A stretch of DNA of 64,000 nt from Microbotryum violaceum (lineage: Eukaryota). Shown here one piece after another: positions 1 through 64,000 of the stretch (positions are counted from its first letter, which is position 1; each line of letters starts with the position of its first letter). The notes under the pieces were generated by a model, which saw only the letters and a program-made list of their open reading frames with translations, did not search any database and was not told where the DNA came from. The stretch spans positions 1,736,001 to 1,800,000 of the forward strand of contig CDLV01000008.1 in assembly GCA_001244265.2 (NCBI GenBank), in the 5' to 3' direction. The position numbers and the translations under genes were made by a program.

Positions 1-526
1 TCGATCGCGAGGTGGTCAGGCAGGCTCCCCAGTTTGCATCCGAGTAGCCATGGAGCGGTTGGTTGGTCTTGCGGTAGTTGAGCCCCAAGTCCATCGTGCC
101 TTTGATGTAGCGGAGGACTTGCTTGATGGCTGTCCAATGCTCCGGGCCGGGTTGCTGCGAAAAGCGCGCGAGGTAGCTGACCATGAAAGCGAGGTCCGGA
201 CGAGTGCCAACCGCGGCGTACATCAACGAATCAATGGCCTGCAAGTAACGAGTGCGATCCTCAGGGGTAGCAGACGAGTTCTCGAAATCGAGGGCGACAC
301 CGGGTTGCATGGGGACGCTTGCCGGCTTGGCATCGGCGAATCGGAACCTGGCCAAGATATCTCGAAGGTAGCGCTCTTGGGAAAGTGTGATGGACCCGTC
401 GTGCCCGCGTTTGACTTGGATGCCGAGGATGTATTCGGCAGGCCCGAGACGTTTGATACCATATGCGAGTTCCAACGCGTCGAGAACCCTGTTGATCTCG
501 GCGGTAGAGGGCCCAACCAACAGCAA
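1..526 (-). mobile_element. Ty1/copia LTR retrotransposon pol fragment (C-terminal reverse transcriptase into RNase H), running off the left edge
   Basis: Manual minus-strand translation from 526 (no start codon, so absent from the ORF track): [40 protein letters not shown]...ITLSQERYL...[29 protein letters not shown]...[15 protein letters not shown]...[10 protein letters not shown]. These are copia RT and RNase H motifs. Confidence 0.93.
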
Positions 527-788
527 TGTAATACACCCCGTTGGAGTGTACACCTGAGCGGCGACGACAAGGATCACAGGACCAAAGTATGTAGAATTGA
601 CACTGGACACTTGTATCAGTCGCTGGTATGACAATGCCTTCTGATCCACCTTGTGCTCACCTGGACACTTGTATCAGTCGCTGCAGAGAGACTAAGAGTG
701 CCCAGGCGCGCGTCCCCTCCTCCTAAGGCCCAGGCGCACGGGCCTTACACTCTCCACCACCTAAACCAAACTCTCCTCCCTCCTTACA
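527..788 (-). mobile_element. 3' LTR of a Ty3/gypsy chromovirus
   Basis: Inverted termini TGTAA (527) and TTACA (784-788; alternative 745-749). A purine tract AGGAGGGTAGGG lies immediately 5' of it on the minus strand. The pol stop codon overlaps the LTR start. Internal 23-bp direct repeat at 603-625 and 661-683. Confidence 0.7.
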
Positions 789-1816
789 CCCTACCCTCCT
801 TGCCTTGTCCTCCCCCCGCCTTCCCCCTCTCCCACTCTTCCAACGCCGCGGTGTCCTCCAGGTGTGAGCACGGCTCCCATGTGTTGTCGCTGTCTGCCCA
901 CCCCTTCCATTTCACCAAGAACCTCTTCCTTGACCCCTTTCCCTTTTTGTCCACAATCCGTTCTACCTCCCACTCCTCGTTTCCTTGGACGATAATGGCC
1001 GCTGGTTCCGTTGCCTCTCGCCCTGGGAACACCACCCCATCGTTCTTTACCCAGCGTCGGAGCTTGGAGGCGTGGAAGACGGTGTGCGACTTGTTTCCTG
1101 CCTTGAGCTTCAGCTTGTAATTTGAGGTTTCCGGTCGTGCTGCTAGGACTTCGTAAGGGCCGTCAAACCGGGGAAAGAGTTTGGCTGACCGTGCTTCCCC
1201 ATCGGCCTTGTACCGCAGTCGTCGATCCCGCGAGTCGACTAAGACCATGTCGCCAACTGCAAACCCGGGCTCCGGTTTCCTCGCCTTGTTGCTCTGGTTG
1301 GCCTACCGGATCTTTGCAATTGCCAAAGTGTCTCGGGCTTCCGCAACCGCTGCTTCACGTTGTTCCACGATGGATTTGACTGCCTGTGATGTGGTTGAGC
1401 CTTCCACTGGGGTGATTGGTGTCAGCTCCGGCGTGAACCCGAGTACCACTTCAAATGGTGTCTTCCCCGTCGACCTGTTCATACTGGAGTTGATCACAAA
1501 CTCCACCGTAGCCAAGTGCTTCGACCAGTCGTTTTGCCGTCGGTTGACCATTGTTCGCAGGACTTGGATCACGGTCCGATTTGTTCGCTCGCTTCGGCCA
1601 TCCGTTTGCGGGTGAAAAGCCGTCGATGTTGCCAGTTTCGTTCCCAGCTGGCCCATGTACGCTCGCCAGAACTCGCTTGTGAAGAGCTTGTCGCGGTCTG
1701 AGACCAGCACTTGTGGCATGCCAAAGTGTTGATGCCACCCCTCGAAGAACCGGTCCGCGATTGTAGTCGCGTCGTCCGTTGTGCGGCAAGGGATGAGGCG
1801 AACGTAGCCTGAAAGG
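784..1816 (-). pseudogene. Ty3/gypsy (chromovirus) integrase plus chromodomain, 5'-truncated, with one in-frame stop
   Basis: Integrase core [10 protein letters not shown]...[20 protein letters not shown]...[20 protein letters not shown] motif [12 protein letters not shown]...HTVFHASKL; chromodomain EWEVERIV...[18 protein letters not shown] premature TAG at 1303-1305 separates two ORFs in the same frame. Confidence 0.93.
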
Positions 1817-3680
1817 TGCCAGAGCGGCCGAGCTTTTACTAATAGGAGTGTTGAGTAGGGGACCCAGGCTCGACCTGGCTCGACCCCGCGGTTGTGCCGA
1901 GGGTCAGGTCCTCAAATTCCATGACTCCCTTCCCATAATACCTCTTTGGCCCGCAATACACCCAAATCACACCGCGTGAGCCTACACACGGATCAAGTAA
2001 GGGAGTGGCGTCCACGCAAACTGGTCAGTACAAATCCGTCACAGATGCCTGTCTGGCGTGAAAACTACGGCGGTACCGACCTTTCGGGGAATTGCACAAC
2101 TGCTCCTCTTTACATTTGTCACGACATTCAAATACGTAGTGTGTGGACGGGAGAAGGGTGGCGTGTGCTCACCACAGGGGGAGAAACCAATCCGCTATGA
2201 CGAAGCTTGAGAACGAGGCGATGAGAAGGAAGGTGGCTAAGCACTTCATAATGATTTATTTTCAGCTTCAGTGGGGCTCCATGCAGGTAGGTAAAGGAAT
2301 GGGAAGAGAATAATGTGGGGGCGCGAGCCGAAAAAAAAAACGTTGTCATCAATGTCGCGGGGACCATTGCGGCAGGATCTCCTCCCTTCATTTCGGTCAA
2401 GTCACCAAGGTCAAGTCATCGGCCCCTTGTCGTCACAAACTTGTCCCAGCCGTGTGGCGATCCGTGAAGCTGATCGTTGTGAGAACTCTGATCGATAAAG
2501 AGGTGGTTGACTTAAGCGTCACGAGACTGCAGTGACGTTGGCTGCTGACTCCTGAACAGCAGTGCAGGGCCAACCCTTAAGTCAGCGGGAACGTGACGCC
2601 GCGATTTCGAGGGTACCGTCTACGGTATCGTCCTAGAGCCACGGAAAGAACAGTCTCTTGATTAAATACATAACCTGGAAAAGAGGGCCTGCACTTGATC
2701 GCTGGTTCGACTGCCACTCCGGCGAACCCTACTAGTAGCTGAGGCTCCGGCAACGCTTAAGCTTAGTTAGTTAACTAACCACGCCACCGCAAATAGTTAA
2801 CTAGATATCCCAAATATTGAGCCATAGTTGATAATTAGTTAGTTCCGGCTCTCGCTTTTGGCTTTTGCTGCAAGAGTTTGACGCTGAGGACTTTGGCGCG
2901 TGCGACCTCAACACCTCCCGCTGTAAGCCGTGCCCGCTCGCCTGCCTCGAGCCTTGGCCCGTAAGCTGGGTCAGTTCCGCTCTGCCTGCTGTTGCCGTAC
3001 CAGTGTTCGCTGCCTCTGCCACCCCCTGCCAAGTTGGTCGCCGTCCTAGATCTCTTCCTGCCCTCACACCTTTTGGCTGACAGGTTCCGAGCATCTCACA
3101 GGACCTCCCCACAGCTGGTCCGCACCCAGCGGCCCTCGCACCGACCCCCGAAGAAAATGACTACCTACCTGCAATAGGTCAGGTAAAGGCAACAAAGACC
3201 AAAACGATGTCGCATGTTGGAGCACGGTTGACGTGCGTTTTGGTTACGATTGCATAATTGTAACAGGTACGAGAGAGAGAGAAAAGGCGGGGGAGAAGGA
3301 AAAAATGCCGCGTCGGGTTATTGTTACTACACATCTTGTGGATTTTGGTTTCACACACGATCTTGCTCTTGCGAAAAAAAAAAGACATGCAGTGGAATGG
3401 GCGGGGGTGAAAGGTTTCGGAGGGGTTTCGAGGGTATGTAGGATAGGGAGGGAGGGACGTGTAAAGTGGAAGGATGTCGCTGTAAGGAGTCGACGAGGAA
3501 ACGAGGGTCTGAAATGAAGGGGAGGAATGAGGGGACGAAACAATTAACAAAGAGTGCGAGGTTGAACCGCCAGAGCGCTTCGTGCGGAGCGACACGACTC
3601 AAGGAGAACCAGGAGACCCAAGAGAGACAAGAACCGAGAAGAGGCGTACGAGCACCCAGTCAAGTAGAACGTGTGCGTGT

Positions 3681-5669
3681 CTACTTGGAGAGGTCGAGCT
3701 TCTTGGGCTTTTCCCAGGGGTAAGCGGGGTTACCGAAGTGACCGTAGCACGCCGTCTGGGCGTAGATGGGGGCCTGGAGACCGAGCTCCTTGACGATGAC
3801 TCCCGGTCGAAGATCCCAGTTCTTGAGGATGATCTTGGTCAAGTCGGCGTCGGTGTAGCCCTCCTTGACGGTGCCGTACGAGTCGACGAAGATGGACAAG
3901 GGCTCGGCGACACCGATGGCGTACGAGAGCTGCACGAGGGCACGCTCGGCGAGGCCGGCGGCGATCAAGGACTTGGCGATCCATCGAGCACTGTTGTTTG
4001 AGGGCAGTGTTGAGAGACGGGGTCAGCCGCGAGGTCGGCTCAGATGGGGGCAGGAGTGCGGCCAGAGAACTTACCTGTAGGCGGACGATCGGTCGACCTT
4101 GGACCAATCCTTACCCGAGAAGGCTCCACCACCGTGGGCGCCCCATCCTCCGTACGAGTCGACGATGATCTTGCGACCGGTCAAACCAGCATCACCCTGA
4201 GGGCCACCGATGACGAAGCGTCCGGAGGGCTGGATGTGGTAGACGGTCTTGTCAGTGAGCAACTTGGGGTCGATGACGGTCTTGACGACCTTCTCGATCA
4301 ACTCCTTGCGCAAGTCCTCGGTCGAGATCTCTTCGGCGTGCTGGGTCGAGATGACGACGGTGTCGACGCGCAGGGGCTTAACGGCTCCGTTGGGGAGCTT
4401 CTCGTACTCGATCGTGACCTGGGTCTTGGAGTCGGGGCGGAGCCATCCGAGCTCGCCGGAGCGGCGGAGGTCGGCCATCTTCTTGTTCAACTTGTGCGAG
4501 AGCATCAAGGTCAAGGGCATCATCTCCTCGGTCTCGTTGGTGGCGTAGCCGAACATGATACCCTGGTCACCGGCACCGTGGTTCTCGAGGTTGCCGTGGT
4601 CGAGACCCTGGGCGATATCGGGCGATTGTTGCTCGATCGCGACGAGAACGTTGCAGGTCTTGTAGTCGAAACCCTTCTCCGAGTCGTCGTAGCCGATCCT
4701 CTTGATCGTGTCACGGATGATCTTCTGGTAGTCGAGAGGGGACTTGGTGGTGATTTCACCGAAGACCATGATCTGATGGTCACAAAAATTGCCCGCATGT
4801 CAGTTTCGGTCCAGTATAGTGCACACCGACTCTGGCCGGGGTCTGCGAAGTAGTCGTGTCGAAGTCACTCACTAAACCAGTCTTGGCAGCGGTCTCACAG
4901 GCGACCTTGGACCAAGGGTCGTCCTTGAGGCAGGCATCGAGGATGGCATCCGAGATCTGGTCGCAGATCTTGTCTGATGGTGCGAAACACACGAGCGAAG
5001 GTCACAAAAAGGTCGAGGGGGTCAGCGTCGCACATTCGCTTGAAGCCACGTGGAATCGGCAGTGATGATGGAGGCGCGATCGGAGGCGTCGACATAGGTG
5101 GATATACAGATCACAGATCGAATCCGACGAGGGTGTAGCGGGGGACAGGACCAGTAGACAGGAGAGCCATCAACCGGCACAGCTCATCTCACGGGCTTCG
5201 CCAAATGGATTCAGCCGACCCGGGCGCGCGTGGTCGATCCCCCAACCATTCCTCGACTCGACGCTGATACACGTGGAGACACGCACCCTGGATCGTGCAG
5301 AGCCAGAAACCATGCATTGGGCAAGCGACACCGGAAGGGAGTGGAACCATGTCGCAAAGTCACCCCCCGTTGCAGGTGCGGGACCAGATACGACTTTTTT
5401 GTTCAGGCCGGTCGCACGTCGCTCCTCGTGTGAAAATGGGCATGCGCATGATGTCGCCATCGAGGCGGCTGTCCGCTTTCCGCCGGGCCCGCTTGGACCG
5501 ACCTCCGCACACACAAAGCCAGCACGCTCCCGCCGATTAACTTACCAGGGTGACCTTCTCCGACGGATTCGGCTATATGACATGAAACTCACAGAGTCAG
5601 TCTCACGAAAGAAGGCGCCGAAACCACAAGAAATGCGCACGTACACGTGAAGAGGAATTTGGAGGACAT
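3681..5669 (-). CDS. SAM2: S-adenosylmethionine synthetase (MAT), 5 exons
   Basis: Exons 5669-5645, 5572-5546, 4973-4873, 4772-4075 and 3990-3681 give [33 protein letters not shown]...[12 protein letters not shown]...[21 protein letters not shown]...GGGAFSGKD...YGHFG. All introns are GT-AG. Confidence 0.97.
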
Positions 5670-6426
5670 TTTGCGAAGGGGAAATGGGTTGATCTATGCA
5701 CGTGTGCCCATCGCGAACCAGCGCCGCAGCCCAGTTGACCCATGAAAGCGGAGCGGAGGGGAGGAGCAAGCAACAACGTAGAGGAAAGGAAGTGTAGAGT
5801 AGTATGGGTCAGTTCGGAGAGGAACAATGATGTAAAAGTCGGCCGATAACGTACATGAGGAGGGATAAGTTGCGGGAGCAAAGTGATGGGGAAGAAGCGA
5901 AGCCGTCAATGATCAAGCTCAGCGACGGTTCGATCACGTTTGTCTTACGCGCGGTAAGAGCGCATTAGCTCCTCTCACAATTGCGCCTTGCCGACCGCAG
6001 GCACCCCTGATTAGCAAGGCGACCTTGGCTCGAATTGTCCACCCCAGCCGACCCTAGGATTCGCTGCATCGCAAGTCTGCTCTCAAAACCCGAGCGATCA
6101 CCAAATCCAGCTGAACCATTCTCCTCAATCAAAGCTGACATAATCTGACGGAAATGCTCTCCGCCCTTCCGTCGGCTTTGGCCCGTACCGATGAATTTTC
6201 GGCTCACAGGGTATCCATTTTTGTCTGGAAGTTTGCCCGACGTAATTTCAACTTTCGGATTGACGTAAGATCTGCCCTCGAGGCTGGATCGTCAGCTGCA
6301 GCGAGCTCGTACTGTGATCGTAGTGGACGAGGAGCACACACTCCGGCCTGGGGGAGGATCGCGCATTGTCGTCGCATGCGATCTTCCCAGGAGAACAAAT
6401 TATTGTAAAATGTTCTCATGTGGTAA

Positions 6427-6545
6427 CTGATGAAGACCACGACTCAGTCCAATGGAACGGGACGAGAACAGAATGAGTAGGATTCCAGAGAATGCATACC
6501 TGATGAAGACCACGACTCAGTCCAATGGAACGGGACGAGAACAGA
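6427..6545 (-). repeat. 46-bp perfect direct repeat (period 73) whose unit is intron-shaped; possibly inside a solo LTR (~6428-6698)
   Basis: CTGATGAAGACCACGACTCAGTCCAATGGAACGGGACGAGAACAGA at 6427-6472 and 6500-6545. The surrounding segment has TG...CA ends but no clean target-site duplication. Confidence 0.85.
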
Positions 6546-7806
6546 GTGGCCAAAGGCTAAGGGACAAACTCCAGAAGGACTAGGAAGGGATGATAAGCGG
6601 AGACAATAAAGAGCTAATAGTGACTAAAAGGGTAAGACAAATGAGGTGCTGAAGGGATTCATGAAGTCGCTAGAGGCTCAAGATGAAGTGCCATAACAGG
6701 TACTATACGTAGACTGAAGGACGATGCAACCATATAATGACACAAATCAGCCAGTTTTGATGAAGACTTGGCTTGCGGCGGCTTGATCTTCATTCAGATT
6801 GAGTGTGGGTACGAGGTGCGCAGTGAGACATATTGGCGCAGACCCAGTCTGTGTGACGAACACGGGGTCGACCACGAGATCATTGAGCAATTCACGGAGT
6901 ATACCTCGCGAATACGTAGAGCAGCACCTCAGTCAAGTCACACTTGAACATTGTTTCCTCGGAGATTGTCTGTCAAATCTCCGTGTTCTGTGGAATCGGA
7001 TTCGGACCCGCAAGGCATTGGCGCCAACGCCACCGTCAAACCCCTCTCCGAGTTTGACGACTGCCGTGGGGCGAGTCACTCGTGGCGTACGCGCTCAGTC
7101 ACACTTGCCTCGGACTCTTTGCAGCGCTTCGCGGGGGGGATGCACACGTTATCTACAATTATGGAGAGATACGGGCGATGTTGGAGAGGCGAAGGGGTTC
7201 GGCCCATCGGGCGAAAATCCGAGGGATTCATGTCACGGAGAGGAGGTGCGATCGCGGCGGGACGAGGGTGCGCGGTGCGATCATGGCGTTTCGCTGGTCC
7301 AGCCTGCCAGGTACGTCCAAGCCAAGTTGGTGGCGTAAGAGACATGGTCTCAAGTTGATCGACGATTTACCTGATCTCAGCCCTGCATCTATTCGTGTCG
7401 ATGGGCACAGACTGCAGGACAATGAAGCGAGCCGTGACTCATTCGAGGCAGAGCCCGATGAGATGTATTGGAAGCATATCCAGGTACAGTGCGTGGCCTC
7501 TACCAGAAGTATTCGATAAGTTTGACTTTTGGCTGCATGAACCAGGGAATGATTGCTTCCGCAAGGTGGGAGCCGGCGAGGTAGACAACAAGAATCGGGA
7601 CAGACACTCATCTCATCCACTCCGATCCAAGAAGGCGCAGTCGCTCTGCAAAGAACAGGATTCTTGATCCAAACATGATCGTTACAATGACTCGTCTGAC
7701 CTTTACACAGCCGCGAATTCAGCGATTCAAGAAGATATGTCCCGGATACAACGACTCTAGCCAAGCGATGGAACGACTATACAAACACCGTCTCGAACCC
7801 TCCACC

Positions 7807-10800
7807 TTACTGATGCTTCTCCAAGTCCTGCTGCGAGACCAACTCAAAGTAGATGCCCTTCTTGGACAACAACTCAAAGTGTCGGCCCTGTTCGGCGACG
7901 CGGCCGTCCTTCAAAACGTAGATGATGTCTGCGGCTTGAATTGTCGAGAGACGATGCGCGACGGCGATCGTCGATCGACCTTTGGCGGCTTGGTCGAGCG
8001 CCGTCTGTACAACCTTCTCGGATTCGGAGTCGAGTGCAGAGGTCGCTTCGTCCAACAACAGGATCTTGGGGTTGCGGATCAAGGCACGAGCAATGGCGAT
8101 GCGTTGCTTCTGACCACCCGAGAGCTGCGTTCCTTTGCCACCGACCTCGGTCGCGTACCCATCGGGCAGGGACATGACAAAGTCGTGAATGTTGGCATCC
8201 TTGCAAGCTCGCTCGACTTGCTCCTGTGACACCTGGTCCGCGGGAACGGTCGCTCCCAGGGTGATGTTGAATTTGACCGATCCGGCGTACAGAGTTGGCT
8301 CTTGCGAGACAAGCGACACGTGGTCACGGTACGAGTTGACATTGAGGCGCGAGATGTCTTGACCATCGACCATGACGTGGCCGGCCAGGGGATCGTAGAA
8401 TCTTTCGACAAGCTGAATCAAAGTCGATTTACCGCAACCGGAGGGGCCGACGATGGCGACGAACTGTCCTGGCTTGACCTCGAGATCGAGGCCACGGAGT
8501 ACGCGGACGTGCGGTCGGGTAGGGTAACGGAAATGGACGTCCTGGAACTTGATGTGGCCGTGGCACTTGGTCAACTTCTCGCCGCTAGGATCCTCGGCGT
8601 CGATCTCGGGGCGCGAGTCCATCAGGTCAACAGCATCGGAGGCGGCACCTCGGGCCTTGGACATGTCGGGGACATAGTTGAAGACATTGCCAGCTTGAAT
8701 GGAACCAAACACAATCGAGATCATGGCGACGAAGAAGGTGCGCGTCGACAATTCGCCGTCGACGAGTTGGTGCGAACCGTACCAGAAAATCAAGCCGATG
8801 ACGAGGAAGGTGAGCGATTGCGAGATCGCATACCACATGTTGGCCCAAAGCGCGGTGCGGTTCGAGACATGCATCGGCTCGTCGAGGTACTCGGAGTAGA
8901 TACGGCAGCAGTCCGCTTCCCGGGTCAAGGAAGCAACGGTTCGGATCGCACTCGCTGCCTCGCAGGCCATCTGGGCGGACTTTTCGTGGCTCTTCTTGTT
9001 TTTGACGTCCTTGAGCACAACGACCCTAAGTCGGACGACACCGGCGGCGATTGTGATAGGCATGCACGCAATACCGACGAGTGCAAGCTTCCATGCGTAG
9101 GAAAGACCAACGATCGCACCAGCGAGCAGAGTAACTAGAGGCAAGCAGCACGAACCGTCAGCACGGGAAGCTGGCATCCAGGAGCAGCCACACCACGAAA
9201 GCAACTCACAGCAGGACTGGATTATAACACCGGCGGTGAGTCCAAACAAGCCGTTAATCTTTTGAGCATAGTCCGCGATCGTAGCAGTCAAATGACCCGT
9301 CGAGTTTTCATCTCGATCGAAGAAGGCGATCTGGCGCAGGTCGCGGGGGAACAGGTTAGTAAGCTGAGGGCAACACCCGGGGCAGTGAGCGGGCAAACTC
9401 ACGTCCTGACGAAGAATCGAAGCGAAAGTATTCTTGCGGAGCTTGCGCGACAGGCGTTCAGCCGAGGCACCTGCAAGAGTGATCAAAGACTTTGCTGAGT
9501 AAAATGCGCGGGGAGGAAGGCCCGGCGCAACACGTAAACGACGTACCAAAGTAGTAGTTCTGGACGGCAATGCCGACAGTCGCGACGAGAGCAATAATGA
9601 AACAGTACAAGGCAAAGCGATTACCACCGGCCCTCAACTCGGCCCGCTGCGTTTGAACATCAAGTGCGAAGATGCCGAGGACGCCACCGAAGACGATACC
9701 GAAGATGGGGTACACGCAGCCCGAAACGATGGCAGCCACGAGACCAAGGAAATAATCCATCTTTCGATCGCTGTTAAGCTTGAGCATGCGACCAATGAGG
9801 TAGATGAATGAGTGCTTCTGCTTCTTGGTGCGGCCCGTCTCGAGGTCCTCCTTGTTGCGCTGTGACAGGGCCTCGGAGGCTGCGGAGCGACCAGTGCCGA
9901 CACGCTTGAGCGTTTCAAACTGAGGCTTCTCGTTCCTGGCCATCTCGTCGACCTGTTCGCGCGTCAAGTTGCCGATCGCGGTGGACTTTTCGCGCTCATC
10001 GACGGAAGCCGAGTCGGATCCAGAATCGGCATCCTCCTCTTCGGCCTCGCGGAACTTTTGCGCGTTGACGAGGCGAGAGTATGCGCCCTCGGGGTTGCGC
10101 AACAGGAACTCGTGGGCGGAGGAGCCACCGGTGGACATGGCTGACTCGAGAATGTGGCCAGCGGTGAGAACGATGATCTGATCGGCATCCTTAATTGTCG
10201 ACAGGCGATGGGCGATCGTGATCGTGGTGCGACCAGCCGATGCGCGGTCCAAGGCATCTTGCACGACCACTTCGGAGGCAGTGTCAAGCGCCGATGTAGC
10301 CTCATCGAGCAACAGGATCTGAGGGTCACTGATGATGGCGCGCGCGATAGCAATGCGCTGCTTCTGGCCTCCCGAAAGGAGCATACCACGTTCTCCAATG
10401 AGCGTATCGTAGCTTTCGGGGAGGGCCGAGATAAATCCATCGGCGTTCGCTTGCTTAGCAGCGGCAATTACTCGCTCGCGCTTCGCATCCTTCGATTCGT
10501 CCTCGTACTTGGAGCCGATGAGACCCATCTCGATGTTGCCGGCGACGGTTGCCGCAAACAAGGTGGGCTCTTGCGAGACGAGGCCGATTTGGTTGCGCAG
10601 CCATCTGACGTTGAGCTCCTTCAATTCGATGCCGTCCAACTTAACCGAGCCCCCGACGGGGTCGTAGAAGCGCTCGCACAGACCAACGATGGTCGACTTG
10701 CCCGAACCGGAACCTCCGACGAGTGCCGTAGTCTTGCCGCGAGGGAACACAGCACTGAACTTGTACAGAACCTGAACGGAAGGACGAGACGGATAAATAA

Positions 10801-12908
10801 AGTCGACGTCCCTGAGCTCGATGAATCCATCAACCTTTTCGGGCTTAAGACCTTCATCCGACGACGAATCAATAACGGGCTGACGGTCGATCGTGGCAAA
10901 GATCGCGGTCGCGGCGCCGCGCGCATACCCGACGGCTTGCAAGTTGGGTGCGATTTGGGCGAGCGAGAAGGCACCGATCAGGATCGAAAAGAAGACGTTG
11001 ACGATCTGACCTGCGTTGGCGCGGCCTTGGAGCAAAAGGGTCGTTCCGTAGTAGAAGGCCAGTGCGTACGAACTGTAGATGATGAAAAAGAAGACCGAGA
11101 GCCCGAAACCATTGAAGAGCGATGACTTGATGCCGAGGTCCATAGTCGTCACATTGCGCACATCGTACATTGATACGAGTTTATTTTGGGTGCTGAAAGC
11201 ATGGGTGTTGCGAACACTCGAAATGACCTCCTCGGCGAGCGTCGAAGCGTGGCCGACCTCCTCGAGTTGCTGGGTCTTGTAGGCCGAGAGATACTTGTTC
11301 ATCACGGCGCCAGAGACTGCAATGGCTGGGATGATCGTCGATAGAACCAATGCAAGACGCCAGTTGCGAACGAAGGCGACGATGAAACCAGTGAAGAAGG
11401 TCGCGAGGAACATGACCGTAATCGAGATCTTGTCCGAGATGCCCTCCTGAATGAGATGGGTGTCGGTCTCGATTCTTGTTGTCACCTCGCCAGCTCCCAA
11501 CTTGTCAAAGTACGCTACATTTTGTTTCATCACCCCATGAAGGTAGGCCTCTCGGATCCTCCTTGTAGATGCCTCGCCAGTGTACACGAATGTGCTTTGG
11601 TACGCCCACGTCGCGACGAACATTCCGATGGCGATGTAAACCAGATAGAGCACATCCTTGTTGACCTCTTTGAAGAGGTCCTCTCTAGCTTGAGCGAGGA
11701 TGGCGTCACCATTGGAAAGACTCGGTGCCTGATCCTTGGCCAACTGGAAGGCCGTGAACGAGGTTGTGAGGGCACCGAAGACGACCGTCATGAGGGGCTG
11801 CGGAGAAGCGCTCGCACGCGGGTCAACTTTCCAATCCGGAGGCCACAGGCATGTCTTTTGCTGGAACTGACCTGGGCAGCTCCTGCTACGATTGCGCCCA
11901 AAATACCAATAAAGTTGAGGAACATCTCAAATTTGGTCGTGTAGCGGAACAGGCCCCAAAATGAGACCGTTGGGGTCCTGACCAATTGTCTAGATGTTCA
12001 AGCCGTGCGAAAGGAATCAGAGACCGTGAATGACATCGACAAACCCTAAAGGATTTGTTGTAAAGAGATGGAAAATGTTGCTCTCAAGGCCGGACGTACA
12101 CTTGTTCTGCCACGATCCTGCGTTGCTCGTCCGTCAGGTGAGCCATCTCCGGATCCTCCAGGACCTCTTCACCGGGAGTGTGAGACCCATCACTCGGATT
12201 ACCATCCTGATTCGCCTTGTATTTCTTGCTCGGCGAAGAAGGGGTGATGCCGGTGGCGGTCTTGCCGGAGCCCGTCGAGGAGTGGTTGGCGATTTCCGGT
12301 CGGGAACGGTCTTGGCCGTCCTGGGGCGCGACCGCCGCTGAAGGGTTCATCGATTCGACCACGGGCAATGCGGTGGTGACGGGGATGTGCGTGGCGGCGT
12401 CATTCGCCGGGTTGCTAACAAAGCCCCCATCCGCGTTGCCGGTGTCGCCGTCCGTGGCAGGGTGGCCTCGTACGGTCGAGGTATGCGAGGCGTAACCGTC
12501 TTGTTGATCGACCGCCGCGGGCGGCAGAGTCGAGGCCGGGCCACCAACCGTGGGCGTCACTTGCTGCCATTCGTGTGGCTGCGTGGCATAGGTGTGCGTA
12601 CGGTCGTCTATCGTCGAGGCCTGGGATTCGGACCGAGTGATGGAGCTCATGTCCGCGTCCCTGGCGTCGGCGTAAGTGGTCGAATGCCCCGATTCGGAAT
12701 TGGCGGTATAGAACGACGGCGCGGCCGTACCTCCTGCAACAGAGTACTCGCTCTGGGTCGACGGCGCATAGGACCGCCTTCCTTGACCGGGGCGCAGATT
12801 GTTCGATGACTCATTGGAGTATTGGGGTTGCTGTTGTGAAAGCACTTCGACACCTTCTTGGCCCGCGCGGCTAAGAGCGCCGCCGTTGGCACTCGAGGAG
12901 GCGGCCAT
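7807..12908 (-). CDS. Full-length ABCB (MDR/P-glycoprotein-like) ABC transporter, TMD-NBD-TMD-NBD
   Basis: Two Walker A motifs (GGSGSGKST, GPSGCGKST), two LSGGQKQRIAIARA signatures and two LLLDEATSALD Walker B motifs, with hydrophobic TMDs. Start MAASSS at 12908 is followed by a long low-complexity N-terminus. Several GT-AG introns restore the frame. Confidence 0.95.
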
Positions 12909-13173
12909 GAGACTAAATGAGCGAACGGGGTCGAGAGGCGGCGGAGAACTGCAGAGACCGTTGATCGCGGGCGTCCCACAGGAGATACAATACGGTGCGG
13001 AGAAGGTCCAGGTCCGAGCAGCGGAAGTCGAGAGAGGGAAAAGGAGAGGCGAAGGAAAGCAGGTTGGAGGAGAAGGGAGAGGGCAAGGACAACCGTATCT
13101 TTGGGCGACGTAGATGCTTGGCACCGGTTTTTCTCCTGCCGGATACAATCAGGCAGATACCGCCTTTGCGTTT

Positions 13174-13273
13174 ACTACTAGGGCTCGTTTGCCTTTATTT
13201 TGACGGCGTGGCGCACTGGCGCAACTACTAGGGCTCGTTTGCCTTTATTTTGACGGCGTGGCGCACTGGCGCA
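13174..13273. repeat. Perfect 50-bp tandem duplication upstream of the ABCB gene
   Basis: ACTACTAGGGCTCGTTTGCCTTTATTTTGACGGCGTGGCGCACTGGCGCA at 13174-13223 and 13224-13273. Confidence 0.95.
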
Positions 13274-14408
13274 CTGGCGGCGTGCTAGCCGCGCGCGCGG
13301 CGCCCTGACTCGCGAAGTCACTTCCGGTTTCGCTTCCGGAGTCCGGACTCTTTTCCTTGGATGACAATGAGATCCCCGCCGCAGTCGCGAGGAGCGGCCG
13401 CCGACCGGCGACGAAGGCGACAGTCGTCATTTCGGGTCGAGTATAATTAGGGATAGGGAGTTGAAAACAGTATGAGTTGACATGAAATTATACTTTTCAA
13501 AAGGCTGAAGGAACGGCTCTCCCTATAGTCCACTTCCACAGTCGTTCCCCGACGCTCTACCTCCTTTCTGCACTAGGCTAGTAGGCGCATAAGCCGCCGA
13601 ACGTGCTCCAATTACGACAAGCCGACGGCGCGATCAGCGCCCTGCAAGTTGTTCCGGCCTCAAGGATCGTGTTGCCGCTTCCATTTTGAATCGACATCGA
13701 CACCGCAATTCAATGAACAAGGGGATCCAAACTATTATTTTGTGGGTAGGAATCCTGGCTGTTCACAGAGCAATCAACCGGAATATCCTGCCTACGTACG
13801 CGTACTGGCTTCGGCGACGGTCAGCTTGAAAGATCAACCGGACTAGTAGAAACTATCGGACGAGGGAGGAGATGCAATCGTAGCGCGCGCGCGCCTCCCC
13901 ATCGCTGCTCGCGACCGGGTCCAGCTCGGTTGCGAGCGATATCGGCGCGTTTTTCAGTTTCGCCGCGCCTACCGGTTCGCCGGTCGGAAGCGATTCGTCG
14001 GGCGCCTTAGTAGACAAAATTGAATTCAGCGGCCCCCGAACTGCGAGCGCCTGACTAGGATGTGTTCCTCCCACACAAGCTTCACCAAAAGGGGCTTGAC
14101 GTCATCCGACACTACCTATAGTTGTGCACTTCGGCAGTTTTCGCAGATGCTGGGCTGTAACCTCGTCACTTCGAGCACGCGACGTGCCAGGTACCTTCGC
14201 TAAGACGCTGGCAGTGCCAATTCGCCACCAGGCCTTCCGCGTGCGAACGCTTTGGGTGGTATAAGCGGACGCGTACTTCTCTGATTGATCTTCGCCCAAA
14301 CTTCATCTAAACTCGAGAAGGCCCATTCATTAATTGCAATGTCAACCCGCTCGGAGATCTAGAAAAAGAGCCCCTCTCCCTTCTTGCCCAAGAAGTTCCT
14401 TCCCCTGT

Positions 14409-16787
14409 CTAATAACTCCGGCCGAACAGAGTCCACCTCTTGGCCTCCTCGCCACACTGCGGGCACTTCTTGCCCTTGACATCACCGAACCTCGCCTGGT
14501 CATAGGGGATGCACAAGCTCTTGGCCCCAGCCGAAGGGGCCTTTTCGTCTTCTGCACCTTCGACCGATTCCTGCGCGGACCGCTTCTTGATCTCGTCCTC
14601 GCACGCCTCGATCTCGCACCACGGCAACACGACGACGTGGTTCTTGTTCAGCGTCGGCACGATCTGCTCCCATCGTTCGATGACGGTGATGTGATCGTTG
14701 AACTCTCCGCGCGCCTTGTTGAGCATGTCGTCGTGGATCGTGTCAAGCAGATCGGGGATCGACTGGGTGAGGTCCTTGATGACGAGTTTGGACTTGTTGC
14801 CCGTGTCCCTGCGGACGGCAACGACGGACTTTTCCTTCAGATCCTTGGGGCCCAACTCCAAACGCACGGGGACACCCTTCAACTCCCAGTCGTTGTACTT
14901 GAAAGCCGGGGTGTAGCCTTCTCGGTCATCGTAGCGGACCTTGATGCCCTTGGCCTTCAGCTCCTTCTCAACGGACAGGCACGCCTCGTAGACCTGGCCT
15001 CGTTCTTCGTCTGTCGTCTTGGCCGTGATACCCACGGGAACGATGACGACCTGCAATTGCGCGACGCGCGGGGGCAAGACCAGGCCCTTGTCATCACCAT
15101 GGACCATGACCATGACACCGATCGTGCGCGTCGACAGACCCCACGAATTTTGCCACACGTGCAACTTGTCCCCCTTATTCTCCGGGTCCTCGACCGAGAT
15201 GTTGAACATTTTGGAAAAGTTTTGGCCCAAGCAATGCGACGTTCCTCCCTGAATACCGCGACCGGTGGTCGGAATGAAGCCCTCTACCGTGGTCGTGTAG
15301 AGACCACCGGCGAACTTTTCCTTCTCAGACTTGACACCGGGGATGACGGGCACGGCCAAAAGCTCCTCGTACACGCGTCGGTAGAGGTCCAAAATCTGCA
15401 GCACCTCGGTGTCGGCCTCGGGCTTGGTCAGGAAAGCCGTATGGCCCTCCTGCCAGAGGAACTCGCGCGTGCGTAAGAACGGTTGGGGGTTCTTGAACTC
15501 CCAGCGCACGACCGAGTTCCATTGGTTCAGCTTGAGGGGGAGATCTCGGTGCGAGCGGATCCATTTGGCATAGTAAGGGTACATGACAGTCTCCGAAGTG
15601 GGGCGGATGGCAATTGGCTCCTCAAGGTCGGATTGGCCACTGTGCGAAAAATTTGGTCAGCTTTAGAAGCTTCGTGCATCCAGCGAGACGAAAGTAACTT
15701 ACGCCCTAGTAACCCATGCGACTTCGGGAGCAAAGCCTTCAATGTGATCCTTTTCCCTCTCCAATACTTTGCTCGAAACGAACATCGGGAAGTAGGCATT
15801 TTGCACGCCGAGCTCCTTGATGCCGGCATCGAAAAAGTTCTGAATCGTCTGCCAGATGCCGTACGACCAAGGCTTGAGGATGTAGCAGCCCGAGATGTCG
15901 TAGTAGTCGAGCATGTCACCTTTAATCAAGGTCTGCGAGTACCAGTCGCCGAAGACGGCTTGCTCCTTGCGGATGGTCAACCCGAGTTGGACACCTGACT
16001 TGCCCTCAAGGTCCTTCTTGCCCCGCAGCGCGGCGGCTTCCTTTTCGGCGATTGTCGACCCCCCACGAGCTGGGGTCGACTTGACAGCAGGAGAAGCAGG
16101 AGCCCTGTTCGTCATGGCGAGGAGGAAACATTGTGTCAGTCACCAAACAGCTCTACCTGGGTCGCGGCCCCGAGTCTGGACTGACGCAGCTTGGGCCGCC
16201 TTGGCCTGGAAATCGACCGCCTTGACCGCGGCACCCTCCTCTTCGAGCTTTTTGATGAGTTGCTGGACCTGTTCTGCCGAGACGGACAAGGTCGTGGCCG
16301 GGTCGATGGGTGACGGCACCGAGAAGGTCTCGCTCGAGCTTGTAAGTGACGACGAGGTGATCAGGAGCGTTGAGGCGACCAACTGGGGCGGAACCGACAG
16401 CGGCGAGGCTGTAACACGCGTGGAATACGTTCATTATTGATGATGTATATATCATAACTAAGACTTTGAGCGGACTAGCTGCAGGAACGTACCCTGCTCT
16501 CTCTTGCGGCCCAAGAGCTTCTCGAGGTCAGCGGCTGCGATGGCCCTCATGTCCTTGAGTCCGACCTGGGTCGCGAGCGCCTTGGCGGGACCGAGGTTCT
16601 GTTCAGGTTCGAGCGTGACGACGACGAGCTTGAGATCCTGATCGGCGTGGGACGGATGCTTGGAGCCGGACTTGGGCGTGAAGAAGTAGGTCTGCAGCCC
16701 GGATGAAGCAGCCGCAGCGGTGGGCTTGTTCTCGCCGCTGAGTAGCTGCAGCGCCTCGAGGCGACCTGTTAGCGAGGTGAGATCCAT
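14409..16787 (-). CDS. Prolyl-tRNA synthetase, eukaryote/archaeal type, with an N-terminal YbaK/ProX-like domain
   Basis: Motifs [78 protein letters not shown], and C-terminal AKSLCIP...CPQC...FGRSY. Confidence 0.95.
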
Positions 16788-17731
16788 CTCGAGTTGTTGT
16801 GGGGTGGGAAACGGTAGAGGGAAGCGGCGGCGAGCTGATGTGGGCTGAATGTGCGACTGACGACGACCAGCAAGAGGGGGTAAGACTCGGGTCGGCGAGG
16901 ACGCGAGCGTGAGGAGGGGAACAGCGGTGGAGGAGGCTTTCTTGGCAGGTAGGACGCTCGCACGAAGAACTCGAAGGAACGACGTCGTGGGCAATCGCAA
17001 GAGTGCGCGGGTAGAGATGCGACACAGGGGATAGCAGTCGGGCTGCAAAGGCGCAGAAACGCGCCTGTTTTCAAACTTTACGCTCGGGCGCGGACCGGCA
17101 AGACTCATCGATGATGATCGCCGCGACGCACCAGGGTCCGGGCGTGCATCAGTGTGCCTTGAAGTGTGCACATCGAAAAATGGTCTTTCTTTGTTTCAAT
17201 TGAGGGGAAATTTTACACTGCTGGCACACAACTTAACGCTCGTGCGTACGCCTCCGAATCGGATTCTTGCACAGGCTGCAGAGAGTCCGAATCCAGTGCC
17301 ACCAACTGGTCCGGCTGCAGGCGGCCGGGAGTACTACCACAATCGACGGGGCACTGCAGTACAGTCAGCGTCGACGTGCGGGAAAGAAAAAAAATGTCTC
17401 ATTTCCCTTCCTTTTGCGGCCCCTGTTCTTGCCTTTGCCGTATGACTCGTCGGGCCGGGGCGGTTAGAATTAGGCTCGAAGCGGGTGAGCGCCAAGCGGC
17501 AGCTTATTGCTGTCGGCCTCGCGATCGGCAGGGACAATTAATTGCCTACCTCGTCGACTGAAAGACGGAAGGAAGTTGGAACCCTCATCCATTGAAATGC
17601 GCATTTCTGGCAAGCAGTGGCCATTCGTGCTTTCCCTCAACCCGACATCCACATCAGCTGACACTCTAGATCAAGACCGTGTTGTACGCTGAGCAATGGG
17701 TACACTATTCCGGCGGCGTAGATACGAAAGC

Positions 17732-19670
17732 ATGCGGATCATGCGTACGTTGATTCAGGGGCCGCTCATAGTGGCCTCGCTCGCCGTAGGGCTGCAGCTG
17801 GCTTCGGCCGCGGCGCCGCTGTCGGCGAACGACTTGAGCTTGGCCAGACGCAACAAGTCGAATTTTGAGGCAGGGATCAAAAGAAGAGATTCGTAAGTAG
17901 TATATGCTTTCAGTGGCACCAACTCGAAAGGCCACTAACTGACATAGACTGTGCCAAACTGTGCCACCACTGCACTGCAGTTGCTCCCCGAGTTCGTGCC
18001 CACAGGTCGCCAATGCGGTCAGCACTTGCGACTCGTCTGGGGCGTGCGACTTCACCTGCGGCCCTAATCTCCTCAAGGACCGGGACGAGGGCAAGTGCGA
18101 ATGCATTTTGGAAGGTTGCCCGGCCGTCGGTAACAGTACCAGGTTCTGCAACGCTTCCGGCATATGTGATTTCACTTGCAACGGCGGCCGGAAGAAGGTT
18201 GGCGACCAGTGCGTGTGCGACACCGAAGGGGGATGCCCGTCGTGTACCCCAAGCATGTGTCCCATCGTCCCCAATGCGATCTCCTCGTGCACCTCCTCCG
18301 GCATGTGCAACTTCAGCTGCACTCGAGGTCTTATCAGGTTCGCCGGGAAGTGCAACTGCAACGAATTCTTTTGTACGACAAGCGCGTTCGACAATGCGTC
18401 TAATGCGTGGTGCAATAACGACACGGGTTCGTGTGATTTTGCTTGCAACTCCGGCACCAAGAAGGTCGGCGACAATTGTGTGTGCGACGTCGCGCAATGC
18501 TCCTCAATAGCCAACGTCGCTTCGAGCTCCTGCCCATCAGCAAATGCGCCGTGTGACTTTGACTGCGCTGCTGGATTCAAACGAGACGGTCGTCAATGCG
18601 TGTGCGATGACGATCAATGCCCCCGGGTGCCCCACGCCGCCTTCAACTTCTGCAACGATTCGGGTATTTGTGATTTTGATTGCGCCGATCGATTCATCCA
18701 AAAGGATCGCCAGTGCGTTTGCGACCCCGCTCGCTGCACCGATGTCGTCCCCAACGGTGCGAGCGTCTGCAACTCTGACGGGTCCGGATGCCACACGACG
18801 TGCAACGTCGGCTTCAAATTGGCCTTTGGCCAGTGTGTGTGCGATGTGGACCAGTGTCCCTACATTACGAACTCTTTCACCTTCTGCGATCACTCGGGAG
18901 CGTGCGGATTCCAGTGCTATCCGGGTTACCGAAAAGAAAACGGTCAATGCGTTCAGGGCTCGTAAGTGCTTCGAATTTCGGTCTCAGGAAAAATGTTACG
19001 GTGAGCTCCTCGCTAACCACGTCCGGCTCAGTATCGGGGCAGCGCTGTGCCGCGTGAACGAGTGTCCCGTCATCGCAAATGGAAGGCGCATCTGCAACAG
19101 CTCTGGAAAGTGCGACTTTACCTGCCTGGACGACTTTACCAAGTCGAACGGGAAATGTATGCGTACGAGGTGCACTAAAGCGTCTCAGTGCCCGGCGGTG
19201 GCCAATGCTTCGTCGATCTGCTCGAGACATGCGTGCAGCTTCGAGTGCAGGGAGGGGTTCAGGAACGTTAATGGGGTATGTGTGCCCAAGCCGTGAGTAC
19301 CAAGCTTTCCCGCTGTGAATTTTTTTCTAGCTTGGACGCAAAATGAGTCTTTGTTACTGTTTATAGTGCACCCTGCACCAAGAAGTCAATCGCCCTCTAC
19401 CAGGGGTACCAAAGTGGGAAACGCGGCCAGCGACCCGTAACGGTTACCTCGGTTGAGGCGTGCGCAGCATACTGCGTCTTGCGCAAGTGCGTCTCATTCG
19501 ACTTTTACAATCCGAACCAGTGCGAGATCCAGATTGGGGGAGGTGGATTCGACCGGTTCGGGTCGGCCAAGCGTGTAGTGCATGGGGTCCCGGGCAAGTG
19601 TTCGGATTTTATCGGCTCGATTCCGATCAAGGCAGCTGGAAAGGCGTGCTCCAATCTGCAGGTGTGGTGA
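17732..19670 (+). CDS. Secreted cysteine-rich repeat protein (10 six-Cys repeats plus a C-terminal PAN/apple-like module)
   Basis: Signal-like MRIMRTLIQGPLIVASLAVGLQLASA and dibasic KRR. Exons to 17892, 17948-18961, 19032-19292 and 19367-19670 join in frame. Start could be 17696, 17732 or 17741. Confidence 0.85.
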
Positions 19671-20376
19671 GTGACAAAACCTTCTAAAGACGCATTGCAA
19701 ACATTCCGTGTGTGTGATCGCTGATATTGTGCGCCTTTCCATTACCTGTAATATATCGATAGCCCTGCCACGACTGCACCACGGTGAAAACTGCCATTGC
19801 CCTGCGCAGCGAACGGCTCTGCTCGAAGACGAGTCACCGCTCTTTTCCGACACTAAGTCTCGGTAAAGCGGATGTATAAAACATAAAACATAAATTGGAC
19901 CCACAATCATCGATATCTGCCTATTACTCACTGCTCGAACGCAAGCAGTGTTCACTGCTGTTCATTTTTGTCTCCAACGCCGGCCTTGAATCTTGACCGC
20001 ATTCTGTCTAGCATCTGAACACCCTTATCGCAATGCATGGCGGTGTTTGGTCACTTCTTTGAGGAGCTGACAATGGCTCACTTTTTGGGCGCCACGTGTA
20101 AGATCACCTGTGAGGCACGGGGGACCACCCCATGAGAGCCCTATTCCGGACTGGTTAGCCTTGGCGAGGTATGCTAATGCCGGAACATGGGTCTAATGCG
20201 CTTGGACCGTGGAGGGGTTCGCAATCACGGCGTGCGACGCGCTTCACTTCGCGCTCCTTCCCCCAACCACTCCCACGCACACACGCACACACAAGTCACA
20301 CACACCGCGCTCGTTCAAGCAACAGACACACGAACCGTCAGCCCCCCCTTGCTCCCATCTCGATCGTTCTGCCACG

Positions 20377-20863
20377 ATGATCATCCCCGTGCGCTGCTTC
20401 TCATGCGGCAAAGTCGTCGGCGATCGATGGACACAGTATCTCGCCCTCCTGGAATCAGGCCATACCGAAGGGTGCGTACACGTTTACGGTGTAGATGGCT
20501 GCTTCCGAGTTCGACGCTGATGTACGAGTGTGCTACGTCTGTCTCTCTGTATCGCTCAGTGACGCTCTGGACGGCTTGGGCTTGAAGCGATACTGCTGCC
20601 GAAGGATGGTCTTGACCCACGTCGATTTGATCGAAAAGTTGTTGCATTGTGAGTTGTACCCGTTGGTGAGAGTGTGTTTACTCGCGGGGTGCTGACTCGT
20701 CTTCTTTCGTTGCCTTCGCTCTCGCCCCTTCCCTTGGCCCCGCTACCCACCTTGAACAGACAACCGTAAGTGCACTTTGGAGCTCACATGACGGCAATCT
20801 TTCTGATTTTCCCATTATCGTGTTCCCACAGCGCTGGAACGAAGAGCAGCCGGCGCGCGCTAA
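20377..20863 (+). CDS. RPB10: RNA polymerases I/II/III shared subunit RPABC5
   Basis: [18 protein letters not shown]...[37 protein letters not shown] from exons 20377-20471, 20560-20648, 20760-20765 and 20832-20863. Confidence 0.97.
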
Positions 20864-20993
20864 ACCGCTTGCCTCTTCATCGGCTCTCCCTTCTCCACCC
20901 CGTTTCAGTAACATTCCCCCTACTCCCTTTGTACCAACATCCCCTCATTACAAAATTGCAATACATATATTACCACCGCAACCCCACCGCTCT

Positions 20994-21744
20994 CTATAAC
21001 TTGATCTCGAACCTCTCGTCCTCACCATTCTCCAACCTCCACTTTTTAATACCCCCTTCCAGGACGACCGCTTTCGAGCTCTGGATGGAACGTTCGCTCA
21101 AGAGGTCTTGATACCAACCTGCGCAACGGGGACCTCGTCCGGAAGAGGACTGACAGTGAAAGATCACGAGAGCGTACCTATTAGGTTAGGGGGAAGCGGA
21201 CCGAACGGGGTTCAGCTCGGAGCGGACTGAATCAAAAACAGTCTAGTGTCCCCCTGCTCGCAATCCAAGGAATGTGAACATGCACGATCCTCTTTCGACA
21301 CGCTACTTACTGTGAAAGGATGGGCAATAGACTCGGCAGGGTCGGGTGAAAGGAATGCGCGGGAAGGTTGATTGCGCCTTTGATGAACGAGTCCTGGTGC
21401 ACGACGTAGAGTAGATCAACTTTAATAAGGGGAAAACTTTGTAACGAAAGCCGAGGCGCTGTCTGTTCGGGACGCATCGCATCGAAGCAGACCCCCGCCC
21501 CCCCAAGCACTGTAGGAGTGTGCGAGGCAATCCTTCGCCTCTTACGTACCTCGAAATCTGTCCTCCTCACATCGACGACCAAGAAACGCTTCTCCGTCCC
21601 CTTTTCCCCTTCCTTCGTAGCATCCAACATCATCTCCTTCAACTCTTGCGTGGTCATCTTGTCCGCTTGAGCGAGCGGAGACGGGAACGCTTCCCACCAA
21701 TTTGCAGGCGCTTGCGAGGGGAGGGGAGGGGCGTCAGTCGTCAT
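20994..21744 (-). CDS. Single-domain rhodanese/Cdc25-like phosphatase or arsenate reductase (Acr2/Ych1/Ibp1 family)
   Basis: Three exons: LVVDVRRTDFE / IKGAINLPAHSF / VIFHCQSSSGRGPRCAGWY...LEGGIKKW. Contains the HC(X5)R active-site motif. Confidence 0.88.
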
Positions 21745-22044
21745 TGTTGAGGACGTGTGGTACTCGGGGTAGGGAGATTTCCGTGAGGGATAGAAGGGCA
21801 AAAGCGCGGCGAGGTGCGAAGGCCCCGACGGCCCCGTGGTGGAGTGGTGGTGGTACTGTGGTGGTGGGGGAGACCAATTTCAAATTCACTTCTTTGTGAG
21901 CCCGGGTGACAAAATCGGGGTCAGAAAATCCCGCCCATTCTCGCACCTCTCATCGCGAGCAAGACCCCTCTCAACAAATAATGCAACTCTTCATCACCCC
22001 CCCACATTGCAGGTTCCCAGATGCAAAACACATACACACCCTCC

Positions 22045-25000
22045 TTAGAAACCCCACCCATCCTCGTCCAACTCATCCCCAACCAAACCCCCTTCCAAAT
22101 CTTCCTCCACCTCCTCCTGCGCTCTTACTACCACAGGCTGCATCAACCCCATTTTGACGACCCCATCCTCAATAATAGGCAGAGGCGCACGCGAGAAATA
22201 ACCTTCTTCCTCATTCGCGCTCGTACCAATTCCCAATTCGGCCGCCGAGTCATCAAAGCCCCAACCTCCATCTTCTTCCTCTTCTTCATCAGCAGCTGTA
22301 GCACCCTCTTCCTCCTCGCTCGAAAGTGACGATCGTTCGTTCGTCGGTGTGGGAGGGAAGATGTCGTATTTACCTGTACCCTCAAGCTGCCGTGGGATTG
22401 CATGTCCCATATGAGCGACGATATCAGGTCTATGCGCCGTAGGGAGAGGGGAGTAGAGCGCTGTCGGCATGTGAGAGGTCGACGGCACGAGCGGAGCCGG
22501 TGGCGGGGCCGTCCCGACGGGGAGGGGGGAACGGATCGTCGGGGAGAGAGCAGAGGTCGAGGACAGGTTCAGGTTCTTCATCGCCAGTCGTGAGAGAGGA
22601 GGTGGAGCAAACATGCGGGTCGGAGTAGCCACTGGAACAGGACCAGCTGTCGCAGCGGCCGGGGAAGCTGGAGAAGGTGAAGATTGAGGCGGGGACGGAG
22701 GTGAGAAGACGTGCTCCTGCGTCGGTGAAGGGATAGAGAGGTTGTCCGAGAAGCCCCAGCCGTCATCCTCGATCACTTGGTCCATCTCGTCCTCCTCTTG
22801 GACGGGTTCGTCCTTCGACTCGGGCTCTTCGACCTCCGGCTCAGGCTCAGGCTCGACGCGTTCCTCTTCTTCCTCCTGCTCGACCTCGGACTCGGGCTCG
22901 AAAACCTCCTCGACCGCAGGCTGAGGATACTCCACCTCGACAATCGAAGGGTGCTGCGAAGCGTTCGACGAAGTCGGCGGCGAAACGAGGATCGGCGACT
23001 CGGTCGAAGACGAGAAAGCACGGATTTCATGTTGTTCTTCAAAGTGCGTTGCACCGTGCTCGATTGGTCCTAGGGGGGTTTGAGCTTCCAGATCCGCTTC
23101 CTCGTCAATGTCCAAAGGCGTATCATCGGTCGGCCACCCCTCTTCTTCATCTTCAAGATCGTGATCATGGGCCCGCTCCACCGACTCATCATGCACGACA
23201 ATCGAGTTCTCCGCCGACGTAGCATCGTGCTCGAACGAAGCCCCCCCACTCTCAGATTGGTCGAACGACCAACCGACTTCTTCCTCCTCCACATCGGGCT
23301 GCGTTTCTTCCCTCACCCTCTCCGACTCGCTCGCCTCCTCCCGTTCTCTCGCCAACACGCTCCCCATCAAAGGTGGAGGCGAATACGACAACACCTTCGG
23401 CACCGCTGCAATCGTAGGTGATGAAGCGACCAATTGGTCGAATTCGAACGGGTCCGAATGATGCTTCGAATGCTGGGCCGTCATCGGTGGTGCAGCCAGA
23501 GGGGTTTGAGGGGACGTGAAAGTCGATGGTGGCATCGACGAAGACGACGTGGACATGGTCGTCGATGCTTCAGCGGCCACGCGAGCTGCTTCAGCTTCAT
23601 CGAGAGAGGATGTCGTCGCAACTGCTGATTCGAGATCGTCCAATATCGCTGTGGGCATCGGATCACTAGCCACGGACCCCTGTGTCGAGAACACGGGGTT
23701 GATCAATATCGATCCTTGACGAGGTCTTTGGCGTTCTTGGTCGTCGAACAAGGACGCGTTCGAAGGGATTGGGGAAGAGGTTTCAATGGATTCTTCCTCG
23801 GATAAAGCGACGCGTTCGACTTCCAACCCGATCGAGTCCTCTTCGTCGACCGCTTCCTCATCCGTGGGCTCCACCTCGGGTTCAGAAGCAAGCTCCGCAG
23901 GCTGCGCTTCCTCAGGAAGAGGAGACAAAGGTCCATTCTCCAACTCCAACTCGATACCCCAGTCGTCCTCGCCTCCCGATACAGATCCGGATCCTAAGAT
24001 TCCGCTCGTTCGAGCACCCGATGCACTGCTGTACGAACCCGTACGTGGTCGACCCAGTGATGTCGTCTCTACGGCCCCCGCCCCGTCCTCGTCCTCGGGT
24101 TGCGATTCGGCCTCTTCCTCTTCGCGAGAAAATCTCAACGTCGGCAGAGGTGGGGATATTTTTGGTTTCGGCGACGGCGAGGAACGAGCCAAGGTCGTGG
24201 TCGGCTGAACGTGCTGAGCAACGGGTACGACGGTCGGTGGTGGTGAGAAGCTAGGGATCGGTGAACTTTGTTGAGGCGAAATGACACCTGATCTGCGAAA
24301 CGGTTGGGGCATCGAAGGTGGGGAGACGACGTTCCTCACGGGAGGGGGAGAAACGACGCTTCTCATAGGAGGGGGTGAGATGACATTCCTATTCGACGGA
24401 GGCGGAGGTGGTGGTGAAGCCAACCCTCTCAAAGAGGGTGACGCCAACTCATGCATCGAAGGCGAAGGCGACGGTGAACCCCTTCCGATCGGATGTAAAG
24501 GAGGTGACGACATCCCTCTGGGCGCAGGCGACCCCCGCATCTGGGGAGGCGGGGAGACGACCCCTCGACTCGCGAAGGGAGGTGGAGGCGGTGAAATCAC
24601 TCCACGACTACTGAACGCGGGGGACGCGGTCCGAGCGCTAGGGGATGTACTTCGTCCAGGGGATTGGATAGGGGAGATCGTCCCTGCTCTGATGCGGGGT
24701 GATGCACCTGCTCGAGAGCCCGAGGCGGCACTGAATGCGCTTGATGCCCGAGGTGGGGGAGGCACACCTCCTGACGAACTCGATGAGGACGGCGTAGGTG
24801 ATAAGACGCGAGCAGCAGCTGACATCGCTTTTGGCGGAGGTGAAACGACAGCACGAGATGCTAGGACTCGAGGAGGTGACGCAACGGCGATCGGTCGGGC
24901 GGGAGCTAAAGCGATCTTGGGTTTGGGAGCCGCCGGAGAAGATAAAGCGACAACGACGGTGGGTGAGGCAGGCTTCGGTGCGCGTTGTTGCACCGGCACA

Positions 25001-28000
25001 GGGACCCTTTTCGCGCCGAGTCGAGACGTCCGAGGAGGTGCGATTTGAACAACCGGCTTGGGCTTGTCCTCCACGACAGTGGGTTTAGCGACCGGTTTAA
25101 CAACCGCTTCATCGTCGTCCAAAAGACCCCAAGGATCATCCACGACCTTCTCCTCGGTCTTGATCGATGGGACTAGCTCCTCCTTCTTCAGCTCGGGAAT
25201 GGTATCGAAACTTGCGTCCAATCCCGGATCGATGACAGGGGATTTGGCATCTTCAACGACCTCTGGCTCCGACGTCGGAACGACAATCTCGTCCTTGATC
25301 TCGAACCCCTCATCGAACCCCCAAGCTTCTGTCGTAGCGCTCGGAGGCGAAGGTGGTAAAAGAGGTTCAGGCCGCGAAATTCTCGCCGCTCCAAGGCTGA
25401 TCTTGCCCGACCTGACCACAGGTGGTGCTGTGACAGGCGAGGCAGGCGGCGAAGCTTCTCTAGCCGAAGGCTGGACCCTACTCGGAGTCGAATTGACCGC
25501 ACCCGCTCTTCGAACAGGAGAACCTAACCCGGCTGACCCACTACCCATGATGACGTTTCTGGATCGACTCGAGCCCGACGGTGGTGTCGAAGGTCTCGAG
25601 TACCCACCGTCGGTGGTGGTCGTTTCGTCATCGTCGTTGGGAATGTTCGTAGGGTGACCATTGAGAATGTGTTCGAGGTTGCGGTTGCGTAGAGGCGAGT
25701 CGGAGAATAGGGCTCGGACGAGCTTCGCAATCGCGGACGGTTCAAAATCGACCAGATGGCCATTGTCGAAGAGGAAGAGGATGTCGGCCTGTGGGTGATG
25801 ACTTCCGCCCAATTAGCTGACTCTGCTGCATTGCGAGGTTGGACGGCATCAAGTAACTCACCATCGATGCCTCGAGCAACTCGGACAAGAACACGAATTT
25901 GAACCAGACGGGCACCTCTCGTCCCACAGAAGTCTGTACGATCGACATCGAACAAATCGATTCGTCAGATTTCTCCGGCCCCCAAAACATGTGTCGAATG
26001 GAGAATCACTCACAGCACCCTCGTCGAACAAGTCCTCCAACCCATGCAACATCTTGCACAACTTGTTGAGTCGGATCGACTCTTCCTCCGAGATGTCCAA
26101 CTGCCCCTCTATCTCGTCTAATACGCGTAAGAGGACGTCGTTGACCAATGAACCGAGGGTCGTGTAGAGGAAGGTCGGGTTCGTTACGGGCTGTTGAGGT
26201 AAGAGGATCAGTGTCAGTTTCAACGTCGCATGCTTGGATCCCCATGCCTAGCCAGGAGACGGACCTTCCACTCCTCAACCACGCTCCTCAATACATCCAT
26301 TACCTTCCGCACGGCTTCCTCACAAGCCTTATACACCGCATCATCAGCCGTATACAAGAACGCTCCCGCCTCGTCCAAGTGATCCATCAACTCTTCCTTC
26401 TTCTTCATCACCCAACGATTCTGCATCTCCTTACTCATCCTTCGGGTGGCGGCAATCGCTTGTTGGACGTCTTTCGATTGCTCGAGGGTGAAGGACGACT
26501 CGACTTGGGTCCAGGTTGAGGCGATATGAGTAGCGATGTAGTCGAGGTCGTTCGAGAACTGCAAAGTAAGTGCTGACGAGGAGGAGAGTCTCGAATGATG
26601 GTGCACGGGCGCTGTCGCTCGATAGAGGGCCAGGATCGATACGAAGGCTTTGAGCAACAAGTTTGACGAATTGGCAAAAGTCGGAAAGGGGAACGAAGGC
26701 GAGGCCACTTTGACGGCTTCGTCCAGAATCCTCCGAGCGACTTGTAGTATCGCTTCACACCGTTTCGACACAAGGTATTGTTCGATCCGTGTAGGAGGAA
26801 CACCACCTGCCTCTACCGGCACCTCGTCCACTTGAACCTCCACATCCCTCTTCTCCCCCTCCCATTCCTCATCACCGACAATCGCCTTTCTCGCGTCGAC
26901 CAGCGCCTGATCACCTACGAATTTCGCCCAATGACGATCGACACGCTCGATCCAGTCACGTATGACGCGACGTTCTTCGACTTCGGGTCCGGCGGTGGAG
27001 GGGAGGAAACTGAAGTAGCCGTTCGAGTCGAGGAAGTCGGCTTCGAAGGTGCGCGCGGCGTCGAGGACGGAGAGGTAGGATTCGAGGTGGGCCGAGCTGG
27101 AGGGGAGGGAGGGCAAGAGGTGCGACGAGACGACGAGTGATTGCAAGGTCGGTGTCAGATGTTGGGTGAAGGTTGATGCATAAGGCGAAGGTGGCAAGAG
27201 CGAGGCGTGTTGACCAAAGAAAGCCAAAAAGGCGCCGAGATCCTTCAGGCACTCCTCGACGGAGGGAACCTCCTCCTCCCCATCAACGACAGGCTGCAAC
27301 GAGATCGTGATCGCTCCATCGAGTTCTCCAACTTCAGAATAGATGATCTCGGTCTTTCTCTTGCCCGCACCATTGCTCTCAAGGTAAGGCGCGACGATGT
27401 ACTTGATCGTTTGCTTGGCGATGCGCGTCAGATGGGTATCGACGGTGCGTTTGATGGGCTCGCCTTCCCTGCCCATGGCGTAGACGTGTTCGAGCGCGGC
27501 CCACAACTCCTCTACGGCGATGTAATCCCCTTTGGGTGCGGCCGAGATGGCGTTGCGGAGGTTGAGGGTCCATGCGGTGGTGGTGGTGGTGGTCGGATCG
27601 GCTTCCGTTGTCGAAGGGGACAAGAATTCAAAGCACGCCTCCAAGGATCCTGCTAATGCCCCCTCGAGGCGGACCTGCTCGTCCAAGGACCATCGCCGGA
27701 GTACGATGTAGGCTTCCGTCGAAGCAATCCACGGCTCGACACCTCTCGAGACATGGGATCGCAATGCGCTCAGGGCAGGTACGGCCGAGGGCAACGCTCC
27801 TTGGGTGATGAGGTCCGAGAGGGTGGCGACGGCGGTGTGCAGTTCGAGCAGGGTCGTGACAAGCTGGATCGTGTAGAGGTTCAGCTGGTGGGCTTGGGTG
27901 AGCTTGGAGTGCGAGGTGAGTTGCTCAATCAAGCCGGGCAAGAAGGCGTCCTGTGGCACGGTGATAAGTCGGAGTGGGGTCAGAAGGAGGGAAGGACTAA

Positions 28001-28554
28001 TGCGCTAATGCGCTAATGCGAGTTGTAGACTCACCTCCCCATCGAGCTCTTGTTGCAACGCGCCGATTTCGAGCTCCTGCTCTTCTATCCTCGCCAGCAA
28101 TTCTTTACCATCGGCGACCTGTTCTTGAAAGGCAGCCCAGTGGTGCTCCAACAATTTTCGGGTTTGGTCCTAAGGGAGCGAATGCTAGTCGTCAGCTGTG
28201 CCTCTGCCTACGCCAGCAGCTCTGCATGTATGCCTGACTGACGCTGACCTGCGCAATCTCGTGCTGTATCCTCCTCTGCAAGGCCAGGAGCGGTGGGGGC
28301 GCGCCTAGACTCGCTCTCCTCGCGCTGCTCGACGCCGACGATGGCGCGCCCGCCGCGCCGGGTGGAGGCCATACGAGAGCAGGTGACAAGTCGGCCGCTC
28401 CTACATCAGCCAGCCAAGTGGCGAGCGACTGGTCGGGAGGATGCTTCGTCGTTGGGGCTGCAAGAGTGGTACTCGTCGCGGTGGCTGAGACGGTGGCGGA
28501 GACGGTGGCGGAGATGGTGGCGGAGGGTCGCCGGGGCTGACTGGTCGCAGCCAT
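22045..28554 (-). CDS. ZW10/DSL1-family CATCHR tethering protein with a very long disordered C-terminal extension
   Basis: Family-typical segments ALYRATAPVHH...LQFSNDLDYIA, LDISEEESIRLNKLC and VPVWFKFVFLSELLEASMADILFLFDNGHLVDFEPSAIAKLVRALFSDSPLR. The last exon (25788-22045) continues open for about 1200 further codons. The 5' exon boundaries are less certain. Confidence 0.82.
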
Positions 28555-28954
28555 GACGTGTCTTGCGCGCGTGAGCCGGTCGACAGGTCCGATCAACGCT
28601 GCTGGACCTTACCCGCCTCGCCTTGGAGTCGGACTAGACCGTGAGGTGGGTGCGAGTGTGGGGTTATAAGCGGTGGGTGTAGCACGCTCGAGTGTGTGTG
28701 GCTCGGAGTGTGTGGGTGGGGGTGGGTGTACGCTGTTTGAAAGCCGAGAGCGCTCAGAGCCACTTGGGCCTCGCATTAGCGCATGAGCCAACGGAGGCCA
28801 ACGGTCGCTCAGCTGTTGTAATCGCAATTCCCGTTGGTGATAAGGGTCATCTCTTTTTGACTGGAATTCAAATTCTTATTCCTATCCTACCCCACGTTGC
28901 GCTTTCCCTGCGGGCTCCCCGGGGTCCTCCCCTCCTCTTTTCGAACCAGCCACC

Positions 28955-30769
28955 ATGAAAATCTTCACCACCTCGCACTGCTACTTCCCCTCCGCCTCCT
29001 CCGGCATCCCCGCGACGATCGAAGTCTGCTCCTCGACCGGTCTCGTCACTGCGATCCATCGCAACGTTCGCAAGAGTCGAGAAGAGTACCCCTACGTGAA
29101 CGACGAGGACTTTATCCATGTAGCGGACCAGTATTGGCTTCTACCTGGGGTGAGTCTTGTCAACAGACAGAGGCAGGAGCAAATGTCCACGTCCGCTTAC
29201 TCCGCTCTCCGCTCTCTTTCTCTCTCCTCGCTCAGCTCGTCGACGCTCATGTACACCTCAACGAACCCGGACGGACCGAATGGGAAGGTTTCGCCACCGG
29301 AACGGCCGTGGGTCCACTCCACTCATCAATCCCTCTCGTTCAGTCCTCCAACTCACTTTCCCCGCTCCCCGGAATAGGCCGCCGCGTCCGGAGGCGTGAC
29401 CACCGTCGTCGACATGCCTCTGAACGCGATCCCACCCACCACCACCGTTGATCATCTACGTCAAAAGTTGGAGGCTGCAAAGGGGCAATGTAGAATCGAT
29501 TGCGCATTCTATGGAGGCGTCATTCCCGGCAATCAGGTTGGTCCCCCAAGCAATTTGCCGGAAAACAGAGAATTTTTGTCCGCTGCTGAATTCTTCGTCC
29601 CCCACCCGCCACAGGACGATCTTGTCCCTTTGGCAAAAGAAGGTGTCAAAGGCTTCAAGTGCTTCCTCATCGAATCGGGCGTCGACGAATTCCCTTGCGT
29701 CAATGAGGAACAGGTCCTACTCGCCATGCCTAAAATAGTCGTCAGTCCTCTCCTCTCCGACAAAATTCCCCGCGTTCCCGGCTCGTAAACCTGACTGCCT
29801 GACTGTTGCTTTCCCTTCCCCCCCCCCCCCCCCCCCCGCCTCGTCCCCCAGGAAGCGAATTCACTCTTCCTATTCCACGCCGAACTCGACACCCCAACCG
29901 CCTCCCCCACCACCCCCTCATCACCCGACCCAAGATCCTACTCCACCTTTCTCTCCTCGCGTCCGCCCTCCCTCGAAGAATCCGCCATATCCCTCATCCT
30001 CCGTACAGCGCGCCAACACCCATCCCTACGCACGCACATCGTGCACCTCTCCGCAGCGTCCGCGATCCCAGCTTTAAGAAAAGCTCGTAGGGAAGAACGA
30101 TTAAAGCTCAGCATCGAAACCTGTTTTCATTACCTCGTCTTGACGGCCGAACAAATTTCAAAAGGCAAGACGCTTTATAAATGTTGTCCACCGATTAGGG
30201 AAGCGATCAATCGAGATGGGTTGTGGAAAGCTTTGATTGAAGGGGATATTGATTTCGTCGTATCGGATCATTCACCTTGCGTGACTGAACTCAAACGATT
30301 AGAAGAGGGTGATTTCATGAAAGCTTGGGGAGGGATCGGTGGATTGGGTTTGGGATTGAGTTTGTTGGTGACGGAGGGGAAGAGGAGAGGGGTTGGGATG
30401 GAGAAAGTTTTGGAATGGGTTTGTGAGAAACCTGCTAGGCAGGTAGGGTTGGAGCGGAGTAAAGGGAGGATTCAAGTTGGTGGTGACGCTGATTTTGTGG
30501 TGTTTGACCCGCGGATGAAGTTTACGGTCCGTTCGACTGGTTCCCTCTTCTGCAGAAGGATCATCATCAACCGCACTGACACCCAAACCCACTTTTTTCT
30601 CTCGTTACAGGTCAACAAGTCCGAATTGCACTTCAAGAACCGTTCAAGTCCTTACGAAGGCTTGGAACTCGAAGGTGCGGTCATCAAGACCTACCTCCGC
30701 GGTCAACTCGTTCATGATCGCGAGAACGGGTTCAAAGGAATCGAACCGAGCGGGAAAATGTTGTTGTAG
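28955..30769 (+). CDS. DAL1: Allantoinase (amidohydrolase superfamily)
   Basis: [85 protein letters not shown], AWGGI and DADFVVFDP, spread over about 6 exons. Confidence 0.93.
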
Positions 30770-30793
30770 GGTCGAATGATATATATATATATA

Positions 30794-30830
30794 CTAGGGC
30801 TCGGGAGGCGCTTCGCGCCCACCTCACTGC
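30794..30830 (-). mobile_element. Helitron-like 3' terminus (hairpin plus CTAG) next to a (TA)n run
   Basis: The minus strand reads GGTGGGCGC-GAA-GCGCCTCCCGAGCC-CTAG|TATATATA: a GC hairpin about 10 nt before CTAG, followed by T. The 5' end was not identified. Confidence 0.5.
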
Positions 30831-31093
30831 GTAAATGAAGGCCGTTTGCGAGCTCCGCCCGCACCTCCCGGACCGTGAGTTCGGCGCGCGCGCGCCTGAG
30901 AACCTTGTTTTGTCGTGCACAATTTTATGTAGATGAAGATTATTTAATGTAGAATGTACTGCTGCTGGAAGGTGGTAAGAAAAGAATTGTGTGAATCGAT
31001 TGCTAGGTGGGGTGGTCGTACAACAAAACAAAACACAGGCATCGACGAAAAGACGAAGAAGAGAAAGTGCACATCCACACCGACGCAGAAAGC

Positions 31094-34000
31094 TCATGTC
31101 GAAATGTACTGAAAGCACGCCGTGACCGTGTCCAAACCCGTTTCGGCCCTCAACAGATCATCATGGATATTCGCGAGACAGGTGTTACTCAAATGGTTCC
31201 ACCTGTGGGTGTACAATCATGGAGGTTACGCATCAGCGTTTTCATTGAAGGAGATAATGACGCAAAGGTATCAATCGAAGTGGTGTACGCACGTGCTTGT
31301 GTCACCGTACAACATCGCGGGCGATTTGAGCATTTGTTTGCCGTTCTTGCAGCGCTTGCATTTGAAGAGCTCGTGCGTCTGAACACGGTCATATGTCAGC
31401 CTCAAGACCCAAATCGTTCTCCGGCTCGATTATACGGGGACGCACCTCGCATTTCGACTCTTTGTACTGGAACAATTGACGCAGGTTATCACCCGAGTAA
31501 TGGCGCTCAATATCCTCGTTCGAATCAACAACGCAGGAGGAGAGGTTCTGCTTGTGCGATTGGCGCTGGAAGACTGCGGACCAAGGATCAACGAGGGGTA
31601 CTGATCAGCATCATCGCATCGCACCGCACAATCTGACAATGAGAACAAAGTTCACTCTTTTCCTCAACCGTTCCAGTCGCGACGAAACGATAGACGAAAC
31701 CTGTGAGCAGAAGGCGTGATTCTGCGATGAGTGAAGGAACGACACAATCTTGAGATCGCGAAGCACAGTGGGGGCTCACAGTTCTTCTTCTGCCCATCGC
31801 GCCACACACGAGCGAGGGCTTGCATATCCGAGGCCGGATTCCAATCTGCCGATGCAGCGTGATGAGGACCCGTCACTATGGATGATCCGACGGGTTCAAG
31901 GTATTTCACGCGAGACTGACCAGGATCAAACAGAATAAGTCGATTCGCGCCAATCAAGTTGATACCACAGCCTCCCGCCTTGGACGACAACAAAAAGACG
32001 AGTTCTTTCCCCTCCGGATCGTTGAATCGATCGACCAACTTCTGCCTCTTGTCTGTGCTCATAGTTCCATCGAGCCTCAAAAACCCATACTTTCGAGTAG
32101 AGCACAATTGACCGAGGACGTCGAGCGTTTGGGTAAAGTTACTGATGAGGACGATCTTGTCATTCGTGTCGCGACGCATCTTCTCGAGGAACCGATCGAC
32201 GACGGCGAGCTTGCCCGATAACTCAGTTTGGAGAATCTTGTAGCGTGAACGCTTCTCGCGAGGATCGTAGCCCGGTGGGAAGAGGTCTTCGACGTTGGGG
32301 AAGTCTTCGTCGAAGTCGAGCAGGTCGGGGTGGTTGCACAACTTGCGGAGGATCGTGATCGCCTTGAGGGGTTGCGAGCCTTGACCGCGCAGCAATTTCT
32401 TCGTCTCGGGAGCATGCATGAAGCGTTGGTACAAGGCGAGTTGGAATGGCGACAAGGCGCAAAAGACAACGTGTTCGTACTTGACGGGAAGGTACTTGGA
32501 CAAGAGGTCGTTCGTACGTCGGATGATGAACTTGTTGACTTTGGTGCTCAGCTCCTTCAATTTCTCGGTGCCGACCTCTTGTTGCTTCTCCGTTGCTTCA
32601 CCATCCCGACCGCGCAGGATCGGCATCTCGTAGCACTTGTGGAAATCTTGTTTCGTACCGAGGTAGCCGGGATTGCAGAACGATAGCAGGCTGAAATACT
32701 CGTTCAAGTCATTCTGTTGAGTTAGGTGCGATCCTGGTCAACGCGCTGCGGGCGGGATCGTCGTCAAGCGCACACCTGTGTACGGACCTGAATTGGTGTC
32801 CCAGTGAGAATGACGCGACGCTTGCAGTTGATCGACATGAGAGCCGTGTAAGTTTGATTGTCTGCGGCAGTGGCCCAGGGAAGGGGTTAGAGCATTACCA
32901 CTCGCGGTGTGATGAAGCCTCCACGTACCCGAATTTTTGAGACGATGCCCTTCATCGGCGAGTAGCAGCCCAATCTCGGTTTGCCCCAGTTCATCTGTTA
33001 ACGACCGAAGCCGTTCGTACGAGACGATGACAACTGTCCGGGCAGAAAACGTTGTCAGAGGATTGAACGAATCACGAGGAACAAGAGGATAGTTGTGGCC
33101 TACTGGGCGTGACGACGCTCTTGCCCTTACTCGAACACCACTGCCTGATCTGCGCCAGGTTGTCCGCGGCCGAGGTCTTGCCGTCGATCGCCATGGGAGA
33201 GACGGCCCCTTCGCCAAGCCATTTCACTGTTGGAGCAGCATCATGACGTGAGCATCCTCGTTCGCTAACAAAATCAAGATGAATGAACTTACCCAACTCG
33301 TTGGCCCAGTTACGCACAAGCGAAGACGGGCACACGACGATGGCCTTGTCGATGGCCGGTCGATTCGCAATAGGCGATTGCTTGAGCAATGTCCACATGA
33401 GCGTAATGCATTGTAGCTGCGGCGATACGGATGTAACCCTATTAGAGATCGCTTCAAGCCAATTAAGCCTTACCCAATACTTACCGTTTTGCCGAGACCC
33501 ATCTCATCGGCCATGATACAGCTGTTGTGAACATCGCGCAAGAAAAAGACCGCATCAGTTTCAGAGCGAAATATTTCACGACTTGGCGAAGGCGCACCCA
33601 TGAGCATTCTCATCCGTCATTCCCGTAACGCAGCGATACAAGAACTTGACGCCTTCTACTTGATGCGGTCGCAGGACCTTGCCGACCCTCGGATCAATAA
33701 CGACGGGAACTTTCATCTTCTTCTTGGCGTCCGCATCGAGCTTGACGATGCCGAGGATTTCGGCCAGACTGCGATGGTACTTGCGGCGCTCGATTTCGGC
33801 TTCAGCTTCGGCTCGAGCCAATTCGGCGTCGTCGGCGTTGTCACGTTCAAGTTGGAGTAGGCGCTGCTTCTCGGCTTCTCTTTCAGCTTCGCGGTCATCG
33901 ATCGTAGGATCCCAGAGCACGACGGCGTGGTCTTCTAAAGGGTCGAACAAAGGTCGAGGGAGAACGTCTCCGACCCGTCGTGTCCCCAGAGGAAGATTCG

Positions 34001-34735
34001 ACGGTCGAGTCTCGACGAGTTGACCCTTGCGTTTCATCCCGGGGATCGAGAAACCCTTGTTCAAGGATTGTTCAGGTGTTTTGGGTCGAAAAACGGGGAA
34101 TCGTTGCGGTGCCGAAGGGGGAACATAACGATCGACGAAGCCTCCTCTTCCTTTCTTGCCATCGTCTGAATCATCCTCCGCGGCAGCCTTGGCTTCAGCG
34201 GCGGCTTTCTTGGCCTCCTTGCGAGCCTTTTTCGCCGCGAGTGGGTCGTACTCGTTGCTGGTGGTGAGGTCGTCGTAAAAGGTGTTTTCGTCGTATTCGC
34301 GCTCGCGCTTCTGGCCCGGGATGTGGGACTTTGATCGAGATCCACCGAGCTGCCTCGACCGCGTCGAGGTGGTCGATGCTGGAACCTTGAAGGCTGTTGG
34401 ATAGAGGCATGTTAGCACTGAGTTTGGGGCGAAACTGCCTCCACGCACTCACGTTTCAAGGTCGGGGTCCCGAAACCACCTCCCGAGGCTCTGAGGGCGG
34501 CTGCATTTTGGGGTGAGTCGGAGGTGCTAGGGTCGCCGCCCGCTTTGATGGAGGCCAGAAAGGACCTTCGCCTGATGGAATGGGACAGATGATCATATAC
34601 GTTCGATGCCAGGTGTGGTGCAACGAGAGAGAGAGGCGGGGTGAGCGATGCCGAAGCGAATGGCGCCACCGCACCACCACGCTCCACTCATGCGAACACA
34701 TCCCAGTGCATGACCCATGACGGGATGACTTACAT
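31094..34735 (-). CDS. RAD54: DNA repair and recombination SNF2-family translocase Rad54
   Basis: MRRSFLAS...KPFKVP N-terminus; [103 protein letters not shown]-terminal HELFKCKRC...WNH. Many introns. Confidence 0.95.
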
Positions 34736-35064
34736 CTTGATGACGCGTGAGTTGTCGAGTGGGTGCACACAAAGTGGAGAAGCCAAAGTCGGCTGCGTGG
34801 AGCAAGTGTCTCCTGACTGACTCGGTTGCGCAGAAGCCACCGCGAGGCGTGATGTCAACAAGCCCACGCGTCGCGCGCGCGTCTGCCGCTGTCTGCCGTC
34901 GGAGTCGAGTGGGTCCGTGCGCAAGTTGACTTGTGGCTTCCCACACGACGCTCGTTTGCTAATCGCGCTTTGCTTACTCGCCCTATTCGCCTCTTCGCTA
35001 TATACTGCCATCTGCACCGCTCACTGGCCTCACCGCTCACCCACCACTCCACCTCCCACCGGTG
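34736..35064. promoter_or_regulatory. Putative bidirectional RAD54/RAD52 promoter with MCB-like ACGCGT elements
   Basis: 329-bp divergent intergenic region with ACGCGT at 34743-34748 and 34866-34871, plus a CGCG run at 34872-34881. Confidence 0.55.
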
Positions 35065-37189
35065 ATGGACTCGGACGAGTGTGATCACAAGCTCATCAAA
35101 AGGCTGGTGCCTCAGTGGCTTCCCACTCCGCAAGCGACTGTTCATCCAACGTCCACCACCACCGCTACCGCTGCCCATGCCCATGCCCCCGCGACGACGA
35201 CGACGATCACGCTCAAGTCACCCCCTTTCACCAACCTCAACTCGGCCTCTTCCACTCTCACCGCCCTCACCTGCGCCTCAACAGCATCCACCAAGACACA
35301 CGCCCTGGCCATGACTAAACCCGAACCCAACGCCAACGCCAACGCCGACGTCGAGGCCAAGTCGCTTCCTCCTCACCACCACCTCCACCCGTCAACTTAC
35401 CAGCTCGACCCGGTCAAGTGGCAACTCGACACCCAACGCATGCTCAACAAGACCCTGGGTCCCGAATTCATCTCCACCCGTGCAGGACCGGGTGGATCGA
35501 AACTGACCTACATCGAAGGATGGAAGCTCATCAACCTGGCCAACGAGGTCTTTGGCTTTAATGGTCAGTCACCCCGGCGACAGCGCGGCGAAGGAAGATT
35601 CTGCGCTCACTCACGGCATTCTTCCGATACGACCACAGGCTGGTACTCGTCCGTCAAGGAGCTGACGATCGATTATGTACGCACATAAAAGCTTGCTCCT
35701 GGCTCCATCATTGGTCTGACGCTCGCACCCTCCCCCGCAGATCGACTTTATCGAAAAGACCGAGCGGTACAACGTCAGCGCTTCGGCCATCGTCAACGTT
35801 CGCATGCCCGACGGCGCCTACCACGAGGATGTCGGATGCGGCAGTGCCGAGAACCAAAAGACCAAATCAGCCGCTTTGGACAAGGTGCGTCCACCATCAG
35901 ATTCACATTTTTCGTCTCCAACTGAACAAAGCAAATAAAACCCTGTTCCTCCCCTCAGGCCAAAAAGGAAGCCGTTACGGACGGACTCAAGCGTGCGCTG
36001 CGCAGCTTTGGCAAACTCATGGGCAACTGCGTCTACGACAAGCATTACGTCTTCGAAGCGGAAAAGATGACCAAGACCAAGGTAGACGCCTCAACCAATT
36101 CCATCTTACCTGCAAGAGCGAGCAAAACTGATCCATGACTTGTCCCAACAGCCCAAGGTCGACTTCAAGAACATCTACCGACCCGCGTATGATGCCGAGA
36201 TGGAGGACAAGGCAAGGAAAAAGTCCCTGGAGAACGACAACGAGAACGCTCCTGCTCAGGATATCAAAAAGATCACCAAGGGAGGACCCTCCGCCGCCCC
36301 AGCTCCGATGCGAGCCCCTGCCTTGCCAGCTCGCGCCACGACGACCCTCAGCGCCACTCGAGTTCCACCTGCAGCTCCGACCCGTGCGCCCCTCGCTCCG
36401 ATGCAAACAAACCAAACTCCGAAGCCGACGTCTTTGCAGCCCACAAAGCCGACGGTCAAAGGGGAGTGCCCCGCGAGTGACCCTTTCTCGGCCGACGACA
36501 CCTTTGCTCTCCAGGGCATGGATCTCGACGTCTCGACTTACCTCGGTACTGGAACGAACGTCGTACATGAAGGCGACAGTGGGTTCTCCGAAGGTGGCTT
36601 GTTCGACGCTGCTGCCGAAGTCAAGTCGGGGAACAATGGTGGGCCTCAGGCGGCTCACACTTCCAGCGGCCTAGATCACGGTGCACTTCGTTTGAATGAG
36701 AAGGAAGAGGCGGGGAAGAAGAGGATGAGGACCGAAGAGATGGAAATGAAACGTCAAGCCGCCTTGTTGCGCCAACAACAAAAGAGCATGAATCAACAGC
36801 AACAATTCAGGTCCCCTCCCAATGCCGGATCGGCAGGTCTGCAGAGATCCAAGACGGTGGGCAACCCTTCGACCAACACGGCGAAACCTATCACTGTTCA
36901 AGCGGGGACGTTGCCGACGATCAATGTTGGAACGGGAGGAACGAAAACTTCACCTGGTTCGAGTGGCAAAGGTGCCCCTGTGTCCGGTCCGACGACGTTC
37001 GTTAGTGCTAAGACGATGAAGAGGACTTTGATTGATGAGTGAGTCGATTCGTTTCCGCTGCTGGCGACGAGGGGGTTCTGTGCTGACCGAGGGCTCTACA
37101 CTCTCAGACCATACGAGACGGTCACTACACACAGTGTGAGCGGTCGACCGGCCCCGATCGATCCTTCCAAGCGACCTCGTCCTGCATGA
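35065..37189 (+). CDS. RAD52: DNA repair protein Rad52/Rad22
   Basis: [53 protein letters not shown] and [28 protein letters not shown]. Disordered C-terminus; a final exon after the intron at 37039 ends in NLS-like KRPRPA. Confidence 0.95.
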
Positions 37190-37754
37190 TCACGATTTTT
37201 TTTTCGCATCGATGTCATTTCTACTTGTTCCGAACCACTCCTCGCTTCATTCCTCACATCAGTTTTCGCTTGTTGTGTCATCGTTTGTACCCTCCTTTGT
37301 CTTCCATAGCAACTATTCACGCAGCACTTTGTTTTTCCCTCGTTCACTTGTGCCAATTCTCTACAGGCTGGCGACGAGCAGAGACGGGGCAATGCCGAGA
37401 GGGTCGAGGTGTTGTAGCTGGTGGGGAGCGCCACTCTGCGCCACTCTGACCCATTATATAACGGGAGTAACGGAGTCCTCGCGGCACCGCGCCGTGCTCA
37501 TCAACCTTGTCGACCTTGGTATGGGCGCAGTTGCAAAAGCACGCCGAACGATGGCTCGTCCCCGTCCGTTCTTCACGGCCTCTCAGTAGTTCGATTCACC
37601 CTCGTCCATTTGTGCAAATTCGAGCTTTCGCATGCGATTACGTCGTTCAACACTCCGATAGGTCTATGGGTCCCATTTCGAGAGACTCTCGTGGTCCAAT
37701 AATTCTGAGCGGTTCGACAGTACAAACATGTGGGATCACAACCCACTCTCAAAA

Positions 37755-40700
37755 CTACATTCCAGCATTGTTCATTTCCTCGAGAAGCTGAACCAAAAAC
37801 AAACAAAAAACGCACCGACACGAGTCAGATGTGCGCTTTAGGTTAATGTGTGGCAAAAGCAATGACTCACCTCGTGCAATTGAGCAGCGATGATCGTATT
37901 CGGTGCCTTATTCTTCAGATCCCTGCATCGCCACATGAACAGACATAAATTCAGTACTCAGCCAACCCCGACTCATCCAAATCCCGCTTAAGACTCGCGC
38001 AAACTCACATCAACCTATTGCGATCATTCCTCCTCAAGCACTCCTGCCCTGCCAGCACCCATTCTCCCGTCTTGACATACCAATCCACCCTCGTCCTTTG
38101 TTCACACCGTTCAATATACCCAATCGTTTGCCTCTGCGCTCCATTCTTGATCAACTCATTCACGAATGGTTCATACCCAATCGGACTCTTTTTACTCTTC
38201 GCGAACGTTTCCAATGCCGTCCATTCGCGGGCTTCGACGAGCGCTTTGAGTTTGATGTACCAGAAACGCTGGTCGGGGACCTTGAAGTCGGATTTTAGCT
38301 TGTCGGCTTTTTGCGGCTGCGAGAGGAGTATACATTGGTGGATCGTGCGGTTCAGGGAGAGGCCGATGAAGGAGGGGGAAAGGGAGGGGAGGGAAGGCGT
38401 TTCGGACTCGAGCGTTTGTTGGAATACGAGCAGGCGGATGTGGTCCTCCACCATCTGTTTTGGAAGAAGAATGAGATGTCAGTAAACCTTCGCTCGCGCG
38501 ATGTGTCGTAGCTGCTAACCTTGTTCTCGAACGCGCAGTCCTTGTCCTCCCCAAACGACTTGGCTGCAACGCGTACTTTTGCCACCTTATCGCCAAAGTC
38601 CTGAAAAGTCGACTCAGATTCAAATCAGCAAGCAAGCACTTTCGTAGCCCCCCGGGACACACTTGGACGCGACCCACCTCAATTGGAAGACTCTCTTCCA
38701 AGGCCAACAAAGCCGATTCTTTTCTCCGATCGTCCTGGTAGTAAAAGTCCTTCAACAACTCATAATCCTGCGCATCCTTCGCGAGGATTTGAAGCAACGC
38801 CGCGGCAGTCGGTTTGTGGTCGACGAAGCGGAGGAAATCACCCAGAGCGTGCGAGCGCTTGAGATATAAGAGGACGGTGTAGACTGTAGGGTGATAGTGA
38901 GGTGTTGTATGAGCGTGAGGATATCGAGCCTGATGCGTTCCGAGCAGAACTCACCCAGATTGGGATCACCACTCTCGATCGCCTTGGTCAACGCCAGCTC
39001 GTCCTGCTTCATCTTGATCAACAACGGCACCTGTCGACTCCCCTTGGGTTCAAACTCCAATAACTTGGTCGCCATGGAGCTCCTCCCCAATTGCCAAGCC
39101 GTATTGGCGACATCGGCGGAGGAGATGTCGGCTTGGTCAGACAGTTTAGAGACGATGAGGGAGACGAGGTGAGCTTCTTCGGTTGGGGTGAGGGAAGTGG
39201 GAGAGGAGGATATTTGCGCTTGGGCCCAGTGCTTCAGGACGGGAGCCGGCGAGAGGCCGAGGTAGGAGGAAATGCGTAGAGCGAGGAGATGGAGCGATCG
39301 AGATGTGAGGCGAGAGATCAGGTGCGAGGGTGGGTGGGTTTGGTATCTGCGAGATCATCAACCAGCTACAATCAGCTGGACGAAACGAAAAGTGTCCCGT
39401 GATCCAAACAACTCACTGATCGTAAGTCATCGGAATTCCGACCTCGAAGCCTCGGACAGCGTTAAGTACCCTCAACGTCTTGGTCATGGCCACGAAATCG
39501 CTCGGGTTGTACAGTTCCAAGAAGCCTTTCCCGAACGCCGCCGCTTTGAGTAGCTTCTTCTGCCACATCGGCTCATATTCCCTCCCAGCCGCATCGATGA
39601 GCGTATCGACGGCCCCAACGAGTTCGACGCGGATCGAACGCACGTACTCGTCCGCTTTCGGTGACCGCCGATCGAACAGCTCGGAAGCCTCATAGAGGAT
39701 CGACGCGGGCGACGTAGAGCCGGGTCGAAAGACGTCTTGGGAGGACTGTGGTACTATCTGCAGAAACCCGCACGACTCCGAGGATATGATTCGTGTCCCG
39801 TCGGTCTCGCCAATGAGGTGGACGGGATCTGAGTAGAAGTACCTGCAACGGGCAACGGTAGACTCTTCAGCAACCTATAAGGACAGGGCCAAAGCGGATT
39901 GGGACTCACTTGAGCGTCTCGCCAAAGGGACCGACCATCACGACCGTCTTTTCCCAAGCCACAACAACGGTGTTGTTACCACACCAAACGACCTGATTCG
40001 GCGGGCCCGACTCGCCTTCGCCCGAGAGGTCGAACTCGGAAAGTGATCTCGAAAAGTCGGACGAGGTGACCCACAGTTGAGGCGATGAGCCGGCGGTTAT
40101 GAGGGCGAGAAAGTGGGCATTCGGTGACGGTGTAATGGACAGGAAGGGTCCTCGGTTCAAGCGCTGTGAGACGATGCATTTCAAATATGACCGGCTTCAG
40201 CGCTGTGAATATGGGCGGTTACACTAGTCGACGGTTCTTCTCACCTGGTCCTGCACTTCGATCTCATCCAAGCGCAACACGGTCGATCCGGTCCCGATCA
40301 AGACCTCGACTCCTCTTGTGTTGCTCAGTTCAGGTTCGACGACTCCCCAGCAGCTGGGTGGCTCGTTCAGACCTACAGCCGCCAGGGGAGTGACCTTGCC
40401 TCCACCACCTCCCCCACTGCGACTCGCACTGCCAACGCCGCTCGAGCCGCTTTCGGTCAATGAATTTGTCGCGGGCCATCCTTTGACCTCGACAAAGGAA
40501 AGATTGCCTAAGAAAGCGACGAGGCCTTGTTCGTAGATCTTGGCCTGCAGCACTCCCGAGTCCTGGGCCTCGGCACCCAGGGTGTGTTGCGAATACGTAG
40601 GGGTGGAGGAGGACGATGCAGAGGCGGAGGAGGAGGGGGAGGGGGACGCCGAAGTCGAGAGAGGGTAGAGGCGATAGGTACCATCTTGCACGAGAACGAC

Positions 40701-41168
40701 GAGTGATTCGCTGGATGTCCATCCGAGTGCGACGATGCGGTTCGATGATTCCCACTGCCAAGAGAAGTAAGAATTACATGCCCAGATCAGCCGGCGTTGT
40801 TCGCGGGAAAGACCGCACAGCAACTGGAACCTTACAGGTATTGTTTGAAGCAGTAGCCCGGCACACGAGTAGATCATGATCTTGGGCCTGGCCAGTGTAG
40901 CCTGATTGCGACCCAAGAGCACGGGCTTGCGCTCGTCCCGGCTTAGGGCTATGGCGATGGCAGAGGGGGAACATAAGCGCGTGTACCCCACGAGAGAGCA
41001 GGATACACTCTACACACCTATGGGTCCAGCATTCTTGGCACTGGCGATGATGTAGTTGCTCAAGTCGCCGAGACTGTCCCGCCAAGGCAGCGCATACACC
41101 TCCTGTTTGCGGTAGAACGTCTCGCCCAACGACTCCCACGACGCCGATGCAGGAGCAATAGTGGCCAT
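37755..41168 (-). CDS. VPS16: Vacuolar protein sorting protein 16 (HOPS/CORVET)
   Basis: WESLGETFYRKQEVY, RGPFLSITPSPNAHFLAL, LRVLNAVRGFEVGIPMT, QVPLLIKMKQDELALTKAIESGD, DFYYQDDR and FKVPDQRFWYIKLKAL...KKSPIGYEPF. Confidence 0.94.
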
Positions 41169-43153
41169 CGGCGGCTCCCGTGTTGCGCAAATCTCCTAGC
41201 TTGATGTGTTGAGTGCTGTGCGGCCAGGTGGGCGTCGCCGATGACGAGCGCGGGCCGAGATGCAAGCCTCGATGAAATACCGCGGTCTGACTCGTATACG
41301 GCGCTTTGGCGGTGTCCCAGGTAGCGCGAATGGACCGGGATGAGCTAACTCAGTGGTATGTTGCCGTGCCAAGTGGTGTAGCGGTGCCTAGGCAACCTAT
41401 CGCTGTCCCGACGTGTGGACGCGCGCCGCCCCACTTCATCGTCAGGCTCTGTCGACTCTGTCGGGCTCTCCTCTCCACTGTTTGACGGCGCCGGCACAAA
41501 TAAATTGTGTTTTGTGGCGGCCCCAAGAGAAACGGATTCAGTCCTTCAGACTCGTGTAGCATATGAACAAAGGCACGACGTATGCGTAGCATTTTGAGGA
41601 CACAGACTTCTCACGTGACTTATATATTCACCCGGCACTCCCAGCCCCTCTCAGAAGCATCTGCGAGATGAAAAGAGCAGAATGCAGCGGCATACATCTT
41701 TACCATCGATCGATCTCGGACCCCACTCACGATCGGGCCCCACATCAGCGCATCAGCAATGAGCTTGCAGAGCTTTCTCCCCGTGCAAACTGGCTGGCAG
41801 CGAGCGCGCTAGCTGCGCGGTTCTTTAGCCTGGACTCAGAATGGGGCATTCGCCGACGCCGTCGCGACTCGCCGTCGACGGTCGATTTTAGCACGTATAG
41901 ATAGATACCTTGGTTGAGTCCCCAACTTAAGGACTTATTTTCTCGAGGGGCAATGCGCCTTATCATCTGTCAATTCCAAAAGTTAAGTCTTCATTGGGTG
42001 AGACTTAATCTGGCTGTCACACTTCCTCAACTGTGGCAGGATCTCGGAAAAAATTCTGGCAGCTGCAGGCCGATTGGCTCAGACAGAACCGCCGAAAGAG
42101 TTTCAAACGGGCGGCTTTCCTAGTCTCGGCCGCGGATGATAGTGGGGGCCAGAAAGATAAAGATGACACCTTCGAGGTTGTTTCCGGGTTTTATCGTGTG
42201 TACAAGTGTATATCGCTGTCGTCGGTCGACTGGCGAGCGTCCTTCTTGTGGTCACCCGTCCGGTGACACCAACAGCCTGAGATCAGAGTTCTGCCTGATC
42301 AAGGAACCGCTAGGAGCGCAATCCACCTGGTCTGGTCACTGACCCGTCCAGATGGACTTTGATCGATTGATGGTGGCGTACCTTCCACGGCTAGTCTCTA
42401 CAGCGATAGGCCACAACCCCAACGCTTCTGCCTACTTCGAATATTCGCTGATTTTTCAATCTGGTCGCCAGTGGTCGTCCTCAGCTGGCACAGTTACTAC
42501 TAAAGTGTAGAGGGCTGCTGCAATGCTAGTATGGGTTTCACTACCTACTAGAGCTCACGTCACGTGCTTCTACGATCAGGTGATCACATGATCATCACCG
42601 CAGTGACCGCACGGCAACCCGCACCAGACCGAGGTATTTCCGTAACGTTTCATCAACCTTCGCAGTGGGCCGTTTGAAGAGGCTGGTGCGCTAGCCAAGT
42701 TTCCCAAGTTACAACCCACCCGCGCAGGCAGCTGTCGTTCGCGCGCTCTGATTGGCCACCCCCGCCTCCACGTCCCGTGCTCCCGTGCGCCTGCCCACGC
42801 AAATAGGGCCAGCGCAGCAGAATTGGCCAGTGTGGGGGTGGGACAAGGAGCCCTCCCTTCCGCCCCGCCAAAAAAAGTGCCAGTGCCCGGCCGATCTTTT
42901 TCGGACGCAGAATGTACTCCTCGACCCCATCAAGTTTCACTACCCCAGCCGTTGGTCGAAGTCCAACTCTCTCCCCCTCTTCCTCTCTTTCACCACATCC
43001 CTGCACGATCAGTCACTTTTAAGTTTTCCGAGCCCATTATCTCGTTGCCTGTCCCCCCTGACCGGCACAAACTAGCGCAGCCCCTTTTCCTGCTCACCCC
43101 TCTCACCACTCGGCCACCCCTCACCCACTCCTCATTTCCTCTTACCCACGAAA

Positions 43154-44665
43154 ATGGCTGGCGGTGGTGCAGTTACTGGCGTCAAGGCCACTGGCAACGT
43201 GACCAAGCGACAAGAATACTTCGCCTTTGGTCTTGTCACCTCCCTCTTCTTCCTGTAAGTTGATTCGAATATATCCGACTACGCTCGAGCCTACCACGCG
43301 TCGTCACCGCCCTTCAGCCGCTAACCGCTTCCTTCTCCCATCTACAGCTGGGGTTTTTCATATGGTCTCCTCGATGTGTGAGCCTCGTAGCTACCGGAGC
43401 AGACTTTATTGAGAGTCTGAAGCTGACCTCAGACCTCCTCTTCATGCCGACGCAGCCTGAACAAGCATTTCCAGACATTCTTCGGCATCACCAAGCTCCA
43501 GTCGACCCTGCTCCAGGTCGCCTACTTCGGTGCCTACGTCGTCTACTCGCCCGTGTGCGGCCAGTTCATCTCCAAGTTTGGTTACAAGAAGGGTATCTAC
43601 ATGGGTCTGTCGTTGTACTGCATCGGTGCGCTCGGCTTCTGGCCGTCGGCCAAGTTTGAAAAGTATGGTGGCTTCGTCGCTTCCGCCTTCGTCATCGCCT
43701 GCGGTCTCGCCACCCTCGAGGTCTGCGCCAACTCGTACGTCACCGTCCTCGGTTCGCCCGAACAGGCCGCGTTCCGCCTCAACTTCTCGCAATCGTTCAA
43801 TGGTCTCGCATCGTTCGTCGGCCCCTTGATCGCGTCCAAGTACTTCTTCGGTGACGAGGCGACGCAACATTCGCTCGGCAACGTCCAATGGGTCTACCTC
43901 GCGGTTGCGTGCCTCGGCGCTGCGGTTATGGTCCTCTTCTTCTTCGCTACGTTGCCCGAAATCTCCGAGGACGACATGAACGCGCAGCAGGCCGCCGCCG
44001 GTTACGTCGATGACCGCCCCCTTTACAAGCGCCGCCACACCGTCTTTGGCTTCGTCGCTCAGTGGATGTATGTCGGTGGCCAAGTCACCCTCGCCACCTT
44101 TGTACTCAACTACCTCACCGACAAGCACGACTTCACGACCGCGCGCGCGTCGCAGCTCTTCTCGTTCATGCAAATCACCTTCATGGTCGGTCGTTTCGCC
44201 TCAACTCCGCTCTTGCGCTTCTTCAACCCCGCCACGGTCCTAGCCGTCTACGGTGCGATGTGCTCCATCTTCACGCTCGTCGCCGCGCTCAAGGGTGGCA
44301 AAGTTGGCCTTGCGTCGCTCTTCATCGTCTTCTTCTTCGAGTCGGTTTGCTACCCTACGACCTTCACGCTCGCGACGAGCAACCTCGGCAAGTGGACCAA
44401 GCGAGGTGGGTCGCTCGTCATCATGGGTGTCGGAGGAGGTGCCATGTTCCCCCCTGTCCAGGGTGCGATGGCCGACAAGACGGGCAGTCAGCTCTCCTAC
44501 CTCATTCCCTTCATCGGCTTCCTGTTCGTCTTCGCCTACGGTCTCGGCATGAGGTGGTACGCCCTCAAGTTCGAGCAAAAGCAGCTCAACACCGAAGCCG
44601 CTCCCCCCACTCTGACCCGCACCGAGTCGGACAAGGCGTCCGCCGAGGAGGTCGAAAAGTTTTAG
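43154..44665 (+). CDS. MFS sugar transporter, FucP/GluP (L-fucose permease-like) family, copy 1
   Basis: Exons 43154-43254, 43348-43377 and 43456-44665 give LFFLWGFSYGLLDVLNKHFQ...LQVAYFGAY...GLATLEVCANSY...RLNFSQSFNG...QWMYVGGQV...FFESVCYPT. Confidence 0.93.
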
Positions 44666-47600
44666 ACGGCCTCTTCGCATCTCGTCTTCGTGTGCGGTCA
44701 ATCATTCCGGTGTCCAGTGTTGTGTGCAAAGAAGGGTCCTTCTTTCTGTCTGTGTAATTTCGTTCGCATTTATATTCTCTTTGGCTCGTTTTCCCTCTAG
44801 TAGCATTTCACTCCTTGAAACAGCCGTCGATGTCATAACACAGTCTTTATTACTAACTTCCCGTATTGTGAAGCTTCTCTGCACAGCCTTTGGCTGCATG
44901 GATTCGGACGTAGTAGTGCGGCGGTCCGACTTGCATCGAGTAAACAAATTCGGCGCAGCCTCCTGGACTCAGAAACTGTTCGTCAGGCCATTCTTAGGGG
45001 TCTTGGAAAGGGCAGGGAGTCTATATTGCTGCTGCGACTGCAGGGACCGCTCCGCTAGTCTATCTGCCATTCTTTTCCATGCCAGAGCAAAATCTTGATC
45101 ACCCGGGCTACGGCGCCGAGGCCAAGCGCAATTTATGAGCGGCACGGAAATACACCCCCACGTACCTCCCTCACGTGACCCGGGCGGCCGGGCCACTCGC
45201 ACGATTCCGAGCCAACAGCGATGCATGGTGATTCGTTATACCAGGACCTACCGTATCGAGGCCCGAAGGTCGTTAGGTAGTCTGGTACCTATCTGGTCCA
45301 GAACACCCTCGGCAAATACCGGTATGGGAGACAACATCTGCAGGGGTCCCGCTCTAATCGTTGAATCGCGGATTGTGATCGGCCGGCCACCTCGGAACAT
45401 CTGAAATCTGCGGTCGATTTCGCCTGGCCACTGCAGCACCGCGGGCGACGCTCAACTCACTCGATCGTGTTGGGGCCGCGGGGGTTACGGGATCGGGCTT
45501 TCCTGGATCGAGACCAGCAGTTTGTGCGCGTTTTGCGAATGTAGCGCTCTTTTTTACTTGCCAGCTTGCGACTGCGACTGCGACTGCCAATTCCGCCTTG
45601 TCGATCAGCGCGGTCGGGCGTAAGCGCGGTCGAGATTCGGGCCGTTGGCTGTCGGGCGGGATCGATTTGAACTTGGTCGCTTCGGAGTCCGACAAGCGAC
45701 AGGCGACTGGCGGGTCTAGAGCCTCGATCGTCCAAGCGCCCCCAGAGAAAAAGTCGCTGCGCGAGGTGATTCGCTTACCCCGCCTCCAGGGCGCGGCTTT
45801 CCTTAGGTTCACGTATTAGTTTTTCCGCTTCCCCCAGTCTCGCCCGCCCTCGCCCGCACCTCGCCCCAGTCGCCCAGATCTTGGGAAAGCGATCTACGAC
45901 CTGGAGTGACCGCCCCCACCACCCCGGAGTATTGCCACAAAAGGGAGAAAGGGGGAAAAGCACCACACTTTCTTCAATCCACCACTTTTTCTCTCTCTCT
46001 TCTCCATCACTTCCTCCTCTCCAACTTCCCACCTACAACCCCGAGCTCGTCTCATCCATCCCGTGACAGGTCAGAAGCAACTTCGACCTCTTCCCGTCCT
46101 CCCCTTCACCCGCAACCCTTCAATCCCCTTTCCCCAACTCTCAACAATGGCTGGCGGTGGCGCAGTTACCGGCGTCAAGGCCACTGGCAACGTGACCAAG
46201 CGACAGGAGTACTTCGCCTTTAGTCTCGTCACCTCCCTCTTCTTCCTGTGAGTTCGCGCCGACTTTGGGTCTCGCCTCGGCACCTGTCGATCAGCTCCTA
46301 ACCCGGCGCCGCGCTTGTCCGCTTCCTTCTCCCATCTACAGCTGGGGTTTTTCATATGGTCTCCTCGATGTGTGAGCCTCGTAGCTACCGGAGCAGACTT
46401 TATTGAGAGTCTGAAGCTGACCTCAGACCTCCTCTTCATGCCGACGCAGCCTGAACAAGCATTTCCAGACATTCTTCGGCATCACCAAGCTCCAGTCGAC
46501 CCTGCTCCAGGTCGCCTACTTCGGTGCCTACGTCGTCTACTCGCCCGTGTGCGGCCAGTTCATCTCCAAGTTTGGTTACAAGAAGGGTATCTACATGGGT
46601 CTGTCGTTGTACTGCATCGGTGCGCTCGGCTTCTGGCCGTCGGCCAAGTTTGAAAAGTATGGTGGCTTCGTCGCTTCCGCCTTCGTCATCGCCTGCGGTC
46701 TCGCCACCCTCGAGGTCTGCGCCAACTCGTACGTCACCGTCCTCGGTTCGCCCGAACAGGCCGCGTTCCGCCTCAACTTCTCGCAATCGTTCAATGGTCT
46801 CGCATCGTTCGTCGGCCCCTTGATCGCGTCCAAGTACTTCTTCGGTGACGAGGCGACGCAACATTCGCTCGGCAACGTCCAATGGGTCTACCTCGCGGTT
46901 GCGTGCCTCGGCGCTGCGGTTATGGTCCTCTTCTTCTTCGCTACGTTGCCCGAAATCTCCGAGGACGACATGAACGCGCAGCAGGCCGCCGCCGGTTACG
47001 TCGATGACCGCCCCCTTTACAAGCGCCGCCACACCGTCTTTGGCTTCGTCGCTCAGTGGATGTATGTCGGTGGCCAAGTCACCCTCGCCACCTTTGTACT
47101 CAACTACCTCACCGACAAGCACGACTTCACGACCGCGCGCGCGTCGCAGCTCTTCTCGTTCATGCAAATCACCTTCATGGTCGGTCGTTTCGCCTCAACT
47201 CCGCTCTTGCGCTTCTTCAACCCCGCCACGGTCCTAGCCGTCTACGGTGCGATGTGCTCCATCTTCACGCTCGTCGCCGCGCTCAAGGGTGGCAAAGTTG
47301 GCCTTGCGTCGCTCTTCATCGTCTTCTTCTTCGAGTCGGTTTGCTACCCTACGACCTTCACGCTCGCGACGAGCAACCTCGGCAAGTGGACCAAGCGAGG
47401 TGGGTCGCTCGTCATCATGGGTGTCGGAGGAGGTGCCATGTTCCCCCTGTCCAGGGTGCGATGGCCGACAAGACGGGCAGTCAGCTCTCCTACCTCATTC
47501 CCTTCATCGGCTTCCTGTTCGTCTTCGCCTACGGTCTCGGCATGAGGTGGTACGCCCTCAAGTTCGAGCAAAAGCAGCTCAACACCGAAGCCGCTCCCCC

Positions 47601-49914
47601 CACTCTGACCCGCACCGAGTCGGACAAGGCGTCCGCCGAGGAGGTCGAAAAGTTTTAGACGGCCTCTTCGCATCTCGTCTTCGTGTGCGGTCAATCATTC
47701 CGGTGTCCAGTGTTGTGTGCAAAGAAGGGTCCTTCTTTCTGTCTGTGTAATTTCGTTCGCATTTATATTCTCTTTGGCTCGTTTTCCCTCTAGTAGCATT
47801 TCACTCCTTGAAACAGCCGTCGATGTCATAACACAGTCTTTATTACTAACTTCCCGTATTGTGAAGCTTCTCTGCACAGCCTTTGGCTGCATGGATTCGG
47901 ACGTAGTAGTGCGGCGGTCCGACTTGCATCGAGTAAACAAATTCGGCGCAGCCTCCTGGACTCAGAAACTGTTCGTCAGGCCATTCTTAGGGGTCTTGGA
48001 AAGGGCAGGGAGTCTATATTGCTGCTGCGACTGCAGGGACCGCTCCGCTAGTCTATCTGCCATTCTTTTCCATGCCAGAGCAAAATCTTGATCACCCGGG
48101 CTACGGCGCCGAGGCCAAGCGCAATTTATGAGCGGCACGGAAATACACCCCCACGTACCTCCCTCACGTGACCCGGGCGGCCGGGCCACTCGCACGATTC
48201 CGAGCCAACAGCGATGCATGGTGATTCGTTATACCAGGACCTACCGTATCGAGGCCCGAAGGTCGTTAGGTAGTCTGGTACCTATCTGGTCCAGAACACC
48301 CTCGGCAAATACCGGTATGGGAGACAACATCTGCAGGGGTCCCGCTCTAATCGTTGAATCGCGGATTGTGATCGGCCGGCCACCTCGGAACATCTGAAAT
48401 CTGCGGTCGATTTCGCCTGGCCACTGCAGCACCGCGGGCGACGCTCAACTCACTCGATCGTGTTGGGGCCGCGGGGGGTTACGGGATCGGGCTTTCCTGG
48501 ATCGAGACCAGCAGTTTGTGCGCGTTTTGCGAATGTAGCGCTCTTTTTTACTTGCCAGCTTGCGACTGCGACTGCGACTGCCAATTCCGCCTTGTCGATC
48601 AGCGCGGTCGGGCGTAAGCGCGGTCGAGATTCGGGCCGTTGGCTGTCGGGCGGGATCGATTTGAACTTGGTCGCTTCGGAGTCCGACAAGCGACAGGCGA
48701 CTGGCGGGTCTAGAGCCTCGATCGTCCAAGCGCCCCCAGAGAAAAAGTCGCTGCGCGAGGTGATTCGCTTACCCCGCCTCCAGGGCGCGGCTTTCCTTAG
48801 GTTCACGTATTAGTTTTTCCGCTTCCCCCAGTCTCGCCCGCCCTCGCCCGCACCTCGCCCCAGTCGCCCAGATCTTGGGAAAGCGATCTACGACCTGGAG
48901 TGACCGCCCCCACCACCCCGGAGTATTGCCACAAAAGGGAGAAAGGGGGAAAAGCACCACACTTTCTTCAATCCACCACTTTTTCTCTCTCTCTTCTCCA
49001 TCACTTCCTCCTCTCCAACTTCCCACCTACAACCCCGAGCTCGTCTCATCCATCCCGTGACAGGTCAGAAGCAACTTCGACCTCTTCCCGTCCTCCCCTT
49101 CACCCGCAACCCTTCAATCCCCTTTCCCCAACTCTCAACAATGGCTGGCGGTGGCGCAGTTACCGGCGTCAAGGCCACTGGCAACGTGACCAAGCGACAG
49201 GAGTACTTCGCCTTTAGTCTCGTCACCTCCCTCTTCTTCCTGTGAGTTCGCGCCGACTTTGGGTCTCGCCTCGGCACCTGTCGATCAGCTCCTAACCCGG
49301 CGCCGCGCTTGTCCGCTTCCTTCTCCCATCTACAGCTGGGGTTTTTCATATGGTCTCCTCGATGTGTGAGCCTCGTAGCTACCGGAGCAGACTTTATTGA
49401 GAGTCTGAAGCTGACCTCAGACCTCCTCTTCATGCCGACGCAGCCTGAACAAGCATTTCCAGACATTCTTCGGCATCACCAAGCTCCAGTCGACCCTGCT
49501 CCAGGTCGCCTACTTCGGTGCCTACGTCGTCTACTCGCCCGTGTGCGGCCAGTTCATCTCCAAGTTTGGTTACAAGAAGGGTATCTACATGGGTCTGTCG
49601 TTGTACTGCATCGGTGCGCTCGGCTTCTGGCCGTCGGCCAAGTTTGAAAAGTATGGTGGCTTCGTCGCTTCCGCCTTCGTCATCGCCTGCGGTCTCGCCA
49701 CCCTCGAGGTCTGCGCCAACTCGTACGTCACCGTCCTCGGTTCGCCCGAACAGGCCGCGTTCCGCCTCAACTTCTCGCAATCGTTCAATGGTCTCGCATC
49801 GTTCGTCGGCCCCTTGATCGCGTCCAAGTACTTCTTCGGTGACGAGGCGACGCAACATTCGCTCGGCAACGTCCAATGGGTCTACCTCGCGGTTGCGTGC
49901 CTCGGCGCTGCGGT
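43325..49914 (+). repeat. Near-perfect tandem segmental repeat, period ~2994 bp, about 2.2 units
   Basis: Identical ORF sets recur at an offset of 2993-2994. The only differences noticed are single-base homopolymer length changes (C6 vs C5 near 44450/47445; G5 vs G6 near 45482/48475). Confidence 0.95.
46147..47658 (+). CDS. FucP-like MFS transporter copy 2 (chimeric; 1-bp deletion near 47445, either a real frameshift or a sequencing error)
   Basis: Exon 1 and intron 1 are identical to copy 3 and the 3' half is identical to copy 1. TTCCCCCTGT versus TTCCCCCCTGT shifts the frame after GGGAMFP. Confidence 0.85.
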
Positions 49915-50659
49915 CATGGTCCTCTTCTTCTTCGCTACGTTGCCGGAAATCTCCGAGGATGACATGAACGCGCAGCAGGCCGCCGCCGGCTACGTCGACG
50001 ACCGCCCGCTCTACAAGCGCCGCCACACCGTGCTTGGCTTCATTGTTCAGTGGATGTACGTCGGTGCCCAAGTCACCCTCGCGACCTTTGTACTCAACTA
50101 CCTCACCGATAAGCACGACTTCACGACCGCACGCGCGTCGCAGCTCTTCTCCTTCATGCAAATCACCTTCATGGTCGGTCGTTTCGCCTCGACCCCGCTC
50201 TTGCGCTTCTTCAACCCCGCCACGATCCTGGCCGTCTACGGTGCGATGTGCTCCATCTTCACGCTCGTCGCCGCGCTCAAGGGTGGCAAAGTTGGCCTTG
50301 CGTCGCTCTTCATCGTCTTCTTCTTCGAGTCGGTTTGCTACCCTACGACCTTCACGCTCGCGACGAGCAACCTTGGCAAGTGGACCAAGCGAGGTGGTTC
50401 GCTCGTCGTCATGGGTGTTGGAGGAGGTGCCATGTTTCCCCCTGTCCAGGGTGCGATGGCCGACAAGACGGGCACTCAGCTCTCTTACGTCATCCCCTTC
50501 ATCGGCTTCCTGTTCGTCTTTGCCTACGGTCTCGGTATGAGATGGTACACGGCCAAGTTCGAGCAACAGTTGCTCAACGCCGAGGCCGAGGCCGGTGTCC
50601 CCACCCTCAACCGCACCGAGTCGGAAAAGGCTTCGGTCGACGAGGTTGAGAAGTTTTAG
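49141..50659 (+). CDS. FucP-like MFS transporter copy 3
   Basis: Intact frame. Diverges from copies 1 and 2 from 49915 onward (TVLGFIVQWMYVGAQV; C-terminus NRTESEKASVDEVEKF). Confidence 0.93.
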
Positions 50660-50965
50660 ATGGTTTTAGTTCCTCACGGGTTCAAAGGGTCTTTCTAGGG
50701 GTTCATACATGCGCTTTATCAGTTTGGGGCTCTTCTCGCATCGCAGTACACTTTTTGATGTTTTTCATTGACGCAATACAATGCGCGGGCTGCACATACA
50801 TATACCACAGCGGTTGCCATCACACAAGAGAGCAACCTTAATGCAACAGGGTAGCGGAAGCGATATCTGATTGCCTACCATGGTAAGTCTTGCTGCTGCG
50901 ATGATGCTCACAGTCCGGTAATTTGACGTTTGATGCAAGAAGTATTGAAACTGAACAGCGATGTG

Positions 50966-51173
50966 CTGAACGAGTTGGCGGCAGGGACGAGCCAATGAGT
51001 TCGTAATCAAGTGAAGATTGCAATAAAGGAGTTCTTCACATACCTGAATGAGTTGGCGGCAGGGACGAGCCAATGAGTTCGTAATCAAGTGAAGATTGTA
51101 ATAAAGGAGTTCTTCACATACCTGAACGAGTTGGCGGCAGGGACGAGCCAATGAGTTCGTAATCAAGTGAAGA
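50966..51173 (-). repeat. 78-bp tandem repeat, about 2.7 copies, intron-shaped unit; possibly inside a solo copia-type LTR (~50967-51265)
   Basis: Units start at 50966, 51044 and 51122, with two substitutions. A minus-strand TGTTG at 51265 is a plausible LTR start, but no target-site duplication was found. Confidence 0.9.
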
Positions 51174-51574
51174 AGAGGAGACAAAGACGCGAATCGCGCG
51201 CGCGACTAATACAAAGTGGAGACGCGCGTAGTGCGGATTTAAGGCAAGAGTAATTTACTTCAACAAGAAGACATGCTTGGTCGAATGAATCTTGAAAAAC
51301 TAGACGTGTTATGACATTCTCTGGCCTATGTGGATGCACTGCTCCGGGCCCCATCGTAAAAGTCGCGAGGAAATGGCCCGATTTTGACTTGCCAGGCTTT
51401 GCCTCGGTTTGCCGAGGTGGGGGTCGCCCCACCTCGTGCCTCCTCGTGCCGTGGTGCTTGCGCTTCCGTCTCTCCGCGTCGACTCCGTCAGCTGTGGGTT
51501 CGCACGGCGGCGCGTCGTTGATCACCCTCATACACTCCGCAGCCGTCCGAGTTCAAGCGCTAGGTTCCATAGAC

Positions 51575-54500
51575 ATGTCGTTCTCAACGATGCGAGTGAT
51601 ACGGACTCTGCCACGCGTTCGACGCTCTACAGCGTCACCAGCGACATCTGTTCTCAGTCGAGTCGCGCGCTGCCCCACGACGACCAAGACCGCTGTTCGA
51701 CCCTTCCACACGACACTAGCCGCTCGCAAGTCCCCGTCGACAGAGCTTGTCGAGCCGGAAAGGAAGGATGTCTCGTCCAATGAGAATCCGACCCCACAGG
51801 AGAAGCCGAGAGCGGAACATGCCGTCATCAGTGCGTTTGGTACGTAGACGATTGGTTCGACGCTCACGCCGACAGCAGGCGCTCTGGGGTCGAGCTGATA
51901 AGGATTTCCGCCTAGTGATATATCCCCGGATGTCTGCGTGCCCGCGATTCCGACGTGGTCTCTGACAACGTCTGTTGTAATAATGCCCACACAGACTTAT
52001 TTTCCATTGGTGTCGGGCCGAGCTCCTCCCATACAGGTGGGCGCATAAGTTGATCCTCTTTCGCACGATAGGAGCTGACCTGCTCCCCACTAAACCATAT
52101 GACCGCTCGCCCCTAACTGCACTGTTGCTCTATCGGGTCTCAGTTGGACCTATGCGAGCAGGAAAGATCTTCGTCGAGGACCTCAAAGAGCTCGGGATCC
52201 TGAAGGATGTGCACAAGCTCAAGATCGGGCTGTATGGGTCACTGGCTGCGACGGGCAAAGGTCACATGACACCGCAGGCCGTTGTCCTCGGTCTCGAAGG
52301 CGAGGATCCGGAAACGATCGAGTACGTTCTTCGGGGTCGGAGAGCCTGTAACCAGCTCTGACTATTCTGATGCTCATCATTCGCACCTCCTGATGGACAG
52401 GCCTTCGACGATCCAGTCGCGGTACGCCTCGATTTTACAGACACATCACTTGACCCTAGCCGGCGAGCACTCCGTCGTCTACGATCAGGACAAGGATATG
52501 CTATGGCGGAATGAGCCATTGCCGACCCATCCCAACGGAATGAGGTACGCTTTGACTGTTTCGCGTGGAACGAAGACTCGGCTGACGCACCGAAAAATCT
52601 TTACGCTGCAGGTTCTCGGTCTATGCCAAGACAGGCGACTTGCTGGCTGTGAACGAGTATTTTTCAGTTGGCGGTGGTTTCGTTGTTAACGATCAGACCA
52701 AAAGTGGGTCCAATAGTATATGCAAGCGTGGTAGGGATTAAGTTGACAGATGACTGCTTTCCCTTGCAGTTGACGAGAACCTGTACTATCGGGCTGTAAA
52801 GAAAAAGTCGGCCTCGTCGGCGCGGAGGGAGCAGACCCACGGTCTGGAGACAGACAGCAAGACCCAGGCATTACCCGCCCCTGGACAAGAGTCAAGTGCC
52901 GAAGAGGATGGACCGAGACCGACGGGACCGAAGCAGCCACCGTTCTTGTTCAGGAACGGGACAGAGCTCTTGGCGATGACGAAGAGACACAACGTCCGTT
53001 TTCTCTCTTTCTCTGAGATCGCAAGTTTTTTCGATGAGGTGTTAATCTATGGTCGTTCCAATACAGTTGACCATCGCTCAACTGGTGTGGGAGAACGAAC
53101 GGAGCGCGATGACGAGCGAGGAGATTTCCGAAGGGCTAATGAAGGTGCGGCCGAGTAATCGCGCAAAGTGCCACCCATGAACTCACACGACTTTTCTTCT
53201 CCGCGCTCAGCTATGGCGCACAATGGACGCTTCGATCGCTCAGGGCGTGTCCTCGACAGAACTCAAGCTGCCGGGAGGACTCGGTGTTCGACGGAGAGCT
53301 CCTGGTAGCTGAACATTCTTTTCTCCTCAAACGTCTGAGCGAGCCCATCACTGACAGCCTTCCATCGATAACAGGGCTCTACAGACGTCTTTTCAAAGGC
53401 TTCTACCCTTCCATATCCCCATCCGAGCCTTCCCAACCCGCCCTACCACCAGCAGCTCCTTCCTCGACTCTTACCATGGCCTCAGGGTTCAACTCGGAGC
53501 CGCCGCCTGAAGCCATCACTCGACTACCGTCCGGCTCGATCCGGAGGACACCGTTAGTCATCGGCTCGTTCGAACATGAGTTGGCACCCATCCCGTTCAA
53601 AAAGGCTGTGTTCCCCGGGATCGATTTCTTGAGCTGTTACGCCATTGCTGGTGAGGACCGTGATGACATGGAAGGTCAAGGAAAACATGCAAAGTGCTGA
53701 TGGTTTGCTCTTCGTGGGTCGAGCAGTCAATGAGACCAACGCGAGTGGTGGTAGGGTGGTTACCAGTCCGACATTGGTAAGCCATTTTGGCGTTTCTGAG
53801 AACTGCTCTCCAGATATCATGATCCTGATGCCCAAGTTTTGGTCGCGGTGCCATCAGGGTGCCGCTGGAGTGATTCCAGCCGTTGGCAAATACATTGTCG
53901 AATTCATCTCGGACGATCCCGAAGGAGATATCAAGACTTTCCTGCTGACGGCCGCGGCAGTGGGGATGCTGTACAAGCGAGGAGCAACCATTTCAGCCGC
54001 CGAAGGAGGATGCGTGAGTCTGACACCCCGGCATCACGGCAGTGAGTGTCTTCGCTAATGGTGATTATCGCATACTGTGCAACCCACGTGACCAGATGGC
54101 CGAAGTTGGCGTTGCGAGTTCGATGGCGGCCGCTGGGTTTACAGCTTGCATGGGAGGTCAGTGATCACCGCGTTTCGAGAAATCCTCGAAGCCCCTCTCA
54201 GGACTTGATGATTCTCAATCAAACTGGACCGCCTTCAGGCTCACCTCAACAAATCCTCCAAGCCGCCGAAATCGGGATCGAACACTCTTTGGGTCTCACC
54301 TGTGACCCTCACGAAGGGTTGGTCCAGGTGCCCTGCATCGAACGCAACTCGATAGGTGCTGTCAAAGCCGTCGCGGCTGCGCAATTGGCGTTGGCTTCGG
54401 ACGGGAGACATTCGGTCTCGTTGGATGAAGCGATTGAAGCGATGGTGAGTGATTTCTTCCTCATAGCTCTTCATTCATTGAGATTAATCACGATCGCGTA

Positions 54501-54742
54501 TGCTTTTCATTCAGCGAGTAACAGCAAGAGATATGGTAAAGTCTCTCGCTGGCCGGATTCTTGGGGTGCTTAGTTGATGGGTTTTACTCGTCTCCCGCAG
54601 CACACACACTACAAGGAGACATCAATGTCGGGACTAGCCGTAGGTCCCGCTGTGATAGCCCAGTGTGAAGAGAATCATCTGATCGAGGCTTTCTCACGCG
54701 CAGACCTCTGTTCGGATTCCTCTCTCCTCGCCGGCTTGCTAA
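51575..54742 (+). CDS. Iron-sulfur-dependent L-serine dehydratase (SdaA-type, single chain) with a probable mitochondrial presequence
   Basis: [93 protein letters not shown]...[19 protein letters not shown] and a C-terminal Cys. More than a dozen introns. Confidence 0.93.
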
Positions 54743-54880
54743 CGTTTGCACTATGAATGGTGACCTCTACGGATGGAACTGTGGAACGATGATCCTGTGC
54801 CTTGTTTATGATTGCAATAACAACCTTGTTTCTGATTGCGATACCCCTTCTAATTGGCACCTCCATTGAGTTCAGTCCGA

Positions 54881-57800
54881 TCATAGCTCGTCCTTGACCG
54901 GCACGACGACCGTGTCTTGGACATGCTCCCCAACGGGCCTCAACTCGACCTTTTCACCCTCGTCACTCTTCTCCTTGACAAACGCGTCCAATTCCTCCTT
55001 TTGGCCCTTGGCCTGACCCAACTCATCCGCCTTACCACCGAAAACTCCCACCCCTTCATCCTTCTCGATTCCACCAGTCTGTTTCTGTTCCGCCGCGACC
55101 CTCTTCGCTAACGCAGCGACCTCATCATCGTAAACCGTCCACTCAGGGATCAACCTCTTGGCCCTTCTCAACTTGGGTTCATGAGTCAAAGGGTTATTAC
55201 ACAGATCGATCGTCTTGGCCTGCGCGAGCGAAGCGTCCGAACACCACGTCTCGCACCATAACCAAGATTGATCGAGCGTATAGATCGGGATTTGGTCCTG
55301 CATGTCATTGGGAAGATCTTGGTCGAGGTTCGCTAGCGATTTGGGGTCGGCCGAAAGACCTTGATATTGTTGACGTAGACGGTCACCGGCGGCCATGGCG
55401 CGGAAACGGTCAAGGTCGACGACGTACAAAGCTGAGATGTGGTAAGGCTTGCCGCGGAGATGGTCTGGAGTAAAAAATGATCGAATTAGCATGGAGGTCT
55501 GCATACCAGGCTCTACGGGGGCCGACTCACCTCTCCAATAGCCTGACTTCCAGAATCGGAAGCGGTCCATCTCGGCTCGATCGTCTCCCATGGGAGTGTA
55601 AGCGTCTGTAAAGGAAGTACTACTTCGTCAGCAATACGTTCGAACAGAAATAAGTCGGCAAAGGATTTAATAAAAGGACTGACAAGGTGCTCCTTGAAGA
55701 TCAAGATCGACCAATTGCTTCAAGTCCGTCCGAACGATCTGCGAGAGACGTCTCACAGGTCAGACCACGAGAAGGCAAGCCCTTACCCCTCACTCAAGCA
55801 CTGACCTGATCCGAATCGACAAAGATGACCCTCTCTAACTCGAGCGGGAACAGCACGTCCAAGAATAAGATCTTGTAACCCCAAATGGTCCTCTGTTTCT
55901 CCTTTTGGGCCCTCAACCAATGCGGCCACTTGTACGTCACCAACTCGTACTCGAACCCATACTCTTTCGCGAGATGAGGGATGAAGGCTCGAAAGGAAGG
56001 CGAGAGAAAGTTTTGAATGAACCAGAACTTGACGGTCGATTGGGTATGTCGCATGACCGAGACGACCATGAGGAACGCCATGCGTTCGTACAAGAGCCCC
56101 GAAGCGACGGTAAAGACATTGATCTCGGCTTTTTTCTTGATCGCGAGCTCGGACTTGCGCAAGAAAGGGAATCTGCACAGTGAGAAGTGAGACCCAGGTT
56201 CAGCGACTCCCGCCAAGAGCACGTTCCTATCGGATTGTGCACGTACAAACTCTTGACCCGATCAACAACATTTTCCTGTGGGCCCTTCTTCGCCACACCC
56301 TTGTCCGTATCATCCAAAAGCTGCGTCAATCCATGCCCCTCGTTCCTCTTGAACCTAGGGAACAACGTCACGCCTTCAAAAGTCGTCACGAGGATCTCAT
56401 CACCCGCTTCTTCTACGCTTCGGGAGCTCCAGCCTTCGGCGCCGGTCGTTTCGATCGAGTAGACTTGAGAACTTTGGCCTTCCCTGATAGCGAGGCGCCA
56501 GGGTCCGGGACTGGCCTTGAATTGGAAATAACCTAGGTTGGCCATGACGATCGTACTGCGGAATCATCGTCATCAGAACACCCATCACATGTCGGTCAGC
56601 TGTCGAGGCACCACTAAGCTCCAAGAGCGAACCTATCCTAAAACTCACTCGACTCGGTGTTGGTCCTCCTCCTCCGTCACCTCCTTCACCAACTCCAACT
56701 GCAATCCCCTAGGTGGTGTATTTCCCGGCGTTTCCCTCGCATGCCCCTCCACCACCAAATTCTCCAGCTCGAATTCGGCCTCGACGCCTGCCTTTTTCGC
56801 CCAAAGCGGCAAATCCTTCAACCGAATGTTATCGAGATCATGGACCGATTTCTTAGGGAACGCAAGCCAGGCTTTTGGTGTGTCCATCGCGAAAGTGAAA
56901 AGGACGTCTTCGGGGAGGTCGGTGAATTGGACCTGGGGTTGTTGTTCGCGGCCTGTGGAAGGGTCGAATTGAGGAGAGGAAGCAAAGGTGAAAGCGTAAA
57001 ACCTCTTGATGGGTAGATCCTGATTCTTCATCGTAGGGATCAGGTGAACCCTCAAATGTACCGACTCGAGTTTCGAAAGCGTTTCGATTATCGGCGCCCA
57101 TCTTTGAGCCAATTCCGTCGCAGGGTCGACCACCACAGCGATTTCAAACATCGCTTTTTCCTCGTTCGGACCAATGATAGCCGAATGCTCAGCTTGGAAC
57201 TCGAGATAATCCCTCGATCGCTCAATCGAGTCTTCGCCCGCTAGACCACCTGATGGATCGACCTCGTACGCTTGGACAATGACCGACGTGGCGAGCGCGA
57301 CCATGTGAGCCCAACTCGATCGATCGAGTGATTGGAGGTCCAAATCAACGTTACGTAACGTTTCGACGACAGCATCGATCCTTTCTTCTCGTTCGTACGA
57401 GACCAAATTATTCAAATCCTCAATCGTCATATCATCCTTCTTCAATGGCCCCACCACACGACCATTAACGACCACCCCCGATTGACCCCTTTCGAACCCA
57501 AAACGTTGGGCCATCACCATCGCCGAAGTCCACCATTCCCGAGCCAAGATCGACGTCTTGTGATTCGCACCGAGTTTGACGTGCTTCTTGATGGGGTTTT
57601 CATCGTCCCATGAGTCCAATATGAGTTGATTGAGGTCGTCGATGTTGGTTTGATTGATATCGAGGCGGACGAAGCGAGAGAGTTCGGAAGGTAAGAGTTC
57701 GACCAATTCGTCTTCGGCGTGCAAGAGGTAAATCAAATTCGAGACGGCCCAACGCGAAGGGAGTTCTTGCTCGTCTTTGAGCGTGGGGTTATGGAGTAGA

Positions 57801-60800
57801 CTGAGCCTCGCTTCAGGGTGGGCTTGGACGTATTCCAACGCCGTGTGTACGAGTTGGCGTCCGTCACTTGAATCTAAATCCGCCACGACATGAAGGCTGA
57901 CAACTTGATCCAACTCGACGCCCTCCCCGAGCTCTAACCCTTGCTCATCTTTCAAAGAAGGTGCCGCCTCGATCCACGTCCCTTCAACGAACTCCCTCTC
58001 AACCCCCTCGAACACCTCCACAAGGTTCACCACCTTCAAAGGATTGGTTTCACTCGTAAACACGAACCGATTCCTCCTCTTGTGCGTCGTTGGAAGGTCA
58101 TAAAAGAAATTATCCACGTCCGTCTCCGAGGTGAGTTTTTCGAAATAAACCTCTTGTTGCTCGTATTGGACATGCGCGGATAAGGTTTGTTGCAAGTGTT
58201 GGGCCCATTCCTATGGGAGGTGGAATCGTTCAGTTCGTTTTGATCAGTGAAATTGAATTGGAGGTCCAAATCCGTCGGACCACAGCACGAGAGCAATTTA
58301 CGCACCTCATCAAACTCGAAAAAAGCGCCATTGATCAAGAACGCCCCAACCGAGCTCGCTTCATCGCTCCCCGTGACACCCAATCGCTTTGCATAAGCTC
58401 TTGCCTTGTTGATCCGTTCGGCCCCACTCGGTAATTCAAGGACCTGTGCGAACGATGCCAAGTGTTCACCGGATAGGTGCGTGTTCTCCGATATGAACGT
58501 TTCGTACGTCTTGCGTAGATGAGGGGCGGTAACGCGGTCTGTATCAAGGGTGTCGAGGAGCTGGTGAAAAATCACATCATAGTCAGCAAAAAAAAGGGGG
58601 GGCACCTTGTACTCTCCGCGTCCTTGGACCCCAACCTCACCTGTCCCAAGAAGCTCATCGTCCCCCCTCGCCCAATCGCCTCCGTCAAATACCAAAACAC
58701 CTTCGCGAACGTCTGTTCCGTACTCTCTTCCCCATCCTGCCCTCCACTTTGGCCCAACTTGGGTACCAAGCCGAACTTTATCGGGACTCCCCTCGAAACA
58801 AAATTTTGAACCTGCCTCGTCAAAAGTTGCAGTGTCGCTGGTTGGGTAAGGTCGAGTATGAATATGGCTTGGTTAAGGTTGAGCGCGACGCTGTTCATTT
58901 GTCCCGGATAGATGGGGTGTAAGAGCTGTGCAAAGAAACAAAGTAACAAAACCCGCGAAATCAGCCTTTTCGGAAAGGCTTCCGATCATCCAAAATGCGT
59001 CGTTCCCCCTCCCCTCCTCGCACCTCACCTTTTTCAAATCCTTCCCCCAACTTTGATACTTCCTATCCTTTTCCAAATCGTTCCACCAAAACACCACCCC
59101 CCTACCTTCTTCCCGATCACTCGCATCGAACAACTGACCTAAAACATGACTCGAAACCCTACCCGAAGGTTCTGTAACGATTTTCCCACCTGATTTCATC
59201 GTTTTGGAAATCAAAGGGTTCATGATGATTGCTCGAAGTTGAAAGGGGGAGATTTCGAATAGGGGAAGATGTTCTTGGTTGGGTTTGGTGAAGATACGTT
59301 GGAGTTGGGTTAAGAATTTACGTTCTTTTCTCATTAACCTGACTAACACGAAGGGGTCGACTTGCGCTTCGGGGATACGGACTCCGTTCAATGCGAAGGA
59401 GGGTTGTAGACCGGTTGGTAGAAGACTGTTTGTCTGGATCTCTTGTAATAAGTCGATTGGGACGGTCGGAACGAGGGAGGAGAGTTTGGAAGCGAGGAGG
59501 GGGAAGGATGAGGTGAGGCGCGTAAAGGCGCTCAAGGGTGAAGGGTCGGAGAGAATGTAGCAAGTTGATCTAACGCCGAGGAGGGGAATTTCTCTCTTCT
59601 TGATGGGTTCCATCTTGATCGCTTCGGAGGACTCGATCGATTCGTCAGTAGTGGCGGAGTCGTGGGCCCCTTCGAGCGAAGTCAGTCGATCATCAATGGC
59701 GAGGTAGTCGGATTTCTTGATGTCCAATCCTGCTCCATAACCACTCAACACCAAAGGTTCGTGCGCAGACCCAGCGGCTGACTTCCATCTCAACGCATAT
59801 TCGATCCTAGGCGGTTCTTGAACGGCGAGACGGGTGAGCAGTTCGTACCACTCGATAAAGGCCGGTGACGAGGGCGAGGCGTAAAAGATGACGAGTGGGG
59901 GTGGGGCCGAGGTCGAGGTCGAGGTTAAAGTAGGTGGTCGGGGTGAAAGATGGTCGAAAGGGTACACTTTGGGTCGGTTCGAGCTGTTGCTAAAGAAGGG
60001 CGACGGGCACATGAAACGCAAAGGATCAGAATCTGCGCTGTGGCCACCCCCGCCCCACATGGCCCCCCCACTTTAGACTGCGCGACCCGACGTACGCCGT
60101 GTTGGGCAAGGACAATCCCCCTTTTGCGTTCCTTTGTCCGTCTCCTAGTACGTTCCAAAACTCTGCAACCGAACATAGCCTATAACGACCGAGTTGGACC
60201 CAATTATCACACTCGGACTGCGGCGCCTCGTGAGCGACCGCGCCTGTACCCGTCGGCGTTGGCGTCGTCGTCGAGGCCCAAGCCCTCTTGGCCACGACCT
60301 CCATCGCCTGCAACCGTACGCTCGCCTCCTTCAGGCCCATCGCCAACCCCAACGACTCGACCAGAGCGGCGTTCGAATGACTCGGATCGTTCTGGTCGAG
60401 AAAGTGCTGCAGTTGATGCGAAAGCACGGTCCAAGCTTGGGAGGGATCGTGCACGGCGGTGGCGGAGGGGGAGGGTGAGGATACGGTGGTGGGTGCAGTT
60501 GTGAGAAGGGTCGATGCGTTGGATTGGATAAGGTGGGTTAGGAAAGGGTGCAGGAGCTGTCGGTCTTCGGTGGCGAGCGATTCGCTGCGAGAAAAAGGGG
60601 AACGAACGTCGTTTTCACCTGCCGGGTTCAACTTCGAGTTCCACCAGCGCGACCGGCAAGAGAATCATAACTCACAGGTACTGTACGACCAACGACGATG
60701 CTGCCCACGGTGTCTTGATTCGAGCCTGGACCGAATGAGCCCCGCCCGAGCTCGAGGTCAAGGTCGACGACGGACTGCCAGCGAGACAGGTCTGCATCAC

Positions 60801-60896
60801 CGACACCCAACCCAGAACGATCACAAGCATCATCGAGCTCGTTGCCACCGGTAGCCGCTGCCGGTAAACTGTGGACGAACAAAGTCCAAAAGGCAT
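54881..60896 (-). CDS. UDP-glucose:glycoprotein glucosyltransferase (UGGT/Kre5-like)
   Basis: [85 protein letters not shown]...[31 protein letters not shown] and C-terminal KDEL. Start is 60896 or 60833 (the signal peptide follows the latter). Confidence 0.95.
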
Positions 60897-61345
60897 GGCT
60901 GTACCGCGTGTACGAGACGCTCGGTGCTGTCGAAGCCGAGGAACGGGCAGAGAGTGACGTGGATCACGAGCACGCGCGCGGACGAGGCAATATCGGATTA
61001 GAATCGGGCAGTTGGAATCGGGAAGCTAGTACGAATTGGCGGCTGGCTGTATGCGGTTGCGCGGGCGAGAGGGTGCCGGCTGCCAGCGCCGGAAAGGAAT
61101 GACCCGCGTCACCGCTCGATCCTCCATCCTCGACCTGGGTTCCCCTCACCCCCTCACCCCCCTCGCCCCGTCACTTGGGATCCCTGACTCACCTCTAATC
61201 AGAAGGGCGTCTCTTGGTCATTTCGCCACTGTATCACAGCTCAGGAAACGGACACGACGGAGCGACGCCGGTAGAGTGTCTTGAGCTTCGTGCGAGAGAG
61301 AGAGATTGTGTGTTGGTGTGTGTGTGAGGGCACAAAGGGTTAGAA

Positions 61346-62051
61346 AGTAAGCAGTACAACAGCTTCTTCCCGCACGAACCTCCTCACTTGCTGAGCCTGT
61401 TCTTTGTACAGTGAGCGCCTTGACCGCCTACGTCGACAGTCCGTTGGCCATCCTCTCGCTCTCTCTCTCTCTCTCTCTCTCTTCCGTGCTGCCTCTCCTT
61501 TACCCACCAACCCTGACCCATTCTCATTTCCCTGCTCCTCACAGAACGCGTCCTCGTCATCACCCAAGACGGTCGAACAATAGTAGTACGTCCATACCCC
61601 AGCCGATCTCTTCCCCTCCATCTGCTCGAACCCTAAACACTAAACAACCCCCCTTCCTTTCTTTCTTTCCTCAGGGCACCTTTGCCGGCTTTGACCAAAC
61701 GACCAACATCATCCTCTCCTCCTCAACGGAAAGGATCTACTCTCTCGACGAAGGTGTCGATGAACAACCATTAGGCTTATTCGTCGTAAGAGGGGACAAC
61801 ATCGTACGTTAACAAAAAACATTCTACACACCCGAATGAAACGAAACCTACATTCATTCATTCTAACCCCCCTCTTCCAAATCATCGTTTTAATCCCCAT
61901 CTCGAATCGGATCCTCTTTTCCTACTTTCTTTTCGTACACGCGTCATCGTCAATCTCGTAGACTTTGATCGGTGAATTGGACGAAGTAGCCGATAAAGCC
62001 GTCGACCTCTCGACCGTTCGTGCAGAACCGATACAAGAGATCGTACACTAG
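61346..62051 (+). CDS. LSM8: U6 snRNA-associated Sm-like protein LSm8
   Basis: MSALTAYVDKRVLVITQDGRTIVGTFAGFDQTTNIILS...PLGLFVVRGDNITLIGELDE assembled from 5 exons. The start codon is split A|TG by intron 61347-61411. Confidence 0.92.
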
Positions 62052-62068
62052 AGTAATCTCGGGATCTC

Positions 62069-62104
<36 letters not shown>

Positions 62105-62663
62105 GATTGGGATCTGGATAGACAGGGCACCGTCCTCGGAAAAGGGAGATGGAATGAAGGGGAGAGCGGGGCGATGACTCTACACGGAAAGATGATGAGC
62201 AACTTTTTTCGCAAAGACCGAACTGAAAGGCGTTCTTTGTATAATAATGACAAAATGTTTCTACCAAGAATTTCGCGGATGAAGGGTGAAATTGATAACC
62301 ATGACGGGGGAATTCATTAACGAATCGAGGAGAGAAAAGACGGCTCAAATCGAGAGGGTTTGCAAGTCATCTCGCAGCAACCTAACAGCACGGCATCTCA
62401 CCATCATTTGACAGATAACAACTTTCTTATACAGCACTAGAACGACCCAGATAAACAAAGCACCCAACCCGAGCAAAACTATGTACACAAAAGCTGAACG
62501 ACGATTCACCAGCGAAACGAAGCATAAATATGTACAGGCATGCTTCAAGTCGTTGCAAACTATTCAGAATATGTGGAGAGTCACACTTCGTTTTAGCCTC
62601 TGTCGTGAGCACAGGTGGACTCAAAGTTGGAATTTGCCACCCACCGATGAGAGAAATAATCGT

Positions 62664-64000
62664 TCAGCAAGAGGGACCCGACGCCCCCGCCGAGGGATGA
62701 AGCGAAGCTAAAGTAGGATCGTACGTCAAATCGCTCGCTCCCGCGGGATGAACAGCACTCGGAGGCAAGCCGCTCACTTGAACGACCGGGTGAGTGCTGA
62801 TCGTCGTCGAGTGGCCACGGCCCGCAGTCACAGCTGGAGCAAGGCCGCCGCTGGCACTTTGAAGGACGAGAACGTCATCATTCGCTTCAAAAGGCGCAGC
62901 GTAGACAGTTTCGGGGCGCTGGCTCTGGAGGTTCATCATCGAAGCTGGATCATTCGAGTGGGGATTGAAGAGGTCTTGTCCGGTGCTCGATGAGCTCGAG
63001 GTAGGGTGCTTTTGAAAGCCCGAGGCGTCTCCTTGTCCATGCATCGTCGCCGCCGTTGCCGAGCGAGTCGAGCTGATCGCACTCTGTGCGGGTCAGAAAG
63101 TCAACCCCATTAGTCATGCAATGACCATAAACTAGAATAAAATGACTCACATCATCAACGGCATCCTGGGTTGAGGTAACGGCGTCGCGAGCCCGTTGAG
63201 CAGCCGACGACGTCGCATCGACCTTCTTGTCCTTGGCATCGCGAGCAGTCTCACCCGACTCGGTCGCCGTCGCGCTAGCCCCTTGCAGCGTAGAGGAGGT
63301 CGTGGTGTTGTCTTCCCTTTCGGGACGTTGTTGTTGAGATTGTGGCGGTGGGTTGGAATTTCCGGAGCGACCACCGGGAAGGTAGGATTGGATCGACTCG
63401 GGGAGATAGGAGTACGCTGTGCTCGTCACGGACGAAACGAGACCAGCACCACCACCACTCTTAGGCTTGTCATCGACCTGGGACTTCGAGGTAGTTGACC
63501 GGTCACCAGTCGATTCGAGTCCCTGTGAGGCACTTCCCACGATGCTCTGCTCGGTCTGCTTGGACTTGTCGAGACCGTGCTGCATCGTCTCTTGGGTGCG
63601 AGTCGCCGCATCGGAAACCATGCTAGACCCCGACTGTGCGACATTGCTCATCGCCTCACGTGAAGATTGACCAATCTCTCGGGCTTTTTGGGTAGCACCG
63701 GACGCGATCGAGCTTGCCATCTCTTGAGCCTGGCTCGCCGTCTGGGTGAGGATGGGACCGAGTTTTTCGGCAGCGACGAGAGGAGCAGTGGCCGCCACTG
63801 CAACAAATATAGAACCATCCGACAGATTGAGCAACGAGAAGATGAACCACGGCACTATATCACAGTAAAAAATGGGACTTACTTCCCGCGAAACCCGTGA
63901 CGACATTGGTGAGGCTCGCTTCGGTCTCGTTGAGCTGCTCGGCCGGCTTAGGCGCGACGAGCGCCTCACCCACGCGGCCGACCTTCTCCGATACTTGATC
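62664..64000 (-). CDS. Partial hypothetical Ser/Thr/Ala/Gln-rich hydrophilic protein (LEA/hydrophilin-like); 5' end beyond the window
   Basis: Exons ~63798-63151 and ~63084-62664 join in frame across a GTGAGT...CAG intron. Helical low-complexity repeats (AQEMASSIASGATQKAREIG). No family recognised. Confidence 0.6.

Follow-up and report, generated by a model that had tools for sequence, protein, structure and literature searches.

A solo LTR of a Ty1/copia element in Microbotryum violaceum whose intron is probably rebuilt at strand transfer

Introduction

A retroelement that uses spliced RNA as its template is expected to lose its introns, and some of the retroelements that keep introns replicate from unspliced RNA. 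Penelope-like elements carry a 75-bp 5'-UTR intron near the start site in their pseudo-LTR, and the available text of that report gives the significance of its retention as unknown (PMC8557442). In foamy virus, according to the abstract, the R region of the LTR contains a splice donor that controls the choice of poly(A) site and that a different RNA fold masks at the 3' LTR (PMC3694450). In engineered split-intron retroviral vectors (Ismail et al. 2000), the duplication of the LTR during reverse transcription assembles a working intron, as outlined in the accessible part of a review (PMC3182074). Introners, including copia- and solo-LTR-derived ones, are presented in the excerpt available as mobile elements that have splice sites at their own ends and become introns of host genes (PMC12130899). 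In intron-rich basidiomycetes, the consulted portion of one study states that intron removal strongly lowers mRNA accumulation for most genes tested (PMC3744415). Our literature search, at the level of titles and the beginnings of abstracts and mostly without subscription journals, returned no description of an intron bracketed by an exon copy in an LTR. To our knowledge, Ty1/copia elements are not known to rebuild an LTR intron on each copying.

Here we analyse a tandem array in a 64,000-nt stretch of the Microbotryum violaceum genome (the window). The array had been noticed from the sequence as a series of abutting intron-shaped units, and the original prediction offered three explanations for it: integration of a circular intron after rolling-circle reverse transcription, recursive splicing with zero-length exons, or an LTR family that carries removable introns. 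We find that the array lies in a solo LTR of a copia element, and we consider it probable that the intron in this LTR survives reverse transcription because it is rebuilt at strand transfer.

Results

The array lies inside a solo LTR

The array at 50966-51173 has the highest score of all 27 rows that Tandem Repeats Finder returned for the window (period 78, 2.7 copies, 97% matches, score 402), which confirms the predicted minus-strand array of 78-bp units running from GTATGT to CAG with a CTCAT word. Read on the minus strand, the three CAGs have their last base at 51122, 51044 and 50966 and are followed by GTATGT, GTATGT and CACATC, respectively; the array is thus flush at its 3' CAG, as had been described. 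A full unit is 78 nt long, and CTCAT begins 34 nt ahead of its end. The array is located inside a 323-bp solo LTR (51265-50943, minus strand) that starts with TGTTG, ends with TCAATA and has CTTCT on both sides. The splice-like GT..AG of the unit is on the sense strand of the element. The LTR of this family (family 1) is built of U3 (~97 nt), segment A (47 nt, ending in CAG), segment B (31 nt, beginning with GT), a second A, and U5 (23 nt). The LTR in the window is the two-unit form, with the following features:

50943..51265, minus strand: solo LTR of a Ty1/copia family, two-unit, 323 bp, TGTTG...TCAATA; copies elsewhere flank gag-pol with integrase before RT
51266..51270, minus strand: 5-bp target-site duplication CTTCT, upstream copy, flanking the solo LTR
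50938..50942, minus strand: 5-bp target-site duplication CTTCT, downstream copy, flanking the solo LTR
51169..51265, minus strand: U3-like part, pyrimidine tract at its end, before the putative start site; unrepeated within the LTR, role putative
51122..51168, minus strand: A1, putative exon 1 plus R region, 47 nt, ACTTG..TTCAG; occurs once in unit-less LTRs
51044..51121, minus strand: intron-shaped unit 1, the 31-nt spacer B (GTATGT..) and then an A copy ending in CAG, from the tandem-repeat scan
50966..51043, minus strand: intron-shaped unit 2, the extra unit, found in 4/90 parsed LTRs
50943..50965, minus strand: U5-like tail, 23 nt, followed in full elements by the primer-binding site, from comparison of copies

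The 5'-most copy of the array had been described as truncated. It is segment A itself, which is present once even in LTRs without a unit. The units do abut without an exon in the window's LTR, as predicted; within family 1 this holds only for the rare two-unit LTRs (4/90).

The solo LTR sits between an MFS transporter frame and a gene region with spliced RNA contigs of a relative. One host protein encoded in the window shares 99% identity with a Microbotryum protein, which makes the host a basidiomycete of the anther-smut type. A 2,994-bp block that includes the MFS transporter frame is present three times in tandem at 43153-50663, the copies being 93-98% alike; the frame is longest in the third copy, and this block array ends ~280 bp from the solo LTR. 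Elsewhere in the window, a 50-bp sequence stands as two perfect tandem copies at 13174-13273, just beyond the edge of a long minus-strand frame.

The array belongs to a Ty1/copia family

A genome search with the array gave 92 candidates, of which 40 were scored; they are often paired 4.4 kb apart. The 30 family 1 loci that were read are LTRs of 242-323 bp with common ends (TG..TA or TG..CA), and matching 5-bp target duplications flank 31 of 34 LTR pairs, which were paired by hand. Full elements have a primer site after the 5' LTR and a polypurine tract before the 3' LTR. The frame in locus L344 contains a zinc-knuckle-like region, Pol_BBD, gag_pre-integrs, rve, SH3_retrovirus and RVT_2; an RVT_2 match reached E 2e-53. 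The primer-site word matches the anticodon of tRNA-Met(CAT) genes, and we take one half of the host's own initiator tRNA to be the primer of these elements. The LTR ends, duplications, domain order, primer site and polypurine tract all fit, and the array's element is a member of Ty1/copia. It is not Penelope-like (GIY-YIG type), as RVT_2 and an rve integrase were found.

Of the family 1 LTR starts, 92 came from the search and 2 were added by hand; 90 of these 94 were parsed, and they carry no unit in 35 cases, one in 51 and two in 4. All four two-unit LTRs belong to the older subfamily. Both LTRs carry the unit in 16 of 19 pairs with at most two LTR mismatches, compared with 1 of 15 pairs with four or more (Fisher p 1e-5). 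The replicating form of family 1 therefore seems to carry the unit and to lose it later, with age and subfamily confounded in this comparison. Nine of the 34 pairs lack the unit in both LTRs, and one of these nine is young; unit-less LTRs appear to be mostly later losses. In mixed pairs the unit is missing from the 5' LTR in five and from the 3' LTR in three, and with these counts the idea of a 5'-biased loss was dropped. The joined A-U5 form, which is what splicing would give, exists as DNA in the unit-less LTRs. The unit is precisely missing in 28 exact pattern matches; we did not keep this as proof that it is spliced, since a deletion between the A copies yields an identical product. A degenerate pattern for the unit ends found only a minority of the copies.

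The two family 1 subfamilies differ in A by a median of 3 of 47 positions, and the differences occur in both A copies. Within the younger subfamily, the two A copies are identical in 25 of 37 LTRs. Another two-unit LTR has its donor changed to GTCTGT in both units (n=1).

Several further observations concern the distribution of family 1. Of the 92 searched LTR starts, 60 are on contigs C1 and C2 of G000, the two largest contigs listed. Older copies have many CG-to-TG/CA changes, like traces of repeat-directed mutation. At L069 a family 1 element is nested within a gypsy-like element, and at L114 an extra partial LTR is located ~450 bp into another element.

The unit resembles host introns

RNA data were contigs of four runs, compared with positions 50700-58300 of the window; two of them, X3 and X5, represent spliced RNA from a related strain or species that shows many differences. 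Joints in the RNA contigs revealed 19 host introns beside the array. Fifteen of these are shown; 14 of the 15 skip 64-83 nt and one skips 155, in agreement with the predicted likeness in length between the unit and real introns. The +5 position is G in 12 of the 13 resolvable host introns. Like them, the array unit has U2-type intron ends (GT..YAG, +5 G) and a length within 64-83 nt. The distance of its CTCAT word from the acceptor end (34 nt) is at the far edge of the range seen by eye in 13 host introns. The X3 and X5 contigs contain the LTR together with its primer-site and polypurine-tract junctions. None of the 15 joints shown, of 19, is in an LTR and no poly(A) was seen at loose ends, in contigs that cannot phase across the 47-nt repeat.

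Splice-site phase recurs in other LTR families

The original prediction had pointed to a second, unrelated sequence of like architecture, and this is also an LTR. Its unit is at 6427-6499, 73 nt from GTATGC to CAG, with a 48-nt copy upstream. Comparison of copies gave the following features:

6401..6742, minus strand: family 2 solo LTR, 342 bp, target duplication ATTTG
6500..6547, minus strand: family 2 putative exon 1 (A1)
6427..6499, minus strand: family 2 unit, 73 nt, GTATGC..CAG, ending in the A1 copy

Family 2 (L070-L075) looks non-autonomous, with ~1.4 kb between the LTRs and one 319-codon gag-like frame in the copy read; its young copies are nearly identical.

The survey of phase was based on 52 of the 229 primer-site matches, which come from 50 loci, namely the first 30 on the list and 20 regions picked away from known families. 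The 52 matches form 13 clusters, two of which look like chance, leaving 11 LTR families. In seven of the 11 families, at least one copy has a direct repeat that ends at YAG and is followed by GT; no repeat was found in the other four families surveyed. All matches to the array that were inspected are copia LTRs and the splice-site phase recurs in further families, which upholds the third explanation originally offered, an LTR family carrying a removable intron. Across families and subfamilies the donors are GTATG, GTGTG, GTCAG, GTGAG, GTACG and GTTAG. In other words, the +5 G is constant and +3/+4 vary, as in host introns. Unit lengths are 64-82 nt, or 140 with the extra intron of family 4. 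RTs compared between families are 51-64% identical; the families are related and may therefore be of one origin, rather than independent inventions. In two families the last A is at the LTR edge, and the G of the acceptor is the first base of the primer site. Since the primer site supplies this G, only the 5' LTR holds a whole intron in these two families. At ~1527-1680 of L132 (element strand), a family 3 5' LTR has four head-to-tail copies of exon A (32 nt, without the final AG) before the donor.

Family 4 carries a second, unique intron

In family 4, a unique intron U of 67-70 nt (GTGAG or GTGAT..YAG) lies between the first A and the GTGTGT unit. The set comprised 77 LTR rows, a few of them from overlapping loci, and was collected with an anchor independent of both junctions. 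The forms are AUBABA (31), ABA (15), AUBA (15), A (13) and three longer forms (1 each). U abuts the next donor, GTGTGT, without an exon between them in 48 of the 77 rows, and there are 179 such intron starts genome-wide. The first and last A are alike around U, which sits between them as a unique middle intron, and the tail after the last A begins like B. Among the 48 rows that have U, U is doubled in one and the BA unit in 33. That U is rarely doubled and BA often is as expected from templates from which U has already been spliced out.

Homology between the interior of U and the unit was not significant against shuffles (p 0.03-0.64 in 6 variants). The loss of U from rows with a second unit was rejected as proof of splicing because a deletion gives an identical product. 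Genome-wide, family 4 has 286 first-A matches, with dense clusters on G000 contigs C1, C2, C3, C5, C9, C15 and C17 (L139, L142, L144, L148-L167); these clusters may be centromeres.

Metagenome LTRs contain spliced copies

A primer-site scan of metagenomes gave at least 122 stretches, 80 of them with long flanks. After removal of 5 tRNA-Met genes, 19 redundant stretches and 2 short ones, 54 LTR ends were left. Four of these 54, among the matches listed (L222, L223, L283 and L298), have the order exon 1, a GT-AG intron of 50-55 nt, exon 2 of 9-24 nt, and a second GT-AG intron. This second intron (49-67 nt) ends as exon 1 joined straight to exon 2. In L223, the missing intron has no base common to either side of the join. 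With zero microhomology, slippage or tandem duplication cannot account for this join, and the precise removal of a GT-AG intron, as read from the sequence, would need splicing. A search free of splice motifs arrives at identical ends in the fossil LTRs, and 0 of 540 shuffles score.

Copia gag lies downstream of L222 and L223, and the Pfam scan of L283 gave no match. L222 and L223 are on one contig, and the four fossil LTRs, from three contigs, share bases after the primer site; they are probably one lineage. Among the matches listed, the remaining 42 metagenome loci have a spliced copy in 0 of 38 usable ends. The intron layout is patchy outside the M. violaceum genome. A donor word is present in 5 of the 54 metagenome ends (shuffled mean 0.85; 2 on the reverse strand), again among the matches listed. 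A scan of viral contigs gave 3 matches.

In the copia LTRs L225, L251, L265 and their relatives, a strong donor lies 48-53 nt upstream of the primer site and the first G of the primer site completes the acceptor, but there is no long repeat. Such repeat-less LTRs could represent an ancestral state.

The junction between B and the second A is variable

In Ty1, strand transfer leaves untidy ends. Among 36 one-unit LTRs of the younger subfamily, an 8-column window at the junction of B and the second A has 8 alleles, 7 of them common to at least two LTRs. The junction of U3 and the first A has one shared allele, and windows off the junction have at most 3. The junction allele is equal in both LTRs of 17/17 intact pairs. 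Therefore, it must be generated prior to integration. In family 4, 74 of 77 rows share the same 10 bases upstream of the first A and B has ~19 alleles, several of which end in bases that also precede the first A. The corresponding first-junction count for family 2 was not relied on, being constrained by the anchor and taken from a sample that favours unit-bearing copies (27/31).

RNA folding and the putative poly(A) site

In most families, segment A adopts a hairpin fold; for the first A in the window's LTR, folded together with its flanks, z is -1.75. We compared the donor with and without U3 in 13 LTRs, with start sites set from the repeat boundary. By mean pairing probability of the donor, U3 beat shuffled U3 in 0 of 13. 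By the cost of opening the donor, a second measure chosen after the first had failed, U3 raises the cost in 12 of 13 LTRs, and in 8 of 13 this cost exceeds that of at least 97 of 100 shuffles. In 7 of 13, the start region is paired with the exon end through helices of 10-12 bp. For family 1, the masking effect of U3 on the donor did not reach significance (42 and 13 of 100 shuffles). According to the modeling, U3 would shield the donor of the 3' intron copy.

B holds TGCAA or TGAAA in 57 of 59 units, five of the six letters of the Cryptococcus poly(A) motif. In the available text, that motif is placed ~20 nt before poly(A) sites (PMC3990503). This analogy hints that TGCAA in B would place cleavage inside the second A.

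Discussion

How an LTR intron could be rebuilt

Our data suggest a cycle in which ordinary steps of reverse transcription would restore the intron. Transcription would begin at the first A. At the 5' end of the RNA, the intron (B plus the second A) would be spliced out to give A-U5-primer site, a form for which the DNA fossils are support. The 3' end would keep U3-A-B, with cleavage and polyadenylation inside the second A, and the 3' intron would have no acceptor, as the RNA would end within the second A. Minus-strand strong-stop DNA (U5 plus A) could then land on the second A, and its extension through B, the first A and U3 would rebuild the intron as U3-A-B-A-U5. If an unspliced 5' end landed at the second A, a two-unit LTR would result. 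The extra unit at the window's LTR fits such an event; slippage or unequal exchange would give an identical sequence. The probable gain for the element would be an early intron for RNA made in an intron-rich host.

Because the repeat in this cycle is a copy of exon 1, it must span the start site to the donor, and this explains the phase at both splice sites. The recurrence of this phase, the splicing fossils, the variable landing junction, the likeness of the A copies and the young pairs with the unit together suggest, at the level of sequence, that the intron is rebuilt. We infer the start site, the poly(A) site and the splicing of the LTR, and the predictions were tested on DNA.

We also lean, with less assurance, towards a wider picture. 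In a fungal copia lineage, R may have become an exon copy and spliced RNA the normal template, with one or two introns rebuilt at each minus-strand transfer. Masking by U3, or an acceptor completed by the primer site, would confine splicing to the 5' end. The LTR would then record the start site, the donor and splicing intermediates.

Alternative readings

The alternative that survives best, which we hold to be unlikely, accepts that the intron is real and spliced from mRNA and supposes that the template is unspliced. The repeat would be a tandem duplication across AG/GT, as is reportedly the case in Rogers-type intron birth, kept alike by out-of-register transfer plus deletion. The coexistence of 0, 1 and 2 units is in line with this, out-of-register transfer would also produce errors at the B/A junction, and the tail of family 4 that begins like B and the three metagenome LTR types that lack a long repeat and have their donor 48-53 nt upstream of the primer site are consistent with it. 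However, where the tail lacks an initial GT, it does not explain why the repeat stops at the donor. In addition, it predicts a doubled U in family 4, found in 1/48 rows, and it cannot yield a copy that links exon 1 to exon 2 with the intron between them removed.

It is considerably less probable that nothing is spliced and that the array is an ordinary tandem repeat of an LTR with incidental splice borders. Such a repeat could be a hairpin R segment, or the LTR end plus a remnant of the primer site duplicated via template switching. LTRs commonly hold tandem repeats, in the part of the literature consulted (PMC3601003), and the hairpin in segment A of most families and the lack of spliced LTR RNA among contigs unable to phase the 47-nt repeat are compatible with this. 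Two families have GGTATG or GGTACG after the first A and the primer site, GGTTATG, after the last A; in these two, where the last A is at the LTR edge, the LTR end plus a primer-site remnant may be the origin of the repeat. The remnant, however, reads GTTATG with T at +5, and every donor seen has G there. In family 1, 23 nt of U5 separate the last CAG from the primer site, which speaks against the version of this origin that the original prediction had named as its refuting case. The unit lengths (64-82 nt, 140 with the extra intron of family 4) match host introns, and the microhomology-free GT-AG removal in L223 would need splicing.

That the purpose of the array is recursive splicing through zero-length exons seems very improbable to us. 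The second of the explanations offered originally does describe family 4, where the unique GT-AG intron U (67-70 nt) abuts the GTGTGT unit in 48/77 rows. At the window's locus the abutting units are incidental, and they occur in 4/90 family 1 LTRs, all of the older subfamily.

The first explanation, in which a circular intron is reverse-transcribed by rolling circle and integrated, would give an array flush at its 3' CAG with a partial 5' copy, and it is refuted at the window's locus: the LTR around the array has TG..CA/TA ends and is flanked by a target duplication, the 30 loci that were read are likewise LTRs (242-323 bp, common ends), 31/34 pairs have matching 5-bp duplications, and the partial copy is ordinary LTR sequence that starts at a fixed place and is found in unit-less LTRs too, which leaves this origin a negligible chance.

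Comparison with known systems

If a leader intron is rebuilt at strand transfer, this would solve the conflict of intron loss by ordinary steps of reverse transcription. Genome sequence would then reveal the start sites and donors of elements, and with each solo LTR a promoter-exon-intron cassette would come to lie beside host genes.

Like other Ty1/copia elements (Pseudoviridae) primed at the anticodon of tRNA-Met, the window family has LTRs, 5-bp duplications, a polypurine tract, integrase before RT, and RVT_2; it differs in that its LTR bears an exon-copy repeat that brackets a GT-AG intron. It shares with Penelope-like elements, as far as the available text describes them (PMC8557442), a short intron near the start site inside the terminal repeat of a retroelement. 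Penelope-like elements are, however, another element class, and in the window family standard strand transfer onto an exon copy would account for the intron's retention. Foamy virus resembles it in having an LTR donor with folds unlike at the two ends, U3-dependent masking being predicted here in 8/13 LTRs; in contrast, the foamy virus abstract mentions neither a complete intron nor a copy of an exon within the LTR (PMC3694450). Split-intron vectors, in the reviewed account, are artificial and one-way, and their splicing removes the packaging signal, whereas the copia layout would be renewed in each cycle. Introners, as the excerpt presents them, have splice sites at their own ends; in the window family these sites are internal to the LTR and the intron is one of the element's transcript, and the whole element is not an intron of a host gene. 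On the available accounts, none of the Penelope pseudo-LTR, the foamy virus donor and the split-intron vectors is a self-renewing LTR intron.
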